Shown one piece after another: positions 1-64,000 of a DNA stretch of 64,000 nucleotides. A program made the position numbers and the translations under genes. Source of the stretch: a virus (Duplodnaviria > Heunggongvirae > Uroviricota > Caudoviricetes); IMG/VR virus record IMGVR_UViG_3300029828_000006, positions 27,904 through 91,903 of that record, one strand, 5' to 3'. Every line of letters starts with the position of its first letter. Position 1 is the stretch's first letter. The notes under the pieces are model-generated. The model was not told where the DNA came from, made no database searches, and worked only from the letters and a program-made list of their open reading frames with translations.

Positions 1-139
1 TGGAGTCCATTAATACAAAACCATCCGGTAGTAGAGTAATTATCAGGCCAGGCCCATACACCAACACTCCATACTTTACGGCGGCACACTTCAGCCTGTC
101 CTTCCCTGATTTTTTTTACCGCCTGCATGATGTCCATCA
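1..139 (-). CDS. partial ORF (start in window, 3' end beyond left edge); C-terminal-module protein of the antirepressor locus
   Basis: ATG at 137-135 overlaps the stop of the Rha ORF (TGATG coupling); product MDIMQAVKKIREGQAEVCRRKVW... resembles the 53166..53462 product (RERIKTGYAIVCRRVSW...). Confidence 0.35.
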
Positions 140-844
140 CTCACCTCCCCAACCGATCACCTGGAATTGCCCCATTTTGGGGTGATACCAGCGTTTTCCT
201 CGGTGTTCAGCCTCCGACATCATCCGGTTAAAAGCATTCATGAAGGGAGATAAGGCCACGATTGAACGACGCGACAATACCCCCTCTGGAGTTAAAAACT
301 CATGCGTATCTGTGGGGATCCGGTAAGCGTTGACCAGGTTGCGGCATTTGGCTTCGGTCAGGCCGCATTTTGCCGCCAGCTGGCGGTAGCCAATGTAACC
401 TTCCGGCATGTTGCCCTTCTTGATTTGCTCGACGGTTTCTACCACTTGGCTAACCTTTGACTCAACAACATGAAGCCGCTTTTGCTGCTGAACTGCATTT
501 GCAGCCATTGCGGCGATCATCTCTATTTCGGTCAACGGCTGGCGTGCTTGTTCTTCCAGTTCGCGCCAGCGGTCCACCAGCCGGGCGGTGAATTCGGGAG
601 AGAGCTGCGCAACGACAATAATGCTGTCTCGTTTGCCTTGCTCGCCTTCGAAGACGTAAGCCTCGACACTACGGCGTAGTCCTAAGTTATTGATTTTTTC
701 GAAAACCTGCAATGCAGGAAGTTGAATAACTCCAGATTTAGCCAGGCGCTCTATTGATATTTTTACGTTATCTGGACGACTTCCCACCAGCTCCGCGATC
801 TCAATGCTGGTCATTGATGGCTTTTCAAGAATGCAGATATCCAT
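137..844 (-). CDS. Rha-family phage regulatory protein / antirepressor (Ant-like)
   Basis: N-terminal MTSIEIAELVGSR...ISIERL Rha-type motif; overlaps upstream Icd-like ORF as in P1 immI; ~90% DNA-identical paralog at 53470..54108. Confidence 0.7.
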   Translation of the reverse strand: MDICILEKPSMTSIEIAELVGSRPDNVKISIERLAKSGVIQLPALQVFEKINNLGLRRSVEAYVFEGEQGKRDSIIVVAQLSPEFTARLVDRWRELEEQARQPLTEIEMIAAMAANAVQQQKRLHVVESKVSQVVETVEQIKKGNMPEGYIGYRQLAAKCGLTEAKCRNLVNAYRIPTDTHEFLTPEGVLSRRSIVALSPFMNAFNRMMSEAEHRGKRWYHPKMGQFQVIGWGGE

Positions 845-1068
845 CAGTGTGCCTCCGCAATTCCGGGATTGGTAATATTGCGATACCAGGGATTAGTGTT
901 TGGTTGTGGGGAAGTAGAGAAACGACCAGTAAGAACACCATGCTGATCAGGGATCAGAGAACGGGCTTCTTTTTCGGTTGCGGCAATTGCGAAGTGATCG
1001 CAGTGTTTTTGCAGGGAGTGGAAACGCCAGATGAATTCTGGACGTGAGCAAGGATTGGCATTAACCAT
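844..1068 (-). CDS. Icd-like host cell-division inhibitor (small immI protein)
   Basis: 74 aa, FIWRF motif, immediately upstream of and overlapping ant-like gene; SD GAGG 8-11 nt upstream of ATG. Confidence 0.5.
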   Translation of the reverse strand: MVNANPCSRPEFIWRFHSLQKHCDHFAIAATEKEARSLIPDQHGVLTGRFSTSPQPNTNPWYRNITNPGIAEAH

Positions 1069-1129
1069 AGTTACGGCCTCACTAACAGGTTTAACAACCT
1101 GCTACCCGCTGTCAAACAGGTGGCAGGAC

Positions 1130-1240
1130 GTGACAGGGTTGACAGACTGGCGTTAGTGAAACCAGCAGGCCGAAGCCTCCCCATCACGCCCCACCATAAT
1201 TCGGGCGTAACGCGGTTTACGGACACAAAAATACCGCAAT
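1130..1240 (-). ncRNA. candidate c4-type antisense RNA element in icd/ant leader
   Basis: Leader segment (+ coords 1152-1160 gttagtgaa) is the reverse complement of the icd RBS region (1077-1086 cctcactaac); exact RNA ends not determinable. Confidence 0.25.
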
Positions 1241-1417
1241 ATCGGAAATCTGCGGTTGTCCGCACTAACATTCAGGCTGTCAAACCTGGTCGCAGAATTT
1301 GCTACGACGGCATGAATATAAGCCTGAAAACATGGAAGATCAACTAAAAATTTCAGCAATGGATGACTTCAGTCGATGATGCAGATCATACATTCCGATT
1401 TAGAAACAGCAAATTAA

Positions 1418-1429
1418 TTTTCTAACACA
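1418..1429. promoter_or_regulatory. operator-like motif TTTTCTAACACA (putative C1-type repressor site) upstream of immI-like leader
   Basis: One of at least 7 copies of the same asymmetric motif found in intergenic regions upstream of operons; flanked by partial inverted copy TTAGAAA at 1400-1406. Confidence 0.4.
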
Positions 1430-1481
1430 GATTATCGAGCGAGCATTTTCCGATCATTGGGATGTTTTGTAGACACACAGG

Positions 1482-2444
1482 TCATCCCCTAAAGCCCGCC
1501 GGGATTGACCAATCCTCACGGTCAAATTCAGACCGATAGCCACGCTGTTTCATCAGGTCAAAGGCTTCACCAATGGTTGCACACCCCAGGGAGCCAGAAT
1601 AATCCATTGAGAAATCCAGGGCACTGGATTGTTTAGGCTTATTCACTGCGGTAGCGGCACTACGTATCCATGCAAATTTTTTTGCCAGCTTTTCAGCGGT
1701 ACGATACAGAGCCTGCCGTTTTGCGTGCCCCTCGTCTGAACGACGCTTTGCAGCTCTCGCTTTTGCCGCCGCCAGGCAGTGGTTGGTATGTTCTTCCCTG
1801 ATTACTGGTTTTTTATCCAGCACCCCATTATCCGCTTGAGAACTATCTGCTGGTGAAGCCTTTGGCTGAACCGCGCATGATCTTTCTCTTCTTTTTGCTA
1901 TAGAGTGACTCTTATTTTCTATTGGCTGTTCATTTTGAACATGGGGGGACTTGTTCAATTTGAACAGGGGGTTCCCAGTTTCAAAAAAATAACGAACCTT
2001 TGAAATCAACTGCTTAACCAGTTTTGTGGCGTTGGCAAATTTGATGCCCTGCTTACCCCCTATCTCCATTGCTACATGAATGAAGTGGAGAAATTGTGTC
2101 GTAAACCGATATACGTTACACACCTGGGCATTGTTATTCGCTACCTGATGTTGCTTAACAAGCATTCCGCACTTCGTCGCTTCAGCAAATGCCCGGCGCA
2201 CAGTAGAAATACTGCGTCCTGTAATCTCGGACATATCAGCATATGAGCGACGGATCATGTATTCATCGGTAGACCCTGCCAGGTTGGCGAACTCGGCAAT
2301 AATGGCGCTATGTGAAGGGGAAAGAAGACCGCTATGACGAGCAAAAAAACTCAACTGATGACCTTTGATTTTTTTGTGGTATTCAGTGTTGTTTTTATAC
2401 TCAGAAGTGTTGAAAGTTACTGAAACTGAATTTAAAATACTCAC
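1482..2444 (-). CDS. HTH DNA-binding protein, possible replication initiator (RepL-like position)
   Basis: 320 aa, predicted helix-turn-helix region (ITGRSISTVRRAF), basic C-terminal half; own operator-like motif upstream at 2616-2629; family not resolved. Confidence 0.3.
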   Translation of the reverse strand: MSILNSVSVTFNTSEYKNNTEYHKKIKGHQLSFFARHSGLLSPSHSAIIAEFANLAGSTDEYMIRRSYADMSEITGRSISTVRRAFAEATKCGMLVKQHQVANNNAQVCNVYRFTTQFLHFIHVAMEIGGKQGIKFANATKLVKQLISKVRYFFETGNPLFKLNKSPHVQNEQPIENKSHSIAKRRERSCAVQPKASPADSSQADNGVLDKKPVIREEHTNHCLAAAKARAAKRRSDEGHAKRQALYRTAEKLAKKFAWIRSAATAVNKPKQSSALDFSMDYSGSLGCATIGEAFDLMKQRGYRSEFDREDWSIPAGFRG

Positions 2445-2506
2445 CAGATAGTTCCGTGAAAAAATCTATCTACCGTATAAATCTATGGCAGTGGATTTAT
2501 ACACCC

Positions 2507-2539
2507 AAAAAGCCGCTTCTCAGCGGCTTTTGCTTTTTT
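2507..2539. terminator. bidirectional rho-independent terminator hairpin
   Basis: aaaaagccgcttctcagcggcttttgctttttt: GC stem flanked by A-run and T-run. Confidence 0.55.
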
Positions 2540-2615
2540 GGCAGTCGCTACCGGAGCAGTGACCGCGATCCTACTCGATCCCATCCACCAGGATCAACAG
2601 TGTATATAAATACAC

Positions 2616-2629
2616 TATGTTAGAAATTT
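2616..2629. promoter_or_regulatory. operator-like motif (reverse orientation AAATTTCTAACATA) upstream of 1482..2444
   Basis: Motif family TTTCTAACA; sits between terminator and start of the 320-aa gene. Confidence 0.35.
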
Positions 2630-2644
2630 AACTTAACAAGGCAA

Positions 2645-3643
2645 TCACCCCCTTCTAGAAACGAAGAGTAACGGGGTGGTGTTTTTGTTCTCCTTCGGTG
2701 ATAACTCTGGTTCTTTCTTGCCTGATACCGGTAAGCCATAAGTAGCATTTGCCCCAAGAGATTCAAGCATCGCAGCCACTATGCGGGCATCATCTTCAGA
2801 CTGCATACGGCAGAGCGCCCGGCGCTGTTCTGCGCTGATAAAAACAGGCATTTCCTGGATAGCGTCACGCAAAATCCGGCGGCATTGCTTTGCATTTTCC
2901 CCTTGGCTTTCCATCATCGCTGTTTGAGCGCGCAGCTTATCTCGAAGCTGTATGTTTTCCACTTCAAGGAGCATCAATTCTGATTCCAGGGCTTCACGAT
3001 GTGCAGATTCGAGCATGGCTTGCTGATTTTTCATTGCTGAAAAGTGGTGAACCAGATCCGTAGCTGCGTTATCGGTAAAACCTTGTTCGATAAGTGCTGC
3101 ATGAATAGCCGCATCGCGCTCTTCTACTGATTCAAGCATCAGGCTTTTCTTGTCGAGGCTGATATAGTTAGGCACAGTTACGTAATCAAAGCCGTGGAAA
3201 GACTTTACCAGGGATACCGATGAATCTGGACCAGATGTAGCCCACGACCAACCACCAGCACCAGAATTAATCATGCCCTGAACAATACGCCCGGTGTCTG
3301 TATCCAGTATTTCCTGCGTATGAGTAACAATGCCGTTGTCGTCAATCGAAATGTCGATAGTCCTGTTTGACGGCACGTTCTCCAATACAACAGGCTTCCC
3401 ATCTACCATCACAACAGAGACTTCCGGCAAGTTCAGGCTTTTCGTTTTGTTATAGTGCATCGCCCGGCGACCATGACCGTAATAACCATACATCTCACCC
3501 AGCGCGATACGCTCTTTTGTTTCTGGCGAGTTGAATGTGTCTCGTACCGACTGAATGACGTAATTTCGGTTGTTCTGCGGTGTGTGTTTGCGGATTTTCT
3601 CTACCAGGGAGAAGCGATCCGTAACAGTATTCAGTGATTGCAT
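2645..3643 (-). CDS. hypothetical phage virion/head-associated protein
   Basis: 332 aa ORF, last gene of the long minus-strand operon 10558->2645; no recognisable motif. Confidence 0.3.
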   Translation of the reverse strand: MQSLNTVTDRFSLVEKIRKHTPQNNRNYVIQSVRDTFNSPETKERIALGEMYGYYGHGRRAMHYNKTKSLNLPEVSVVMVDGKPVVLENVPSNRTIDISIDDNGIVTHTQEILDTDTGRIVQGMINSGAGGWSWATSGPDSSVSLVKSFHGFDYVTVPNYISLDKKSLMLESVEERDAAIHAALIEQGFTDNAATDLVHHFSAMKNQQAMLESAHREALESELMLLEVENIQLRDKLRAQTAMMESQGENAKQCRRILRDAIQEMPVFISAEQRRALCRMQSEDDARIVAAMLESLGANATYGLPVSGKKEPELSPKENKNTTPLLFVSRRG

Positions 3644-3656
3644 TATTTCCCTCCGG

Positions 3657-5339
3657 TTAATTGCTCATCACAAATTTTGCAAAGTTTATTAACTGTTCTG
3701 GCGTCCAGTTTTCCGGATCGTCACCGGACGACAACGGCGCGGATTCGTACATACCATGCTCGCTGTTTTGCTCTGATTCATTCGCCTTAAACTCTTTGAT
3801 CATGGTGTTGAGAGTGTCATCGTCGATGTGCAACTGCTCGGTGAACAGATAACGCATAAACGCGTCACTACCAGCCAGTTTCGGGTTGTTCTGGATCTGG
3901 TCCATAATTTGGGAGATGACAGCAACAAAGTTGGCGCGTGCATCCAGTTCTCGGTTTTCCTCTTCCTGGATAGCAGTGTTCATTGAGTTGAATTGCACGT
4001 CATAAGGGCGGTTTGTTTCGGTGTAAACCTTGCCGTATTTATAAGCGAGGTGAATGTCCAGAAGCCGATAAATAGTTCGCTGGGCGGCCTGTCTGATCCA
4101 GTTCGCACGCAATGCAGCCTGGATAGCAGTTTGCTGCCAGCCGCCTTCTCCAAGCCCTCCGCTCATCTGATCAGCCCAGCCAAGCATTGTTGCGTCAATG
4201 CCGAGGCTTGCAGCAAGCTGCCGGAGGTGAAACATAACGTCTTCGATACCACTGATATCTGCGGGTATGGATTGCGTATCAATGGTGATGCCGTTCTTCC
4301 CGTCTCCCATAACAGGTATCAGATGGTTAAGCACAGTCGGAATAGCGTTAGCATTAATCGACCTTTGCGCCACCAGGTCACTATGACGCTTCAATGCCTG
4401 GCTGACGCCACGCGTATAGTTCGCCGCATTAACCGGGTCCAGTGTGTTCGTCGTAAGAGCAATCAGGCGGTCAATTTTGGCTGCATTATTTCGCGTTGAT
4501 TTCAGCGCGGCGAGCGAAGCACATAAATTAAGGTAAGGTTCATAGCTGTATTCCAGGAATGAAGTTCCGTAATTCTGCGTCTCCATTAACGGCTTATCAG
4601 CCTGATCACTTAACAGTGAGTACCCTTTTGTGCCGTAGCTAACCGGAATAACTTTATGCTGTGGCGTCCAATAGGGATTTTTCATGGAAACCAGATTCCA
4701 CGGTTCGGTTATTACTCTGCGCAAACTATGCGTATCCAGGATGTAATCACCACTGAATCCAACCAGCTGGCTACCGCGATAAAATTCCTGGACGAAATGT
4801 GGCAGAGTGTAATAACTGGACTCAATGCCTGTTATCCCCCTGCCCTGTTCAGCATAAGGTCGGACATAAGACACCCCAAAGATCGCCATGATCATGGCCC
4901 ATGAAGGAAGTCCGTCATTAATCATCGCCCCCAAATCAGCGGTTAACTCTTCACATCTACTTACTGCCTCGGCATCGGAACCATCCTTTGGCGAAAGGAT
5001 GAATGCCTGTCCGGTTTTTTTTGAAGGCGCAAGCGCATGTGCAATGTGAATGTTTAAAGCCGTCGAGATAGTCGGGCTTTTAGCCATCGTTTCCAGGATG
5101 TTGTACTTTTGCAGGCGCTCGCCGGGCAGTTCAGCGGATAAAGAAATTGAATCTGCCTCACTCGTCATGCCATCGCTATTGCTCCCCAGGATGCCTGGAC
5201 GTAAAGCAGACAGGCCGGAACGAGCAACGACACTATGTCCGCTCGTAAAAACGACCGGATCGGCGGGCGTAACATCACCACCGTTGAAGGCTTTCTTCAA
5301 TGCTGACAGAAAGCCTTTATTTTTGTCTTTCGTTGCCAT
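3657..5339 (-). CDS. hypothetical large phage protein (portal or injected head protein candidate)
   Basis: 560 aa ORF with SD GGTGA before ATG; position in operon after antirestriction-like genes; no motif-level assignment. Confidence 0.3.
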   Translation of the reverse strand: MATKDKNKGFLSALKKAFNGGDVTPADPVVFTSGHSVVARSGLSALRPGILGSNSDGMTSEADSISLSAELPGERLQKYNILETMAKSPTISTALNIHIAHALAPSKKTGQAFILSPKDGSDAEAVSRCEELTADLGAMINDGLPSWAMIMAIFGVSYVRPYAEQGRGITGIESSYYTLPHFVQEFYRGSQLVGFSGDYILDTHSLRRVITEPWNLVSMKNPYWTPQHKVIPVSYGTKGYSLLSDQADKPLMETQNYGTSFLEYSYEPYLNLCASLAALKSTRNNAAKIDRLIALTTNTLDPVNAANYTRGVSQALKRHSDLVAQRSINANAIPTVLNHLIPVMGDGKNGITIDTQSIPADISGIEDVMFHLRQLAASLGIDATMLGWADQMSGGLGEGGWQQTAIQAALRANWIRQAAQRTIYRLLDIHLAYKYGKVYTETNRPYDVQFNSMNTAIQEEENRELDARANFVAVISQIMDQIQNNPKLAGSDAFMRYLFTEQLHIDDDTLNTMIKEFKANESEQNSEHGMYESAPLSSGDDPENWTPEQLINFAKFVMSN

Positions 5340-5403
5340 GAATCACCGCAAATTGTTTCCAGTTTTGCGGCAGCATAATCAGTATGTGATTTCAGCGGTT
5401 GGT

Positions 5404-6801
5404 TTAGTTTTCCGTACGGCAATTATTTAGATCTGTAGAATTTTCAAACATAGCAAAGTTCAGACCTTTCCCTTCGCCAAATTCACCCTCAATTTCATCA
5501 GATACAGCAGACAAAATACGACGCAGATCAACATCGCCACCGCCGAACATATCGCCCAATGCCTGTTGTTTATGAGTCAGCTCGTCGTTGATTTTTTGCG
5601 CCATTTTTTTGAATGCTGTCCCCATACGCTTCGCACTGCGATTATTTGCTACGATGAATAGCGCCAATGCCTCAGCTTCTGGTGTACTGTCGCCGAATAA
5701 CCCCCTTTGGGCGATCACTTCTTCAACGGCCTGACCGTTGTCTTTGGCTTCACGTACAAGATTAATTGCTTCCTGGAGTGCTGCTATCGCCTGTGTATCC
5801 AGGCCATTAACCTGCTCTATACCGTCCACTAAGCCTGTTACTGCGTCATGGTGAGCGTCGCCAGACAGCGACTGCATTTGCGCAAAATCGCTGGCTGCCG
5901 TATTTAATGCGGTCAGGATATTACGCATTTCCGGATCTGGCTCTTCCGACACCAGCCGAACAAGCCTTTCATCCTTGTACGCTTTGGCAAAAATTGCATT
6001 CTGGATGCGATCGATAAGCTGTTTCGTGGGACGCCCATCGGCAGTAAGCAAGCCTGCCGTCGCTGTATCGCCAATTTCGCGCAAAAACGCACGAATAAAC
6101 GCATCATTGGACCGCGCCAGCAGATTTCCATCATCTGAAGGATTAAATAGCGCCATGACGCTCTCAGTGAGAAATTGCGCATCCGCATACGCTTTTTCAC
6201 TTGCTGCCATCTCTTGCAGATCGCTAATGTTTGAATCGCGGGCAAATTGAGCGCGGTCTACATCTGTGAGTCTTTCTCGCACCAGTACGGGCATAGACAT
6301 TTGCGAAATTTCGTCAGGATTCAGACCAAACTCTTTCGCATGGTCGATCAGGTACTGGCGATACTCATCCGCCTGTCCTTGCTCATAGGCACGCCAGATA
6401 CCCATACTCCTTCCGTTGCCGGATTCAACAACGTTGTCCGGACCAACTATCGGCGCTCCGTGGCTGCTCATACCGGAATCCGTTAATTGTGCCGGGCGTA
6501 AATTGGAGGCAATACGGTTAACCTGGAGTTTGCTGGATAGCCGGGTACGATCTCGTGGTTGGAGTTCTTCCGGGAAGGCCGGGTTAATCGTACCGTCAAG
6601 GTTGTTCGAAATGATCAGACTGCTGGCATCAACGACCTTAAAAGCCGTCTTTACCTCTGCACCTTTGCTGGTGACTACGTAGCTACTTCGCCCCAGGCGT
6701 GTTTCTTTCCTCTCTAATGAAGAAACCAGAGCAATGACGCTGTTAATATCTGCGGCCCCGGAAAGCGCAGAAGTAACTGATTTGTTCAAAATACACTCCA
6801 A
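5404..6801 (-). CDS. hypothetical phage protein
   Basis: 465 aa ORF in same operon; function unassigned. Confidence 0.3.
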   Translation of the reverse strand: MECILNKSVTSALSGAADINSVIALVSSLERKETRLGRSSYVVTSKGAEVKTAFKVVDASSLIISNNLDGTINPAFPEELQPRDRTRLSSKLQVNRIASNLRPAQLTDSGMSSHGAPIVGPDNVVESGNGRSMGIWRAYEQGQADEYRQYLIDHAKEFGLNPDEISQMSMPVLVRERLTDVDRAQFARDSNISDLQEMAASEKAYADAQFLTESVMALFNPSDDGNLLARSNDAFIRAFLREIGDTATAGLLTADGRPTKQLIDRIQNAIFAKAYKDERLVRLVSEEPDPEMRNILTALNTAASDFAQMQSLSGDAHHDAVTGLVDGIEQVNGLDTQAIAALQEAINLVREAKDNGQAVEEVIAQRGLFGDSTPEAEALALFIVANNRSAKRMGTAFKKMAQKINDELTHKQQALGDMFGGGDVDLRRILSAVSDEIEGEFGEGKGLNFAMFENSTDLNNCRTEN

Positions 6802-6883
6802 CTATAGAGAAAGCTGTGAGTGTAAAAAGTGTGTGATTTATGTGAGAACAGATAAGTGAAAGGGGCATTTCAGCCCCTTTTGA

Positions 6884-7252
6884 TTACCCGGCATAACCGT
6901 TAGCTTTCACCCAGCTTATGGTCTGCTCTTTAGCCTGCTCCAACGTAAGGAACTCGCCAACATAGTTTGAGATCCCACGCAGCGCATCAATAAATTCCAT
7001 TTGTGTGGACTTTGTGAAGACACCGCCCAGGAAGTCAGTCACTATCTTAGGGACTTCATCTACAACAGGATCAGTCTGTTGTTGCGGTTCCGCTGCCGGT
7101 TGCGCGGCAGTCCCCAGGCCCAATTTCAGCATCACATCAACAATCTGCTTACCAATGGTGACGCGTTGCAATACTGGCGCAGTTTTCTGCGCCTGCATTA
7201 GATCTGATAGCTCTTTACCTAATTTCAGGCGGTCTAAAACAGAGATGGTCAT
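6884..7252 (-). CDS. small hypothetical phage protein
   Basis: 122 aa; start overlaps stop of upstream 656-aa gene. Confidence 0.3.
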   Translation of the reverse strand: MTISVLDRLKLGKELSDLMQAQKTAPVLQRVTIGKQIVDVMLKLGLGTAAQPAAEPQQQTDPVVDEVPKIVTDFLGGVFTKSTQMEFIDALRGISNYVGEFLTLEQAKEQTISWVKANGYAG

Positions 7253-9222
7253 TAAGCACCTCCCTGCTGAATTTCAGCCAGAATGTTGATCAGGTAGTCA
7301 ACTGCTGCACCAACAGTGGCTTCGTTCTCGTCGTATCGACCTGCACTGATTAGAGCGTTTGCTGCTTCCTGCACATGATCAAGTTCAGCACTAATGACCG
7401 TCAGATCGCGGGATGTAAACTGCTCCGGCACGGATTTCAGGTACTCCAGTGCTTTATCTGCCTCCTGATCAGCTTCATTTGCTGATTCACCCGTTTCTTC
7501 TGGCTCCTGTTCTGGTGCTGGTTGTGGTTGTGGTTGTGGTTGTGATTCTGGCTCAACCATATGCTCTGTTTTTACTTCGCTTGAATGATTTTGAAGGGCG
7601 TTATACACGTCCATAATGAAAAGGTTCTCCCCATCACTAAGTGGATACGCCACGTTTGGAAACGCTTTGCGGAAAAGAATTTTCACTTGCGCCTTGAATG
7701 TTTTCAGGTCACTGCCAAACAGGTCCACATAGCCATCAATATGTTTCGACATGCTGGACGCAACCAATTGGTCTGCAAAATCTTTCAGCTCATCTTCATC
7801 AGGAAGATAGAGCAACTCGTACTGGCTGACTTCTTCATCTGTCAGTTTACGGTCATACGTAATGATACCGTGACGAGCATATTCGTAATACTGATCAGCC
7901 TGGTCAGGACGATCAAGCACGGCTTTATTTCCATCCGGAACAGCACCAACACCAGCCGGGCGAGATTGAAGTGCATAGTGGTATTTACCTACATCTTGGC
8001 TCTCTGGTTGTAATACTGGGTTCGTTTCGGGGTCTGTCTGTGGTGGTTCGGAGTCTTCCAGCTGGCCTGGTAACACATCAACTTTATATTTATCTGCGTT
8101 ATGCTCTCGGTAGGCTTTAAGTAATTTGGTTGCAGCATCTGCCAAACTGCCTCCTTTGACAGCACTGGCATCAATACTGAATTTACCTTCAGGTGCTACT
8201 ATCGTAACGAAATTATCACTGCCGGACGTGACATAATTAACTTCAGCTCCATTATCCAGCACTGTTTTTCCGTCAATGGCAAGATTATGTTTTACATGTC
8301 GCAGCTGGTCACTAAACGCTCGTTCTTTCGTTTTTTCACCTTTAGCAGACAACAATTTATCGCGTTTTGCTTGTAATTCCTCGTTGATGGCTTTCTGGGC
8401 ATCAAGTTTTTTTTGCATCTCCGTAAGAGCAGCACGCTTTTCAGTCAGCCCACGTTGCGCAACTTCCACCTGATCAATCATTATTGACCGTTCTTCTGCC
8501 AGTTTATCTGCTTCATTGAGATAACTCTCAATATCTGCCTTCATTTTGTCCTGGCGCTCTTTTGCTTTCTTAAATTTTTCGCTGTTACGCTCAATCAAAT
8601 TAGATAGCGCCTGGCATACCTGGCTTAAAGAAACATCTCTCCCACCAATCGGGGCGACAACGTGAGTTACGTTACGTTTATTAAGTAAAAACTGAAATGC
8701 AACAAGCTCGTCGTTACTCTTTATTTTTGCCCCGTCAGCTGTTGGAGAGTGGAAAATTATGCTTGTACTCTGCCCGTCAGTAAGCGGTATCTGCGCGGTC
8801 AAAACAGGGATATTAGCTACCCGACGTACACGACCGATAATCGCACCACCAATACAATTACGTCCATTTTCATCGGTCCCAGCTTCATCAGTCCCTGCCA
8901 TAATATTCGTACCATTCAGGCCACGATTCAGCGCACGGACGAAAGCTCGCATTGTTTGAGCTAACCGAATTCTGGTTGTAGTTATGGACTCAAACATAGC
9001 TTCGTCAGACACAACCAGAATTTCATTGCCCATATAGGCAAGCTCAATATCTTCTAAGGTCGCCGCCTCAAAAATCAGGTCATCTTCGCTTAATTCTTCT
9101 GAAGACCAGCGACTTGGCATATAGCCGGGGATCGTATCAGCAAAAGTAGACTGAATATTAATTCGTAAAGGATTGTTAATCATGCTCATCCTCCAGGCGC
9201 GCGATTTCTTCTTTAAGAGCAC
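7252..9222 (-). CDS. large acidic phage protein (DarA-position candidate)
   Basis: 656 aa, central coiled-coil, acidic PQ-repeat linker (QPQPQPQP encoded by (GTTGTG)4 at 7520-7544); operon context after holin-like genes as in the P1 darA operon (from memory). Confidence 0.3.
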   Translation of the reverse strand: MLLKKKSRAWRMSMINNPLRINIQSTFADTIPGYMPSRWSSEELSEDDLIFEAATLEDIELAYMGNEILVVSDEAMFESITTTRIRLAQTMRAFVRALNRGLNGTNIMAGTDEAGTDENGRNCIGGAIIGRVRRVANIPVLTAQIPLTDGQSTSIIFHSPTADGAKIKSNDELVAFQFLLNKRNVTHVVAPIGGRDVSLSQVCQALSNLIERNSEKFKKAKERQDKMKADIESYLNEADKLAEERSIMIDQVEVAQRGLTEKRAALTEMQKKLDAQKAINEELQAKRDKLLSAKGEKTKERAFSDQLRHVKHNLAIDGKTVLDNGAEVNYVTSGSDNFVTIVAPEGKFSIDASAVKGGSLADAATKLLKAYREHNADKYKVDVLPGQLEDSEPPQTDPETNPVLQPESQDVGKYHYALQSRPAGVGAVPDGNKAVLDRPDQADQYYEYARHGIITYDRKLTDEEVSQYELLYLPDEDELKDFADQLVASSMSKHIDGYVDLFGSDLKTFKAQVKILFRKAFPNVAYPLSDGENLFIMDVYNALQNHSSEVKTEHMVEPESQPQPQPQPAPEQEPEETGESANEADQEADKALEYLKSVPEQFTSRDLTVISAELDHVQEAANALISAGRYDENEATVGAAVDYLINILAEIQQGGA

Positions 9223-9811
9223 GTGTCTTAGCTACTTCCTGAGACAAGGCAGCTTTAACATTACCCGTATCTTGCATTACTTTGTCTGACTTGCTCTGGA
9301 GTTTAGACAGTTTGTCGTTAGCATTAGCGATATCTTCACGGAGTGCATCACGTGATTCTTTCGCTTCAGCTAATTTCTGAGCGTTAGATTTAACTCCCTG
9401 CCGCTTCTTATTTCCGTCATCAATATTTTTTGCTGCACGAGCAAGTTTTCGAGCTAATGACTTCTGGAAAGAAGTTGCTCCACGATTAAATAAAGCCGCA
9501 AGAGATTGCCCCAAAGCCGACATTGTTTTTACTGGCTTGAACGGTACTGTTTTACCATTCAGTTTGATCCCAGATATATCACCGGTATCGTTAACCTGAA
9601 CTTCCATTGTCTGTTCATCAATACCAATAAGGGTAAACGTGCGCGTCATGATCCCATCTTTCTTCCTGCCATTACTTGCAGGGATCACCCTCGCTATCTT
9701 GTAACCACCTTTGCTGATTTCTTTGACGAGTTTTGCCAGCCCCTTTTCGTTTAACTCATCATAATTAAGAAGAACATAATTATTCTTATTTGACATCCCA
9801 GTCTCCTTCAC
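9176..9811 (-). CDS. hypothetical basic coiled-coil phage protein
   Basis: 211 aa, overlaps neighbours by 26-47 bp. Confidence 0.3.
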   Translation of the reverse strand: MKETGMSNKNNYVLLNYDELNEKGLAKLVKEISKGGYKIARVIPASNGRKKDGIMTRTFTLIGIDEQTMEVQVNDTGDISGIKLNGKTVPFKPVKTMSALGQSLAALFNRGATSFQKSLARKLARAAKNIDDGNKKRQGVKSNAQKLAEAKESRDALREDIANANDKLSKLQSKSDKVMQDTGNVKAALSQEVAKTRALKEEIARLEDEHD

Positions 9812-10232
9812 GCTTTTCGATCGTAAACTGGCGCTCTATGCAGTCATTGATAGGGAAAATGCGATAAAGCGGATTCAGTCGGCAGTTACCGTTAGTCAAT
9901 GTGACTTTCAGATCCCACTTCGTTGGCTCAAGATATTTCGTATCGATGAGCAAATACTCTTCTCTCTCACCGCGTTTTGAGGCGTCAACTGGTCGCGTTT
10001 TCCCTGAAATAACCACAGATGGATTTTTCAGGTCTTGCAACCAATATTCGATTTGAGCATTGCTGACCCAGCTTCGCTTAACACGTAGCGAAACAGGAAA
10101 TGCTATAGCTGATTCTTTCACTACAGCGTCACCAATACTCAAAATCTCAACACTCTTGCGACGAAAAATGAAACGGTCAATGATGGCAACAAATGCCATG
10201 ATAAAAATGAAATAATTTCCAAAGTTACCCAT
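9786..10232 (-). CDS. membrane-anchored protein (lysis-associated candidate, LydB position)
   Basis: 148 aa, single N-terminal TM helix (NYFIFIMAFVAIIDRFIF) then soluble domain; directly follows holin-like gene. Confidence 0.3.
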   Translation of the reverse strand: MGNFGNYFIFIMAFVAIIDRFIFRRKSVEILSIGDAVVKESAIAFPVSLRVKRSWVSNAQIEYWLQDLKNPSVVISGKTRPVDASKRGEREEYLLIDTKYLEPTKWDLKVTLTNGNCRLNPLYRIFPINDCIERQFTIEKREGDWDVK

Positions 10233-10558
10233 TATTTCTCTCCACCTTTTCCCCCATTCGCTATTACGCTTAAGAGATTCAAGACGTTACTAGCTCTGGA
10301 CTTCAAGCCCTGTAAAATTTCACTACCGTTGTTACTGGCAATCAGAACAACGCAGAAAATGATGCCTTCAGGCCATTCTTGGCTAACCGCCACCCCATAC
10401 CCCGCAAGCCCGGCTGTTACCGCAGTAAACAATTCACTCGCAAGATTGAGCAGGGACGCAGAAATGCGCCCGTCTCTAACTCCGAGAAGGAATACGCCGG
10501 TTCCACTTAGTAGGGATGTTATGACTACTACAGCCAGATTTTCATAATCTGCAAACAT
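10232..10558 (-). CDS. small multi-TM membrane protein, holin-like
   Basis: 108 aa, 3 predicted TM segments, first gene of operon; P1 lydA-like position. Confidence 0.4.
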   Translation of the reverse strand: MFADYENLAVVVITSLLSGTGVFLLGVRDGRISASLLNLASELFTAVTAGLAGYGVAVSQEWPEGIIFCVVLIASNNGSEILQGLKSRASNVLNLLSVIANGGKGGEK

Positions 10559-10634
10559 ACCCCTCCAGAAATAACATCTAATGCGCCACTAACTTAGTCA
10601 GTTTGTTATTTCCTTACAGGACATCTTCTAAAAT

Positions 10635-10660
10635 CTCCCCCCTTAACATACTAGGGGGGA
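10635..10660. promoter_or_regulatory. hairpin (C7/G7 stem) overlapping invertase ribosome-binding region
   Basis: tcccccc-ttaacatacta-gggggga ending 4 nt before invertase ATG at 10664. Confidence 0.4.
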
Positions 10661-10663
10661 CAT

Positions 10664-11224
10664 ATGCTTATTGGATACATTCGCGTATCAACTAATGACC
10701 AAAACACCGCTTTACAACGAAACGCCCTTGAAAGCGCAGGATGTGAGCTAATTTTTGAGGATAAGGCGAGCGGCAAAAAGGCTGAACGCCCAGGGTTAAA
10801 AAAGGTTCTGCGTATTATTTCCAGAGGTGACACCCTGGTCGTATGGAAGTTAGATCGTCTTGGGCGCAGCATGCGTCACTTGGTTGTGCTGGTGGAAGAG
10901 CTGCGTGACAGAGGCATTAACTTCCGAAGTCTCACTGACTCCATCGACACCAGTACACCAATGGGGCGCTTTTTCTTTCACGTAATGGGGGCGCTGGCAG
11001 AAATGGAACGTGAGCTTATCGTTGAACGTACACGCGCTGGACTTGATGCAGCTCGCGCAGAAGGTCGTATAGGTGGGCGTCGGCCTAAATACAAAGAAGA
11101 AACATGGCAGCAAATGCGGCGATTGCTGGAGAAGGGCATCCCCCGTAAGCAGGTTGCAATCATCTATGATGTGGCTGTTTCCACGCTTTATAAGAAGTTT
11201 CCGGCGTCATCATTTCAATCCTAA
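10664..11224 (+). CDS. cin: serine-recombinase DNA invertase (Cin/Gin/Pin/Hin family)
   Basis: 186 aa, MLIGYIRVSTNDQNT...VVWKLDRLGRS...GRFFFHVMGALAEMERELI; stop codon abuts left crossover site of an invertible tail-fibre segment. Confidence 0.9.
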   Translation: MLIGYIRVSTNDQNTALQRNALESAGCELIFEDKASGKKAERPGLKKVLRIISRGDTLVVWKLDRLGRSMRHLVVLVEELRDRGINFRSLTDSIDTSTPMGRFFFHVMGALAEMERELIVERTRAGLDAARAEGRIGGRRPKYKEETWQQMRRLLEKGIPRKQVAIIYDVAVSTLYKKFPASSFQS

Positions 11225-11241
11225 ACCTTGGTTTAAGAGAA
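11216..11241. promoter_or_regulatory. left crossover site (cix/gix-like, 12-2-12)
   Basis: caatcctaaacc TT ggtttaagagaa: dyad half-sites around 2-bp core; start of inverted homology with 15521-15546. Confidence 0.7.
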
Positions 11242-12873
11242 CTCGGTACCAGCGGTGAAAAGATCCCCCTGTTGAGTACGGCTAACACATGGAGTGCGCG
11301 CCAGACTTTCAACGGCGGGATCACCGGGGCGCTGACAGGGAACGCCGACACCGCGACGAAATTAAAAACAGCCATAAACATTAATGGCGTCAGATTCGAT
11401 GGTTCGGCTGACATTAATATCAATACTCTGGTATCGCGTGGTCGCGTAACGGCTCTGGGGGCGAATGCACAGGGGACATCCGGGATTCAGCTGTATGAGG
11501 CATACAACAATGGCTACCCTTCCCCCTATGGCAATGTGCTTCACCTTAAAGGTGCCACCGCTGCTGGCGAAGGTGAGTTATTCATTGGCTGGAGTGGCAC
11601 GAGTGGTGACCATGCGCCCGTACATATCCGTTCGCGGCGGGATACTGATTCTGCTAACTGGTCTGAATGGGCGCAGGTCTATACGTCAAAAGATTCCGTT
11701 CCCGGCGTTAATGCCAAAGGGAATCAGGACACCTCTGGTAATGCGGCTACAGCGACCAAGTTGCAGACAGCATGTACTATCAACGGTGTCTCGTTTGATG
11801 GTTCTAAAAATATTGAGCTAACGGCGGAAGATTTAAATCTACAGGAAACGGTAAACAAGGCTGATAACGCGGTTCAAAAGACAGGCGATACCTTGTCCGG
11901 TGGACTTACTTTTGAAAACGACTCAATCCTTGCCTGGATTCGGAATACTGACTGGGCGAAGATTGGTTTTAAAAATGATGCCGACAGCGATACTGATTCA
12001 TACATGTGGTTTGAAACAGGCGACAACGGCAATGAATATTTCAAATGGAGAAGTCGCCAGAGCACCACAACAAAAGACCTGATGAATCTTAAATGGGATG
12101 CTTTGTCTGTCCTTGTTAAAGCCCTTTTCAGCAGTGAAGTAAAAATATCGACAGTCAATGCACTAAGGATATTTAATTCATCTTTTGGTGCTATTTTTCG
12201 TCGTTCTGAAGAATGCCTGCATATCATCCCTACACGAGAGAATGAGGGGGAAAATGGTGATATAGGGCCACTACGTCCCTTTACACTTAATCTCAGAACT
12301 GGCCGTATAACTATGGGGCATGGTCTGGATGTTACAGGAGATATAACAACTAACGCCTGGGTGTATGCAAACAGGTTTGCTATTAACAGCAGTAATGGTA
12401 TGTGGATTCAGATGCGCGATAACAACGCTATCTTTGGGAAAAATATAGTTAACACTGATAGCGCCCAGGCATTGCTACGTCAGGACCATGCTGATCGCAA
12501 ATTTATGATTGGTGGTCTGGGGAATAAGCAATTTGGCATCTACATGATTAATAATTCAAGGACAGCCAATGGTACCGATGGTCAGGCGTACATGGATAAT
12601 AACGGGAACTGGCTTTGCGGCTCGCAAGTTATTCCCGGCAACTATGGCAATTTTGACTCCAGATATGTGAAAGATGTTCGACTTGGTTCACAGCAATATT
12701 ATGGAGTGAACAACTGGCAAACATGGAATTTCCAGTGCCCTTCAGGTCATGTATTGTCTGGTATTAATGTTCAGGATACAGGTTCCAACTCTGCCGATAA
12801 TATAGCGGGCGTTTATTACAGGCCCGTTCAAAAGTTTATAAATGGCACCTGGTATAATGTAGCGAGCGTTTAA
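11230..12873 (+). CDS. promoterless alternative tail-fibre C-terminal cassette (Sv')
   Basis: Reading frame open from the crossover site; N-terminal ~60 aa identical to residues ~485-545 of the expressed fibre; would fuse to constant part after inversion. Confidence 0.75.
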
Positions 12874-12874
12874 C

Positions 12875-13402
12875 ATGATGCACTTAAAGAACATAAAAGC
12901 GGGTAACGCTAAAACACTGGAACAGTATGAGTTAACAAAGAAACACGGAGTTATCTGGCTTTACTCTGAGGACGGAAAAAACTGGTATGAGGAAGTGAAA
13001 AACTTTCAGCCAGACACAATAAAGATTGTTTACGATGCAAATAATATTATTGTCGCCATCACTAAAGATGCCTCCACGCTTAACCCTGAAGGTTTTAGCG
13101 TCGTTGAGGTTCCTGATATTACAGCTAATCGTCGTGCTGATGATTCCGGTAAGTGGATGTTTAGGGACGGAGCTGTGGTTAAACGGATTTATACGGCAGA
13201 CGAGCAACAACAACAGGCCGAATCACAAAAGGCCGCGTTACTTTCCGAAGCAGAAAACGTTATTCAGCCACTGGAACGCGCTGTCAGGCTGAATATGGCG
13301 ACGGATGAGGAACGCGCACGACTGGAGTCATGGGAACGCTATAGTGTTCTGGTCAGCCGTGTGGATACGGCAAATCCTGAATGGCCACAAAAACCAGAGT
13401 AA
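12875..13402 (+). CDS. tail-fibre assembly protein, alternative copy (U')
   Basis: 175 aa, [11 protein letters not shown]...[14 protein letters not shown], paralog of 13431..13964. Confidence 0.8.
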
Positions 13403-13407
13403 AAATT

Positions 13408-13427
13408 AAGGCCCGATATCGGGCCTT
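13408..13427. terminator. bidirectional terminator hairpin at centre of invertible segment
   Basis: aaggcccgatatcgggcctt between convergent tfa genes. Confidence 0.55.
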
Positions 13428-13430
13428 CTC

Positions 13431-13964
13431 TCATTCTGGTTGTTCGGGAAACGTTACTGGCAGGCTGGAGGTGTCTGTAGATTCGACTTTCTGCGCAAAG
13501 AGCATCCACTCTGTTAATTTTTGTTTATTCTCGTCGGAAATGATGCCCAGCCGTAGCTGTGAGTCCCATAGCTGGGTTTTATCCCTGACGAGCTGTAGCA
13601 GGCTTTGCTTTTCATTTTCCGCCTGCTGCCTCTGCTCTTCCTCGGTATAAGTTCGCTTTACCACTACGCCATCTTTGAACATCCATTTACCCGAAATGTC
13701 AGCACGGCGATTTGCTGTAATATCAGGAACCTCAACGACGCTTGCGCCTTCTGGATTAATTGCTGAAACATCCTTTTCAATACAAATAATAACGCCGTTG
13801 TGGTCATAGACCATTTTCAACGTATCAGTCTGGAAATTCTTTTGTTCCTCATACCAGTTTTTTCCATCCTCTGTATAAAGCCATTTGATGTTAAATTGTT
13901 TCGTTAGCTGGTATTGCTCTTTTGTTTTAGGGTTGCCAGCAGTAATATTTTTTAAGTGCATCAT
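13431..13964 (-). CDS. tail-fibre assembly protein (U), currently expressed orientation
   Basis: 177 aa, MMHLKNITAGN... family; immediately downstream of fibre gene. Confidence 0.8.
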   Translation of the reverse strand: MMHLKNITAGNPKTKEQYQLTKQFNIKWLYTEDGKNWYEEQKNFQTDTLKMVYDHNGVIICIEKDVSAINPEGASVVEVPDITANRRADISGKWMFKDGVVVKRTYTEEEQRQQAENEKQSLLQLVRDKTQLWDSQLRLGIISDENKQKLTEWMLFAQKVESTDTSSLPVTFPEQPE

Positions 13965-13966
13965 AA

Positions 13967-16900
13967 TTAAATACTCCCCGCGTTATACCACGTTCCATTA
14001 ATGCAATACTGAATTGGCCTTGCCTGAGTTGTATCAATTAATTCATCACGGTTTCCGTTAACTGAACCAGTAACGACATAACCTGACCTGTCAGACCAGC
14101 CGGGACCATTCCATGTCTGAACAGATGACAGACCGCCAAGGCGAATACCTGTAATAAACCTTGAGTTACATTCTGCCTGCGTATATGCACCAACATCTCT
14201 CGCAGAGGGTTTGCGGGTTGTGGTGTAAAACTCTGACCAGTCAGCTTCAAAGCCATAACCATCACGCGCTGAACGATAAAAGATTCCGCCATTTCTGTAA
14301 TTCACGCGGAACTGTACAGCAGGGCAGCTCCCCGTATTCATATTGAAGTGGAGGATTAATGTCGATGCGCCACCAATATTTGCGTTATAGACCCCGCTAT
14401 TCCAGTTCCAGCCAACAGCTTTATCATTTCCGACAGTGCTTCCTGTTTGCCCTAAAGCAAATGCAGGCTGCTGGTTTTTCGTGTTGTAGTCTCGTCGCCA
14501 GCCAGGAGCATAAGCATCACCATGATTAATATAGGTGAATTGAGCGTTAGTAATTCCGCCGCCGCTGGACGTACTCGGCGTAGTAACGCGTATGGTCATT
14601 GCGCCGCGAGTGCCAATAACTTCCACCACAGCACCTGCAAGACAAATATTTCCGCAACCTGTATCTGTAATGACCTTATTATTTGCATAAGCCCATGAGC
14701 CTTTGCACATCCAGTAAGGATGGTTAAATGCTCCCTGACTCTCCAGCCACGAAATAAATTGCGCGGTTGTCCAGACCTGACTATCGCCACCAATATTCAG
14801 CCATGAGCTATATGCGCGGCAGGCACCAATATTTTTGGTGAAGGTATCTTTTCCTGGAATATCTGCGCCGTTCTGGTTTTTCTGCAATGATCCAGCGGCT
14901 AATTCTACGGTTTGCTCAAGATTTAAATCTTCCGCCGTTAACTCAATATTTTTAGAACCATCAAACGAGACACCGTTAATAGTACATGCTGTCTGCAATT
15001 TAGTCGCTGTAGCCGCATTACCAGAGGTATCCTGATCCCCTTTAGCATTGACGCCGGGAACGGAATCTTTTGACGTATAGATCTGCGCCCATTCGGACCA
15101 TGCCGCAGCAGTGCTATCTCTTTTGGATCGAATGAAAGCAGGTGCATGAGCGCCATTTGTGCCACTCCAGCCAATGAGCAACTCGCCTTCACCAGTGGAT
15201 GCTGCTCCCTTCAGGTGAAGTACATTCCCGTAAGTCGTTGGATAACCATTGTTGTATGCCTCATACATCTGCAATCCAGTAGCAGCACCTTGCGTTGTAC
15301 CGGTAAGCGCAGTAACGCGTCCTCTAGACGTAATTGTTGGTATCGAAATGTTCGTAGAACCATCGAACCTGACGCCATTAATGTTTATGGCTGTTTTTAA
15401 TTTCGTAGCGGTGTCGGCGTTCCCTGTCAGCGCCCCGGTGATCCCGCCGTTGAAAGTCTGGCGCGCACTCCATGTGTTAGCCGTACTCAACAGGGGGATC
15501 TTTTCACCGCTGGTACCGAGTTCTCTTAAACCAAGGTATTGGATAACGGCTAGTGTGCTTGTTTTAGCCAGAATATCGCGACCGACTGACGTTAAATCAG
15601 TCTGCGCTACCGTATCCTTACCGGTGAAATAAGGCAGTTTGTTTGCACCAGTCGCAAGGGCAGCAAGAGCGGTTAAAGTTGCATCAAGTGGCTGTTTCCC
15701 TGCCAGCGCATTTGTCATGGTTGTCGCAAAGTTCGGGTCATTGCCCAATGCTGCTGCAAGCTCATTCAGGGTATCAAGAGCTTCAGGTGATGAGCCGACC
15801 AATGCAGAGATAGCAGCCCGTACGTAAGCAGTCGTAGCGATCTGCGTATTGTTTGTGCCCTGTGCGGCGGTCGGCGCAGTAGGGACACCCGTTAATGCAG
15901 GGCTTGCCAAAGGCGCTTTGAGAGCCAGGGCATTGTTGATAGTTGTGCTGAAATTCGGGTCGTTATTGATCGCAGCCGCTATTTCTTTCAACGTATCCAA
16001 TGTGCTAGGCGCACCGTTGATAAGTGTCGTTATAGCTGCCTTAACAAAGGCTGTATTTGCAATCTGCGTGCTATTTGTGCCTTGTGAGGCCGTAGGCGCT
16101 GTCGGTGTACCTGTAAACGCCGGGCTTGCCAAAGGAGCTTTAAGAGCCAGTGCGTTATTGATAGTTTCGCTGAACTTTGGGTCGTTATTGATGGCTGCTG
16201 CAATTTCTTTCAGCGTGTCCATCGTTCCCGGAGCACCATTGATAAGCGCATTTATAGCAGCATAGACAAAGGCCGCATTTGCGATCTGTGTGTTGTTTGT
16301 ACCGGGTTCAGGTGTTGGCGAAGTCGGCGTACCTGACAGATGCGGACTATCGAGCGGAGCTTTTGTATCAACCAAATCATGGAGAGTTTTGACAGCCAGA
16401 GGTGTAGCCGCTTTTCTTTCTTCTGTACTGCTTATTTCATTAGAGAATTCGACACCAACAGCACGGTTAACCCGGTATTTAAGCACAATCATTTCTTTAG
16501 TCACAGCCGTTGCGCCGCTAGGCACGATAACTCGACATAATTCAATTTGATTCTGCCCAATAGTATTGTCCGTACGCGCGTAAATTCTTGCAGCACTGAC
16601 AGAAGATGCGCTATCTACCTGTGTCGTTTTTACACCATGTTCAAAATTGGCTTCCAGCACAATAATGTTTGTAGCCCCAGCCTTTACCGAGACAGTCACA
16701 TCTTCTATTTGCTGAACGGATATCTGAACATTATTTACATCTACTGAAGCAGCCCCTTTACCTTCTGAGTTTTCAGAAGTTACACGGACGCTCAACCCTG
16801 TGCCGGGAACTGGTTCAAATCCACAGTAAAAGCCAGGCAAAACAATATTTTTAAGTTTTCTGTTAAGAGCCGAACTACTATAGAGTTCGAAATATTGAAC

Positions 16901-16975
16901 ATCAGCAAGCAACGGCTGTGAAACACCAGAGGATAGTGTCATTATGTTGTTCGTTTTATCAGCCCCCATAATCAA
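13967..16975 (-). CDS. tail fibre protein (S-like): constant N-terminal part plus currently linked variable C-terminal part
   Basis: 1002 aa; three tandem ~74-aa fibre repeats; crossover falls at residue ~482. Confidence 0.85.
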   Translation of the reverse strand: MIMGADKTNNIMTLSSGVSQPLLADVQYFELYSSSALNRKLKNIVLPGFYCGFEPVPGTGLSVRVTSENSEGKGAASVDVNNVQISVQQIEDVTVSVKAGATNIIVLEANFEHGVKTTQVDSASSVSAARIYARTDNTIGQNQIELCRVIVPSGATAVTKEMIVLKYRVNRAVGVEFSNEISSTEERKAATPLAVKTLHDLVDTKAPLDSPHLSGTPTSPTPEPGTNNTQIANAAFVYAAINALINGAPGTMDTLKEIAAAINNDPKFSETINNALALKAPLASPAFTGTPTAPTASQGTNSTQIANTAFVKAAITTLINGAPSTLDTLKEIAAAINNDPNFSTTINNALALKAPLASPALTGVPTAPTAAQGTNNTQIATTAYVRAAISALVGSSPEALDTLNELAAALGNDPNFATTMTNALAGKQPLDATLTALAALATGANKLPYFTGKDTVAQTDLTSVGRDILAKTSTLAVIQYLGLRELGTSGEKIPLLSTANTWSARQTFNGGITGALTGNADTATKLKTAININGVRFDGSTNISIPTITSRGRVTALTGTTQGAATGLQMYEAYNNGYPTTYGNVLHLKGAASTGEGELLIGWSGTNGAHAPAFIRSKRDSTAAAWSEWAQIYTSKDSVPGVNAKGDQDTSGNAATATKLQTACTINGVSFDGSKNIELTAEDLNLEQTVELAAGSLQKNQNGADIPGKDTFTKNIGACRAYSSWLNIGGDSQVWTTAQFISWLESQGAFNHPYWMCKGSWAYANNKVITDTGCGNICLAGAVVEVIGTRGAMTIRVTTPSTSSGGGITNAQFTYINHGDAYAPGWRRDYNTKNQQPAFALGQTGSTVGNDKAVGWNWNSGVYNANIGGASTLILHFNMNTGSCPAVQFRVNYRNGGIFYRSARDGYGFEADWSEFYTTTRKPSARDVGAYTQAECNSRFITGIRLGGLSSVQTWNGPGWSDRSGYVVTGSVNGNRDELIDTTQARPIQYCINGTWYNAGSI
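15521..15546. promoter_or_regulatory. right crossover site (cix/gix-like)
   Basis: ttctcttaaacc AA ggtattggataa; closely matches Hin hixL TTCTTGAAAACC AA GGTTTTTGATAA (recalled from memory). Confidence 0.75.
15688..16363. repeat. ~222-bp tandem direct repeats (3 copies) inside tail-fibre gene
   Basis: Encode repeated IANAAFV..INGAP..LDTLKEIAAAINNDP..ALKAPLASPA units (residues ~205-430). Confidence 0.7.
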
Positions 16976-17418
16976 CCCTCAACTTGCTCGATTGTCATGA
17001 GAATACTGTAACGTTTACCTTTATAGAGGGTATCTTGCTGGGTGCAAAGCACACCAAAAGCCTGTTCCTCAGCATCAACAAGCACAAGCGTGTTAAAGTC
17101 GTAAGGCGTGTTATCCGGCATTCTTTCTTGAGGGAAGGCTGCATTGATAGTGATAATCCCATCCACACTGGACAATATCAGATCGGACACTGCAAACTGT
17201 TGAGCATCACTCAATTTAAAATCGAGTGGAATGTCAGCTATATTCCAGCCTCCTGCACCATTAGCAGTTACCAGACTAGATTTGCACCAATACGCCTTAG
17301 AGATAACAAAACGCGCACCTTTGCCGATCGCCGACTCAGCGCGGCGTGAATAATAGTAGGAAAGCAATTGCGCCTTATACAGGCGGTTACCATCTCTTGC
17401 CTTTAAATTTTCAGCCAT
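16972..17418 (-). CDS. tail protein (P1 R-position)
   Basis: 148 aa, overlaps fibre start by 4 bp. Confidence 0.35.
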   Translation of the reverse strand: MAENLKARDGNRLYKAQLLSYYYSRRAESAIGKGARFVISKAYWCKSSLVTANGAGGWNIADIPLDFKLSDAQQFAVSDLILSSVDGIITINAAFPQERMPDNTPYDFNTLVLVDAEEQAFGVLCTQQDTLYKGKRYSILMTIEQVEG

Positions 17419-17512
17419 ACGAACATAGCCCCTTCATAAGCAATGAACCAAAGGAGAGTATGCTCAGTTTGTGATTTCCGTTGTTCTTCCCCCAAATGCG
17501 GGGGAAGAATTA

Positions 17513-18358
17513 TTAAACAGGTTGAAGGTGGTAATCCAAAGGCCACGCATCGAGTGGGGTTACATCAAGATGTAATTGCTTTTCTGCCGTTCGGTTCGGT
17601 ATGGCGTTAAGAGAAATATTGTCTACCTGGCAGGAGATATCACTACGGGATAGCATATCAGCCATACTCTCAGTAACATAAACACCTTCAATTACCGAAA
17701 CATCCGTAGACAAGCAATTTAGTATTTCTGCCACTTCAGGGAATACAGCACTAAGCCGAAACGAGACGCCATCAAAAACAATATGCAATGGCAACAAAGG
17801 GGCTATTACTGTTTCGAAGTCAGATAACAATTTCTGCACAGCGGCTTCTTTATCCTGCTCTCCATATGAGCGATATAGCTTGTTCTGATCAACAACGACC
17901 AGCCCCCTTGATGTCAGGAAGAACTCACCGAATTGAGCCTGTGCCGTAGGTATTTCTATTTCGGTCGCAAAATATGAACCATAGGGGTGTTTTTCTATAT
18001 TTACAGGTGCATACAGCGGTTCCCAGCTAACAGGAATACAACCGAATTCACGCCAGAATGTCTGCTCAATAGGCAAGATAGTGCCTTTAAAGTGCACTTC
18101 ATCTAAACGTTGTGCCAGTAGCATTGGCCTACGGGCCTTATCTTTTTCAGTGATGACGAAAAAACGCCCGTATTCAGCAATGCGGGCATCCATATCCTCA
18201 CTGTCCATAGTGAAGAAGGATTTTCTGTTACTTATTCTTGTTAATATTGGTTCTACTGCCTCATTCCAGACATCCTGTAAAGCGTCGATAAAGGCACTCC
18301 AGAGATGTGAATCCTGTTTTACTTTAGTTAATCGTTCCTTAAGCCAATTATCTTTCAT
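17513..18358 (-). CDS. baseplate/tail protein (P1 gp16-position)
   Basis: 281 aa; gene order relative to fibre. Confidence 0.4.
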   Translation of the reverse strand: MKDNWLKERLTKVKQDSHLWSAFIDALQDVWNEAVEPILTRISNRKSFFTMDSEDMDARIAEYGRFFVITEKDKARRPMLLAQRLDEVHFKGTILPIEQTFWREFGCIPVSWEPLYAPVNIEKHPYGSYFATEIEIPTAQAQFGEFFLTSRGLVVVDQNKLYRSYGEQDKEAAVQKLLSDFETVIAPLLPLHIVFDGVSFRLSAVFPEVAEILNCLSTDVSVIEGVYVTESMADMLSRSDISCQVDNISLNAIPNRTAEKQLHLDVTPLDAWPLDYHLQPV

Positions 18359-18368
18359 GCCAACCTCA

Positions 18369-19799
18369 TTACGGGTAAGAAATGCTGAACGTTGAAGATT
18401 TCACGTCAAGATAAATGAAGTCATTAAAGTAAACAGCATCTTTCATATTTTGTATTGTTATGTCGTAAGACAGAAACATATCCAGAGACTCTATTACTCG
18501 CCAAATATCTTTAACTTTTACCTGTGCATAACATTGCTGGGAATCATCATCACTCTGTAGTAATAAACTGAATGATGAAGAATCACGGCCAAAATTATCT
18601 TCCAACGCTGCTTTAATAGTATTTTGAGCATCGTCTATCAGAACATTTTTACGTGCAATACCTATAAAATTTATAGTAAATGGCTGTTCATTTGTATCTA
18701 CATACTCGAACCGCTTGTTCAACTCATTTGGAACATTCTCTAGAGCTTTCAGTATTTCTGATTTTAGCTGAGCCTGGCTTACACCCGGTTTATGTCCGCA
18801 AAAGAAAATTTTGTTGATGTTTCGAACGTCAAACCCAGTTATTTTCTCTTGTAACGCTTCGCCCCAAACGTTCAACCATGAAGTTCCATGAACAACATTC
18901 TGAATGAATTGGCGATAATCACCGCCCCATACCACTTGTTCATCGTATGCAACATAATACTGAGCACGATTTCGAGTTTCTTCTGTAGTTTCCATACCAC
19001 TACCACCGGTAATGATCGAATCAGTTTTAAACTCTAGTGACTCCACATATTGAGCGATATTTCCAGCCGGTTCTAACTTTTGTCCTTCAGCCAAAGTATA
19101 GTCGCCAAGGCTAGCCATAACATCGATTCGAACCTGACAGCCTGCTGGAGGCATCATACCCATAGAACCATCACCAAACTTGACTCCAAGTTGTTCTGTA
19201 GGTTTATATGCCAATGAATAGTGTTTACTCTTGTCTCTGGACATTCTAAATAATGGGTTATATGTCCATTTTTCTTCTACGCCATCTGTAATAACATAAA
19301 CATCCAGGCTAGAGACTTCTTTTGTTAACTCTCTGGAAAGCAACAATGTCAGAAATAAAGTTTCCTTCTCAATATCAAATGTAACGCTAACGGCTTCATG
19401 CTGTTTAGTTTCTACGCCAGAAACAGTTCCTCCAGCAGGAATTACAACACTGTTAATAATTGCCAAAGGTGTTTGGTCATTGGCAAGCAATTCAGCCCCG
19501 GCTGGTAACGTAATATCCCGATCAGTTTTATTGGTTATAGACGTTGTTCCGTATGAAGCACTAACAAATCGCCCTACGTAGCTACGGTCTTCAGCAACCG
19601 CTAAAATACTTGAGCGGCGCGTAGCCGTTGAAATAAGTCCCTCAGTGAGGCCGCGGCTTGCAAATGTACGGGCAATATAAATAAGCTGTGATCCGAATAT
19701 AGCGTGCATCTGCACAAACTGACTATTTACAAATCGTGACCACCATGTGTTTTCATTTAACTTAGCGTTAAATTTGTCCAGTAATTCTGTAATCGTCAC
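18369..19799 (-). CDS. baseplate J-like protein (P1 BplA-position)
   Basis: 476 aa; follows gp25/W-like gene and precedes fibre genes as in contractile-tail baseplate modules. Confidence 0.45.
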   Translation of the reverse strand: MTITELLDKFNAKLNENTWWSRFVNSQFVQMHAIFGSQLIYIARTFASRGLTEGLISTATRRSSILAVAEDRSYVGRFVSASYGTTSITNKTDRDITLPAGAELLANDQTPLAIINSVVIPAGGTVSGVETKQHEAVSVTFDIEKETLFLTLLLSRELTKEVSSLDVYVITDGVEEKWTYNPLFRMSRDKSKHYSLAYKPTEQLGVKFGDGSMGMMPPAGCQVRIDVMASLGDYTLAEGQKLEPAGNIAQYVESLEFKTDSIITGGSGMETTEETRNRAQYYVAYDEQVVWGGDYRQFIQNVVHGTSWLNVWGEALQEKITGFDVRNINKIFFCGHKPGVSQAQLKSEILKALENVPNELNKRFEYVDTNEQPFTINFIGIARKNVLIDDAQNTIKAALEDNFGRDSSSFSLLLQSDDDSQQCYAQVKVKDIWRVIESLDMFLSYDITIQNMKDAVYFNDFIYLDVKSSTFSISYP

Positions 19800-20170
19800 G
19801 CGCCCACCCCACTTGATTTCTGCATAACAATATCCATGCTCCCACCTTTCGCATAAAAACTAATTAATAAAGAATCTTCAGAAATTGATGTGCAACGAAT
19901 CCCCTGCACATCCAAACCTGGCAAATCTTGTCGTAGTTTTTTCATCATTCTCCCTTCAATAGCCACTTCAACTATGTGCGAAGTTTCAGAGCCGAATGGT
20001 TCATGCTTAAATTCTTCCATTGGATTCCCCCATGAGGGTAAACCATAAACACTCCCTTCAGGGGTTCGTAACCACTCGTCAAGTCGGGCCATCCATGCTG
20101 CGGTACTTCCTTCTGCAATAATGACACCGCTCTCATTCGTTTGAAGTCTTGCGTCTATTTCATAAAGCAT
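19796..20170 (-). CDS. baseplate wedge protein, gp25/W-like
   Basis: 124 aa; size and position typical of GPW/gp25 family; weak motif match. Confidence 0.4.
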   Translation of the reverse strand: MLYEIDARLQTNESGVIIAEGSTAAWMARLDEWLRTPEGSVYGLPSWGNPMEEFKHEPFGSETSHIVEVAIEGRMMKKLRQDLPGLDVQGIRCTSISEDSLLISFYAKGGSMDIVMQKSSGVGA

Positions 20171-20175
20171 CTGTA

Positions 20176-23100
20176 TTAATCCTCAAGCAGAGCATCCAGC
20201 GACGGGTCATTAATAGTTGTGCTAGCACGTGGTCGCGGTTGCGGCTGCGATGTTTTGACAACCTTATCCGGATCGCCTTTTGTATTGTTCTTGTTCACAT
20301 TCAGAAGATCGTTCAGGATAGAGCAGATGTTATCCAGCGCCTTCAACATAGCAGGATCGTTATTTATAGTGTCAGTAGTTAATGGTTGTCTTATTCCGCT
20401 TCGTGCGAGGTCTGTTACAGTAGGAAGCTGTGGTGGCAAAGCAAGAAAAGGTTCTTGCACGGCTGACGCAGAGCCAAATATGGCATTATTGGCTTCGTTT
20501 GATATACCTCTAATGCTATCTGCGGTTTGTTGAATACCATTATTCAGCCAACTACCGGCGCTCCTGGTAAGCGGGCTAATAGCCCTGGCAATTGTTGAGT
20601 TCTGCCCAGTAGCCTGATAAACCAAATCATTAACAATGCCAGTGCCATCTACCCCACCAATAAGTTGTGAAACGTTATCGCCAATTGCAGGTAACACAGC
20701 AGAGCTAATACGTTTCAGACCTGTTAATGACGAGTCAAACAAAGAGCCAAGCACCCCCTTATCTTCACCATCAATTACCTTGTATCCATTGTCATAAACT
20801 GGAATCCCCCTTGAGTTTACAGAGATTTTTTCACTCTCTCTTGCCGAAGAAACACCGGAGAGAAGATCCACTGAAGGCATATCGCGTTCAGCTTTTGGTC
20901 TTTTTTGTAAAGCGTCTCTTATATCAGTTACCTGGCTTGCTTTTTGAAATCCAAAAGATTTACCGGTTAAGCTGGATATCTTTTCAGTAAGAGCCTGATC
21001 CATTCCTTTCGCTTTTTCGGAAAGCGAAGATATAGAACCAAACGAAGTCGCCGACGCAAAATCCTTAATCAGGCCAAGGCTTGTACCAGCAATGCTGGTA
21101 GCCGCACCTCCAAATAAATTACCTACCCCGCTGTCATTTATAGCGATTAATCTCTCAAGCAGACTTGATGGCGAGCCAGTATTAACATCAACATTCTCTG
21201 GATTAATCGGTTGCGATTGATTGCCTGTTTTTTGTGGCTTTTTGACTGTCTGAGCATGTTGTGCAACCTCAATTGGCTGTTGTGTTGCTGTCGGAACGGC
21301 ATTCAAAACTGGTTGAGCTGGAGATTTTCCATTAGCATATTTTACCTTGCGACCAACACTATATTGCGAATCGCGGGCAATTAGCTGACCACCATTTTCT
21401 TTCTGAATTTTATTAATCCGCGCCAATGTTTCGTCAGAGAATTGTCCCTCCCATCGACCAGTATTTGTGTTAAATGCCCCAAGAGCATTCTTTATGAACT
21501 CATTGTTAACCGCCGGGTTTCCACCTTCTTTCGTCGCTATTGCACGAACTAATTGCGTCATAACCTCTGGGTTGCTGACGTCTATTTTTTCATTAGGCGA
21601 GACGCCAAGATATTTGCTGACGTTATCAATATATTGATTAGTATTGTTCTCCTTTGGGGGTGCCCATTTGGAAATAATACTGGATACCGTCTGTAGCTTC
21701 TGATACCCAGCAGCGGCGCTGGTGCCGTTGTAATAGCTTGACACCTGGTTTGCCAGCGCCCTGATCCCTTCTTCAGGCGTGTTAAATCGCGCAAAACGTT
21801 GTTCACCTTTTGCATTTGGTGCTTCCAGCGTCGCCCCTTCCTGATTAGCGAAAACAAGGTTGCCGAGATTATTATTCCGGTAATTGCGGTTTTTAGCGTT
21901 GCTGCCACCAATATTCAGATCCGCTGCAATGGTGTTGCTGGTAGGGGCATTAAATTCAGCCGGGGAAGTATACCCGTGCTCACCAACACCATCTTCACCA
22001 TCACGCCCGCCTTGTAGCTGCTCACCTAAAGAATGAATCGCATCGACAGTTTTTTTGGTGCCGTCTTCAACAGCTTTTTTTACTTGTTTTGTGTTTTCGT
22101 CAGTGGATAAAAATGTATCCTTAAGGCTACCAAAAACAGATTTGGTGATATCTACCGCGCCGTTAACACCACGAGCAATATCTCCGGTATCAAAATTCTG
22201 AAGTTTTTCACCTGCTCTTTCAAATCCTAGCGCAGAAATTCCTTTCCCTATCAAGTTTGTTGCGCCCGACACCAAGCCCCCCATATCGAGCACATTAGCT
22301 GTTGCGTAAGCCGTTTTTTGCTGTTCGGATACAGCATCATCGTCACTTAAACCAAAGGCTGCCTTTTGCGCCTCTGTATCTGTGTAACCATCTATGGCGT
22401 CATATCCAGCCATTGCCAGCGAACCGATGATAGGGACCGCTCTCGCCGCTGTGGATGCTGCTGATTTAACTCCTATTTTTGCAGCACTTTTGAGGGCTAC
22501 AGATTCAGTTTTTTTCTTTGCAATGGCTTCGCCGGTTTTAATGGTGGCATCTTCAGCCACAACACCAGCTGACTTCACGGCCTTAGCAGTATTTTTTGTT
22601 TCCTTTGCAATCCCCTTTGATGTATCGCTGATAGTGCTTACATCTTTGGGTTTACTGATCTTATTTTTAACTACTTTTGCTGCTCCGACACCAGTGCCAG
22701 CTGCAGCACTACCGGCAGCAACTTTTTCGCCAACGGAGAGTGCTTTTTTCCCAAGATTGCGACCTTTCCTTTTCGATTTATTCCGTTTATTTTTTCCCGT
22801 TTGATCACCAATATTGATTTTATTTCTTCTGCTTGCTCGATTTTTCCAGAGATCACTTAAGCCGAACTTATTTCCAGAAGACACTGATTTCCGAAGCTTA
22901 ACTATCTCGTCAGAAACATTTTCCAGACCATCAATTATTTTGTTGTCATTGGTCTGAAGGATTTTGGTTTGCTCTTCTACTGCTTGTGCGGATTTTGTCT
23001 CAACAGCGTTATTAAACGCTTTTGCAGATGTTGCTTTTTGAGAATTCACCGCCGCCGGATAAGTAATTACTGGTGATATTGCTTTCGAGGTTGATGTTTC

Positions 23101-23958
23101 TTTTTTCCCCTTTTCTACCCATTCTTTAAGAGATTCTGCTTTACCTGTGATCTCTTTAGTTATGTCGTACATGCCACGAGCCGCCATCCATAACGGCCCA
23201 CCAGCACCGACACCAGCTGCATTTGTTAAAGACTCTTCACTGGAAGACTGATTGCCATCTACCCCCATAATGGAACCTAGCTTTCTGAGAAAGCCAGCTT
23301 GTAATTTTGCGTCGGCTTTACGTGCGTTCTGCAATTCTTTTTTTCTGGCTACATCCTCATTGCTTTTTTGGGATACAAAACGTCCATTACTATCCCGCAG
23401 CGGGCCTTTTAGACTTTGGGGGGATTGTGGTTCAAGAGGGGCTGAATTAGCAGCTACCGGTATAAAACCGTCCGATTTTCGGATGGTCTGACGTGATTGC
23501 ACGGAGCGAACACTTTCTGGTGTGTTCGTTGCAACGATAGAGCGGTCCACGGTTTGGTTTATCGGTGCCCTTTCCTTTTTAGCAGGGAGACGTTTTTTAT
23601 ATGGGTTAGTTTGGACATCTCTAACGCTATCAGATGTACTTTGCTCGTAGTCTTTACGCCTGCGTGATAGTCTGTTGCTAACTCTGCCTTGCCTTTCGTC
23701 CTGTTGAGTTATGGTGCTTGCCCCAGAAAGAATGGCGTCTTTTACCTCAGCAAGAGCTTTAAGTTCGTTTGTGCTCGCCTCCTGAATAGCGTCAATTATT
23801 GCGATACGGTCTTTATTCTCTTTCAAAATAACCTCTCTTTTACCAGCGCGATCAACGTTTCCCAGCTTGAGCTTTGTATTTTTCTTCCAGGGCTTTTGAC
23901 ATATGGAGTGCTCGCCATTGCGGTAATTGTTCAACGTCGCTAACGGGCTGATATCCAT
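20176..23958 (-). CDS. giant tail internal/injection protein (P1 Sit-like; tape-measure candidate)
   Basis: 1260 aa, Lys/Ala-rich N-terminal half, C-terminal globular domain; located where P1 sit lies; no classic SLT motif recognised. Confidence 0.5.
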   Translation of the reverse strand: MDISPLATLNNYRNGEHSICQKPWKKNTKLKLGNVDRAGKREVILKENKDRIAIIDAIQEASTNELKALAEVKDAILSGASTITQQDERQGRVSNRLSRRRKDYEQSTSDSVRDVQTNPYKKRLPAKKERAPINQTVDRSIVATNTPESVRSVQSRQTIRKSDGFIPVAANSAPLEPQSPQSLKGPLRDSNGRFVSQKSNEDVARKKELQNARKADAKLQAGFLRKLGSIMGVDGNQSSSEESLTNAAGVGAGGPLWMAARGMYDITKEITGKAESLKEWVEKGKKETSTSKAISPVITYPAAVNSQKATSAKAFNNAVETKSAQAVEEQTKILQTNDNKIIDGLENVSDEIVKLRKSVSSGNKFGLSDLWKNRASRRNKINIGDQTGKNKRNKSKRKGRNLGKKALSVGEKVAAGSAAAGTGVGAAKVVKNKISKPKDVSTISDTSKGIAKETKNTAKAVKSAGVVAEDATIKTGEAIAKKKTESVALKSAAKIGVKSAASTAARAVPIIGSLAMAGYDAIDGYTDTEAQKAAFGLSDDDAVSEQQKTAYATANVLDMGGLVSGATNLIGKGISALGFERAGEKLQNFDTGDIARGVNGAVDITKSVFGSLKDTFLSTDENTKQVKKAVEDGTKKTVDAIHSLGEQLQGGRDGEDGVGEHGYTSPAEFNAPTSNTIAADLNIGGSNAKNRNYRNNNLGNLVFANQEGATLEAPNAKGEQRFARFNTPEEGIRALANQVSSYYNGTSAAAGYQKLQTVSSIISKWAPPKENNTNQYIDNVSKYLGVSPNEKIDVSNPEVMTQLVRAIATKEGGNPAVNNEFIKNALGAFNTNTGRWEGQFSDETLARINKIQKENGGQLIARDSQYSVGRKVKYANGKSPAQPVLNAVPTATQQPIEVAQHAQTVKKPQKTGNQSQPINPENVDVNTGSPSSLLERLIAINDSGVGNLFGGAATSIAGTSLGLIKDFASATSFGSISSLSEKAKGMDQALTEKISSLTGKSFGFQKASQVTDIRDALQKRPKAERDMPSVDLLSGVSSARESEKISVNSRGIPVYDNGYKVIDGEDKGVLGSLFDSSLTGLKRISSAVLPAIGDNVSQLIGGVDGTGIVNDLVYQATGQNSTIARAISPLTRSAGSWLNNGIQQTADSIRGISNEANNAIFGSASAVQEPFLALPPQLPTVTDLARSGIRQPLTTDTINNDPAMLKALDNICSILNDLLNVNKNNTKGDPDKVVKTSQPQPRPRASTTINDPSLDALLED

Positions 23959-23972
23959 ATAGAGTCAGGTTG

Positions 23973-24794
23973 TTAATAATGGTTAGCCATCCATTCAGAT
24001 CTAATTGATGGGATAAACTCTCTATTGAGAAAGGGGACGTACAGTGTGGTTGTCACATCTGCACCCTCCTTAGCGTTTTTGCAATGTTGCGGAGGCAGGA
24101 TCAGTCGGCTTGTGCCTCTCTCAATAGACATTTTCAGGCCGTGGCGTAGGTCTTTTTGCATAAGCTGTATGCGAGCCACAAGCGGTGTAAACTCGGTTTC
24201 AAGCGCCATGCTTTCAATAATGTCAAAGCGTCGGTTAGCGGCCTGCGTGAAGTCCTCCGGATCGTCTTCAAGCGCCGTGCATAAAGCGAGTTCAGCAATC
24301 CGCATCCGTGCCACGCCAGCACTGTATTCGGGGCTTTTCATATCAGGAAGTGACGCTCGCATTCGTTCAAGGAGTTCCGCGCCTTTCCCGGTTAATGGTT
24401 TAAGTATCCAGTCAGTTGGTACTCCATTTACTGGTACGTTGGTTTTCACGTAAGGAGGTACAGTGAGTATTTCTACTGTTTGGGCCAGGTCGCTCAGGTT
24501 AATATCTGCATGATGCGTATTACCGCAGTGACTGCACTCATAGGAGTAGGTCATTACTGCATCGGGGCGCGAATTAATAAATATCCACCAAAGAGCAGTT
24601 CTGCGATCCTGAACTGTCCAGTTAGCACTGTCGTTAATTTCACCATCCTGCATAGAGTTAAGGTACTCTGTAGTAGTTGCCTCATCTTCTGCCGGGTTCA
24701 GGTCAGAATATTTCAGCGCATCCTTCACGGTAGGGGCGTGGAACTGAATTTCTGTCTCAGGACGGGAAGGCAATGGGAATTTTGGAATGTTCAA
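23973..24794 (-). CDS. hypothetical tail-operon protein (P1 PmgB-position)
   Basis: 273 aa; first gene of the tail operon. Confidence 0.3.
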   Translation of the reverse strand: MNIPKFPLPSRPETEIQFHAPTVKDALKYSDLNPAEDEATTTEYLNSMQDGEINDSANWTVQDRRTALWWIFINSRPDAVMTYSYECSHCGNTHHADINLSDLAQTVEILTVPPYVKTNVPVNGVPTDWILKPLTGKGAELLERMRASLPDMKSPEYSAGVARMRIAELALCTALEDDPEDFTQAANRRFDIIESMALETEFTPLVARIQLMQKDLRHGLKMSIERGTSRLILPPQHCKNAKEGADVTTTLYVPFLNREFIPSIRSEWMANHY

Positions 24795-24869
24795 TTATTC
24801 CTCCGAAAAGCAGGTATCTGTTCATTTTCCAGAGGATAGGGAGTGTGTGATTTGCGATGGGGATTGAAT

Positions 24870-25160
24870 GAAGATCTTTGCTGGTCGAGAAGCGATTATT
24901 GAGGGTGATTTTTACACCTTAAGTGACGCTACTCACATATCCACAGAGTATTTTTATAAACCTTTTTCCATTTTTAATCCTTTTTAGATCCTTTTTAGGC
25001 GTCGCTGGAGCCAGTAGTGGCGCGGGCTGTAGAGGAGGCTGGTGTAAGATTTGCCCTCAATTAAATACGATCGGTGTAAGATTTGCCCTCAAAAGGTGTA
25101 AGATTTGCCCTCAAAAGGTGTAGTAATTGCCCTCAAAGTGATGTAAAAATTGCCCTCACC
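24870..25160. promoter_or_regulatory. plasmid replication origin region (oriV): GATC sites, DnaA-box-like ATATCCACA, AT-rich tract, iterons
   Basis: GATC at 24873 and 24987; ATATCCACA at 24937-24945; inverted iteron 24899-24918; direct iterons 25041-25158 end just upstream of repA. Confidence 0.6.
25041..25158. repeat. five direct iterons (GGTGTAAGATTTGCCCTCAA, ~22-bp spacing)
   Basis: Exact copies at 25041, 25073, 25095; degenerate copies at 25117 and 25138. Confidence 0.85.
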
Positions 25161-25182
25161 ATTTGAAGGATCACACAGGGTT

Positions 25183-25938
25183 ATGAACAGAGCGGAATTA
25201 ACAGCAAAAGCCGTCAGCCTGATTGAGTCAGCGACACCTATTAGTCGTAGTTTGGCACAAGCCAATGAGATCACGGAGGCTGCTTATCACCTGACTCGCG
25301 ACCAAAAGCGACTGTTGTTTATTGTGGTGGGAAGACTTCGCTATGCTTCTAAGGATGGCGTTCTTGGTTCAGGTGCCTGTGAGTTGACGGTCAACGAATA
25401 TGCAGAGATGTATAATTTGCCCTCTGCTGAAGCCAGCAAGGATATTCGTAAGGCCATTTCAGGGCTTAGCGAGAAGAAAGTTACGATATATAACCCTGAT
25501 GAATCGACCGAATCAGAAGACAGTTATGAGTCTTATCCTTGGATGATTAAGGATGCCTATTCACCACGGCGCGGGACTTACATTATTCATCTTAATCCAT
25601 ATCTCATGCCGTTTTTTACTCTGCTTGATAAGAGATTCACAAGGCTGAATTTTACCGAAGTATCTCGCCTTACAAATCCTTATTCTATGCGGCTTTATGA
25701 GTCCTTATGCCAGTACAGGAAGGATGATGGAAGCGGCTTTGCCATACTTGGCGTCGAATGGATGCGGGAGCGTTATGGGTTACCAAAAAGCTATCAGCGG
25801 TATGCCGAATTTAAGAGAAGTTTTTTAACGAAGGCTGTAGCAGAGATTGAAAAAAATACAAAAATGAAAATAGTCTTCTCAGAGGTGACGGAAGGCGGCA
25901 AAGTTACCAGGATAAAATTTACCTATCAGCAGTCTTAA
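25183..25938 (+). CDS. repA: iteron-binding plasmid replication initiator (Rep_3 family RepA)
   Basis: Flanked by iteron arrays on both sides; track ORF starts at TTG 25150 inside the last iteron, ATG 25183 preferred. Confidence 0.7.
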   Translation: MNRAELTAKAVSLIESATPISRSLAQANEITEAAYHLTRDQKRLLFIVVGRLRYASKDGVLGSGACELTVNEYAEMYNLPSAEASKDIRKAISGLSEKKVTIYNPDESTESEDSYESYPWMIKDAYSPRRGTYIIHLNPYLMPFFTLLDKRFTRLNFTEVSRLTNPYSMRLYESLCQYRKDDGSGFAILGVEWMRERYGLPKSYQRYAEFKRSFLTKAVAEIEKNTKMKIVFSEVTEGGKVTRIKFTYQQS

Positions 25939-25939
25939 G

Positions 25940-26273
25940 GGCAATTTTTACACCCCTCTCAAGGTGTAGAATTTGCCCTTAACGATCGGCAATTGAGGGC
26001 AATTTTTACATCTTAATTGCATGTATCTTGTTATTAGCAAGTTGTGTTTTTATATAACGTATTGATATGTAAGGACTATGTAAAAATCGCCCTCAACCAA
26101 TATCGTGCGTATCGTGCATTCTTATTGCGCTTTTTTATTATCATTCACTGTGTTAACTGATTGATATTATTGAAATGTGTAAAGAATGCCTTCATTACAG
26201 ATGAATTGATGATGTAAAAAATGCCCTCAAAATTGCGCTACCTTCCCTACCCGCTATCGTTGAGGGCGTGGGT
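25940..26273. repeat. downstream iteron array (incA-like), mixed orientation
   Basis: Iteron-like units at 25940, 25963, 25994, 26079, 26212, 26259. Confidence 0.7.
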
Positions 26274-26319
26274 GCTGACGGGAAATGAGCAACCCTCCAG
26301 CACACATAATTAAAGCTAT

Positions 26320-27027
26320 TCAGAATTTGATCACTCCACTCACAGCCCCCTTTAACGCACTTGTAGCCATGCCAGCGGCACCGTTGACCAAAGCAGAAAC
26401 ACCTGAGCCTGCGGATGTGTATTTCTGGAAAGTGATTGGGTATGACAAGAACTCTGACACCTGATCACGTGAGCGTGTGATTTCCCCAAGTTGCGTAGGA
26501 AATACGCGCATTTCTTCTTCCAGTTCTTTTCCGCCGTCCTGAGTCACCCGGTAGACACGGATTTTCATCAGATATTCAGGAGGAAGGTTTATTGTTCCAT
26601 CAGGATTTGTTACACGAGAACGACGCTCTTTGAACCAGTCCATGATCTTGCCATCTTCGGTATCCCTCACGGTCATAGTGACCGGTCCGGCGCTAACATA
26701 GGTTGGCTTGCTGAATTCTACGCTGCCGATCACCTTGCTTTCTGTCTCAATGTTTCCACTGCTGTAGGTGATATCCTTCACGAACATATCGAAGCCGTTC
26801 AGGCCATCCACTTCAACGGTCCACTGCCACCCCTGGGCGTAACGGATACGCATAGCGGCAGCAACAATATTTTTCCCGTAGGCAATATCGCTACTGTAAT
26901 TCCCGCTTACCCCGCCGCCTGATATGGCTTTATCAAGAATGTCGCTAATGAGGTTGCTGGTGAATGATTTCGTGTTAAATGACAATGCGGTGGTCAACAT
27001 TCTACCAACGCTGCTGAAAATACTCAC
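26320..27027 (-). CDS. hypothetical late/virion protein
   Basis: 235 aa, last gene of late operon. Confidence 0.3.
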   Translation of the reverse strand: MSIFSSVGRMLTTALSFNTKSFTSNLISDILDKAISGGGVSGNYSSDIAYGKNIVAAAMRIRYAQGWQWTVEVDGLNGFDMFVKDITYSSGNIETESKVIGSVEFSKPTYVSAGPVTMTVRDTEDGKIMDWFKERRSRVTNPDGTINLPPEYLMKIRVYRVTQDGGKELEEEMRVFPTQLGEITRSRDQVSEFLSYPITFQKYTSAGSGVSALVNGAAGMATSALKGAVSGVIKF

Positions 27028-27042
27028 TCTGCGCCTCCAGCG

Positions 27043-27594
27043 TTAAAAAATGGTAGCCCCCGGAATAATGGCCCGGTTTGAGGACATTTTTTCCTCAATC
27101 TCCTGCACGCGGGCATATAGCGTGGCTTCATCGGGCAGATCGGAGTAGTCAAATTTCCCGTCGATGGACGCTCTACGCTGCCGGGCGACATTTCTTACAT
27201 TGATAAGCGCCTCCAGATATTCCTCCAGCATTCCAATGATTGCAGGAGGCACTTGCCATTCATCCAGCTCTCTGTCGCGTAGATTAACCAGATACAGCAT
27301 TCGAAAAGGCCAGCGTTCTGAACCTGTTAGTTCTAATTCAATAAATCCGGATAATTCATCCGAATAGACCAACAAGCCGTTGTTGTCGGTAACATGAACC
27401 AGAGAGAGATAATCTTCTGGCAACGGGATTGCAGTACCACCAGCTTTTTCAAGTTTTAACGTTTTCACTACCCCTGCCCTGTCCTGATACGTGGTCAGAG
27501 CTTTGATCAGGAATGCTTTCAACGTTTCTTCTTCACGCACAAGCAGCGGATTAAATCGCTCTTTAACGCTTTCTAATAATTCAATTGGTGTCAT
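27043..27594 (-). CDS. hypothetical late/virion protein
   Basis: 183 aa. Confidence 0.3.
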   Translation of the reverse strand: MTPIELLESVKERFNPLLVREEETLKAFLIKALTTYQDRAGVVKTLKLEKAGGTAIPLPEDYLSLVHVTDNNGLLVYSDELSGFIELELTGSERWPFRMLYLVNLRDRELDEWQVPPAIIGMLEEYLEALINVRNVARQRRASIDGKFDYSDLPDEATLYARVQEIEEKMSSNRAIIPGATIF

Positions 27595-27648
27595 TGTTGC
27601 CTACAACTCAATAACAAGGATGTTCCCGCCACAAGGGCGGGATAGGGA

Positions 27649-28140
27649 TTATTCCGCCCAGTTGTAAACAATGCGCAGGGAAGGTTTAACGACCGCCGTT
27701 ACGTCTTCGGATGAGAAGTCCACGGCGTCGGAATACACTTTGCAATGAGAATATGTGCGGATCAGACCTTTATGGTTACCGCTATTCGATTCAGCCGCCG
27801 CCTGTAAGGTAATTTCCAGATATTCTTTTCCGTATACCATCTGTTTTACAGCGGCGAGAACTGCGCCTTCGATAGTTTCCGCGCATGTGACCTGAAATTC
27901 ACCAGAGTTGCGTAATGGTCCGTGCTGGTTGAATTTCATGCCACCAGGGGCGTAATCCTCCACATCTTCACGTGTCATTTCTGGTAACTGAGCTGTACGA
28001 ACTAGTACAGACAGATGTTCGTAACCCTTAATGGTCATCCAATATTCAGAACCAATAAGTTTTTCGCCTGCAGCCAGGTTTTTATTAAACCGGGATTTTA
28101 GAAAGGCCATATCGGCTTTTGTATTTGCAAAACCGGACAT
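27649..28140 (-). CDS. tail tube protein candidate
   Basis: 163 aa, size and position downstream of sheath gene typical of myovirus tube proteins. Confidence 0.35.
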   Translation of the reverse strand: MSGFANTKADMAFLKSRFNKNLAAGEKLIGSEYWMTIKGYEHLSVLVRTAQLPEMTREDVEDYAPGGMKFNQHGPLRNSGEFQVTCAETIEGAVLAAVKQMVYGKEYLEITLQAAAESNSGNHKGLIRTYSHCKVYSDAVDFSSEDVTAVVKPSLRIVYNWAE

Positions 28141-28148
28141 AAATACTC

Positions 28149-28739
28149 CTACACAAAAACAGATGAGATATTGCTACGGTTGATCGATGTGTTACCGCTG
28201 CATTGCAGGGTTACCGTGTTATGAGTGAAATAGCCTTCCGGTGTGCGCGGGGCGTCCAGTTGGTAACTCACGCTTTTGATAACAACGTCGGTAAGGGCTA
28301 TGTTCCTACCTATGTTTAACGTTACTGTCTCCGGGCGACGACCGAATGGCGCTACATTGTTCAGTTCCGGCGATTCCATCTTCAGCAATGCTGTAATGGC
28401 TGCGTTCACTTCAAGTTGCGCGTTCGTTGTCGCCATGAAATCAATTACCAGATTAAATTCAGGCGGTTGCTGACCTTCCCAAACAAGCATTGAGTTGAAG
28501 AGGGTTTTTGTTGTTACGCCGGTTGCGGTCTGAAGCGTATCTGCAAGAGAGCCAGCCGCAGCGCTAATACCGCCAAGCAAACCTCCTACTGACTGGTTTT
28601 CAAATGGTGATTGCCACATTGATGACAGTTCTGCGGTAGATCCTTCACCGATATAACCGACGACCATATCCTCTGAAGAGAGGATATAAACCTTCATTAA
28701 CGGACTTATTCCGTCAGGCATTATCGCGCCGCAAATCAA
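28149..28739 (-). CDS. hypothetical late/virion protein
   Basis: 196 aa. Confidence 0.3.
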   Translation of the reverse strand: MICGAIMPDGISPLMKVYILSSEDMVVGYIGEGSTAELSSMWQSPFENQSVGGLLGGISAAAGSLADTLQTATGVTTKTLFNSMLVWEGQQPPEFNLVIDFMATTNAQLEVNAAITALLKMESPELNNVAPFGRRPETVTLNIGRNIALTDVVIKSVSYQLDAPRTPEGYFTHNTVTLQCSGNTSINRSNISSVFV

Positions 28740-28788
28740 ACGCTATTTCTCCCAGGTAGAGGCCACCTTTGCAGGCGGCCTATGTCAC

Positions 28789-29529
28789 TTACAAACCGCG
28801 TTTTTTGCGAATGCGCATTGATTTTTTGCGGTTGATATTCGCTACGGATGTATGTGCTTTGCGGCGTGCTTTTTTCAGCGCCTGTTTTTGCAATGACGTC
28901 ATGCGGCGAGGACGCGGGCGTTTACGGATGATGGTAACCTTGCCATCACGAACCACTTTTTTACGTACCGCTTCCAGCATTGCGCTATCACCACCAGCAA
29001 CGGTGTAAATGGCAATAGCTGTTTCCATCATGTCGGTGTCGCTTTCGGAAAGAGCGTCATAAACACGTTCGGCAGCTGAGTCATCTTCATCGTCGATCAT
29101 TTCGGTTACATCGTCCTGATCAGCGCCAAGCGCAACAGCTGCATCAGCAAGAGCTGCGAGAGCATCGTTATAAGCATCGATTTGCTCATCGGTGAAATCG
29201 GTGTCTTCATCGATATCAGCCAGGCCAGCCATAGTGATTGCTAATGCATCAAATGAGTCAGCCTCCGGATCACCATCTTCAACCCAACCAGCAAGCATGG
29301 AAGCTGCCAGGCTGCGCATATCACCTTGTGCACGGGATTCAACCGCTTCCATCATCGCGGTTTCAATGTCGTCTTTGGGCTTTGGTTGAGTGTCCTTTCC
29401 TTTCTGTCCTGCGCTTTCCAGCATGGCGTTATCATTATTGTCCTGCGTGGATTTATCACCGCTTTCAAAGCAGCCAGAACCGAAAATCGCACGCATAAAA
29501 GGATCAGCAGTATAATTTTTCATATTCAA
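28789..29529 (-). CDS. acidic protein with strongly basic C-terminal tail (scaffold/chaperone-like)
   Basis: 246 aa, D/E-rich body, C-terminal KRPRPRR...RKKRGL. Confidence 0.3.
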   Translation of the reverse strand: MNMKNYTADPFMRAIFGSGCFESGDKSTQDNNDNAMLESAGQKGKDTQPKPKDDIETAMMEAVESRAQGDMRSLAASMLAGWVEDGDPEADSFDALAITMAGLADIDEDTDFTDEQIDAYNDALAALADAAVALGADQDDVTEMIDDEDDSAAERVYDALSESDTDMMETAIAIYTVAGGDSAMLEAVRKKVVRDGKVTIIRKRPRPRRMTSLQKQALKKARRKAHTSVANINRKKSMRIRKKRGL

Positions 29530-29566
29530 ACCTCTCTCCCCCGCATCATTTAGCGGGGGTTATAAA

Positions 29567-31225
29567 TCAGCGCATCAGAATTGGCTTACCGACGATTCGG
29601 CGAGCTGTACCGGTCGGACAAACAGACCAGGACACTTCCCACAGATCGATGTCCTTTTGGACAACCTGAACAACATATGGATCTTCACCCTGGGACTTGT
29701 CACGTGGAGTAACCAGCGCACCGGCTGCAACGTAACGGTCAAGCAATTCAGTCATTGCTTTCATTAGCGTTTCTTTGGTAATGCCATCCGGTTCGTGCTT
29801 AATCGCCTGAGCTACTTCATAGAAATCTCTGGCGATGGCGTTCATCAAGGAAGACACATGCTGGAATCGCAGATAGTTGTTTTTGCTGTAAGTTGTTAAA
29901 GAGTCGTCAATGTAAACGGACCCGTCAGCAGCAACTGAAACTGGATTAATGCGCGCAAGAACGAACGCTTCACGATCAACTGCACCGATATTTGGAATTC
30001 GGGCAATGTTCTGTCGATCAATAATCGCGCGTGATATACCTGCCGGTGCGTAATGCCAACCACCAACATCCGGTACCAGCGCCACTCCTTTTGCTTTCGC
30101 TACGAATGCGTCGCAGCTAATGCCATAGACGACATTCATTCCAGTGAAAGTATCTCGGCAGGAGAGCGGGAAGTAGTAACGGCTTGGTTGATGTGAGCCG
30201 CCAAAACTATGGCTTTTCGCTTCTGAAATAGCGTTTTCAGGTGTCTGGTTGCCCTTCAGGTCATAGAACATGTCTACGCGAACATCTTCAGCCAGCTTTT
30301 TGATTGCGGCTAAGGCGGATGCGTCATAACAACCCAGTGACAGCAATGCGGTGTAATTAACCTCTGAAGCTTCGAGAACCTTTAATGCTTCCAGATAGTC
30401 TTCAGTGTCAATTTCGGACAGATCTCCATCAGTACCACCTTCAAAAGCCACATCCTCAAAAATGAGTTGAGCAGCGGATGCTTCTGCATTATCTGCCAGT
30501 ACGGCACCAATGCGAGTGGACTGGCTTTCAAGCAGTGTCGGAATCCATGCTGGTTGGCCCATGTCGTTAGTGCCTTCTGGATTGAAAGACACTTGGTGGC
30601 TTTCCAGCACCTCAATGGACCCATCGGTTTGTTTTTCTTTCAGCGTCAGCGTAAAGAGTTCGCTTTCTTCATCATCGCGAGTTAGTGATAACGTGCGATT
30701 TTGAGATGCATCACCATCTTTGATGAAGAATAATGCCTTCTCTTCACCTTTAATCTGGGGCGTCTCTTTGGGTGTGAAGGACACTGATTGAGTCGTTGCA
30801 GTTGAAGCAACACCAACGCTTAATGTGTCACCTGGATTTACTGTGGTTTCAGTAGGTTCAACGGAAAGTTCTTTGCTCGCCTTTGCCGCTTTTGCTTTGC
30901 CCACAACGGAAACAGAAATACCCGGCACCTTCATGTCTTTAGCGCAAACTCGAACGACATATCCAGAGCCGCCTTTTACTGCACGCTCCACGTGGCGATA
31001 TGGTTCAAATGCCGCGCCCTGGCGAGGGTGAATCGGTGAACCTAATACGCTTTGATAAGTCGTATCGTCAACTTTCAGTACCTTACCCGGTGCGCCACGA
31101 CGCGATATTACAAGCCCAGCAAAGACGGATGCGCCACCGCTGGTATTGGTGAGGGTAGCGTCAGCATTTACTGACATTACAGCAACGCCAGCTGCCTGCC
31201 CTACCGAAAAACTAATCTTATTCAT
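29567..31225 (-). CDS. contractile tail sheath protein
   Basis: 552 aa; N-terminal and C-terminal sequence patterns judged sheath-like. Confidence 0.55.
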   Translation of the reverse strand: MNKISFSVGQAAGVAVMSVNADATLTNTSGGASVFAGLVISRRGAPGKVLKVDDTTYQSVLGSPIHPRQGAAFEPYRHVERAVKGGSGYVVRVCAKDMKVPGISVSVVGKAKAAKASKELSVEPTETTVNPGDTLSVGVASTATTQSVSFTPKETPQIKGEEKALFFIKDGDASQNRTLSLTRDDEESELFTLTLKEKQTDGSIEVLESHQVSFNPEGTNDMGQPAWIPTLLESQSTRIGAVLADNAEASAAQLIFEDVAFEGGTDGDLSEIDTEDYLEALKVLEASEVNYTALLSLGCYDASALAAIKKLAEDVRVDMFYDLKGNQTPENAISEAKSHSFGGSHQPSRYYFPLSCRDTFTGMNVVYGISCDAFVAKAKGVALVPDVGGWHYAPAGISRAIIDRQNIARIPNIGAVDREAFVLARINPVSVAADGSVYIDDSLTTYSKNNYLRFQHVSSLMNAIARDFYEVAQAIKHEPDGITKETLMKAMTELLDRYVAAGALVTPRDKSQGEDPYVVQVVQKDIDLWEVSWSVCPTGTARRIVGKPILMR

Positions 31226-31292
31226 GCTGGTTCTTATCCTCTAAAGCGAGAGAACGAGGCAAGGCTACCCACGGTTAATGGGCAGCCTCTGA

Positions 31293-31571
31293 TCAGGATT
31301 CGCTTACCGTGAAGTTGTCGCCTACGGTTACTTCTTTCGTAGTTGGTTCAACACTGACGGCGCTTACGCTTTTAGGTGCCTCCCTAACAGTGACTGTGCA
31401 CTGTGCGGTTTTATTGCCGTCATTTGTTTTGATTGTCAGCACTGCCTGCCCGGCCTTAAGAGCGGTACATGTAGTGCCATCAACCTGGACAATTTCAGGG
31501 TGATCTGACTCAACAGTGAAAGATTTGTCTGTTGCGTCAGATGGCGTGATAGTTACTTGAATGTTTGCCAT
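31293..31571 (-). CDS. small Ig-like (BIG2-type) domain protein, decoration candidate
   Basis: 92 aa, all-beta pattern TVTVREAP... with Thr/Val-rich strands. Confidence 0.4.
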   Translation of the reverse strand: MANIQVTITPSDATDKSFTVESDHPEIVQVDGTTCTALKAGQAVLTIKTNDGNKTAQCTVTVREAPKSVSAVSVEPTTKEVTVGDNFTVSES

Positions 31572-31718
31572 TCTTTTCTCCTGAACGCCCCTTATTCAGG
31601 GGCGTGTTTTTGCCTTACTTCTGCTTTGTTTTTTTCTGTGCCTTTGAAGTGTTCGCGGCGATAGTTTCACCTTCATCTACGTCAAGTGACGTTGGTGATA
31701 CCGACACGTTCGCCACCA

Positions 31719-33416
31719 TCACTTTTTTTCGTTAACCTTGCCTGTCAGCATGTCGATAGCACCTTCTTTGGCACGAGTCAGACGCAGGCGGGTGAAGTAG
31801 TTTTCACCGTTGCGAGGATGTACTTCGTTGATGGCACTGCCCCAGAGAGTGGTACGGTTAACGAGAGACGGATTGGTTTCGTGCACGTAAGGGATTGCTG
31901 GGACTGCATCACCAGCAATCAGACCGGCTTTACCGATGCCTTCGCCACGCCCATAGAAGAAGATGTCATCCAGCCCGAAGTCATATCCCTGTGCCTGGAA
32001 TTGCTCACAGACAGGTTGCGGCACTTCGTAAATACGAATCGTGCCAAACAGGGTGCCGATGTACTGTACATACGGCGACTGAACGTAACCTGGTGCGATC
32101 TGGAAGTGCTGTGGAGGCAGAGAGCGCAGGAAGTTCGCGGCGTCACCACCAGCAAAGCCGCCACGAATACCCGTTGTCAGGGTACGATTTGCCATTTCTT
32201 GAGACAGAGCGTTTACTACGTGACGCAGGAGGCCGACCCAGGACTCATAGTTTTGAGCTTCCGGCAGAGCCACATCAAATTCACGACCATAAACGGTATG
32301 GAATACTAGGGTGCGCAGACGCATGATGTCAGTCTCATGGGAGATCCAGTTACGCATCGCGGAGAACTGAAGTGCCGCTAATTCAAGGCCGTGCTCACGG
32401 CTTAAATCGGATGCGGACATTACCGTGTGTTCGGATGCAATTACGTACTGGGACGGACGAACTTCGTACTTACGCATAGCCTGGTTGATCACCGGAATCA
32501 GGCTTGGATTGCGCTCGATGTTAATTTCGACCTGAACAGCAATTTCAGTACCTTCTGGCGGAGCCTGGGTAAATGTAATGTCAATGACACCAGTGTCATA
32601 GGCAACTTTGGCAGTCGCTGAGAAAGCATTACCTTTGCTGTCTTTAGCATTGAAATAAAGGTTGCCATCGCCGTCGTCAACTTTGGACGGTTTGCGGTTG
32701 ATCAGCAGTTTGTTATAACCAGCGCGAAGCGGGCAGGATTGTCCCTCAAAATTTTGGATGTCGAACTGGAAGGTTTTGGTGCTGCCATCCCCTTTAGTGG
32801 AAAGGGTATACAGGCGCTTCATTTGAGAATAAACACCAGCTGACTGCATATTCAGTTCGTCACCTTGTTTGAAGGTGCCGAATTTTGTGCCTGCTACGTT
32901 GACCAGTTCATAAATATTTGACTCGTCACGATCACAAGGAACAAAAGTACAGGCATCACTGGTAGCAGCGCCCAGAGAGGCAGGCAGAATTAGAGCAGCA
33001 TATTGAGCAACTTTCATTACGCCGTCAGAGCTACGCATTGATTGCGCGACAGACTCAAACATCGCCTTACCCGTGCCTTCATGGGTATCACTGGCACATT
33101 CAGTCATCAGGCGTTCAAGAGCCATGTGTGCGTTCGCCAGGATGTCACTTGCCGGGTAATGACCATGTTGACGTTTATACTCATGCAGAGACATAGCCCA
33201 CCCACCAGTGATCTGACGAGCGACCTCTGGATTTACGCCTTCAAACATAGGCACTTTCTGGATTGCTTTATCCAGGTTTTCCATCATTACTGCCTGGTCA
33301 GCAATCATGTTGCCTGCTGCATCGGTGGTCGGATCGACGGTCATAGCCATGACGCTTGCCGCCCGATTCATAATCTCGCGCTCGCGATCACGAGCTGGCT
33401 GAATGTTTTTATTCAC
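31719..33416 (-). CDS. major capsid protein candidate (~62 kDa precursor)
   Basis: 565 aa, first gene of late operon adjacent to sheath; GTG start with SD AGGG; size fits P1 gp23 precursor (from memory). Confidence 0.4.
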   Translation of the reverse strand: MNKNIQPARDREREIMNRAASVMAMTVDPTTDAAGNMIADQAVMMENLDKAIQKVPMFEGVNPEVARQITGGWAMSLHEYKRQHGHYPASDILANAHMALERLMTECASDTHEGTGKAMFESVAQSMRSSDGVMKVAQYAALILPASLGAATSDACTFVPCDRDESNIYELVNVAGTKFGTFKQGDELNMQSAGVYSQMKRLYTLSTKGDGSTKTFQFDIQNFEGQSCPLRAGYNKLLINRKPSKVDDGDGNLYFNAKDSKGNAFSATAKVAYDTGVIDITFTQAPPEGTEIAVQVEINIERNPSLIPVINQAMRKYEVRPSQYVIASEHTVMSASDLSREHGLELAALQFSAMRNWISHETDIMRLRTLVFHTVYGREFDVALPEAQNYESWVGLLRHVVNALSQEMANRTLTTGIRGGFAGGDAANFLRSLPPQHFQIAPGYVQSPYVQYIGTLFGTIRIYEVPQPVCEQFQAQGYDFGLDDIFFYGRGEGIGKAGLIAGDAVPAIPYVHETNPSLVNRTTLWGSAINEVHPRNGENYFTRLRLTRAKEGAIDMLTGKVNEKK

Positions 33417-33549
33417 GGTTAAGCCCTAAATTCGGGCGCGGCGTGAAGGTTCTTTTGACGGGCTAACAATACCTACTTTGTGATTTAGTCAATAGGTTTA
33501 GTAAAATAAAATATATTAACACGCATGTTGTTATGTGATTTAATTTTAG

Positions 33550-33563
33550 TTTTCTAACACAAA
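33550..33563. promoter_or_regulatory. operator-like motif TTTTCTAACACAAA 12 nt upstream of ATG 33575
   Basis: Same motif family as the other operator-like sites. Confidence 0.45.
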
Positions 33564-33574
33564 TTATTAGAGTT

Positions 33575-33967
33575 ATGGCGTATCGAATCTTTGTTTCGTA
33601 TAAAAATGGCGCTAAGAGCCACTCTCTGAACACAACAAGTCGCTTTCTTGTTGAGGCGCAGTTGGCATCAATTCTTGCTGAAAGTGAGATACTCTCGCTC
33701 GCTGAACGGATCGTTATCCAGTTTTCTGGTAGAGATATACTCAATGTCCCCGCCCTCACCCCGGCATCCGAAGTTATGGAATCAATTAAATGGCCTGTAT
33801 GCGGATGTCCTGCCAGGGTTGAAGAGCCGGTAACTGCAACGCTCTACATGCCGAAAGCTGTAAGAGATTGGCTTGCTATGGTTGGCAATGGGAAAGTCAG
33901 TGCTGGACTTCGCAAGTTAATTGAAATGGCAGATATTCCTGAGTTAAAAAATGCATGGCGACAATGA
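33575..33967 (+). CDS. hypothetical early protein
   Basis: 130 aa, operator-controlled position. Confidence 0.35.
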   Translation: MAYRIFVSYKNGAKSHSLNTTSRFLVEAQLASILAESEILSLAERIVIQFSGRDILNVPALTPASEVMESIKWPVCGCPARVEEPVTATLYMPKAVRDWLAMVGNGKVSAGLRKLIEMADIPELKNAWRQ

Positions 33968-33983
33968 GTAAACAAGGGACAAA

Positions 33984-34442
33984 ATGAGTCACGTTAACCC
34001 ATCAAAAACACAATATCGCTTAATGCTGGCGATCGCGTCAGCTATACCAACCAGCCTGAATCCCCCGACAGGCTATCCCGCTGTTGTTGATGATTGTTTT
34101 CAGTATTACGGAGAAGACATCCTGAGCCAGTCAAAAGCGCTCAAGCAGTTATGTAAGGCAGGTATTCTTCACTGTATCGGAGATCCGGACGATTTTGTTG
34201 TTATGCTGGCGGATCGTGACTCTTTTCTACTGTCCTGGAAAGCTGGTGCGCGCGAAGCACGTTTGGGGAATGGTATTGGTTACATAGACTATAGCGATTG
34301 TCCGCTGGCATTTGCTGGTGGATATATGCATTGGCATGAGCGAAATAGGGGCCGTCAGCGTCAGTATCGTTTGAGTGACTTTAACGTCTGTCACGGTTTC
34401 GAAGAAGCTGACAGCCAGGACATCTGGCTTCAGGAGCCTTGA
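33984..34442 (+). CDS. hypothetical early protein
   Basis: 152 aa. Confidence 0.35.
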   Translation: MSHVNPSKTQYRLMLAIASAIPTSLNPPTGYPAVVDDCFQYYGEDILSQSKALKQLCKAGILHCIGDPDDFVVMLADRDSFLLSWKAGAREARLGNGIGYIDYSDCPLAFAGGYMHWHERNRGRQRQYRLSDFNVCHGFEEADSQDIWLQEP

Positions 34443-34762
34443 TCCCCCTTCCCTTCCCAAATCTCCCTGTTTCTTTGGTTATTCAGTGCGTTTCGTTGGT
34501 TGCATTCGTCGATCGTGCTGAATAACTGTTCAGCGTATGTCGGATACTTGTTTAACAGCACTGGCGTGTCTTCTGGCACTAAACAAGGGGAGTAATCAAT
34601 CAGATTTGCCTGCGGCCTGCTGGTGGCTTCTACGGTAATTTTCACTGGCACGCTGGTTGATGGCTTTTGCCCGTTCCCGCTGCATCCTGATAACGTCATC
34701 AGGCACACGCACATCGTTAATCCCAGCACGGCGTAACGCATTTTCAAGGCGAGTGATTTCAT
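34430..34762 (-). CDS. outer-membrane lipoprotein, o-spanin (Rz1-like), overlapping the i-spanin gene
   Basis: Signal peptide plus lipobox LSGC; ORF overlaps the 3' end of the 34596..35069 gene in another frame. Confidence 0.55.
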   Translation of the reverse strand: MKSLALKMRYAVLGLTMCVCLMTLSGCSGNGQKPSTSVPVKITVEATSRPQANLIDYSPCLVPEDTPVLLNKYPTYAEQLFSTIDECNQRNALNNQRNREIWEGKGDQGS

Positions 34763-35069
34763 TCTGGCTTTCCTCCCGTTGTTTGATTAGGTTGGCATTC
34801 AGTTCTGCTGTTTTGCGCTGGTACTCCTTTTCCAGTGCTTTAATTCTTTCGTTTTCGGACAGCATGGCTGAGCGAGCGTTCTCACTTAACTGTAATGCGG
34901 TAGAAAGCGTGTTGTTCGTGCTTTCCAGTTGTGATTTTGAGTCTTCAAGCGATCGGACATACCTGATGTGTTCGATAACTGCCGTCGTTGTTCGGTAAAT
35001 TCCAGAAATGGCTAAAAGCGCAATTACAATCAAAATTATCTTTTTCAAAACCATCCTCTTTAGGTTCAT
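34596..35069 (-). CDS. i-spanin (Rz-like): N-terminal TM anchor plus periplasmic coiled coil
   Basis: 157 aa, TM IILIVIALLAISGIY, then heptad-rich segment. Confidence 0.55.
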   Translation of the reverse strand: MNLKRMVLKKIILIVIALLAISGIYRTTTAVIEHIRYVRSLEDSKSQLESTNNTLSTALQLSENARSAMLSENERIKALEKEYQRKTAELNANLIKQREESQNEITRLENALRRAGINDVRVPDDVIRMQRERAKAINQRASENYRRSHQQAAGKSD

Positions 35070-35124
35070 CTTTGGTGTTAAACATGTACCAATTCACATC
35101 CTTTTGTGTTCCTAAGTGGTGTTG

Positions 35125-35931
35125 CTATTGTTCCTTTTTGGTGTTCTTTTGGAGCGCATCGATAACGCCTTGTGGCATGATTAAACTGATTGCCGGACTC
35201 ATTACTGCATCATCCAGTAGAGAACCAGTTAACGTGATGGCGACAGCGTTCTCTAAACCTTTGGTTGCCTGAGTGGTTGACGTTTTAATGCGACCTGTAA
35301 GGGTTACGACACTCTCACTTGCTGAGTTAATTTCGGAGAGTAAAACTTCGGCGGCTGCCACTGCTTCCCGTAAAGCATCAATTTCATCCTGAGTAATGAC
35401 TGGAGCCTGAGCGCCCCCAGCACCACCCTGTCCACCATTGCTATCACCACCACCAGCACTTCCGGCAGCTTCTATTTTTGCGTTAATGGCGTTCATGGCG
35501 GTTTTCAGAGCATCAAGTTTTAGCGCCGCCAATGCGTCCGTTAATGAATGCGGTATGGAAACATTACCCATCCCCTCCACGAGAGCGAATGCTGGCGTGG
35601 GTGCCAGTTCATTACCTTTTGCGTGGCATTCCCAGCCAATCTTCATCTGTAACAGCTCTGATGGCTTGGTGTATGGGGAAAGAGAATCAGCCAGTAATGA
35701 AGACGCTTTGCTGGCCTCATTGAGCTGTTCAGAAAAGCCAAGCAATTGAGTAGTCCAGGCCGAAACAGAATCAGGATAGGCTTTATCGGCGTGAACTATT
35801 CCCTGTATGGCGCTGGCGAGCGATGAGGCTTTTACAGAAGCTGCCCGGCTTATGGTTATAGATTCTGGTGTAGAGATACCGGCATCTGACAGAATTTTGA
35901 AGGCTTTAACTTCACCTATTGAATCAAGCAT
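35125..35931 (-). CDS. hypothetical protein with Gly-rich linker
   Basis: Likely start MLDSIG at 35931 (ATGA overlap with PAAR-like gene); AGSAGGGDSNGGQGGAGGA linker. Confidence 0.3.
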   Translation of the reverse strand: MLDSIGEVKAFKILSDAGISTPESITISRAASVKASSLASAIQGIVHADKAYPDSVSAWTTQLLGFSEQLNEASKASSLLADSLSPYTKPSELLQMKIGWECHAKGNELAPTPAFALVEGMGNVSIPHSLTDALAALKLDALKTAMNAINAKIEAAGSAGGGDSNGGQGGAGGAQAPVITQDEIDALREAVAAAEVLLSEINSASESVVTLTGRIKTSTTQATKGLENAVAITLTGSLLDDAVMSPAISLIMPQGVIDALQKNTKKEQ

Positions 35932-36215
35932 TATGCAACCTGAAAAATATCCTCGCCGTTGGCGATAACAGAACCACAAGAAAGCGGATCGCCTACACAG
36001 ACAACTCCCTTTCCACCTATCGAAAACCATACTCGCGTCGATACAGCTGCCCCTGGATGTGCACTGTTACCGTCAGTGTGACTGGGAAACATGGCACCAT
36101 CTACAACAATTGGCTTACCGTTAACGGTGAACCAGGGAACAGTTTCAGCTACCAGTCGCGGCGGAAATCCTCCGTGACCAGAACAAAGGGTGTCGCTGGT
36201 GGCTATTGCGCTCAT
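35931..36215 (-). CDS. PAAR-like spike-tip protein
   Basis: 94 aa, Cys/His/Gly-rich PAAR-type pattern (CSGHGG...VNGKPIVVDGAM...CVGDPLSCGSVIANG). Confidence 0.5.
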   Translation of the reverse strand: MSAIATSDTLCSGHGGFPPRLVAETVPWFTVNGKPIVVDGAMFPSHTDGNSAHPGAAVSTRVWFSIGGKGVVCVGDPLSCGSVIANGEDIFQVA

Positions 36216-36239
36216 TCTTCACCTCCTGGTTATCCTCCT

Positions 36240-36457
36240 ATTGTCATCACTTTGTTATTTCGTCATTCAAACTGAGAGTTAAATTTCGGAATATTTTTGT
36301 ATTCTCAATTCATTCTCAAATAAATCTCACTGTCAGACCATCATTCATTGGGTGATTAAGATATTCTCAAAGTGAACTCAATAATCACTCTTTTTTATCT
36401 CTTTTGGTGTGGATTTTTGGGTGCTTCTCTTTTAAAATTGCATTTTGATTCTCAAAT
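36240..36457. repeat. parC-like centromere with repeated ATTCTCAA units upstream of parM
   Basis: Units at ~36310, 36323, 36370, 36447 in AT-rich region. Confidence 0.5.
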
Positions 36458-36481
36458 GTGTCTCAGAAGTGGAGCAAGAAG

Positions 36482-37438
36482 ATGCGCATTTTTATCGATG
36501 ATGGTTCAACCAATATCAAAATGCTGTGGGAGCACGACGGGGAAACTCGCACTCACATCAGCCCTAACAGCTTTAAGCGCGGATGGTCAGCAACATTTGG
36601 TGCGGGCAAGCCGTTTAACTATGTCATTGACGACGAAAAGTATTCGTATGATTTGATCTCGCCAGATGTTCTGCCGACGAATAACGTGGAATGGCAATAC
36701 AGCCCGCTTAACGTCCTGGCTGTTCACCATGCCCTGCTGACAAGTGGCATTGAGCCGCAGGAAGTAGAAATTGTGGTCACGCTGCCTCTGGCGGAGTTTT
36801 ACGACGACGACGCGCAATACAATCTCGATAACATCGAGCGCAAGAAAGCCAGCCTTATGCGCCCCGTCACGCTGAATAAAGGCAATGTGTTCACGATTAA
36901 GAAAGTTACGGTACGCCCGGAGTCTATTCCGGCAGGAATTGGCCTGTGCGACAATCTGAACCCTGCCCATTCTGTTCTTATCGTCGATTTGGGTGGAACT
37001 ACCCTTGATGTTTCAATGGTCGCCGGGCAAATGACGGCAGTTTCCCGTGTTTTTGGCGATTCGAATCTTGGCGTCTCTCTGGTTACCAGGGAAGTAAGGC
37101 AAGCACTTGCCAGAGCCAATACCGAAACGTCAAATTACAATGTCGATCAGCTCATTATTAACCGCCACGATGAAGATTATCTGAACGACAATATCAATGA
37201 CCCATCAGCGATTGGTGATGTGAAAAAGGCCATTGCCGCAAGCATTGATCGTCTGCGTACCCGCGTTCTTGATGTGATTGGCGACTTTAAAGGATATACG
37301 CATGTCATGGTGATCGGTGGTGGCGCACCGCTGGTGGCAGATGCAATTCGCGAGCAAGTTAATATTCGTGATGACCGTTTCTTCGTGGCGGATGACCCGC
37401 AACTTGCTCTTGTTCATGGCCTGAAAGCAATCGGTTAA
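36482..37438 (+). CDS. parM: actin-like plasmid segregation ATPase ParM/StbA
   Basis: MRIFIDDGSTNIK...ISPNSFKR...WQYS..NV.AVHHALLTSG...DLGGTTLD...GYTHVMVIGGGA matches R1 ParM recalled from memory; SD GGAG before ATG 36482. Confidence 0.85.
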   Translation: MRIFIDDGSTNIKMLWEHDGETRTHISPNSFKRGWSATFGAGKPFNYVIDDEKYSYDLISPDVLPTNNVEWQYSPLNVLAVHHALLTSGIEPQEVEIVVTLPLAEFYDDDAQYNLDNIERKKASLMRPVTLNKGNVFTIKKVTVRPESIPAGIGLCDNLNPAHSVLIVDLGGTTLDVSMVAGQMTAVSRVFGDSNLGVSLVTREVRQALARANTETSNYNVDQLIINRHDEDYLNDNINDPSAIGDVKKAIAASIDRLRTRVLDVIGDFKGYTHVMVIGGGAPLVADAIREQVNIRDDRFFVADDPQLALVHGLKAIG

Positions 37439-37445
37439 CGAGGTA

Positions 37446-37790
37446 ATGTCCATGTCTCAGGAACGTAAGAAAGTGATGATTTATCTTCGCCCAGAGGCTT
37501 ATGCCAATGAAAAGGCGGCGAGCGAGAAGATAAAAAAACATAGCGATATGGCAAGAACCGCATTGTTGGCAGGGCTTGCGCTGGGAGAAGTCGATAGCAG
37601 GCTTCCAGGATTACTGGCTTCCCTGCTGACCGAAGATAATAATCCGGAGCTGATCCGAAAAATGCTGGCATCCTTCCTGGAACTACCAGCTGCGGTTGAG
37701 GAGCGCCCTGCCTCCATTGAGCCAGTGAAGGAGCAAGTTGTTGCCAAAAGCGCGTCGGCGCGCAATCTGGCTGACTCTCTACCTGATTGA
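37446..37790 (+). CDS. parR: ParR/StbB-like partition adaptor
   Basis: 114 aa immediately after parM; RTALLAGLALG motif. Confidence 0.6.
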   Translation: MSMSQERKKVMIYLRPEAYANEKAASEKIKKHSDMARTALLAGLALGEVDSRLPGLLASLLTEDNNPELIRKMLASFLELPAAVEERPASIEPVKEQVVAKSASARNLADSLPD

Positions 37791-37808
37791 CAGAAGATGT
37801 GCTGGTTT

Positions 37809-37835
37809 AAGGCTGCAAATTGCAGCCTTTTTTAT
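37809..37835. terminator. rho-independent terminator after parR
   Basis: aaggctgcaaattgcagcctttttt. Confidence 0.6.
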
Positions 37836-37843
37836 GCCTTAAT

Positions 37844-37917
37844 GGTGCCTAATTGGTGTTAATCTGGCACCAGTTAGGTGCTGTTATGGTGCAGTTTTGT
37901 ATCTGGTTCCAATTTGG
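37844..37917. repeat. centromere-like GGTGC(A)CC repeat cluster upstream of parA
   Basis: ggtgcctaattggtg / tggcaccagttaggtgc / ggtgcag / ggttccaatttgg. Confidence 0.45.
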
Positions 37918-38077
37918 GGCTGATTTCGTGTTAAATAGGATGCAATATAAGGTGTATTTGGTCTGATTGATGTTATACTTTGCCAAACATTCATGACTCC
38001 ATTATAGAGCCTGTCCCGCATCAAAAAGGCTCTTATCTGGAACCGTTTTGATACCAAAATCACACCGAGGAACGGAT

Positions 38078-38719
38078 ATGATTATATTGGTAGTCAGCCA
38101 AAAAGGTGGCTGTGGAAAATCAACCACAAGCGTAAACATCTGTGCGGAGCTTGCCCGCGCAAATAAGGATGTAGTGTTACTAGATGCAGACAAGCAAGGA
38201 ACAGCTGCCCGCTGGGCAGCTGACCGTAACACGGCAGAGGTTTCTCCTGTTATTCATTGTGTCCAGAAGTTTGGTAATATTCGAGAAACACTTCTCGATC
38301 TGGATAAGCGTTATGAATTTGTAGTTGTTGATACAGCCGGGCGCGATAGCAAAGAGATGCGTACAGGCATAACCGCTGCAGATATTGTGTTGGTCCCATT
38401 CAGACCATCTCAACCAGATTTAGACACGCTGGCACACTTTGTTGAAGTGTTTGAAGAGGCTTTGGACCTGATGCCTAATCCTAGCATTAAGGCGTTCGCA
38501 GTCTTAACAATGGCCCCATCCAATCCGGTTGTGAATGAAACCAATGAGGCCAAAGAGTACCTGGCTGAATATCCGCAACTGAAGTTGCTGAAAACCATCA
38601 TTCGTGATCGTAAGGTTTACCGCGATTGCATGGCTGAAGGGAAGGGCGTTGTTGAGATGGACAACGGGAAAGCTAAAGGTGAAATCCAGATGTTGGTTAA
38701 GGAGTTATTAAGTGATTAA
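38078..38719 (+). CDS. parA: ParA/Soj-family partition ATPase (small type Ib)
   Basis: Walker A VVSQKGGCGKST; ATG 38078 with SD GAGGA preferred over track TTG 38048. Confidence 0.85.
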   Translation: MIILVVSQKGGCGKSTTSVNICAELARANKDVVLLDADKQGTAARWAADRNTAEVSPVIHCVQKFGNIRETLLDLDKRYEFVVVDTAGRDSKEMRTGITAADIVLVPFRPSQPDLDTLAHFVEVFEEALDLMPNPSIKAFAVLTMAPSNPVVNETNEAKEYLAEYPQLKLLKTIIRDRKVYRDCMAEGKGVVEMDNGKAKGEIQMLVKELLSD

Positions 38720-38999
38720 GCCTCGTAAATCGGTAAAAGCCCCCGAAGTAAAAGACCCCGATCTTGAACGCCGAATTGAGGATTTTGCCAGTAAGGCTGA
38801 TTTGGTGCCAGGTGAGCAACCAGAAGACAACAAAGTGCTCGATAAGGACGCTCCACGTGATTTTAAATCTATTCGTGTTGGTTTCAATGAATACGAGTAC
38901 CAGGTACTTGATGCGTTAAGTAAAAAGCATAATCGCAGCAAATTGAATATGATCCGCCATGCTATCCTCATGTTAGCGGAGTCTGAGGAAGCAAAATAA
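38712..38999 (+). CDS. ParG-like small partition protein
   Basis: 95 aa, GTG start overlapping parA stop; C-terminal RHH-like segment. Confidence 0.5.
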   Translation: MIKPRKSVKAPEVKDPDLERRIEDFASKADLVPGEQPEDNKVLDKDAPRDFKSIRVGFNEYEYQVLDALSKKHNRSKLNMIRHAILMLAESEEAK

Positions 39000-39039
39000 A
39001 GTCTTTCAGGTTGGTTTTAGAACTTAAAAAGTCTTGAAC

Positions 39040-39110
39040 CAAAGGTGCACCAATACACCACTAATTTGGTGCACCTTTACATCCTTTTTGGTTCCAATTG
39101 TGTACCATTT
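39040..39110. repeat. palindromic centromere-like repeat downstream of parG (GGTGCACCAA / TTGGTGCACC)
   Basis: Inverted repeat 39044-39076 plus ggttccaattg at 39090. Confidence 0.45.
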
Positions 39111-39267
39111 GTCATTAATTTACTTATGCGCAAAAGTGGGCTTCATGAAAAAGCTCATTATTGAAATAACGATAGAAAGCAATTTCTAATCAACTAGTGG
39201 TTGTCAGCCTATTCGGCTTATAAGATCATACGCTGTTATACGTAGTTTACGCTTTGAGGAATCCACA

Positions 39268-40929
39268 ATGAGTGAGGCAGAAGCCCGCCCGACTAACTTT
39301 ATTCGTCAGATCATCGATGAAGATCTGGCCAGTGGTAAGCACACCACAGTACATACCCGTTTCCCGCCGGAACCGAATGGCTATCTGCATATTGGTCATG
39401 CGAAATCTATCTGCCTGAACTTCGGGATCGCCCAGGACTATAAAGGCCAGTGCAACCTGCGTTTCGACGACACTAACCCGGTAAAAGAAGATATCGAGTA
39501 TGTTGAGTCGATCAAAAACGACGTTGAGTGGTTAGGTTTTCACTGGTCTGGTAACGTCCGTTACTCCTCCGATTATTTTGATCAGCTCCACGCCTATGCG
39601 ATCGAACTGATAAATAAAGGCCTGGCGTATGTTGATGAACTGACACCGGAACAGATCCGCGAATACCGCGGCACCCTGACGCAGCCGGGTAAAAACAGCC
39701 CGTACCGCGACCGCAGCGTTGAAGAGAACCTGGCGCTGTTCGAAAAAATGCGTACCGGTGGTTTTGAAGAAGGTAAAGCCTGCCTGCGTGCGAAAATCGA
39801 CATGGCGTCGCCATTTATCGTAATGCGCGATCCGGTGCTGTACCGCATTAAATTTGCTGAACACCACCAGACTGGCAACAAGTGGTGCATCTACCCGATG
39901 TACGACTTCACCCATTGCATCAGCGATGCGCTGGAAGGTATTACGCACTCTCTGTGTACGCTTGAGTTCCAGGACAACCGCCGCCTGTACGACTGGGTGC
40001 TGGACAACATCACCATTCCTGTTCACCCGCGCCAGTACGAATTCTCGCGCCTGAATCTGGAATACACCGTGATGTCCAAGCGTAAGCTGAACCTGCTGGT
40101 GACCGACAAGCACGTTGAAGGCTGGGATGACCCGCGTATGCCGACCATTTCCGGTCTGCGTCGTCGTGGTTACACTGCGGCTTCTATTCGTGAGTTCTGC
40201 AAACGCATCGGCGTGACCAAGCAGGACAACACCATTGAAATGGCGTCGCTGGAATCCTGCATCCGTGAAGATCTCAACGAAAATGCCCCGCGCGCAATGG
40301 CGGTTATCGATCCGGTGAAACTGGTTATCGAAAACTACCAGGGCGAAGGCGAAATGGTCACCATGCCGAACCATCCGAACAAACCGGAAATGGGTAGCCG
40401 TCAGGTGCCGTTTAGCGGTGAGATTTGGATCGACCGCGCCGATTTCCGCGAAGAAGCTAACAAGCAGTACAAACGTCTGGTGCTGGGTAAAGAAGTGCGT
40501 CTGCGTAATGCTTACGTCATTAAGGCTGAACGCGTGGAGAAAGATGCCGAAGGCAATATCACCACCATCTTCTGTACTTATGACGCCGACACCTTAAGCA
40601 AAGATCCGGCAGATGGTCGTAAAGTGAAAGGCGTTATTCACTGGGTGAGCGCGGCACATGCGCTGCCGGTTGAAATCCGCCTGTACGATCGTCTGTTCAG
40701 CGTGCCGAACCCAGGTGCTGCGGATGATTTCCTGTCGGTGATTAACCCGGAATCGCTGGTGATCAAACAGGGTTTTGCTGAACCGTCGCTGAAAGAAGCG
40801 GTAGCGGGTAAAGCATTCCAGTTTGAGCGTGAAGGTTATTTCTGCCTCGACAGCCGCCATTCTACGGCGGAAAAACCGGTATTTAACCGCACCGTTGGGC
40901 TGCGTGATACCTGGGCGAAGTTAGGTTAA
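39268..40929 (+). CDS. glnS: glutaminyl-tRNA synthetase
   Basis: 553 aa with class I HIGH ([13 protein letters not shown]) and VMSKR (KMSKS-type) motifs; matches E. coli GlnRS recalled from memory almost throughout. Confidence 0.95.
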
Positions 40930-40953
40930 TAGGTATTTCGCCACATAAAAAAG

Positions 40954-40979
40954 AAAACGCCGCTACTGCGGCGTTTTTT
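40954..40979. terminator. bidirectional terminator between glnS and Dam-methylase gene
   Basis: aaaacgccgctactgcggcgtttttt. Confidence 0.65.
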
Positions 40980-41883
40980 ACTTCATTATTGCAATTATAT
41001 CGTTAGCAACTACACGTTTTGACGCCTTGCAGGACACCGACCGTCTGGCTGCCATATGATGTACTTTAAACCCGTTTCCTTCATATAGTTCACGGATGTT
41101 TGGCGCACCACTATTTGTTATCACTACCTTAGCGCCGCGCTGGTGGGCTTCCACCAATAGAGATACCAGCCGTTTCTGTTCGTCGAAACGGAAGCTATTT
41201 CCTGAATAACTGGTAAACCCTTCTGTATCCGGCAGCGGTTCATACGGCGGATCGCAAAAAATCACATCGCCTTCACCAGCCGCCTCGATGACGCCAGCAA
41301 AGTCACCTGATACAAAGGACGTGTTTTTGAGGACGTCATCAGCCAAAAATGCCTCCATCTCTGCATGTGGGAAGTAGGGCGCTTTGTATTTGCCATACCC
41401 CACGTTGAACTCGCCATTTTGGTTGTACCGCGTTACGCCATTAAAACAGTGCCGATTAAGGTACAAAAAGGCGGCAGCATGATGTAGCTGGTCATACTTT
41501 CCTCTGTTAAATGCCTCACGCACTTCGAGGTAAGCGTCAGCGTTGTTGTAATTTTGGAAAAAACTATATGACAGCGTGACGAGCGAATGTCCTTCTCGCT
41601 GCAATGTCTGATAGAAGTTAATCAGGTCACCGTTAATATCATTAAGCAGGTTGTGGCAAAATCCTGCATTCGTAAATACGGAACCGCCACCAACGAATGG
41701 TTCTATTAACCGCTTACCGTGTGGTAGATGCTCAAGCACTGTAGGCAATTCTGAGAATTTACCACCTACCCATTTGAATATCGGACGCTCATATTCATCC
41801 GGAGTCCGAATGGTGCGCATATAGCTAATTTCAGCCATCGTATCCTGTTTTTCTATGGCTATGCTTGCTATAGATTTACTCAT
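40978..41883 (-). CDS. Dam-family DNA adenine (N6) methyltransferase
   Basis: FKWVGGK...EPFVGGGSVF and DPPY motifs; ATG 41883 overlaps stop of upstream gene (ATGAGTAA). Confidence 0.85.
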   Translation of the reverse strand: MSKSIASIAIEKQDTMAEISYMRTIRTPDEYERPIFKWVGGKFSELPTVLEHLPHGKRLIEPFVGGGSVFTNAGFCHNLLNDINGDLINFYQTLQREGHSLVTLSYSFFQNYNNADAYLEVREAFNRGKYDQLHHAAAFLYLNRHCFNGVTRYNQNGEFNVGYGKYKAPYFPHAEMEAFLADDVLKNTSFVSGDFAGVIEAAGEGDVIFCDPPYEPLPDTEGFTSYSGNSFRFDEQKRLVSLLVEAHQRGAKVVITNSGAPNIRELYEGNGFKVHHMAARRSVSCKASKRVVANDIIAIMK

Positions 41884-42526
41884 AGAGCACCCCCTTATTC
41901 GCTTCGAAAACTGCCTTTGCGAATCCATGTGGAGTAGCACTTCGAAAATTAGCCCTGTCAGGCCCTGGTGGCGCGGCATGGATTCTGTTATCTGGCTTGC
42001 CTAATGATTCGTCCATTAGGGCATCAGGCATGACAAAGCCCTGGCCGCTCCAGAGGCATGTTTTTTTGGTGTAGTTATCTTCCTGACAATATGCAGTGAA
42101 GAAGTAAGGGTGAAAGATGTGATCTGGCTTACGCCAGAATGTCGATATTTTGCTGACCGGATTTTCAATCATGTACGGACAACCGATCATCTTTGCAATG
42201 TCATAACACTGCCAGACAACCTGCATTGCTTTGAACTGGAAAAACGGATCTTTGTCAGCCTTATGCGCAAACCAGCGCGCACCGGAAACAGCAAGGTCCG
42301 TGCACGGCGGAAAACCAGCTAAAAACACAATACGTTGTAAATTATTTCGGAGAAAAGCATAAACTTCATCACTATCGATAATCGCACTGATACGTGTCAG
42401 AACTGCGCCTGATTGCATCAGCTCATCTCTGGTCTCTGCGTGTTGTGGATCGACGATAACAGCATCTATACCATGCTCCAGCCAGGGGGCGACCATTTTC
42501 CCCGTGAAATCACAAAGACTCACCAT
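41876..42526 (-). CDS. divergent C5-cytosine methyltransferase-like protein
   Basis: GFPPC..AVSGAR (PCQ-type motif IV) and ENP (ENV-type motif VI); likely start MVSLCDF at 42526, 14 nt after rdgC stop. Confidence 0.5.
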   Translation of the reverse strand: MVSLCDFTGKMVAPWLEHGIDAVIVDPQHAETRDELMQSGAVLTRISAIIDSDEVYAFLRNNLQRIVFLAGFPPCTDLAVSGARWFAHKADKDPFFQFKAMQVVWQCYDIAKMIGCPYMIENPVSKISTFWRKPDHIFHPYFFTAYCQEDNYTKKTCLWSGQGFVMPDALMDESLGKPDNRIHAAPPGPDRANFRSATPHGFAKAVFEANKGVLYE

Positions 42527-42539
42527 CAGAGGTCTATTG

Positions 42540-43445
42540 TTAACGTTCTGCTTCACCACCAACGGCCTCCACCAGCGAAGTGAACATCGCGGATAATTCA
42601 GCAGTAAACAGGATAAAGTCAGCGTCAAATCGTTGCGCAACATCCTCTCGATCAATATCGTCGTTCTGGTCGTACAATTCGTCGCTGAACGACAAAGCCT
42701 TGATACTCATATCGTCATTCAGTCTGAAAAATGCACGGTCTTGCCAGTTAACCGCAACTGTGGTTGCAACCTTACCAGCTTCTATATGACTCATGATCTC
42801 GTCGGATAGCAGGTCCACTTTTTTGCAGCGGACCGCGCCGCCATCATCAAGCAATGCTTTTAAGGTCGCTTCCTCACCGGCACGGAAACCGTTCGGGAAG
42901 CCATTTTTAATCCAGCCAGTGATGGTCAGTTCTAATGGGTCTTTCGGAGAGAAGGGGACAACGGGCAAGCTGCCAAGCGATTTCCGTAACAAAGCCAGCT
43001 GATCCTCTGCTTTTTTAGCACTGCTGGCCTCGACAAAAACCAGATGATTGCTTCGGTCTATCAGGATTTTAGCGACTGATTTTCTCGTGAAAGCACGAGG
43101 AAGCAGAGAGTGAAGCACTTCATCCTTCAGCGAATCTTTTTCAGTCTTCTTCAGCTTTCTGTCTTGCTCTTCTTCAAGTGTCAGGATTTTTTTCTGTAAC
43201 TCTTCTTTGAGCACTTGAGAGGGTAGGATTTTTTCCTCTCGTTTATGCTGTATCAGAAGAAAACCCTGGTATTCATGGGTGAGGTTGTCACCAAGAACGG
43301 AGGTCCAACCAGCTTTAGCCATATCCTGAGAACCGCATGGGGTAAACACAAACTTGCTAAGGGCTGCATTTACTTCTGCAGTATCCCAGCTAACTTCGCG
43401 TGAAAGACGATAGATGAAGATATTTTTGAAAGCGACTGATCTCAT
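42540..43445 (-). CDS. rdgC: RdgC-like recombination-associated protein
   Basis: 301 aa; [12 protein letters not shown]...[11 protein letters not shown]...[21 protein letters not shown]...RFDADFIL resembles E. coli RdgC (from memory). Confidence 0.75.
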
Positions 43446-43454
43446 GTCTCACCA

Positions 43455-43492
43455 TTTGTGTTAGAAAATACATATTAATTATCTAACACAAA
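43455..43492. promoter_or_regulatory. pair of inverted operator-like motifs upstream of rdgC
   Basis: TTTGTGTTAGAAAA (43455-43468) and TTATCTAACACAAA (43479-43492); first copy lies 10 nt from rdgC ATG. Confidence 0.5.
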
Positions 43493-43504
43493 TGGGTGCA
43501 TTTT

Positions 43505-44158
43505 CTATCCTTTCTTGAAATCGAAGTTGCCAGCAGTGGCCTGAAAGGTTCCTCCTGCCTTGAAAGCTATGTCTCCGTTAGCGGTGACAGCTATATTTTC
43601 CCCATTAACATTGATGTTGTTGGCTGATTTGACGTTAACACTCCCTCCTGCATTCACGATTACATCAGCCGGACCAATGATATATATCTGCCCGGACTCA
43701 TTCATGCCAATCCTTGAGCCTGCTGCCGTATTGGCAATTTCATAGCCGCCACCAGCAGTTCGTACTTCAAGAATATTGTTGCGGTGAATAACGAAGTCTT
43801 TCGTTGCTGAGATTTGGGGGCGGGGAGGTGCTCCATCTACTTCCGGCGGCGTCCAGCCGTTGCCTTTGCCAGATGCTTCTGGTGCAACGTTTGGAATTCC
43901 TCCCGGTGCATCCTGAGCGGCACCAACTATCATTGGGCGTCTGGTGTCTATTCGACCGTTAACATCTAAATAAGGAAACTCTACCCAGACCAGGTCACCT
44001 TTGACTGTAGGTACAAAAGCGTTCCCGATGGGTAACTGGTATTCCGCCCAGGGTAGATCGTCATCAGGAACGCCATTCCAGTCAGGTAAAACACGGACTT
44101 GAGCACGCATAAGCCCTGCCGGGTGCACAGTTCCAACAATTTGCGCTCTACGCTTCAT
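43505..44158 (-). CDS. baseplate spike protein (gpV/VgrG-like OB fold plus beta-helix)
   Basis: 217 aa; RAQVRVLPDWNGV...VPTVKGDLVWVEF...RPMIVGA then repetitive VNxGGxVNV beta-helical tail. Confidence 0.55.
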   Translation of the reverse strand: MKRRAQIVGTVHPAGLMRAQVRVLPDWNGVPDDDLPWAEYQLPIGNAFVPTVKGDLVWVEFPYLDVNGRIDTRRPMIVGAAQDAPGGIPNVAPEASGKGNGWTPPEVDGAPPRPQISATKDFVIHRNNILEVRTAGGGYEIANTAAGSRIGMNESGQIYIIGPADVIVNAGGSVNVKSANNINVNGENIAVTANGDIAFKAGGTFQATAGNFDFKKG

Positions 44159-45135
44159 TTGTTAGGCACTCCCAATATCATTCGTGTTGTGTAGCCTACG
44201 CGGTCCTCAAAGTGCGCAACATTTTTTACTATCAGCTTACGGGGCATTGATTCATCAATGCGGTTTTCCTGGTCATAGCGGTATACGATAATCTCTATTA
44301 CCATCCCCGGTTTTATATCAGGATTGCCTGCGACTTCTATATCCATTTTGGGGACGAGAGACAGCTGCATATTGCGAAGAGTTTCCATATCAGAGTCGGA
44401 TATATAACGCACTGGGAGTGAGCTATCGCCATATTCGACGTAGCCATCGGTCATGGAATACCCAACAAAACGATATTGATTCTTTGCTGTTGTCGCATGT
44501 TCCTGTTGGAGTAGGCGCATTTTGGACAAAGTGTATTCTGCTTTAGGGTTATTCCCCTCGTAGGTAAATGATGGCGTTTGCTTCATCAGATCAGCCAGGG
44601 TATAAAAGTTAAATTCCCCCCGACATACCCAACACAATGCACCTTTGTCTCGCGCTATCTCCGAAAGCATTTTTGACGGTTTGTCACCGGCATTCAGATG
44701 ATATGTAACTGCGCGTTTTAGCACGCTGCTGGTAATTTTAAGTTTGCCGGAATATGCCTTGAATATAGCGTCTGGTGTTTTGTTGGTATGTAAATTTGTG
44801 CGCGGGGAGGGGATCTTAAACCTGCGCACGTCTTCACTGACAGCAATAACGGTAACAACATCACCAGCCAGCATTGCAGACGTAACAAAGAAATCTGTTT
44901 TAAAAGTGCCTGCATTACCGTTTGGATCGCCCATTTCAGCCACCAGCGATGCACCGTATTTGGCTTTCCAGTCATCAATTACGGTGCCGGTAGCGTCATG
45001 AATTTCCAGTTTTAGCAAAGGGGCTTTGAGGCTGGTTTTTTCTACATATACTGCGGTAAAAATCCAGTCTCGTGGCACTTTGTTATCGTTAATGAGCACT
45101 GACTGTAGAAAATATTGTTGTAACTCCTGGGCCAC
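44155..45135 (-). CDS. hypothetical tail/baseplate protein
   Basis: 326 aa, translationally coupled to spike gene. Confidence 0.3.
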   Translation of the reverse strand: MAQELQQYFLQSVLINDNKVPRDWIFTAVYVEKTSLKAPLLKLEIHDATGTVIDDWKAKYGASLVAEMGDPNGNAGTFKTDFFVTSAMLAGDVVTVIAVSEDVRRFKIPSPRTNLHTNKTPDAIFKAYSGKLKITSSVLKRAVTYHLNAGDKPSKMLSEIARDKGALCWVCRGEFNFYTLADLMKQTPSFTYEGNNPKAEYTLSKMRLLQQEHATTAKNQYRFVGYSMTDGYVEYGDSSLPVRYISDSDMETLRNMQLSLVPKMDIEVAGNPDIKPGMVIEIIVYRYDQENRIDESMPRKLIVKNVAHFEDRVGYTTRMILGVPNK

Positions 45136-45138
45136 TTA

Positions 45139-45906
45139 TCACCCCATAGATATCGAGGTTTCGGTAATAATACGTTTTGCGTCCAACTCCCATGCTGTGA
45201 TCACGTCTGCAATCACACTTATCGGCGCTTGTGTGGCATAAATACGCTCTTCTCCAATTGGTGCTGAAACATCCGTAAAGCCGACTTCTTTGGCATCCTG
45301 TATCGAGCAAATCAGCGGGACCGGGACACGAACAAGGTGAGTGGTTGCTTCAAATTGTGTACCTGTCATCAGGCGAAGCCGTGCGCCCAGCGAATTACAC
45401 ATCAGACTCATGGTCGCTTTATCAGTTGCCATTAACGTAACGTCATACGTCAGAATGGCCTGGGTGTATTCCAGTTCTGCTAAAGGCATTCCGGTATCCG
45501 GTTCGCAAAAACTGGCTACTTTTTTGCGGTCAATCTGCTGATCATCGTTGATATAATTGATATCCATAGTGCGTGAGATATTGACCAGGGGGAGAGCATC
45601 CCGGTTAATGTTCTGGTTTTCAGGTTTTCTCCCTTGCCCGGCATTTGCGCGACGAACTGCTTTAAGAAACTCGATCGCATTGTCGAAACGGGCCACATAG
45701 ACACGCTCTGCTGGTGGACGATTCAGGAATGACGCAAAGCGTTTTTCTTCCGGCGCGGGGGCCACCAGTAAGATATCAGAAAAAATGTTGCTGATTAGCG
45801 TCGCAAACGCGTTATCCACGTTTTCAAAGCCCGTGGTCTGGAATTTTCCTGTGCGTGAGGTTTGCCATTCACCTGTTCGCGCCAGGAGGGTTTTATTTGA
45901 AGTCAT
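45139..45906 (-). CDS. hypothetical virion protein
   Basis: 255 aa. Confidence 0.3.
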   Translation of the reverse strand: MTSNKTLLARTGEWQTSRTGKFQTTGFENVDNAFATLISNIFSDILLVAPAPEEKRFASFLNRPPAERVYVARFDNAIEFLKAVRRANAGQGRKPENQNINRDALPLVNISRTMDINYINDDQQIDRKKVASFCEPDTGMPLAELEYTQAILTYDVTLMATDKATMSLMCNSLGARLRLMTGTQFEATTHLVRVPVPLICSIQDAKEVGFTDVSAPIGEERIYATQAPISVIADVITAWELDAKRIITETSISMG

Positions 45907-46706
45907 TCGATCACTCCGTTTTGAGTCGTATCAAAATTCCTGGCAGGTATGCAGTAGTAAAGCGAACCAACATGCTGTGTGCCGTAGCTAAAAATACGGT
46001 GCACGTACCACCAGCGGCGCGCTACGCCGTTTACCATCTCTTCATTCCATTCAAGAATTGAGCCGACGGGGACGTTATTTGCTGCAATACGCAGAATCAG
46101 AACATCATCGGTTAAGCCATCCTGCTCACCGTCTGCGTCAATCGCATGGAAAGAGTCACGCCCGTCAGGGTTATCCAGCACATAAACGATTTCAGGTTCC
46201 TGGTAAGTCAGTTCGCGTTGGTTGTTATCCAGTTCAGTGAATGACTCTTCTCCTGTTTCGTCGCTGACTACCCCATATGTGCCAACATCTGGTCGATATA
46301 AGAGAGCCTGAAACGCGTCTGGGCTGGATTCAATAATCAGCATCCAGTCTGCGCGGATTTGGTCGTTAAAGGCTTTATGCCCGTTATAGCGTGCTTTTAA
46401 CTGTGGAGTCGGTTCTCTGCCAGCCAGGGAAGATGGAAGTATGGCTATATCTGATTCGCCAGCATCCGGAGTAAGGCCACCGTTGCTATCAGCAAAATTA
46501 TCATGGCTATCAGCTTGGGCGGCGGGTTGCTCTTCCAGAATGCTGAATGAATCCGAACCGGTATTGCCATGTTCCGGCGCGCCTCCTGCATTCGCTTCAA
46601 TCGGCGCTGGCGTTTCTCTCTGCGTGCTGTCATGTTCTGACTCCTTACTTGCCAGGTTTGCATCGTCAGCAAACCATTCGTCAAAACGGCCCATAAGCAT
46701 CCTCAA
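45903..46706 (-). CDS. hypothetical protein with acidic disordered N-terminus
   Basis: 267 aa. Confidence 0.3.
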   Translation of the reverse strand: MRMLMGRFDEWFADDANLASKESEHDSTQRETPAPIEANAGGAPEHGNTGSDSFSILEEQPAAQADSHDNFADSNGGLTPDAGESDIAILPSSLAGREPTPQLKARYNGHKAFNDQIRADWMLIIESSPDAFQALLYRPDVGTYGVVSDETGEESFTELDNNQRELTYQEPEIVYVLDNPDGRDSFHAIDADGEQDGLTDDVLILRIAANNVPVGSILEWNEEMVNGVARRWWYVHRIFSYGTQHVGSLYYCIPARNFDTTQNGVIE

Positions 46707-46856
46707 AGGTCGATCTGTCAGGTATCGAAAGGAAGATTTTCTGGAGATTGTGATTTTGGATGAAGGAGGGGGAATTCATAAAATGCACTTGCGCACAGTG
46801 CAACGGTGCGCTATAGTTATGGCATTCGGTAATCATCACGGAGGATCAAATGACTA

Positions 46857-47159
46857 ATGACCAAAAAAATTAACATAAAGGATTTCAGGGATGCGTGGCT
46901 TGATGATTTTTTTGAATTTTCAACACCACATAGAAAGATACCTCCTGATATTCATATGACATTGTCACGGAAGTTGGACATTATCAATGCCGCAACTACC
47001 TGTAAGGATTTAAGATCACCACCAGGTAATCGGTATGAGGAACTGTCAGGGAAGCTAAATGGCTATTCATCAGTAAGGGTGAATAAGCAATATAGGTTAA
47101 TTTTTAAGTGGGTTAACGGAAAGGCCGAGGACTTGTATCTCGACCCTCACAAATACTAA
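46857..47159 (+). CDS. higB: HigB toxin (RelE/ParE superfamily)
   Basis: 100 aa, C-terminal RVNKQYRLIFKWVNGKAEDLYLDPHKY matches HigB pattern. Confidence 0.8.
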   Translation: MTKKINIKDFRDAWLDDFFEFSTPHRKIPPDIHMTLSRKLDIINAATTCKDLRSPPGNRYEELSGKLNGYSSVRVNKQYRLIFKWVNGKAEDLYLDPHKY

Positions 47160-47229
47160 AACAGATACCCGGTTACGGACCGGGTTCTGACCAGAGTCCA
47201 CTTAATACGCACGCTAGTAAGGGCAAAAA

Positions 47230-47568
47230 ATGAAACAGGCAACCAGAAAACCGACGACCGTAGGTGATATCCTGCTGTACGAATACCTGGAGCCGTTAGA
47301 GCTGAAGATCAACGAGTTAGCAGAAATACTTCATGTTCATCGTAACACCGTAAGTGCTCTTGTTAATAACAATCGTAAGCTAACGATGGATATGGCATAT
47401 CGCCTGGCAAAAGCATTCGATACTTCTGTAGATTTTTGGATTAATCTTCAGACCGCAGTAGATCTGTGGGAAGTCGAAAATGATATGCGCGTTCAGGAAG
47501 AGTTAAGTCGTATCAATACTGCTGAAAAATTTATTTCTCAGCGGAACCTGAATAAAAAAGCAGCCTGA
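47230..47568 (+). CDS. higA: HigA antitoxin (XRE-type HTH)
   Basis: 112 aa, LAEILHVHRNTVSALVNNNRKLT HTH, FWINLQ motif. Confidence 0.8.
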   Translation: MKQATRKPTTVGDILLYEYLEPLELKINELAEILHVHRNTVSALVNNNRKLTMDMAYRLAKAFDTSVDFWINLQTAVDLWEVENDMRVQEELSRINTAEKFISQRNLNKKAA

Positions 47569-47586
47569 TATAGTAAAACACATACA

Positions 47587-47618
47587 AAAAGCCCACTTAG
47601 CAAGTGGGCTTTCCTTTG
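47587..47618. terminator. terminator after higA
   Basis: aaaagcccacttagcaagtgggctttcctttg. Confidence 0.55.
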
Positions 47619-47624
47619 TAATTA

Positions 47625-47825
47625 ATGAACATTAAACCTATCCGTACAGAACAAGATTATGAGGCCGCACTGCGTGCGGTCGAACCGATGTTCGATAACG
47701 AACCGGAAATGAATACTCCGGAAGGTGATTTCTTTGAGGTTATGAGTCTTCTCATTGAGGAGTACGAGAAGAAACATTACCCAATTCAACCACCATCACC
47801 TGTTGAATCTTTTAACTATCCATAA
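47625..47825 (+). pseudogene. truncated two-domain HigA-like antitoxin (N-terminal domain only; HTH domain missing)
   Basis: 66 aa PIRTEQDYEAAL...EGDFFEVMSLLIEEYEKKHYPI then stop where the HTH domain normally follows; abrupt drop to AT-rich DNA begins here. Confidence 0.5.
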
Positions 47826-47846
47826 TAAAAGTAATCAGGATAAGCT

Positions 47847-48575
47847 ATGATGTCAGAAAAAGTTAAAGATAATCCGTCTATAAATGAAACAGAACTAAAA
47901 TCATTTTCTGAAATAATAAAAGATAAAATATTTAACAAGGTTTTTGCATATGTTGTCATTTCTTTTCTAATTTTTAACTGGAAGGATATTTTAATTATAT
48001 TAAAGTCAAAGGACGACATCCTATATACATTATCTATTGTTTCTGTTGGTGGTAATGTCCCGTTCATTGATAATTGGATTGTATCCCCGTGGGTTTATCA
48101 CGTTGTAATCCCATTTATTTATGGAGTATTTGCATCTGTGTTAGCTCCTGTTCTCACACTGAAGATATCTAAGCTAACAAGTAAATTATACACTGAAATA
48201 AGATATTTAGATGAAGTTGCTGATTATGATAAAAGAATAGAATTGCAAAGAAAGAAAACAAAGTTAAATCAAGCAACCAATGACGCTAAATATTCAAAAC
48301 AAATCTTAGATGAAAATGAAAATAAACTTAATGACTTGGTTGCGAAACAGCGAGAAATTTGTGGCGCGATAAAACTATTGCATACTGATGTTGGCAGTAT
48401 TATTGAACTATATAAAAATAAGGGGGTTAGCATTGAATCTCCGCAAGATTTATGTGATTTTATAGTCGCTATAAAAAGCACATCATTCTATAATGATGAC
48501 AAGCATTTTAATAAATTGGTGTCTGATATTTCCAGTTTGTTTGATAATACTGGAATTGATCTTTCAAAAAAATGA
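47847..48575 (+). CDS. low-GC 2-TM membrane protein with cytoplasmic coiled-coil domain (accessory gene; exclusion/defence candidate)
   Basis: 242 aa; TM helices ~33-50 and ~80-105; markedly AT-rich codon usage unlike neighbours. Confidence 0.5.
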   Translation: MMSEKVKDNPSINETELKSFSEIIKDKIFNKVFAYVVISFLIFNWKDILIILKSKDDILYTLSIVSVGGNVPFIDNWIVSPWVYHVVIPFIYGVFASVLAPVLTLKISKLTSKLYTEIRYLDEVADYDKRIELQRKKTKLNQATNDAKYSKQILDENENKLNDLVAKQREICGAIKLLHTDVGSIIELYKNKGVSIESPQDLCDFIVAIKSTSFYNDDKHFNKLVSDISSLFDNTGIDLSKK

Positions 48576-48581
48576 AAGCCC

Positions 48582-48621
48582 AGCATAAACTACTAGGCTA
48601 TGTGTGGTTTATGCTTTTTTT
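48582..48621. terminator. terminator hairpin shared by convergent genes
   Basis: agcataaac...gtttatgct followed by TTTTTTT. Confidence 0.55.
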
Positions 48622-49802
48622 ACATACTCCATGAACATTTTTTCAGCTTGTGCTGGTGGTGTTCCAGCCATGACAAGCGCATCAATGAACGCCTGCTTCT
48701 TCAGTGCGAACTGATCGGCAAGGCGTTGCTGAAGCTCCTTGTTTTTCTGTTTCTCACGTTGCAAGGCCGCTTCTTTTGCTGCCGCCCGTTTTTTCTGTGC
48801 ATCTGACAACTTTCTGGCCTTGGTCAATTGGTCACGTAGTTTGTCGATCTTGCCGTTGTCCTTTGCCAGTTTTGTACTTAAAGCTGCCTGGCGCTTCTGA
48901 TAGAGCCTCCATTCGCGTTTGGCGGCTTCAACGTTCGTTTTACTGCTACGATTGCGATTAAACTCCTTCTCGTCTTCTTTTGAGAAGTGTTTGGTTGTAC
49001 GGCGGCGATCGTCACCAAATGCAATTTGCGTTGCAGCCTTTTGTAGCGCACGAGCAATACTCATTTGCCAACTGGCGGACTGTAACCGCGTCATTGAGTG
49101 GATCACGTGTTTACAGGCGACGCCTTGCAGCTTCGGGTTGCGAACTTTTGGATAGGCGTATTCTTTTGGCGGTGCCAGGGCAAAGTTACCCGCAGTGGCG
49201 ATGTAACGATACCAGTATTGATGACGACCACAGTCACAATCGAAAGACACTCGCCCGGCGCACAGTGATTTAGTGATTTTGAGAGCTGATTTATCGTCTT
49301 CTGCGATGTCATCAACCATCTGATCCCATTCTTCAAAGCGTATCCGGACGATATGGTGCTGGTGGACGGATATATCCGATGCTTCTACGCGGATATTAAT
49401 CACATTGTGGCGAAGAGATACGGGTGTAGCTCTTTTGATACCAGATCCGTCATCCACGGCGTTATTTGCACGCTTAATATCGATTGCCTGGCTGGATGCC
49501 ACCAGCTGGGCGTATGTGATGCCAGCCGTCTTGCTGTCATATTTTTCGCGCGTTTTACTCCGTAGCTTTTCGAAACCTTTCAGGTCGTCTCGCGTGAAGA
49601 ACGTGCCGCCTTTTTTCTTCCCTAACTTGAGAATATCTTCGGCGGATTTGTTCCTCAGTCTACCTGGCGTCAGCGTCCGGTGAGCTTGTCGGCGCTTACG
49701 GGTTTGTTCTTTCCTGATAAGGTCGAATAAACGCGTGAAGTCCTTAGAGGACAGGCCGTCAGTGATATAGCGCCCGTCCTGGTTTTTCAGGAAATCAGGC
49801 AT
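48609..49802 (-). CDS. SWIM-type zinc-finger protein with basic coiled-coil C-terminus
   Basis: 397 aa; CDCGRHQYW...ACKHVIH (CxC...CxH). Confidence 0.4.
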   Translation of the reverse strand: MPDFLKNQDGRYITDGLSSKDFTRLFDLIRKEQTRKRRQAHRTLTPGRLRNKSAEDILKLGKKKGGTFFTRDDLKGFEKLRSKTREKYDSKTAGITYAQLVASSQAIDIKRANNAVDDGSGIKRATPVSLRHNVINIRVEASDISVHQHHIVRIRFEEWDQMVDDIAEDDKSALKITKSLCAGRVSFDCDCGRHQYWYRYIATAGNFALAPPKEYAYPKVRNPKLQGVACKHVIHSMTRLQSASWQMSIARALQKAATQIAFGDDRRRTTKHFSKEDEKEFNRNRSSKTNVEAAKREWRLYQKRQAALSTKLAKDNGKIDKLRDQLTKARKLSDAQKKRAAAKEAALQREKQKNKELQQRLADQFALKKQAFIDALVMAGTPPAQAEKMFMEYVKKA

Positions 49803-50124
49803 TTTCTATCTCCGGTTCCGCGCTTGCGTAATCACGGATCTTGTTCCTCAGCCATGCCACATCAGGAAGAGTTAACGTGGTCCCTGCGGGCATTTCTTCC
49901 ATTTCTGACTCATGGCCCACCAGCACCCGGAATACCCAGCGCAAATCTGCATTGCCATACGCCCTGTAGGCTGCAAGGTCTGAACGATATACTTCATCAA
50001 TCTTTATCGTGTACTGGAAATTATCAGAGTGATACTCCGATACCCGCTTAATCATTTCCTGGTGAAACAGCGCACGAAAAATATCGTCTTCAATGTACCT
50101 ATCGTCGAGTCTGCTATAGCCCAT
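49795..50124 (-). CDS. hypothetical protein
   Basis: 109 aa, overlaps downstream gene by 8 bp. Confidence 0.3.
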   Translation of the reverse strand: MGYSRLDDRYIEDDIFRALFHQEMIKRVSEYHSDNFQYTIKIDEVYRSDLAAYRAYGNADLRWVFRVLVGHESEMEEMPAGTTLTLPDVAWLRNKIRDYASAEPEIENA

Positions 50125-50452
50125 AACAAAGCCTCTCAGTCATAACCTGGGGGAAACTGTATGCAGGGTGTGAAATGCGAGAAACAGACAGGCCACCAGT
50201 TCAGGGGGATGTGGTTCATAAATCCCCTCACTGGTGACAAGTGACTTTCATTAATCTTTATGCGGGGGCCAGCTTCATTTGCTGGCATTAGATTAAAAAT
50301 CAAACGGAGTAAATGACATGGATGTTATCTTCGAATTATTAATGCTAATTGATCTGTTTATGAACGCTTCATTGACCACTCAAATACTCGCGTCAATATT
50401 TTTGTTACTCTTCTACCTGGTATTGAGGGAGTTAACAAAGCTACTAATGTGA

Positions 50453-51106
50453 TCAAAGTATCACGGTATCTTCATCAACTTCTTTCCCAGTCAGCGACTT
50501 TGGCTGGGAGGTGCCTGCTTTAACTTTTTCATGCCCAATAATGGACAGGAACGAAGCGAGTATGCCTGTTTTTTGCTCTTTCTCGACTGTACCGGTCATC
50601 TGCTCTACGTAATCCGCACTGGCAACATTGTGGTATACGGTCGCGTAGCAACACAGGATCATCAAAATATGTTCCGGCCTGATATCCTGCCAGTTCACCC
50701 GGTAAACTTCTTCTCCGTTACCGTTGTATTCGGTGTCAACGATGGAGTCGGGAATTTCGAAAGCACCTTTATTGTTTTGCGGCAGGGATAATAGCTTCTG
50801 GAGTTTTAGCTCTCTGTATCTTTCCATCCCTACGATGATCGCAGCTCTGCCGTCGGCATGACGTGTCTTGAGTGTTACCTGGCTTGCTCCGGTGCCAGCG
50901 GAGATCGTTGGCGTAATTTCGTCTACCAGCACCTTAAATTTGCTTTTCCGCAGGGCTGCTATAGCTGGAGGAATCTTTTGCTTTTGTTCCAATGCTGACG
51001 CGGGAAGGGGTTTTACTTCGTTAATCACGAGAGCACCGTCTTTCAGTATTGCAGTGAGCATTTGCGGTTTGCTGGTGGTCAGGCTGAATATTGCTATCTT
51101 CTCCAT
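50453..51106 (-). CDS. hypothetical protein
   Basis: Likely start MEKIAIF at 51106 with strong SD GGAGGAAGGA; track ORF extends to 51148. Confidence 0.35.
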   Translation of the reverse strand: MEKIAIFSLTTSKPQMLTAILKDGALVINEVKPLPASALEQKQKIPPAIAALRKSKFKVLVDEITPTISAGTGASQVTLKTRHADGRAAIIVGMERYRELKLQKLLSLPQNNKGAFEIPDSIVDTEYNGNGEEVYRVNWQDIRPEHILMILCCYATVYHNVASADYVEQMTGTVEKEQKTGILASFLSIIGHEKVKAGTSQPKSLTGKEVDEDTVIL

Positions 51107-51133
51107 TGTCCTTCCTCCACGGATGACGGATAC

Positions 51134-51165
51134 AAAAAAAGGCCGCACATGGCGGCCTGCTTTGG
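51134..51165. terminator. rho-independent terminator (minus direction)
   Basis: Reverse complement gives ggccgccatgtgcggcc followed by TTTTTTT. Confidence 0.5.
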
Positions 51166-51452
51166 CGTTATGACTCCCTACCGCGCTTCGGCTGAAAGTT
51201 AATCGTCAAAAGAACCTTCAACGGGAGCCGTTAGCGCGATGGATTATGTGCAGTTTGTGATTTCCAGAATAGTGTCAACCACTTTTTGAGGATTTTATTA
51301 TTTGACCGAAACTTGGCCTAAATCATGTTGATGTAGTTGATTGTTTTTATAACATAAAACCTCATTTTGTTTACATGAAGGACGGGGTAGTGAAGTTAAG
51401 GGTTTTAGGGACCGCGCTCGCGGCTAAGATGGTAAAGTATGGAGTTAATGAA

Positions 51453-52286
51453 ATGTTTTTTATAAAAAATGGAAAAAGATGTTCCTCAACAATACTTGCT
51501 ACTGTTGTTGCTCTCTCTGTTCCCACATTTGCCTTTGCTTATGATTTTAGCAAAATTGACTGTAATGCCCCTAAAACCAGACAGATGTTAATCGATGATT
51601 ATAATGAACTGCTGAAGGACGATCAGGAAGCAATCTCTGTAATTGATGCTTATAATCAGATCAATGAGATAAGAGAAAAAAATAAGCTCCAATGTCTGGG
51701 AACGTATGAATTCTCTGATGGAAGTGCGCTTAGGGTTAGATATAAGTTATATTTAAATAGCCTCGGCACACCCATATATGAATTTGCTCCAGTTGAGGAA
51801 TTAACGCAGGATGATGTAAGCGCATCTATTCATAATTCCCCTGCAACTCCTGCAAGCATGGCTGGACATGATAAAAAAAATAATGGTGAAACGTATGCCT
51901 GTAAGGTGGCTGTAACTTACAAGGGGGAGCGTTCTAACTATATGGGGGATTCCGGAACATGGGATCGTGTGATTACTGACTATGGCACTTATTTTTCATG
52001 GGATTTGCCACGCGGAAACCGAGGCAACAGCACAGGTCAGGATGCTTTTAGTGGCATGGACGAATCAAAGCCTGTATTAGAAAATCAGCTAGTGAGAAAG
52101 GAAACTGAAAAAGATGGTAGCGTGGTTGATGAATTTAGGACTGATGTAAGTTATGGGGAAAAACAACCAGTTCATAAGTTTGTATATGCTCGTAGAATAA
52201 AACCTACAGGCATGAGAGAGTATTATGTTACGGATTTAACAGACAAGCGGGCGTTTATGTTTCTGAATTGTCAGAGAGATTCGTGA
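51453..52286 (+). CDS. secreted protein (signal peptide), low GC
   Basis: ATG 51453 with SD GGAG; MFFIKNGKRCSSTILATVVALSVPTFAFA signal peptide; track ORF starts 51375. Confidence 0.45.
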   Translation: MFFIKNGKRCSSTILATVVALSVPTFAFAYDFSKIDCNAPKTRQMLIDDYNELLKDDQEAISVIDAYNQINEIREKNKLQCLGTYEFSDGSALRVRYKLYLNSLGTPIYEFAPVEELTQDDVSASIHNSPATPASMAGHDKKNNGETYACKVAVTYKGERSNYMGDSGTWDRVITDYGTYFSWDLPRGNRGNSTGQDAFSGMDESKPVLENQLVRKETEKDGSVVDEFRTDVSYGEKQPVHKFVYARRIKPTGMREYYVTDLTDKRAFMFLNCQRDS

Positions 52287-52293
52287 TTGACAT

Positions 52294-52321
52294 AGCAGGC
52301 TTACTATTAAGCCTGCTTTTT
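52294..52321. terminator. bidirectional terminator
   Basis: agcaggcttactattaagcctgcttttt. Confidence 0.6.
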
Positions 52322-52325
52322 GGCT

Positions 52326-52685
52326 TTACTCGGTAATAGTTTTGCAGTTGTTTTGATTTAATGACAATCCTAGCTTGCTAGCAGCCAACTCATTTTCTGT
52401 GTGAGAACCAGCAAAAATGAAGCCTTGTTTTATCTTATTTACGGTGAAATATTTATTATACATGAACGCCCAGATAAATGAGGCAATCCACGGGCCAATT
52501 CCGGCTGTGAGGAATGCCAGTATCAGCATCACTACAAATACCCCAATAAAAGTTATAAAGTCTTTCCTGAACAAAGCTGGAAAAGCACCAAACAAGAATG
52601 TAGTCCAGGAAAAACCATAAAAACCGGTGATTGATTCGCCAGTTTGAGGGTTTTCAAGTTTAATTTTAGTAGCCACGATTATCAT
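52326..52685 (-). CDS. small inner-membrane protein (2 TM)
   Basis: 119 aa, hydrophobic segments FSWTTFLFGAFPALF and IGVFVVMLILAFLTAGIGPWIASFIWAF. Confidence 0.4.
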   Translation of the reverse strand: MIIVATKIKLENPQTGESITGFYGFSWTTFLFGAFPALFRKDFITFIGVFVVMLILAFLTAGIGPWIASFIWAFMYNKYFTVNKIKQGFIFAGSHTENELAASKLGLSLNQNNCKTITE

Positions 52686-52821
52686 CCTTTTACATAAAAA
52701 ACATATAGTTATAGTGCTGTGTGAGATTCTAATGTTACTAATTTACACTTTGTAATGCAATTAAATAACTTTAGGCAGTGGAAGTAACTATTCGTGGCAG
52801 ACTATCGTTAAGACCTTTCAA

Positions 52822-53106
52822 TTATGGTTGCTGTAAATGGAGGGGAACAGCCTGTTCTATCATCCCGCGTATCAAGCCAACTTCAAGTAGTTCCTCGTAT
52901 TCCCAGTATCTGTTTGTTACCAGATCCAGGCTGGCTATGACCTTGTGCCGGTCATTCGGCATAGCCAATTTTTCTGCTATAACCATCAGTGAAAACTCTT
53001 CATCCAGTAGAATTTGATAGCAGTTTTTTGATAGTTCCACTTCCCTTATGAGACTGAAACGTCGCTGGATTGTGGCAGCAGAGTAAGTGAAATCTATTTT
53101 CTTCAT
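52822..53106 (-). CDS. hypothetical protein
   Basis: 94 aa. Confidence 0.3.
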   Translation of the reverse strand: MKKIDFTYSAATIQRRFSLIREVELSKNCYQILLDEEFSLMVIAEKLAMPNDRHKVIASLDLVTNRYWEYEELLEVGLIRGMIEQAVPLHLQQP

Positions 53107-53165
53107 CGTGCGGAGAATCCGGTTATTTAGTAGTTAAAGCCCCGGACAGGCCGGGGCAACAGTAA

Positions 53166-53462
53166 TTAACTAACAATCCAGTCCGTAGCAACAACATCCT
53201 CTGGAGCTAAATCAATCGCATGGATTTTCCCATCCCGGATAGTGCGCCAGTGCTTTCGTGATCCACCTTCGGGCCACACCCATACACCTTCAGGCCAGGA
53301 TACTCGACGGCATACGATTGCATAGCCTGTTTTAATCCTCTCTCTGGCGGTATGCAACGACAGGTTTGCCTTTGGACTTTCAGGCACAGGATGGTGGATT
53401 GCCTGAAACATCCCCATCTTTGGATGATACCAGCGTTTATTGCGTGGTTCTGCCTCCGACAT
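53166..53462 (-). CDS. antirepressor-locus C-terminal-module protein (separate gene)
   Basis: ATG at 53462 preceded by AGGUG SD 7 nt after Rha stop; MSEAEPRNKRWYHPKMG... homologous to the tail of 137..844 and to the partial ORF at 1..139. Confidence 0.45.
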   Translation of the reverse strand: MSEAEPRNKRWYHPKMGMFQAIHHPVPESPKANLSLHTARERIKTGYAIVCRRVSWPEGVWVWPEGGSRKHWRTIRDGKIHAIDLAPEDVVATDWIVS

Positions 53463-53469
53463 CACCTGC

Positions 53470-54108
53470 TTAAAGGCTTTCCGGAAGGGGGGCCATGGCC
53501 ACAATGGAGCGTCGCGCAAGCAAACCATCGGGAGTTAAAAACTCATGCGTATCGGTGGGAATCCGGAAAGCGTTAACCAGGTTGCGGCATTTGGCTTCAG
53601 TCAGGCCACATTTCGCCGCCAGCTGGCGGTAGCCAATGTAGCCTTCCGGAATATTGCCTTTCTTTATTTGCTCGAGTGTTTCAGCGACCATCGATACTTG
53701 TGCTGATACCTCGGCTACCTGGGCATTTACGGCGTTGATCCGGCGTTCATGCTCAAGATGCATTTGCGCCATTTCAGCCAGAATTTCGGCTTTTGATTTT
53801 AACTGTACCCGGGCATTCTCCAGTTCGCGCCAGCGGTCCACCAGCCGGGCGGTGAATTCGGGAGAGAGCTGCGCGACGACGACAATACTATCGCGCTTGC
53901 CTTGCTCGCCTTCGAAGAAATAGGCTTTTGTGTATTTATTAGGGCTAAGTGATTGATTATTCTCAACTGTAGCCAATGGCGTATGTTGGATAACTCCTTT
54001 AGCAACAAGTCTTTCGATGCTGCGTTTAACATCAGAGTGACGACTTCCCACCAGTTCCGCGATCTCAATGCTGGTCATTGTCGCTTTTTGAGAGATGGAC
54101 AGATTCAT
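53470..54108 (-). CDS. Rha-family phage regulatory protein / antirepressor (second copy)
   Basis: 212 aa, MTSIEIAELVGSR motif; ~90% DNA identity with copy at 137..844 over the conserved core. Confidence 0.7.
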   Translation of the reverse strand: MNLSISQKATMTSIEIAELVGSRHSDVKRSIERLVAKGVIQHTPLATVENNQSLSPNKYTKAYFFEGEQGKRDSIVVVAQLSPEFTARLVDRWRELENARVQLKSKAEILAEMAQMHLEHERRINAVNAQVAEVSAQVSMVAETLEQIKKGNIPEGYIGYRQLAAKCGLTEAKCRNLVNAFRIPTDTHEFLTPDGLLARRSIVAMAPLPESL

Positions 54109-54323
54109 CAGTGCACCTCCACGCAGTTCATTGGCAGATTCCAGTAATTGAGGATCTCCATCGCATCAAGAGTGAAGCGAGCAGCAAAAATGCAGGGTTC
54201 TTCGGGAAGGTATGAGCGCGCCTCTGCTTCGGTAGCAGCCATTACGCAGATATAAAGGTGTTTTTGGCAGGAATAGAAACGCCAGATAAATTCAGAATGA
54301 GTTGGGGTAGGGATAGTAGCCAT
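54108..54323 (-). CDS. Icd-like small protein (second copy)
   Basis: 71 aa, FIWRF motif, strong SD AAGGAGG. Confidence 0.5.
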   Translation of the reverse strand: MATIPTPTHSEFIWRFYSCQKHLYICVMAATEAEARSYLPEEPCIFAARFTLDAMEILNYWNLPMNCVEVH

Positions 54324-54389
54324 ATTGGCAGCCTCCTTTGACTAAGTTAAGGAGCTACCGCGTGAGGTTCCAATCTCAATGGCGGTAGC

Positions 54390-54480
54390 ACTGACTGGGT
54401 TGGAACTACCGGCGTCAAAGGGAACCGGCCTGCCTTTCGGCAGCCCAGCCAGCACTACCATTGATCTCTGAGCTAAACGC
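54390..54480 (-). ncRNA. candidate c4-type antisense RNA element in second icd/ant leader
   Basis: + strand 54414-54422 gtcaaaggg is reverse complement of RBS-region cctttgac at 54335-54342. Confidence 0.25.
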
Positions 54481-55121
54481 TAAGTATGGCTGTGCGATGG
54501 CATGACACAAAAAAAGACGCGTTCGGCGTCTGTGTCGCCTTTGACATTATCCGGGGTTCCAATCCCGGCACCCGTTTTTCTAAGGTGCCGTAGAAATATA
54601 CCCCACGATAATGCCAGGGCGCAACAGTCAGTATTTTATGCTTTGGCGGATTTCTTCCGGGCTTGCTTGCAGGCGTAGGCCATTGCTTTAGCTTTCACTT
54701 CATCCAGCTTCCCGGTGATCACTTCTTTTCCGAGAGTGACAAACCAGTCATAGCAACCGCCAGTAATGTTCTTGATTTGAAAGTTGAGGTAGCGAACAGT
54801 CATTTTGACACCCCCAGCGCGAGTAAAGAATGCAGATTATCGCGTGAGTGGTGGACGACGAGTGATGGGAAAAGACTGTAGTTGTTCATAGTGTAGTGAC
54901 TCCTTGCTTTCGGAGCCGCCATCGACTGTTCCACGGTCTGGTGGCGGCGCAATAAAGGCTGGAACACCGTGAGTCAACGGGGGCTTTTCAGCCACCTATA
55001 TTGCACCGCCATAGGTATGGCGGCGGCAATAATACGAAAAACTAAACAGTTTGTCTCAAAAAGTTGACCGGTGTGCCAATCGGTAGTGAATGTACATCGG
55101 TGAAATTCACAATTCAACTTA

Positions 55122-55136
55122 AAATGTTAGAAAACT
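55122..55136. promoter_or_regulatory. operator-like motif (reverse orientation, AGTTTTCTAACAT) far upstream of second immI-like module
   Basis: Motif family; abuts stop of ref-like gene. Confidence 0.35.
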
Positions 55137-55713
55137 AATTTATCAATTCAATCGCCATCTGATACAACGTCATTTCATCGGCATTGTGCCGCATGAAATC
55201 TGCTTTTCCGCCTATTTTTCCGTCAGCATGAACAGGGACCAGCCAGGGATATTGTTCTCGGACCTCGGCTGGCGCTGCGTACTGGTGGTGCCATTTACAC
55301 AAAGGGAGGACATATTTATGCGCGTTCTCTACCGTTCTCCCGAAGATATGGTGCAGGGATACCACAGGGCTATGTTGCCCGTGAATATGGCAGGCAATGC
55401 AGGGGAGAGTACCGATAGCGGTCTGTATCCGGCGTTCATCGGCTGTGAGTGATCTGCCCTTCAGGCCGCGTGACGTGCGTGTTTTTTTGGGCGGAGCGGA
55501 TACCGCTTTATCTTTTCTCCGCTGTTCATATTGCTTTGCTTTTTCAATTTTCTTTTGCCGATATTCAGGCGATGCGGCTTTTTCTCTCGCTCGCTGCTGC
55601 TGGCGTTGAGCTTGTTGAAGGCGCTTTGCCCTTTGTTCCTCTCGCCAGGCTGGGTCAGCCAATTTTTGCATGGCTTTTTGTCTCTGTTTCTCCCAATAGC
55701 TCTGTTTCTGCAT
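55135..55713 (-). CDS. ref: HNH endonuclease, P1 Ref-like
   Basis: 192 aa; Lys/Arg/Gln-rich N-terminal ~80 aa then LPCIACHIHG...SLHHI.GRT...LPLCKWHHQ...AAPAEVREQYPWLVPVHADG HNH core. Confidence 0.6.
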   Translation of the reverse strand: MQKQSYWEKQRQKAMQKLADPAWREEQRAKRLQQAQRQQQRAREKAASPEYRQKKIEKAKQYEQRRKDKAVSAPPKKTRTSRGLKGRSLTADERRIQTAIGTLPCIACHIHGQHSPVVSLHHIFGRTVENAHKYVLPLCKWHHQYAAPAEVREQYPWLVPVHADGKIGGKADFMRHNADEMTLYQMAIELIN

Positions 55714-55781
55714 GATGGCAGTCTCTTACTTTTCAACGATTTTTCTATGATTGATCATAACCGTTAGATATTCAAAATTGA

Positions 55782-55796
55782 TTTTCTAACACAAAA
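55782..55796. promoter_or_regulatory. operator-like motif TTTTCTAACACAAAA in divergent ref / early-operon promoter region
   Basis: Motif family; partial inverted copy GTTAGATA at 55763-55770. Confidence 0.45.
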
Positions 55797-55830
55797 CATT
55801 AATATCATCACTGATAAATGTTTGGAGGAC

Positions 55831-55986
55831 ATGATGCTTATAGCTTTAAGTGCGATCCACCAGCCATCTGTGAATGAGATTGGCCTGTTCTATGTGTTGG
55901 TTTTCGGGGCGTTGGCGCTACTTGAGCTTGGTATTGAGCTTTTCGCAGTGCTTATGTTTTGCGTCACGATTCTGGGGAAATTTTGA
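55831..55986 (+). CDS. small hydrophobic membrane protein (51 aa), first gene of early operon
   Basis: SD GGAGGAC before ATG 55831; stop overlaps next ATG (TGATG); below the ORF-track size cutoff. Confidence 0.4.
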   Translation: MMLIALSAIHQPSVNEIGLFYVLVFGALALLELGIELFAVLMFCVTILGKF

Positions 55987-56597
55987 TGGTGAAACGTGTT
56001 TTGAAAATTTACATCGCGGGGCCGATGACTGGTTATCCAGATTACAACCGTGCGGCGTTTAATGCGAAAGCGAGCGAGTTGATGGCTGAAGGGCATATCG
56101 TTCTGAATCCAGCTGTGTTACCTGGTGGCCTTTGTCAGAGTGAATACATGGATATTTGCCTGGCAATGGTGCGTTCTGCTGATGCGATCTACTTGCTCAA
56201 TCGATGGGAGGAATCGATTGGTGCTCGTGCAGAGCACGCGCTGGCTGAAAAGCTGGGGCTGACTGTAATTTATGAGTCACCAACCAACATTGAATGCCAG
56301 GTTGCTCCGCATATTTACCGGGAACTGGTCAATGCACTGCGTGATATCGCTGCTGTATATCACGGCACAGAACAGCTTCGTGAGCGTTTAGCCCATACCA
56401 TTTCCTATTACCTGTCTTTATCTCATGAGCACAAGCTCCGCCAGAAGGTAATGATCAAATTTATCATGAGGTTATCGAAATCCCTGGCAAACGCCGATCC
56501 AAAGAATCCATTACCGAAAGAGGCAATGAATTACCTGAAGTCCTGCAACGTTGTTTCTGAAGATGGCGTTCTTTTGGTTAGAAGGAGTTCTGCGTGA
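55986..56597 (+). CDS. nucleoside 2-deoxyribosyltransferase-like protein (DUF4406-like)
   Basis: KIYIAGPMTG N-terminal motif; start MVKRVL at 55986. Confidence 0.4.
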   Translation: MVKRVLKIYIAGPMTGYPDYNRAAFNAKASELMAEGHIVLNPAVLPGGLCQSEYMDICLAMVRSADAIYLLNRWEESIGARAEHALAEKLGLTVIYESPTNIECQVAPHIYRELVNALRDIAAVYHGTEQLRERLAHTISYYLSLSHEHKLRQKVMIKFIMRLSKSLANADPKNPLPKEAMNYLKSCNVVSEDGVLLVRRSSA

Positions 56598-56911
56598 GCT
56601 GGCGGGGATGGGGAAGGGCAGAAATCATGATACTCCGCCAGTGCGCCGGAACTATGACGGTCGAGAGTATTGGGAAGCTGATCGGTCGTACCGGTGATGC
56701 CGTCAGGACTAAAGCGCGGGAGTTGGGGATCAGCATGATTCTGAAAGGAGACTTTCATCCGTCAGCCAAATACCGGCAGAGCGATATAGAACTGGCACGG
56801 CAGCTTCATCAGTGTGGTGTTCCCCGCCGTGAGATCGCGGAAAAACTCGAAATGCCCCTGGGCATGATTAATCAGTACGTTTATTTCGAAAGGAGAGTGT
56901 ATGAAGTCTGA
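56594..56911 (+). CDS. hypothetical early protein
   Basis: 105 aa, ATGA-coupled. Confidence 0.3.
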   Translation: MSWRGWGRAEIMILRQCAGTMTVESIGKLIGRTGDAVRTKARELGISMILKGDFHPSAKYRQSDIELARQLHQCGVPRREIAEKLEMPLGMINQYVYFERRVYEV

Positions 56912-57389
56912 AGGTTTAACGCCCGCACAACTGGCAGAGCGTAACGCTGAGTATGTAACGGAAATTTCCCGACTTGAGAAAGCGTGTGCTGCGCTGGCGG
57001 CGGAGAATGCTGGGCTGAAACATGCAATGGCTGTAACTCTTGAGCATGTGTCGGTCACGGATGCAGGGCAGGCCGGAGTTGCTGCAATGATTATCAACGA
57101 TGCCCTGCACCACAGCGAAACTCCAGCCACCAATGCTTTTCTGGCTGAAATTCGTGCGGCGGCTCGCAACGAGGGGATTAACTATACCGCAAGCCGTCTT
57201 GCTGCTGCTTTCAACCACGGATTTATCAATAAGTCTTTACGTGAAGTTTTCGACGTTACGCGCATGATTCTGTCAGCGAAAGAAGAGTTGGCTAATGAAC
57301 CGCACCCGATTGATGGCCTGTCCGGTGAATATGCGGAGAAATCCCTTGAAGAATGGGCGGAACAGATTCGCAAAGGAGCTGACAAGTGA
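56901..57389 (+). CDS. coiled-coil early protein (Ea22-like), paralog of 57805..58590
   Basis: Shared module AAENAGLK...FLAEIRAAARNEG..A.R.AAAF..GFI. Confidence 0.35.
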   Translation: MKSEGLTPAQLAERNAEYVTEISRLEKACAALAAENAGLKHAMAVTLEHVSVTDAGQAGVAAMIINDALHHSETPATNAFLAEIRAAARNEGINYTASRLAAAFNHGFINKSLREVFDVTRMILSAKEELANEPHPIDGLSGEYAEKSLEEWAEQIRKGADK

Positions 57390-57796
57390 AGAGGATGATT
57401 TTTGTGGCGGCATTGCTGACCATTACCCAACAGGCGCAGGCTTCAGCAGTTATTGTGGCATCTACCGCCGCGACCACGGCTGCTGTAGCTGCTGCGAACT
57501 CTGCGAATATCGCAAACCAACAGTCACAGCGTGCTGCCAATGCATCAGCCAGTGTTCACCCGATCGCCATTAAGACCGGCAAGAAAAATATAGGTTTCAT
57601 AACATGCGGCAAACGTTCTGACGAGGCTGTAGGTTCACTTGGATGTACGGTATATGGGGATAGTGAGAGTAGAGAAATTCCATGGAAAACGTGGCCCGGA
57701 TACGTTCTCGGATCGAAGCTCCCTGCCAGCTACGAAGTAAATGCCGTATCGTTTGATCACTATAACGGCGTGGCAACTGTCTATTTTACATACTGA
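57386..57796 (+). CDS. secreted protein (signal peptide)
   Basis: MKRMIFVAALLTITQQAQA signal peptide. Confidence 0.4.
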   Translation: MKRMIFVAALLTITQQAQASAVIVASTAATTAAVAAANSANIANQQSQRAANASASVHPIAIKTGKKNIGFITCGKRSDEAVGSLGCTVYGDSESREIPWKTWPGYVLGSKLPASYEVNAVSFDHYNGVATVYFTY

Positions 57797-57804
57797 GGCT
57801 CCGC

Positions 57805-58590
57805 ATGAAATTCTCCAAATTTTCTGAGTTGGTGAATCGTATTTTGTCCAACAACCACAGCCATCGTCGCGATATGGATGTAACGATCATTGTTCATTCG
57901 CCTGGCAGCATTGGTTCAACACCCTCAGTTGAGGTTCAGTCAATTCACGCTGGTTTTGATTGGGATTCCGGGAAAGTGCTGATTTTCCCTGCACAGCCAC
58001 TGACTACGCTAACACCAGAACAGATTACTGATATTACTGATAGTGTGCGCAAAGGTCAGTCCTGGCACGCATATCAGGAATACAAGAAGCATAAAGAGCA
58101 GTTGGAAAAATTATCGATTGAACTTGATACCGCAAAACAGCGCATTGCAGAGCTGGAGGGTAATCGCGCGGCGCTGGCTGCGGAGAATGCGAGACTGAAG
58201 GCGATATGTGAGGATCGCCGCACGTTCATTATGAATGGCGTGCAGCTTGGTTTTATCAAGGTGCCAACAGTGGAAATAGATCCAGCTCTTGAAACAATTC
58301 GTATCGCCCTATCACCACAAAAAACCACTCCTGCGACCGACACTTTCCTGGATGAAGTGAAGACTGAAGCACGCAAGGAGGGCGCTTACTTTGTGGCGAA
58401 CAGGATGCTGGCTGCCTGGAAAGCTGGTTTTATTGATGATACTGCGAAGAACGCCGCGGATATTGCCCGGATGATTCTTACCTCTACTGAGTTTATGGCT
58501 AATGCGCGGGAAGGCGATTTTGACCGCTCATTCTCTGATGGCGTTCTCGAAGATATCGCCGAACAGCTTAGAAAAGGAGGTAAACAGTGA
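57805..58590 (+). CDS. coiled-coil early protein (Ea22-like), paralog of 56901..57389
   Basis: 261 aa; AAENARLK and C-terminal module shared with 56901..57389. Confidence 0.35.
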   Translation: MKFSKFSELVNRILSNNHSHRRDMDVTIIVHSPGSIGSTPSVEVQSIHAGFDWDSGKVLIFPAQPLTTLTPEQITDITDSVRKGQSWHAYQEYKKHKEQLEKLSIELDTAKQRIAELEGNRAALAAENARLKAICEDRRTFIMNGVQLGFIKVPTVEIDPALETIRIALSPQKTTPATDTFLDEVKTEARKEGAYFVANRMLAAWKAGFIDDTAKNAADIARMILTSTEFMANAREGDFDRSFSDGVLEDIAEQLRKGGKQ

Positions 58591-58835
58591 GTAATACCGC
58601 ACGACTACAGCTTGGTTTTTCACCGCTATCAAAAACCATCGTGTTGGCAAAAATGCGTGACTTAGGGGATGGAACAAAACGTCGTGTCGGCAATGATCGC
58701 GGTCGTGATGTAACCAACGAGGCCGCACAACTCGTTTGGCATCTAGTCATGGCTGAAGGCGGTGAAATTAATTGGGAGCTGGATGATGGTTCTCGCATGG
58801 TATTGAAGGCAGAAAAGCAGGAGCCACCACAGTGA
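58587..58835 (+). CDS. small hypothetical early protein
   Basis: 82 aa, ATGA-coupled. Confidence 0.3.
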   Translation: MSNTARLQLGFSPLSKTIVLAKMRDLGDGTKRRVGNDRGRDVTNEAAQLVWHLVMAEGGEINWELDDGSRMVLKAEKQEPPQ

Positions 58836-59107
58836 ATATCGACACCACGATAACAATCGATACGGCCCTAAATACCGGTCTGGCACTTTTCGGTTGGCTT
58901 TACATCATGTCCCGTACCTGGCGATGGCTGGGTTCCATTTTCCTAAAAGAGTGGAAAAAACGGCGCAAACAGGAACTACGCCAGAAGGCATTAGAAGCGT
59001 TCTATGACGCATTTGAGCTTAGCCGCATTGAACCAGGCACAACAGCCAGAATAGCGACAAAAGGCGACCTGATGATAGTGATGTTCAGACAGGAGAAAAC
59101 CAAATGA
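58832..59107 (+). CDS. small hypothetical early protein
   Basis: 91 aa. Confidence 0.3.
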   Translation: MNIDTTITIDTALNTGLALFGWLYIMSRTWRWLGSIFLKEWKKRRKQELRQKALEAFYDAFELSRIEPGTTARIATKGDLMIVMFRQEKTK

Positions 59108-59328
59108 CAGAACAGACGATGACAAATCGCGAACTTGTTGATGCCGCGATTGAACTTGCTGGCGATTTTTATTCCATGATGGGTTACGAGCATCGACCTG
59201 GTTTTAAGTATTGGGAGTCACCGCATCCGCAAGAACAACAGGTGTTTGAAATGGCCTGCCGTGCTTTTGAGGTTATTCGCGGTTCTGATGTGATGGAGGC
59301 CGTTGCCGACTTGGAGGATGAAGAGTGA
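59104..59328 (+). CDS. small hypothetical early protein
   Basis: 74 aa. Confidence 0.3.
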   Translation: MTEQTMTNRELVDAAIELAGDFYSMMGYEHRPGFKYWESPHPQEQQVFEMACRAFEVIRGSDVMEAVADLEDEE

Positions 59329-59636
59329 GCATCATTAAAGAAATGCCGGTAGAACGTGATGAATATGGCTGCTGGACACATCCGGAGTATGAGAAGTTTT
59401 GCGCAGGTCGTGAATATATTTCCACTGAGGAATTTGACGCCTGGATGAAGGAAAATAATCTTCAGTGGACTATTCGCAGTATGGATGAAGATGATTTTGA
59501 TCTGGACGCAGCTGGACCCGATATTGCCGCCTGGGAACCGGAGCGACCAGAGGGTGAAGGCTGGTTTGTTGGCTCTATCCATGACACTGAAGATGGTCCA
59601 GTTTGTATCTGGCTGCGGGAGAAGGTTGCCGCATGA
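59325..59636 (+). CDS. small hypothetical early protein
   Basis: 103 aa. Confidence 0.3.
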
Positions 59637-60325
59637 TCCAGGCTATGCATGAAGTGAATTTATATAGCCGTATTGATGGTTCTGGCTACAGAAACATATG
59701 GGTTGTTGGTGATCTGCATGGTTGCTACACCAGACTGATGTCCGAACTCCATCGTGTGGATTTTGACCCGGCGCAGGATTTACTGATATCGGTTGGCGAC
59801 CTTATCGATCGCGGCACCGAAAATGTTGAATGCCTGGAGCTATTGCAGATGCCCTGGTTTCGGTCGGTTATGGGAAACCACGAGCGATTAATGATCGATG
59901 CGTTAAGTCCTGATGGCAACGTGAATAACTGGCTAATGAATGGCGGGCAATGGTTCTTCATGCTGGACGCTGATCAGGAAATATTAGCCAGGGCGCTGGT
60001 GGAGCTGGTAAGACGTCTGCCCTATATCATTGAGTTGAACACCGGGCATGAAACTATCGTTATAGCCCATGCCGACTATCCAGGTGGAGAGTACCAGTTC
60101 GGTAAGGATGTGTCGCTTTTTGATGTTGTCTGGTCGCGCAGTCGCGTCGGTGATTCGATAGATGGCATTGGTGGAGAAATCACAGGCGCAGATCGCTTTA
60201 TCTTTGGGCACACACCGGTACGAAGACCAAAAGCATACTGGAATCAGCACTACATAGACACTGGCGCGGTTTTTTGCGGAAATCTGACGCTAATGCATGT
60301 GAAGGGAGGGCAGCTTAAAGTCTGA
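59633..60325 (+). CDS. Ser/Thr protein phosphatase (lambda PPase family)
   Basis: GDLHG, GDLIDRG, GNHE motifs; ATG 59633 overlaps previous stop (ATGA); track ORF starts 59603. Confidence 0.8.
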
Positions 60326-60351
60326 TCAAATCATTTACGCACTCAAAATAC

Positions 60352-60382
60352 GTTAGAACATTGATTTTAGTTTTCTAACATA
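60352..60382. promoter_or_regulatory. operator-like inverted pair (GTTAGAA ... TTTTCTAACATA) upstream of 60423
   Basis: Motif family. Confidence 0.4.
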
Positions 60383-60422
60383 TTATTTTACCACTCGGAA
60401 CAAAACAGAGTCGGTATGCATT

Positions 60423-61418
60423 ATGAGTGCAATAATCACCCCATATGTCGTAAATGAAACTGGTGTGGCTGTCTTTCCTGTAGATAAGCCCACCAGCAAT
60501 TACATCGGCGCAGGACGCCGTTTTCTTATATCCCCATTGCCGCGCGAACAGGTTGAAAACACCCCTGATGGCGTCGTGGACCTGAATTATTCCCTGGTTG
60601 CCAACCAGTCACTGACACCCTTTTTTCAAAGTGAGCGCGTATTTAATGCGTTAGGTGGTGAGGATTCTATCGTTCACTGGGTTAGCACCAACATTCACGA
60701 TTGCCAGGCGCATGATAAGCGTGATTGTAGCCACCAGCTAACCACTCACTTCTATAACGGTTCTGCCGTTCGCCTGTGCTGGAAGCATGATGCGGAATAC
60801 ATGATGAAGGGGTACGGCAAGCTTGACGACCAGCTATCCCTGAATCGCGCCAACTGGATTATGAACTGGGCCGCCAGCGAGTTAAAACTTCCGCCAGACC
60901 GCGATCTTAGCATGGTTGAACTCACCTTTTGGGCCATTCGCCGGAATCTTAAAGACGAGCTACCTGATGAAGCTGGTCGCATTGCATTTTGTCAGCCAAA
61001 GCCTGAGATCCCTACAGGCACTCTGAAAGAGTCGGATATCACCTGGGAGCACAGCACCCGCGAGCTGGTGGATATTACCGCAGAGCAGATCGTCAACCTG
61101 TCTGTAGATGAAGATTCCGGCCTGCTTTATATGCGCCGACCAAAAACGGTCCTCGGTAAAAGCCCGGCTTATCTCCGGTTTGTGGTTTCTCGTCCGTGCA
61201 TCGGATGCGGTGGAAAAGTTAATCACCCGTTCATGTACCGCGCCCGCTCGTTAAACGAACACGATCGCTGGGCTGTTCCTCTTTGCGATGAATGCGCCAG
61301 AAGCGCAGAAAACGATGTCCGGGCATGGGAAAAAACGCATGGCATACGCCTTTACGTAGCCGCTAACCAGCTTTTCGATTTCGCCATCGAGCGCGGAGTG
61401 ATCACGTTCAATAACTGA
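60423..61418 (+). CDS. hypothetical protein with Cys/His zinc-binding-like cluster
   Basis: 331 aa; CIGCGG...HPF...PLCDEC. Confidence 0.3.
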   Translation: MSAIITPYVVNETGVAVFPVDKPTSNYIGAGRRFLISPLPREQVENTPDGVVDLNYSLVANQSLTPFFQSERVFNALGGEDSIVHWVSTNIHDCQAHDKRDCSHQLTTHFYNGSAVRLCWKHDAEYMMKGYGKLDDQLSLNRANWIMNWAASELKLPPDRDLSMVELTFWAIRRNLKDELPDEAGRIAFCQPKPEIPTGTLKESDITWEHSTRELVDITAEQIVNLSVDEDSGLLYMRRPKTVLGKSPAYLRFVVSRPCIGCGGKVNHPFMYRARSLNEHDRWAVPLCDECARSAENDVRAWEKTHGIRLYVAANQLFDFAIERGVITFNN

Positions 61419-61431
61419 TGGGAACAATGCA

Positions 61432-61731
61432 ATGAGTCAAGGTAATGGTGACGGAGCTGCAAAGTGCAGAATCTCCACTTGTTTGATTAATGACAAAAAA
61501 ATAGAACCGTGCGCGGCGTTGGCACAATCCCTGGAGCAGGATGCTGAATACACGACGCGGAAAGGTCTGCTGAAATACAAAATCTATAACCATGAATTAA
61601 TTCATTCACAAGACCTGATCATGCTGCGGTCAGGCGAGCTTTCTAAATCGCCGATTCGAATTTCATTTTGCCCGTTCTGTGGTGAAAGTCTGAAAACGTG
61701 GGAAGCGGAGGCAACCAGTGATCAAAATTAA
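61432..61731 (+). CDS. small hypothetical protein
   Basis: 99 aa, CPFCG motif. Confidence 0.3.
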   Translation: MSQGNGDGAAKCRISTCLINDKKIEPCAALAQSLEQDAEYTTRKGLLKYKIYNHELIHSQDLIMLRSGELSKSPIRISFCPFCGESLKTWEAEATSDQN

Positions 61732-62527
61732 CTATCAAGAACTGCGCGAGGCGGCGGAACAGGCAACGCAAGATGAATGGGTAGCATATATTTTGCCGGG
61801 TCATAACGGCATTTATCCTGCGCGCACGTCTGAGGGTAGGCATTGCGGATACTTTATTGACTGGCCTGGCATTGATGGACAAAGGAATGCTGGTGCTAAT
61901 GCCCGTTATATCGCGTCTATCCCACCAAAAGTTGCGCTGGCACTCCTGGCCGAAATTAAGTGCCTGGAAGACACAAATATTGATGCCATGTGCCGAATTG
62001 CAGAACTGGAAAAACAATGCGCTGAATGGGAGCGAAAAGCATTAAGCAACTTTGAAGAGTGTGCTGCTATGGCTGAACGTATCGAAGAGTTGCAGACAAA
62101 CTCTGCACCAGGTTCGTTTGGCATCATCGGTGAAAATATTCGAACACAGGATAATCGAATAACGTCAGACCCTATGTTTTGTGTGTATCAAAAGCGCGAA
62201 ATCGTTGTTGATGCTGATTATGACTATGACCGGATTGTCTGGGTTGATGAAGATGGCAATGAAGCCAATAAACGCCAAAGTCGTCGTCTCGAACTACTTC
62301 ACGAAAACTTTCGAGAGCCACCAGAAAAATGGCGGCGCGTTGCTGTGAAAGATATTGATGAATTCGTGACCTGCTGTTTCACCGAGCAGGGTTGTAAAGA
62401 CTACTTGGCAGCCAATGGTCACAATCTTCGCTTGCCTTTTATATATGTAAAAAGCGGTTTCAGGAACGCTGAATATATCGGCATAAGAAACTGGCTTGCT
62501 GGCATTCGCATCAAAGGAGGTGAGTAA
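61718..62527 (+). CDS. hypothetical early protein
   Basis: 269 aa. Confidence 0.3.
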   Translation: MIKINYQELREAAEQATQDEWVAYILPGHNGIYPARTSEGRHCGYFIDWPGIDGQRNAGANARYIASIPPKVALALLAEIKCLEDTNIDAMCRIAELEKQCAEWERKALSNFEECAAMAERIEELQTNSAPGSFGIIGENIRTQDNRITSDPMFCVYQKREIVVDADYDYDRIVWVDEDGNEANKRQSRRLELLHENFREPPEKWRRVAVKDIDEFVTCCFTEQGCKDYLAANGHNLRLPFIYVKSGFRNAEYIGIRNWLAGIRIKGGE

Positions 62528-62700
62528 TGCGTGTGGCATGTATCGGCTTGTTACCGTACCCGACTCGTTTTTGGGCTTCTGCGCTAATTGCAAAGCCACA
62601 TGTCCTGATGGCTGACAACATCATCCCGGCACCAAAGCGCCGCCATACCGGTATTGCAGCGGCACGACGAGCAGCAAAGAAACGCAGGAGAGCAAAACGA
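62527..62700 (+). CDS. small basic protein (57 aa), below track cutoff
   Basis: ATG overlaps previous stop; C-terminal RRAAKKRRRAKR; stop overlaps next ATG. Confidence 0.3.
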
Positions 62701-62882
62701 TGAAAAACCGTAAAGCAAAGATTCTGTTAGTTCGTAGAAACGCCCCTAGCGTCTGGCAGTGGGTGAGACTCAGCAACCGACGGATGGGGTTGATGAAATA
62801 TTACGGGATGATGGATTGTTGTTTTTGCAAAAAGCCTACCGCGGCACAGAACAGGCGGAAGAAAGGGTACGCAGTACGATGA
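62700..62882 (+). CDS. small basic protein, tandem paralog 1 (MKNRKAK...)
   Basis: 60 aa; paralog follows immediately. Confidence 0.35.
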   Translation: MKNRKAKILLVRRNAPSVWQWVRLSNRRMGLMKYYGMMDCCFCKKPTAAQNRRKKGYAVR

Positions 62883-63060
62883 AAAACCGTAAAGCAAAGA
62901 TGCTTATTTCCCGTGTATACAGACGTTGCCATCCCAGCCAGTGGTTGAGAGTTAGCAATCGCCGTGTGGTGTTGTACTTATATTCTGGAATTGCCAGAGA
63001 GGGAGTCCGAGATAAGCGCAGCGCGGCGCAAAACCGCTGGAAAAACCACCTGCGCACTAA
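62700..63060. repeat. diverged tandem duplication (~180-bp unit x2)
   Basis: Both units start ATGAAAAACCGTAAAGCAAAGAT and share internal blocks. Confidence 0.6.
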
Positions 63061-63070
63061 AGGAGACTGA
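62879..63070 (+). CDS. small basic protein, tandem paralog 2 (MKNRKAK...)
   Basis: Internal ATG 62879 of track ORF 62759..63070; same N-terminus as paralog 1. Confidence 0.35.
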   Translation: MKNRKAKMLISRVYRRCHPSQWLRVSNRRVVLYLYSGIAREGVRDKRSAAQNRWKNHLRTKGD

Positions 63071-63071
63071 T

Positions 63072-63281
63072 ATGGCTATTGCCGCAAGTTACACCATGCA
63101 TCTCTACTGTGATTGTCGCCAGTGTACAAATGGTAAATATCAAACGCCAGACTTCGGTGAGTATATCGGTACGTCATGGGCTGGCTGTGCAAAAGAGGCG
63201 CGCAAGGACGGCTGGCGAATAAGCAAAGACAAAACACGTGCTTTTGCGCCCGGGCATAAAGTTTTGAGGATTAACAAATGA
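63072..63281 (+). CDS. small Cys-rich protein
   Basis: 69 aa MAIAASYTMHLYCDCRQCTNGKY...; internal ATG of track ORF 62964..63281. Confidence 0.3.
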   Translation: MAIAASYTMHLYCDCRQCTNGKYQTPDFGEYIGTSWAGCAKEARKDGWRISKDKTRAFAPGHKVLRINK

Positions 63282-64000
63282 CAACTATTACCAGAGAAAA
63301 CGCGGAAATTAAATCATTCATCACTGGTTTCCTGAGCGACCCGGCGCACGACAACCAATCTACAGACAGCCTGCTTGCCAATGTGTTTCGTATCGCACAG
63401 GCATCGCTGGAAGCAGAGCCTATTGGTGAAGTTTCAGAGAAGCGACACGGCCTTGTTATGGATGGAACGGTAGACCTTGGCGGGAAATCAACTTATCGCA
63501 TCATTAAGGGAGAAAAAGCGATGAAGTTGTTGCCGTTGGGGACGAAGTTTTATACCGCACCGCCAGCGCCGGTAATACAGGCTGATGTCGCGCAAGCAAT
63601 TGAAAATCTCAAGCAGAAATTAGTGGAATGCAATCGCTATAACTACTGCGCAGATGCAGTTAAGGGCGTAGAGGATGCCTGCCACGCTGCCATGCTTCAG
63701 GGTATCCAACCTGTAAGCCAAACTTACAACTTGCCAGAATTAATCGAAGGGATGGAAGTTTCCATTGATGTAAGCACTTGTGATGCTGATTTAGGTAATC
63801 GCTATTTCGGCACCGTCACCGAGGCGTTAGAACTTGATACAGCCAAGAATGGTTACATCCTCCTGGTTCAGGACGCAGAGCCAAACTTCGATGTAAATGG
63901 CAACTCTCCGGTAACTCCGGATAGTTGGATAAGCTGTAGTGATCGAATGCCTGAAAAGGGCCAGAACGTGCTTATTTCGGTGAATTTCGATAGCTCTCTG
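63279..64000 (+). CDS. partial ORF running off right edge (prophage early protein, DUF551-like C-terminal region)
   Basis: ATG 63279 (ATGA overlap); open frame to window end: MTTITRENAEIKSF...SWISCSDRMPEKGQNVLISVNFDS. Confidence 0.35.

What the first reader, a model, noticed from the sequence alone, without database searches (positions are those of the whole stretch)
53166..55136. Second, diverged immI-like module with differently placed domain boundary
A second Icd-like / Rha / C-terminal-module set is ~90% DNA-identical to the left-edge copy in the Rha core, so it is a diverged paralog rather than a fresh duplication. The boundary between the Rha ORF and the downstream ORF falls at different points in the two copies; the SEAE..RWYHPKMG segment is on ORF1 in copy 1 and on ORF2 in copy 2. 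Homopolymer tracts sit near the boundaries (C6/G6 at 53487-53492; T8 at ~107-114). The leader again has RBS complementarity (54414-54422 vs 54335-54342). Two immunity-I modules on one element suggest recombination between related phages or a decoy antirepressor.
Basis: seen in the sequence. Interest (0 to 1): 0.5.

Follow-up and report, generated by a model that had tools for sequence, protein, structure and literature searches.

The report
Frameshifted second antirepressor operon of D6-like phage-plasmid
This is the second of two antisense-RNA-controlled antirepressor operons that all D6-like (P1-related) phage-plasmids carry, and its odd gene boundary comes from one extra C in a run of five, a real allele found in many isolates that splits a normally single 313-residue protein.

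Summary
Window 53166-54601 (minus strand) holds a complete immI-type module: isrK-like a1/b1 element, C4 antisense RNA (Rfam 77 bits), icd-like ORF, and a Rha-type antirepressor. It is a diverged paralog of the left-edge copy: Ant 64% aa, Icd 45%, DNA 73% overall, and about 90% only in two blocks.

The window is 100% identical, where checked, to plasmid CP088384.1, a D6-like phage-plasmid. Phage D6 and over 80 complete plasmids carry both modules, so this is neither a misassembly nor new.

The shifted boundary is a +1 frameshift. D6, 92 of 93 PLSDB plasmids and over 100 protein clusters have C5 and a single 301-314 aa Ant; the window has C6 (53487-53492). The allele is genuine. The exact 212-aa product occurs on 31 contigs, including three independent draft assemblies. 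An unrelated O111:H8 plasmid acquired the same insertion independently.

The two c4 RNAs are orthogonal. Copy 1 is identical to P1 c4; copy 2 is of the P4/phiP27 type.

The C-terminal 65-aa module is a separate gene in copy 1 and fused in normal copy 2. It is probably a minimal Tad2-like (DUF2829) domain, on weak but concordant evidence.

Verdict: a known kind of system, mostly explained, with modest interest.

The parts
54510..54601 (-). Upstream target/decoy element of copy 2 (isrK-like, equivalent to a1/b1). It has two hairpins, then an intrinsic terminator (stem 54515-54531, U7 54509-54515). a1 (UUGGAAC) is at 54556-54562 and b1 (GUCAAAGG) at 54538-54545.
   Evidence: Rfam isrK 61.3 bits (gathering score 50), E=1.1e-10. 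It is overlapped by a sub-threshold c4-a1b1 match, 22.4 bits, E=0.0021. Exact 7-8-mers complementary to c4-2 are present. The terminator was found.
54378..54465 (-). c4-2 antisense RNA gene. The b' loop CCUUUGAC is at 54414-54421 and a' GUUCCAA at 54400-54406. The PGAP 'ash family protein' ORF (54342-54461) lies inside this region.
   Evidence: Rfam C4 77.1 bits, full-length model match 1-87.
54332..54373 (-). icd-2 leader with the c4 target sites. a2 (UUGGAAC) is at 54367-54373. b2 (GUCAAAGG) is at 54335-54342, overlapping the Shine-Dalgarno AAGGAGG.
   Evidence: Sequence. The exact complementary k-mers occur only with c4-2, not with c4-1.
54108..54323 (-). icd-like ORF, 71 aa. Its stop overlaps the ant start (TGATG).
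   Evidence: phrog_1426 E=3.7e-41. PGAP and D6 annotate it as 'Icd-like'. It is 45% identical to the copy-1 Icd.
53470..54108 (-). 5' part of ant-2: a 212-aa frameshift-truncated Rha-type antirepressor. It comprises a winged helix, a long helix and most of a second winged-helix-like domain.
   Evidence: Pfam Phage_pRha 33.9 bits (cut-off 29.9). phrog_63 'anti-repressor Ant'. The exact product is found on 31 contigs.
53487..53492 (-). C6 run (G6 on the + strand). Relatives have C5. The extra C shifts the frame at codon 207.
   Evidence: Alignment with D6 and CP047663. PLSDB has 1 of 93 records with C6. RefSeq E. coli has 1 of 87, an independent event. C6 is reproduced in 3 draft assemblies.
53166..53486 (-). 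3' part of ant-2, now out of frame. It encodes the conserved FRKAFKQVMSEAE..RWYHPKMG segment, a linker and the C-terminal module. A possible restart AUG (MSEAE..., 98 aa) lies 7 nt after the TAA stop.
   Evidence: Translations. A 98-aa ORF is called next to the 212-aa ORF in other assemblies.
53169..53363 (-). C-terminal 65-aa module, probably a minimal Tad2-like / DUF2829 domain.
53140..53156 (-). GC-rich hairpin (CCCCGG-cctgt-CCGGGG) just after the ant-2 stop. It is a possible terminator, with a weak U tail.
   Evidence: Read from the sequence. It was not called by the consensus terminator scan.
1269..1321 (-). Copy 1 a1/b1 element.
   Evidence: Rfam c4-a1b1 54.4 bits. A sub-threshold isrK match (43.5 bits) overlaps it.
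1116..1201 (-). Copy 1 c4 RNA, identical in sequence to P1 c4. Its targets are a2 at 1109-1115 and b2 at 1079-1086.
   Evidence: Rfam C4 68.8 bits. Alignment with annotated P1 immI. Complementarity analysis.
844..1068 (-). Copy 1 icd-like ORF, 74 aa.
   Evidence: phrog_1426 E=6.5e-39. The 5' part is 93% identical to P1 icd DNA.
137..844 (-). Copy 1 Rha-type Ant, 235 aa, ending after the RWYHPKMG hairpin.
   Evidence: phrog_63 E=2.7e-47. The same ORF is annotated as D6 orf18.
1..137 (-). Copy 1 stand-alone 65-aa Tad2-like ORF (D6 orf17 homolog). It is coupled by a TGATG overlap and is cut by the window edge. The A8 run is at 110-117.
   Evidence: The full ORF is in L004:4041-4238. phrog_7385 E=1.4e-48. 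Its cluster has 165 members.

Best explanation
The region is the second of two immI-type operons on a D6-like, P1-related phage-plasmid.

Inferred mechanism, by homology with P1 immI, P4 CI RNA and Gifsy-1 IsrK: a leader transcript carries an a1/b1 target element with a leaky terminator, followed by the c4-2 RNA. Processed c4-2 pairs through its a' and b' elements with a2 and b2. The b2 site covers the ribosome-binding site of icd-2. This blocks translation of icd-2 and of the translationally coupled antirepressor gene ant-2.

Shown here: c4-2 and c4-1 have non-overlapping target specificities, so the two operons are regulated independently. Copy 1 has the P1 specificity.

Shown by relatives: ant-2 normally encodes one 313-aa protein. 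It consists of a Rha winged helix, a coiled-coil helix, a second winged-helix-like domain ending in the conserved SEAE..RWYHPKMG segment, a linker, and a 65-aa module. That module is probably a minimal Tad2-like/DUF2829 domain. In copy 1 the same module is a separate, translationally coupled 65-aa gene.

Shown here: in this window one extra C in a C5 run shifts the frame at codon 207, inside the last helix of the second domain. The result is a 212-aa product and an out-of-frame 3' ORF. This is a real allele carried by a circulating plasmid lineage.

Inferred: the most likely consequence is loss or weakening of Ant-2, while c4-2 and icd-2 stay intact. The lineage would then keep the defensive half of the module (the antisense RNA that silences incoming relatives) and lose the inducing half.
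For: Module anatomy:
- Rfam hits.
- Exact complementarity restricted to cognate pairs.
- TGATG overlaps.
- Family assignments.

Family trait:
- D6 annotation of both modules.
- 92 PLSDB plasmids cover at least 80% of the region, most with 2 or more places.
- Literature note.

Frameshift:
- Alignment showing C6 vs C5.
- 1 of 93 PLSDB records and 1 of 87 RefSeq genomes carry C6.
- More than 100 clusters of 301-314 aa fused proteins.

Real allele:
- The exact 212-aa product is on 31 contigs from NCBI, JGI, ENA and Logan.
- C6 is present in GCA_032658785.1, GCA_005393345.1 and GCA_054600295.1.
- No other conserved gene in the 64-kb window is frameshifted relative to D6.

The break falls inside a structural element:
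- The AF2 model has helix 205-218 and hairpin 225-236.
- This segment is nearly invariant across both paralogs.
- It is retained on the Ant ORF in copy 1.
Against: - No expression or read data are available. The regulatory mechanism is inferred from P1, P4 and IsrK, not tested.
- The target repressor is unknown. No P1-type C1 operator occurs in the window, and the D6-type Ant is unrelated to P1 Ant1 and KilA.
- The frameshifted allele is more frequent than its exact in-frame counterpart (31 vs 17 contigs). It also arose twice, which could mean it is not simply a defect.
- An AUG 7 nt after the new stop codon could allow reinitiation. That would give a 98-aa protein carrying the Tad2-like module, mimicking the natural split in copy 1.
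- The full-length AF2 model is of low overall confidence (pLDDT 64.7, tail below 50).
Confidence: 0.8

Rival explanations
1. The extra C is a sequencing or assembly error in a homopolymer, and the real plasmid encodes the intact 313-aa Ant-2.
For: Only 1 of 93 PLSDB records has C6, and that record is the window's own source. Homopolymer indels are the classic long-read error. Database entries of the small copy-1 ORF show multi-indel variants that look like errors (P0126, P0003). The source assembly is absent from the RefSeq complete-genome set.
Against: The exact truncated product is on 31 contigs from four sources. Three independent NCBI draft assemblies carry C6, and two of them are identical to the window over 2408 nt. 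No other conserved ORF in the window is frameshifted relative to D6.
Confidence: 0.07
2. The C6 allele is a functional split, not a loss. Termination at TAA is followed by reinitiation at the AUG 7 nt downstream. This yields a 212-aa Rha core plus a 98-aa protein carrying the conserved segment and the Tad2-like module, which together or separately do the job, as the naturally split copy 1 (235 + 65 aa) does.
For: Copy 1 shows that the module works as a separate coupled gene. The module also exists alone in other phage-plasmids and next to an integrase. The allele is common in its lineage (31 vs 17 contigs). The same insertion arose independently on another backbone. Gene callers annotate the 98-aa ORF.
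Against: The break lies about 30 residues upstream of the natural boundary, inside a predicted helix of a segment nearly invariant in both paralogs. The AGGUG immediately abutting the AUG is badly spaced for a Shine-Dalgarno. The other allele (NZ_CP077453.1) is annotated as a pseudogene. There is no evidence of selection acting after the split.
Confidence: 0.2
3. The C run is a contingency (phase-variable) switch that reversibly turns Ant-2 on and off within populations.
For: Two independent C5-to-C6 events occurred at the same run.
Against: A run of 5-6 C is short for phase variation. Only about 2 of roughly 150 complete plasmids carry C6, and no C4 or C7 was seen. Within the C6 lineage the flanks are identical, which indicates clonal inheritance rather than switching.
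Confidence: 0.04
4. One reading: the second module is a decoy or redundant antirepressor picked up by recent recombination, without its own regulatory role.
For: The Ant genes are mosaic and hybrids between the two copies exist. Copy 2's leader resembles P4/phiP27/Stx-phage leaders rather than P1.
Against: Both modules are conserved in position across D6 and most D6-like plasmids of E. coli, Salmonella and Shigella. Each module has a complete and mutually exclusive c4/target set. The paralogs are old (Icd 45% aa identity).
Confidence: 0.1

Closest known systems
Phage D6 orf82-orf83 (anti-repressor Ant / Icd-like) and the D6-like plasmid prophages (Gilcrease & Casjens 2018; PMC6799933)
   Same: The locus is the same and syntenic: ref - orf86/85 - c4 - icd - ant - pmgF - orf80 - simB - mat. 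It is 95.2% identical over 2.3 kb. D6 also has the copy-1 set, orf17-19. [quoted passage not shown]
   Different: D6 has C5 and one 313-aa ORF, whereas the window has C6 and two ORFs. The D6 record does not annotate the c4 RNAs or the C-terminal domain.
Phage P1 immI operon (c4 - icd - ant1/ant2)
   Same: The architecture matches: a1/b1 - c4 - a2/b2 (RBS) - icd - coupled ant. The copy-1 c4 and its targets are identical to P1's. Copy 2 has the same layout and a full-length C4 model match.
   Different: The Ant is of the Rha type and has no detectable similarity to P1 Ant1 or KilA (BLASTP E=0.23 and 0.65). The P1 Op51 operator and promoter region are not conserved, and there is no P1-type C1 operator in the window. 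Copy 2's recognition loops differ from P1's. There are two modules per genome instead of one.
Gifsy-1 isrK - orf45 - anrP locus (Hershko-Shalev et al. 2016, PMC4825925) and satellite P4 CI RNA immunity
   Same: Copy 2's upstream element matches Rfam isrK above its gathering score. Its leader has DNA similarity to P4 cI/'ash', phiP27 and Stx phages. As in Gifsy-1, a terminator-bearing small RNA precedes a conserved RNA-like 'ORF' and a translationally coupled antirepressor.
   Different: The IsrK paper describes activation by IsrK acting in trans and does not mention c4 or P1. Here the isrK-like element carries exact a1/b1 complementarity to the downstream c4, which suggests it is the c4 target or decoy. 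P4 acts by transcription termination and has no icd-ant.
Tad2 / DUF2829 (PF11195) anti-Thoeris sponge proteins (Yirmiya et al.; SPO1 Tad2, ModTad2, AcrIIA7)
   Same: The C-terminal module aligns colinearly over the whole Pfam domain. It shares an N-terminal helix with G-x-x-[VA]-x-R-R-x-x-W, a W-x-P motif, and a C-terminal D-h-h-A-x-D-W-h-V motif. The predicted fold is helix plus 5 strands. The best structural matches are Tad2/DUF2829 proteins.

Membership tests
P1-type immI operon | c4 antisense RNA gene in the operon leader | tested here: met
   Rfam C4 77.1 bits (gathering score 45), full-length match, at 54378-54465.
P1-type immI operon | Target sites a2/b2 complementary to the c4 loops, with b2 covering the icd ribosome-binding site, plus upstream a1/b1 copies | tested here: met
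   The exact complements GUUCCAA/UUGGAAC and CCUUUGAC/GUCAAAGG are present in both the leader and the upstream element. There are no 7-mers matching the other copy's c4 recognition loops (one stem 7-mer of c4-2 matches leader 1).
P1-type immI operon | icd ORF translationally coupled to the antirepressor gene | tested here: met
   icd-like ORF (phrog_1426, E=3.7e-41). Its TGA overlaps the ant ATG (TGATG at 54108). Coupling itself is inferred.
P1-type immI operon | Antirepressor homologous to P1 Ant1/Ant2 | tested here: not met
   BLASTP of P1 Ant1 against the intact homolog gives E=0.23, and of KilA gives E=0.65. Pfam assigns Phage_pRha instead.
P1-type immI operon | C1-controlled promoter (operator Op51 / Oc4) | tested here: not met
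   There are 0 matches to ATTGCTCTAATAAATTT with up to 3 mismatches in 64 kb. The P1 operator region does not align. The D6 C1 operator is unknown, so control by D6 C1 cannot be excluded.
P1-type immI operon | Ant binds and inactivates the prophage repressor | not testable with these tools
   Needs genetics or biochemistry.
Rha family (PF09669) phage regulatory / antirepressor proteins | N-terminal Phage_pRha winged-helix domain above the Pfam gathering score | tested here: met
   33.9 bits for the window ORF and 36.9 for D6 orf82, against a cut-off of 29.9. phrog_63 'anti-repressor Ant' E=6.3e-61.
Tad2 / DUF2829 (PF11195) | Match to the Pfam model above the gathering score (25 bits) | tested here: not met
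   The window module scores 12.0 bits (E=0.32), P0001 16.5, P0125 14.0 and P0124 23.9. It is nevertheless the top-scoring family for three of the four and matched by all four, spanning profile positions 1-72 of 73.
Tad2 / DUF2829 (PF11195) | [quoted passage not shown] | tested here: inconclusive
Tad2 / DUF2829 (PF11195) | Homotetramer that binds and sequesters gcADPR or related immune signals | not testable with these tools
   The alpha2-containing loop used for Tad2 dimerisation is absent in the alignment. Binding assays are needed.
isrK (RF01394) sRNA | Match above the Rfam gathering score, with terminator | tested here: met
   61.3 bits against 50, at 54510-54588, ending in a U7 terminator. 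Hfq binding and trans-activation are not testable here.

The most novel reading that the evidence does not exclude
The 65-aa C-terminal module is a minimal Tad2-like immune-signal sponge. It occurs fused to the antirepressor in normal copy 2, as a translationally coupled gene in copy 1, and as a stand-alone accessory gene in other phage-plasmids. On this reading, D6-like phage-plasmids place an anti-Thoeris (or other anti-signalling) function under c4 antisense control, so it is co-expressed with the antirepressor exactly when the phage enters or re-enters lytic growth. The recurrent C-run frameshift would then uncouple the sponge from the antirepressor rather than simply destroy a gene.
Probability: 0.15. 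Interest if true: 0.6.

Novelty: already known. Interest (0 to 1): 0.3.

Why it matters
For annotation, the two ORFs at 53166-54108 should be treated as one frameshifted antirepressor gene, not as a new domain arrangement. The 'ash family protein' ORF should be treated as part of a c4 RNA gene.

For biology, three modest points follow.

(i) D6-like phage-plasmids are common in clinical E. coli and Salmonella. They carry two orthogonal antisense-controlled antirepressor switches, one with exactly the P1 specificity. This should shape which P1-family elements can coexist with or induce each other.

(ii) A successful plasmid lineage has a real frameshift in one antirepressor, and the same mutation arose twice. 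This fits selection for more stable lysogeny or for uncoupling the C-terminal module.

(iii) That module may be an unrecognised minimal DUF2829/Tad2-like domain. This would link immunity-region operons to anti-defence functions, but the link is only weakly supported.

Tried and rejected
- Misassembly of two replicons: rejected. Both copies lie in D6 and in many complete plasmids.
- Sequencing artefact: initially favoured because only 1 of 93 PLSDB records has C6. It was then rejected after the exact-sequence look-up and three independent assemblies.
- Assembly-wide frameshift noise: a tblastn scan of all D6 ORFs of at least 100 aa against the window found no other real frame change. The apparent one at about 37446 lies in spurious antisense ORFs over parM and its partner.
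- Comparison with NZ_CP047663.1 across the window was uninformative, because outside this locus it is only about 96% identical.
- Programmed frameshift or transcriptional slippage: no support. Relatives are simply in frame with C5.
- LexA (SOS) box near either module: CTGT-N8-ACAG with up to 1 mismatch is not enriched (29 observed vs 21 expected) and none is convincing.
- P1-type C1 operators: none found.
- The consensus promoter scan gave nothing above background.
- Sequence searches of the module against PDB chains, as single sequences and as a profile, found no Tad2 hit.
- A HMMER profile search of 1.84 billion representatives found only 6 relatives, so the family is narrow or too short to extend.
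- The word-indexed searches added no distant members.
- The AlphaFold database (afdb50) fold library was unavailable.
- The D6 genome paper (PMC5800970) is not held, so what it says about the two modules could not be read.
- Unrestricted RNA duplex folding was uninformative for long partners, so exact complementary k-mers were used instead.
Full report
**What is there**

On the minus strand between 54601 and 53140 lies a compact operon. Its parts, in order:
- An isrK-like element at 54510-54588 (Rfam 61.3 bits) ending in a stem-loop plus U7 terminator.
- A C4 antisense RNA gene at 54378-54465 (77.1 bits, full-length model match).
- A 71-aa icd-like ORF at 54108-54323.
- A 212-aa Rha-family ORF at 53470-54108, whose start overlaps the icd stop (TGATG).
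- An overlapping 120-aa ORF in another frame at 53166-53528.

The left edge of the window holds the same series:
- c4-a1b1 element at 1269-1321.
- C4 at 1116-1201.
- icd at 844-1068.
- A 235-aa Rha ORF at 137-844.
- A small ORF starting at 137 that runs off the window. In the source plasmid this ORF is 65 aa long.

**Origin**

The window is identical, over the 8.3 kb and 3.9 kb checked, to E. coli plasmid pF16EC0589-1 (CP088384.1). The locus is 95.2% identical to phage D6, a P1-related plasmid prophage.

D6 annotates both sets. One is orf19 (Icd-like), orf18 (Ant, 235 aa) and orf17 (65 aa, hypothetical), next to repL. The other is orf83 (Icd-like) and orf82 (Ant) between ref and pmgF. Ninety-two PLSDB plasmids of E. 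coli, Salmonella and Shigella cover at least 80% of the locus, most with two or more places per record. [quoted passage not shown]

So the two modules sit on one replicon, are conserved, and are not a new observation.

**How diverged are the copies**

- blastn gives 73% identity over 722 nt of the Rha ORF.
- Identity of about 90% occurs only in two blocks (53830-53920 and 53535-53685). These encode FEGEQGKRDS..RLVDRWRELE and EQIKKGN..GYIGYRQLAAKCGLTEAKCRNLVNA.RIPTDTHEFLTP.
- At protein level Ant is 64% identical, Icd 45%, and the C-terminal module 40%.
- Copy 1's c4, a1/b1 and a2/b2 are identical to those annotated in P1, but the P1 promoter and Op51 region is not conserved.
- Copy 2's leader is instead related to phiP27, Stx phages and the satellite P4 cI/'ash' region. 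It also occurs in the P1-like phages RCS47 and JL22.

**The boundary**

In D6, orf82 is a single 942-nt ORF of 313 aa. Aligning the window with D6 and with a 99.9%-identical plasmid shows one difference that matters. The window has CCCCCC at 53487-53492 where the others have CCCCC.

Removing one C fuses the 212-aa ORF in frame to ...FRKAFKQVMSEAEPRNKRWYHPKMG... and the rest of ORF2.

Survey results:
- In PLSDB, 1 of 93 records (the source itself) has C6.
- Among 5426 complete RefSeq E. coli genomes, 87 carry the junction and only one has C6.
- That one is NZ_CP077453.1, an O111:H8 plasmid with a different backbone (CTAG instead of CATGG before the run, and different N- and C-terminal variants). 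PGAP flags the gene there as frameshifted. This is an independent occurrence.
- More than 100 protein clusters of 301-314 aa, on contigs of about 90 kb, show the fused form to be the norm.

**Is the extra C real?**

I first suspected an error. An exact-sequence look-up changed that. The 212-aa product is recorded on 31 contigs (43 index blocks) from NCBI, JGI/IMG, ENA and Logan. The exact in-frame 313-aa version is on 17 contigs.

Three independent NCBI draft assemblies carry C6, and two of them are identical to the window over 2408 nt. A scan of all D6 ORFs of at least 100 aa against the window found no other genuine frame change.

The frameshift is therefore a heritable allele of a circulating plasmid lineage. 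Read-level confirmation is still desirable.

**Where the break falls**

An AF2 model of the intact homolog (pLDDT 64.7, tail poorly modelled) gives the following:
- A winged helix at residues 1-81.
- A long helix at 83-149.
- A second winged-helix-like unit at 157-218, whose last helix is 205-218.
- A hairpin at 225-236.

The frameshift at codon 207 cuts at the start of that last helix. The segment 205-237 is nearly invariant in both paralogs, and in copy 1 it stays on the Ant ORF, which ends right after the hairpin.

Hence the natural boundary is after RWYHPKMG.FQ.I, and the window's copy-2 boundary is a lesion about 30 residues upstream of it. A restart AUG (MSEAE...) lies 7 nt after the new TAA stop, and gene callers annotate that 98-aa ORF. 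A functional split therefore cannot be excluded, and I give it about 0.2.

**Regulation (inferred by homology)**

The c4-2 loop CCUUUGAC (54414-54421) and the element GUUCCAA (54400-54406) have exact complements in two places. One is the icd-2 leader: UUGGAAC at 54367-54373, and GUCAAAGG at 54335-54342, which overlaps the Shine-Dalgarno. The other is the isrK-like element: 54556-54562 and 54538-54545.

Likewise, c4-1 (CACUAAC, CUGUCAA) matches only its own leader and its own a1/b1. Neither c4's recognition elements have a complementary 7-mer in the other copy; the only cross-copy 7-mer lies in a c4-2 stem. The two operons are thus orthogonally controlled. Copy 1 has exactly the P1 immI specificity.

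By analogy with P1, c4 blocks icd translation and thereby expression of the coupled ant. With two specificities, a resident element can silence incoming relatives of either type. An incoming element is silenced only if both RNAs are present. This last reading is inference.

No P1-type C1 operator and no convincing LexA box were found. The D6-type Ant is unrelated to P1 Ant1 and KilA, so this is an immI-like operon with a non-orthologous antirepressor.

**The C-terminal module**

It matches phrog_7385 (stand-alone, 65 aa) and the last 60 positions of phrog_63 'anti-repressor Ant'.

It is a narrow family. A HMMER profile found only 6 proteins among 1.84 billion representatives. Two are stand-alone genes in other P1/D6-like phage-plasmids, for example in Raoultella. 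There they sit in an accessory slot between the capsid gene region and upfB/upfC, not next to an antirepressor. A further copy sits alone beside an integrase.

Evidence for a Tad2-like/DUF2829 relationship:
- Pfam's Tad2-like/DUF2829 model is hit by all four diverse members over its whole length and is the top family for three of them, but below threshold: 12-24 bits against a cut-off of 25.
- hhalign against the canonical DUF2829 protein of D6 (orf114, 81 bits to Pfam) gives P=0.017. Against a six-sequence DUF2829 alignment it gives P=0.0048, with colinear signature motifs.
- The AF2 model (pLDDT 76.8) is a helix plus five strands.
- In Foldseek the best-probability hits are SPO1 Tad2 in the PDB and a DUF2829 protein in BFVD.

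No single line is significant, but together I rate homology at about 0.7. The alpha2 loop that forms the Tad2 dimer interface is missing, so a sponge function is uncertain (about 0.15). I found no paper linking DUF2829 to antirepressors.

**Mosaicism**

The Ant family shows at least five N-terminal winged-helix variants and two middle-helix variants, in shuffled combinations with the fused C-terminus. In one contig (L011), a 306-aa hybrid gene joins the repL - c4-1 - icd-1 context to the pmgF - mat context. It is 96.9% identical to copy 1 down to window position 170, then becomes copy-2-like. The ~90% blocks are plausible crossover sites.

**Verdict**

The finding is real but largely explained. 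It is a known, conserved second immI-type operon of D6-like phage-plasmids. Its antirepressor gene is split here by a genuine single-base insertion in a homopolymer. Interest is modest and rests on three points: the recurrence and spread of the frameshift allele, the orthogonal dual c4 control, and the tentative Tad2-like module.

Noticed in passing
window 54510-54601 and 1227-1321 (minus strand): Rfam isrK (RF01394) and c4-a1b1 (RF03163) appear to describe the same element. At copy 2, isrK is above threshold and c4-a1b1 is sub-threshold (22.4 bits). At copy 1 the reverse holds (c4-a1b1 54.4 bits, isrK 43.5 bits). The isrK-like element carries exact a1/b1 complementarity to the downstream c4. 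This suggests the Gifsy-1 isrK-orf45-anrP locus is an immI-type module. In that locus 'orf45' has a conserved nucleotide sequence but not a conserved amino-acid sequence, and is processed to an ~80-nt RNA (PMC4825925), so it may be the c4 RNA. The paper does not mention c4 or P1.
   Followed up: partly
window 54342-54461 (minus strand): A 39-aa ORF that PGAP annotates as 'ash family protein' (Pfam Phage_ASH) lies almost entirely inside the C4 RNA gene. It is probably a spurious CDS inherited from the old P4 'ash/cI' ORF annotation.
   Followed up: partly
L013 (NZ_CP077453.1 10630-11341): An independent C5-to-C6 insertion at the same homopolymer, in an O111:H8 plasmid with a different ant backbone, annotated as a frameshifted pseudogene.
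   Followed up: yes
L011 (GCA_015254735.1 contig DACAJO010000057.1): A 306-aa hybrid ant gene joins the copy-1 upstream context (pro, repL, icd-1) to the copy-2 downstream context (pmgF-like, mat, gene 26). If this is a true structure, the ~38 kb between the two directly repeated modules is absent or rearranged in that element. Several 306-aa clusters in E. coli and Salmonella have this hybrid form.
   Followed up: partly
L007 (GCA_009767295.1) and L017-L020: The Tad2-like module occurs as a stand-alone gene. One copy is an 81-aa ORF 227 nt downstream of a phage integrase. Others are 68-96-aa genes in an accessory slot (between the capsid-region genes and upfB/upfC-PAAR) of other P1/D6-like phage-plasmids, including one from Raoultella.
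   Followed up: partly
L015:42126-42566 (D6 orf114; outside the window): D6-like elements also encode a canonical DUF2829/Tad2-like protein (146 aa, 81 bits to PF11195) next to a dUTPase, near cre. The element may therefore carry up to three DUF2829-type domains.
   Followed up: partly
window 110-117 (A8 on the coding strand of the small copy-1 ORF): Database variants of the 65-aa ORF (P0126, P0002, P0003) show indels at or after this A8 run and elsewhere. They look like low-quality sequence or decayed copies. The run sits in codons 8-10 and is not at the ORF boundary.
   Followed up: partly
window 54636-54803 (minus strand): A conserved 55-aa ORF (phrog_7786, D6 orf85) lies between ref and the isrK-like element, upstream of copy 2. 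Its function is unknown, and whether it belongs to the same transcript is unknown.
   Followed up: no
window-wide: There is no match to the P1 C1 operator consensus (up to 3 mismatches) anywhere in the 64 kb, although D6 encodes a C1-like repressor (orf1, outside the window). The D6-family operator must differ from P1's.
   Followed up: partly
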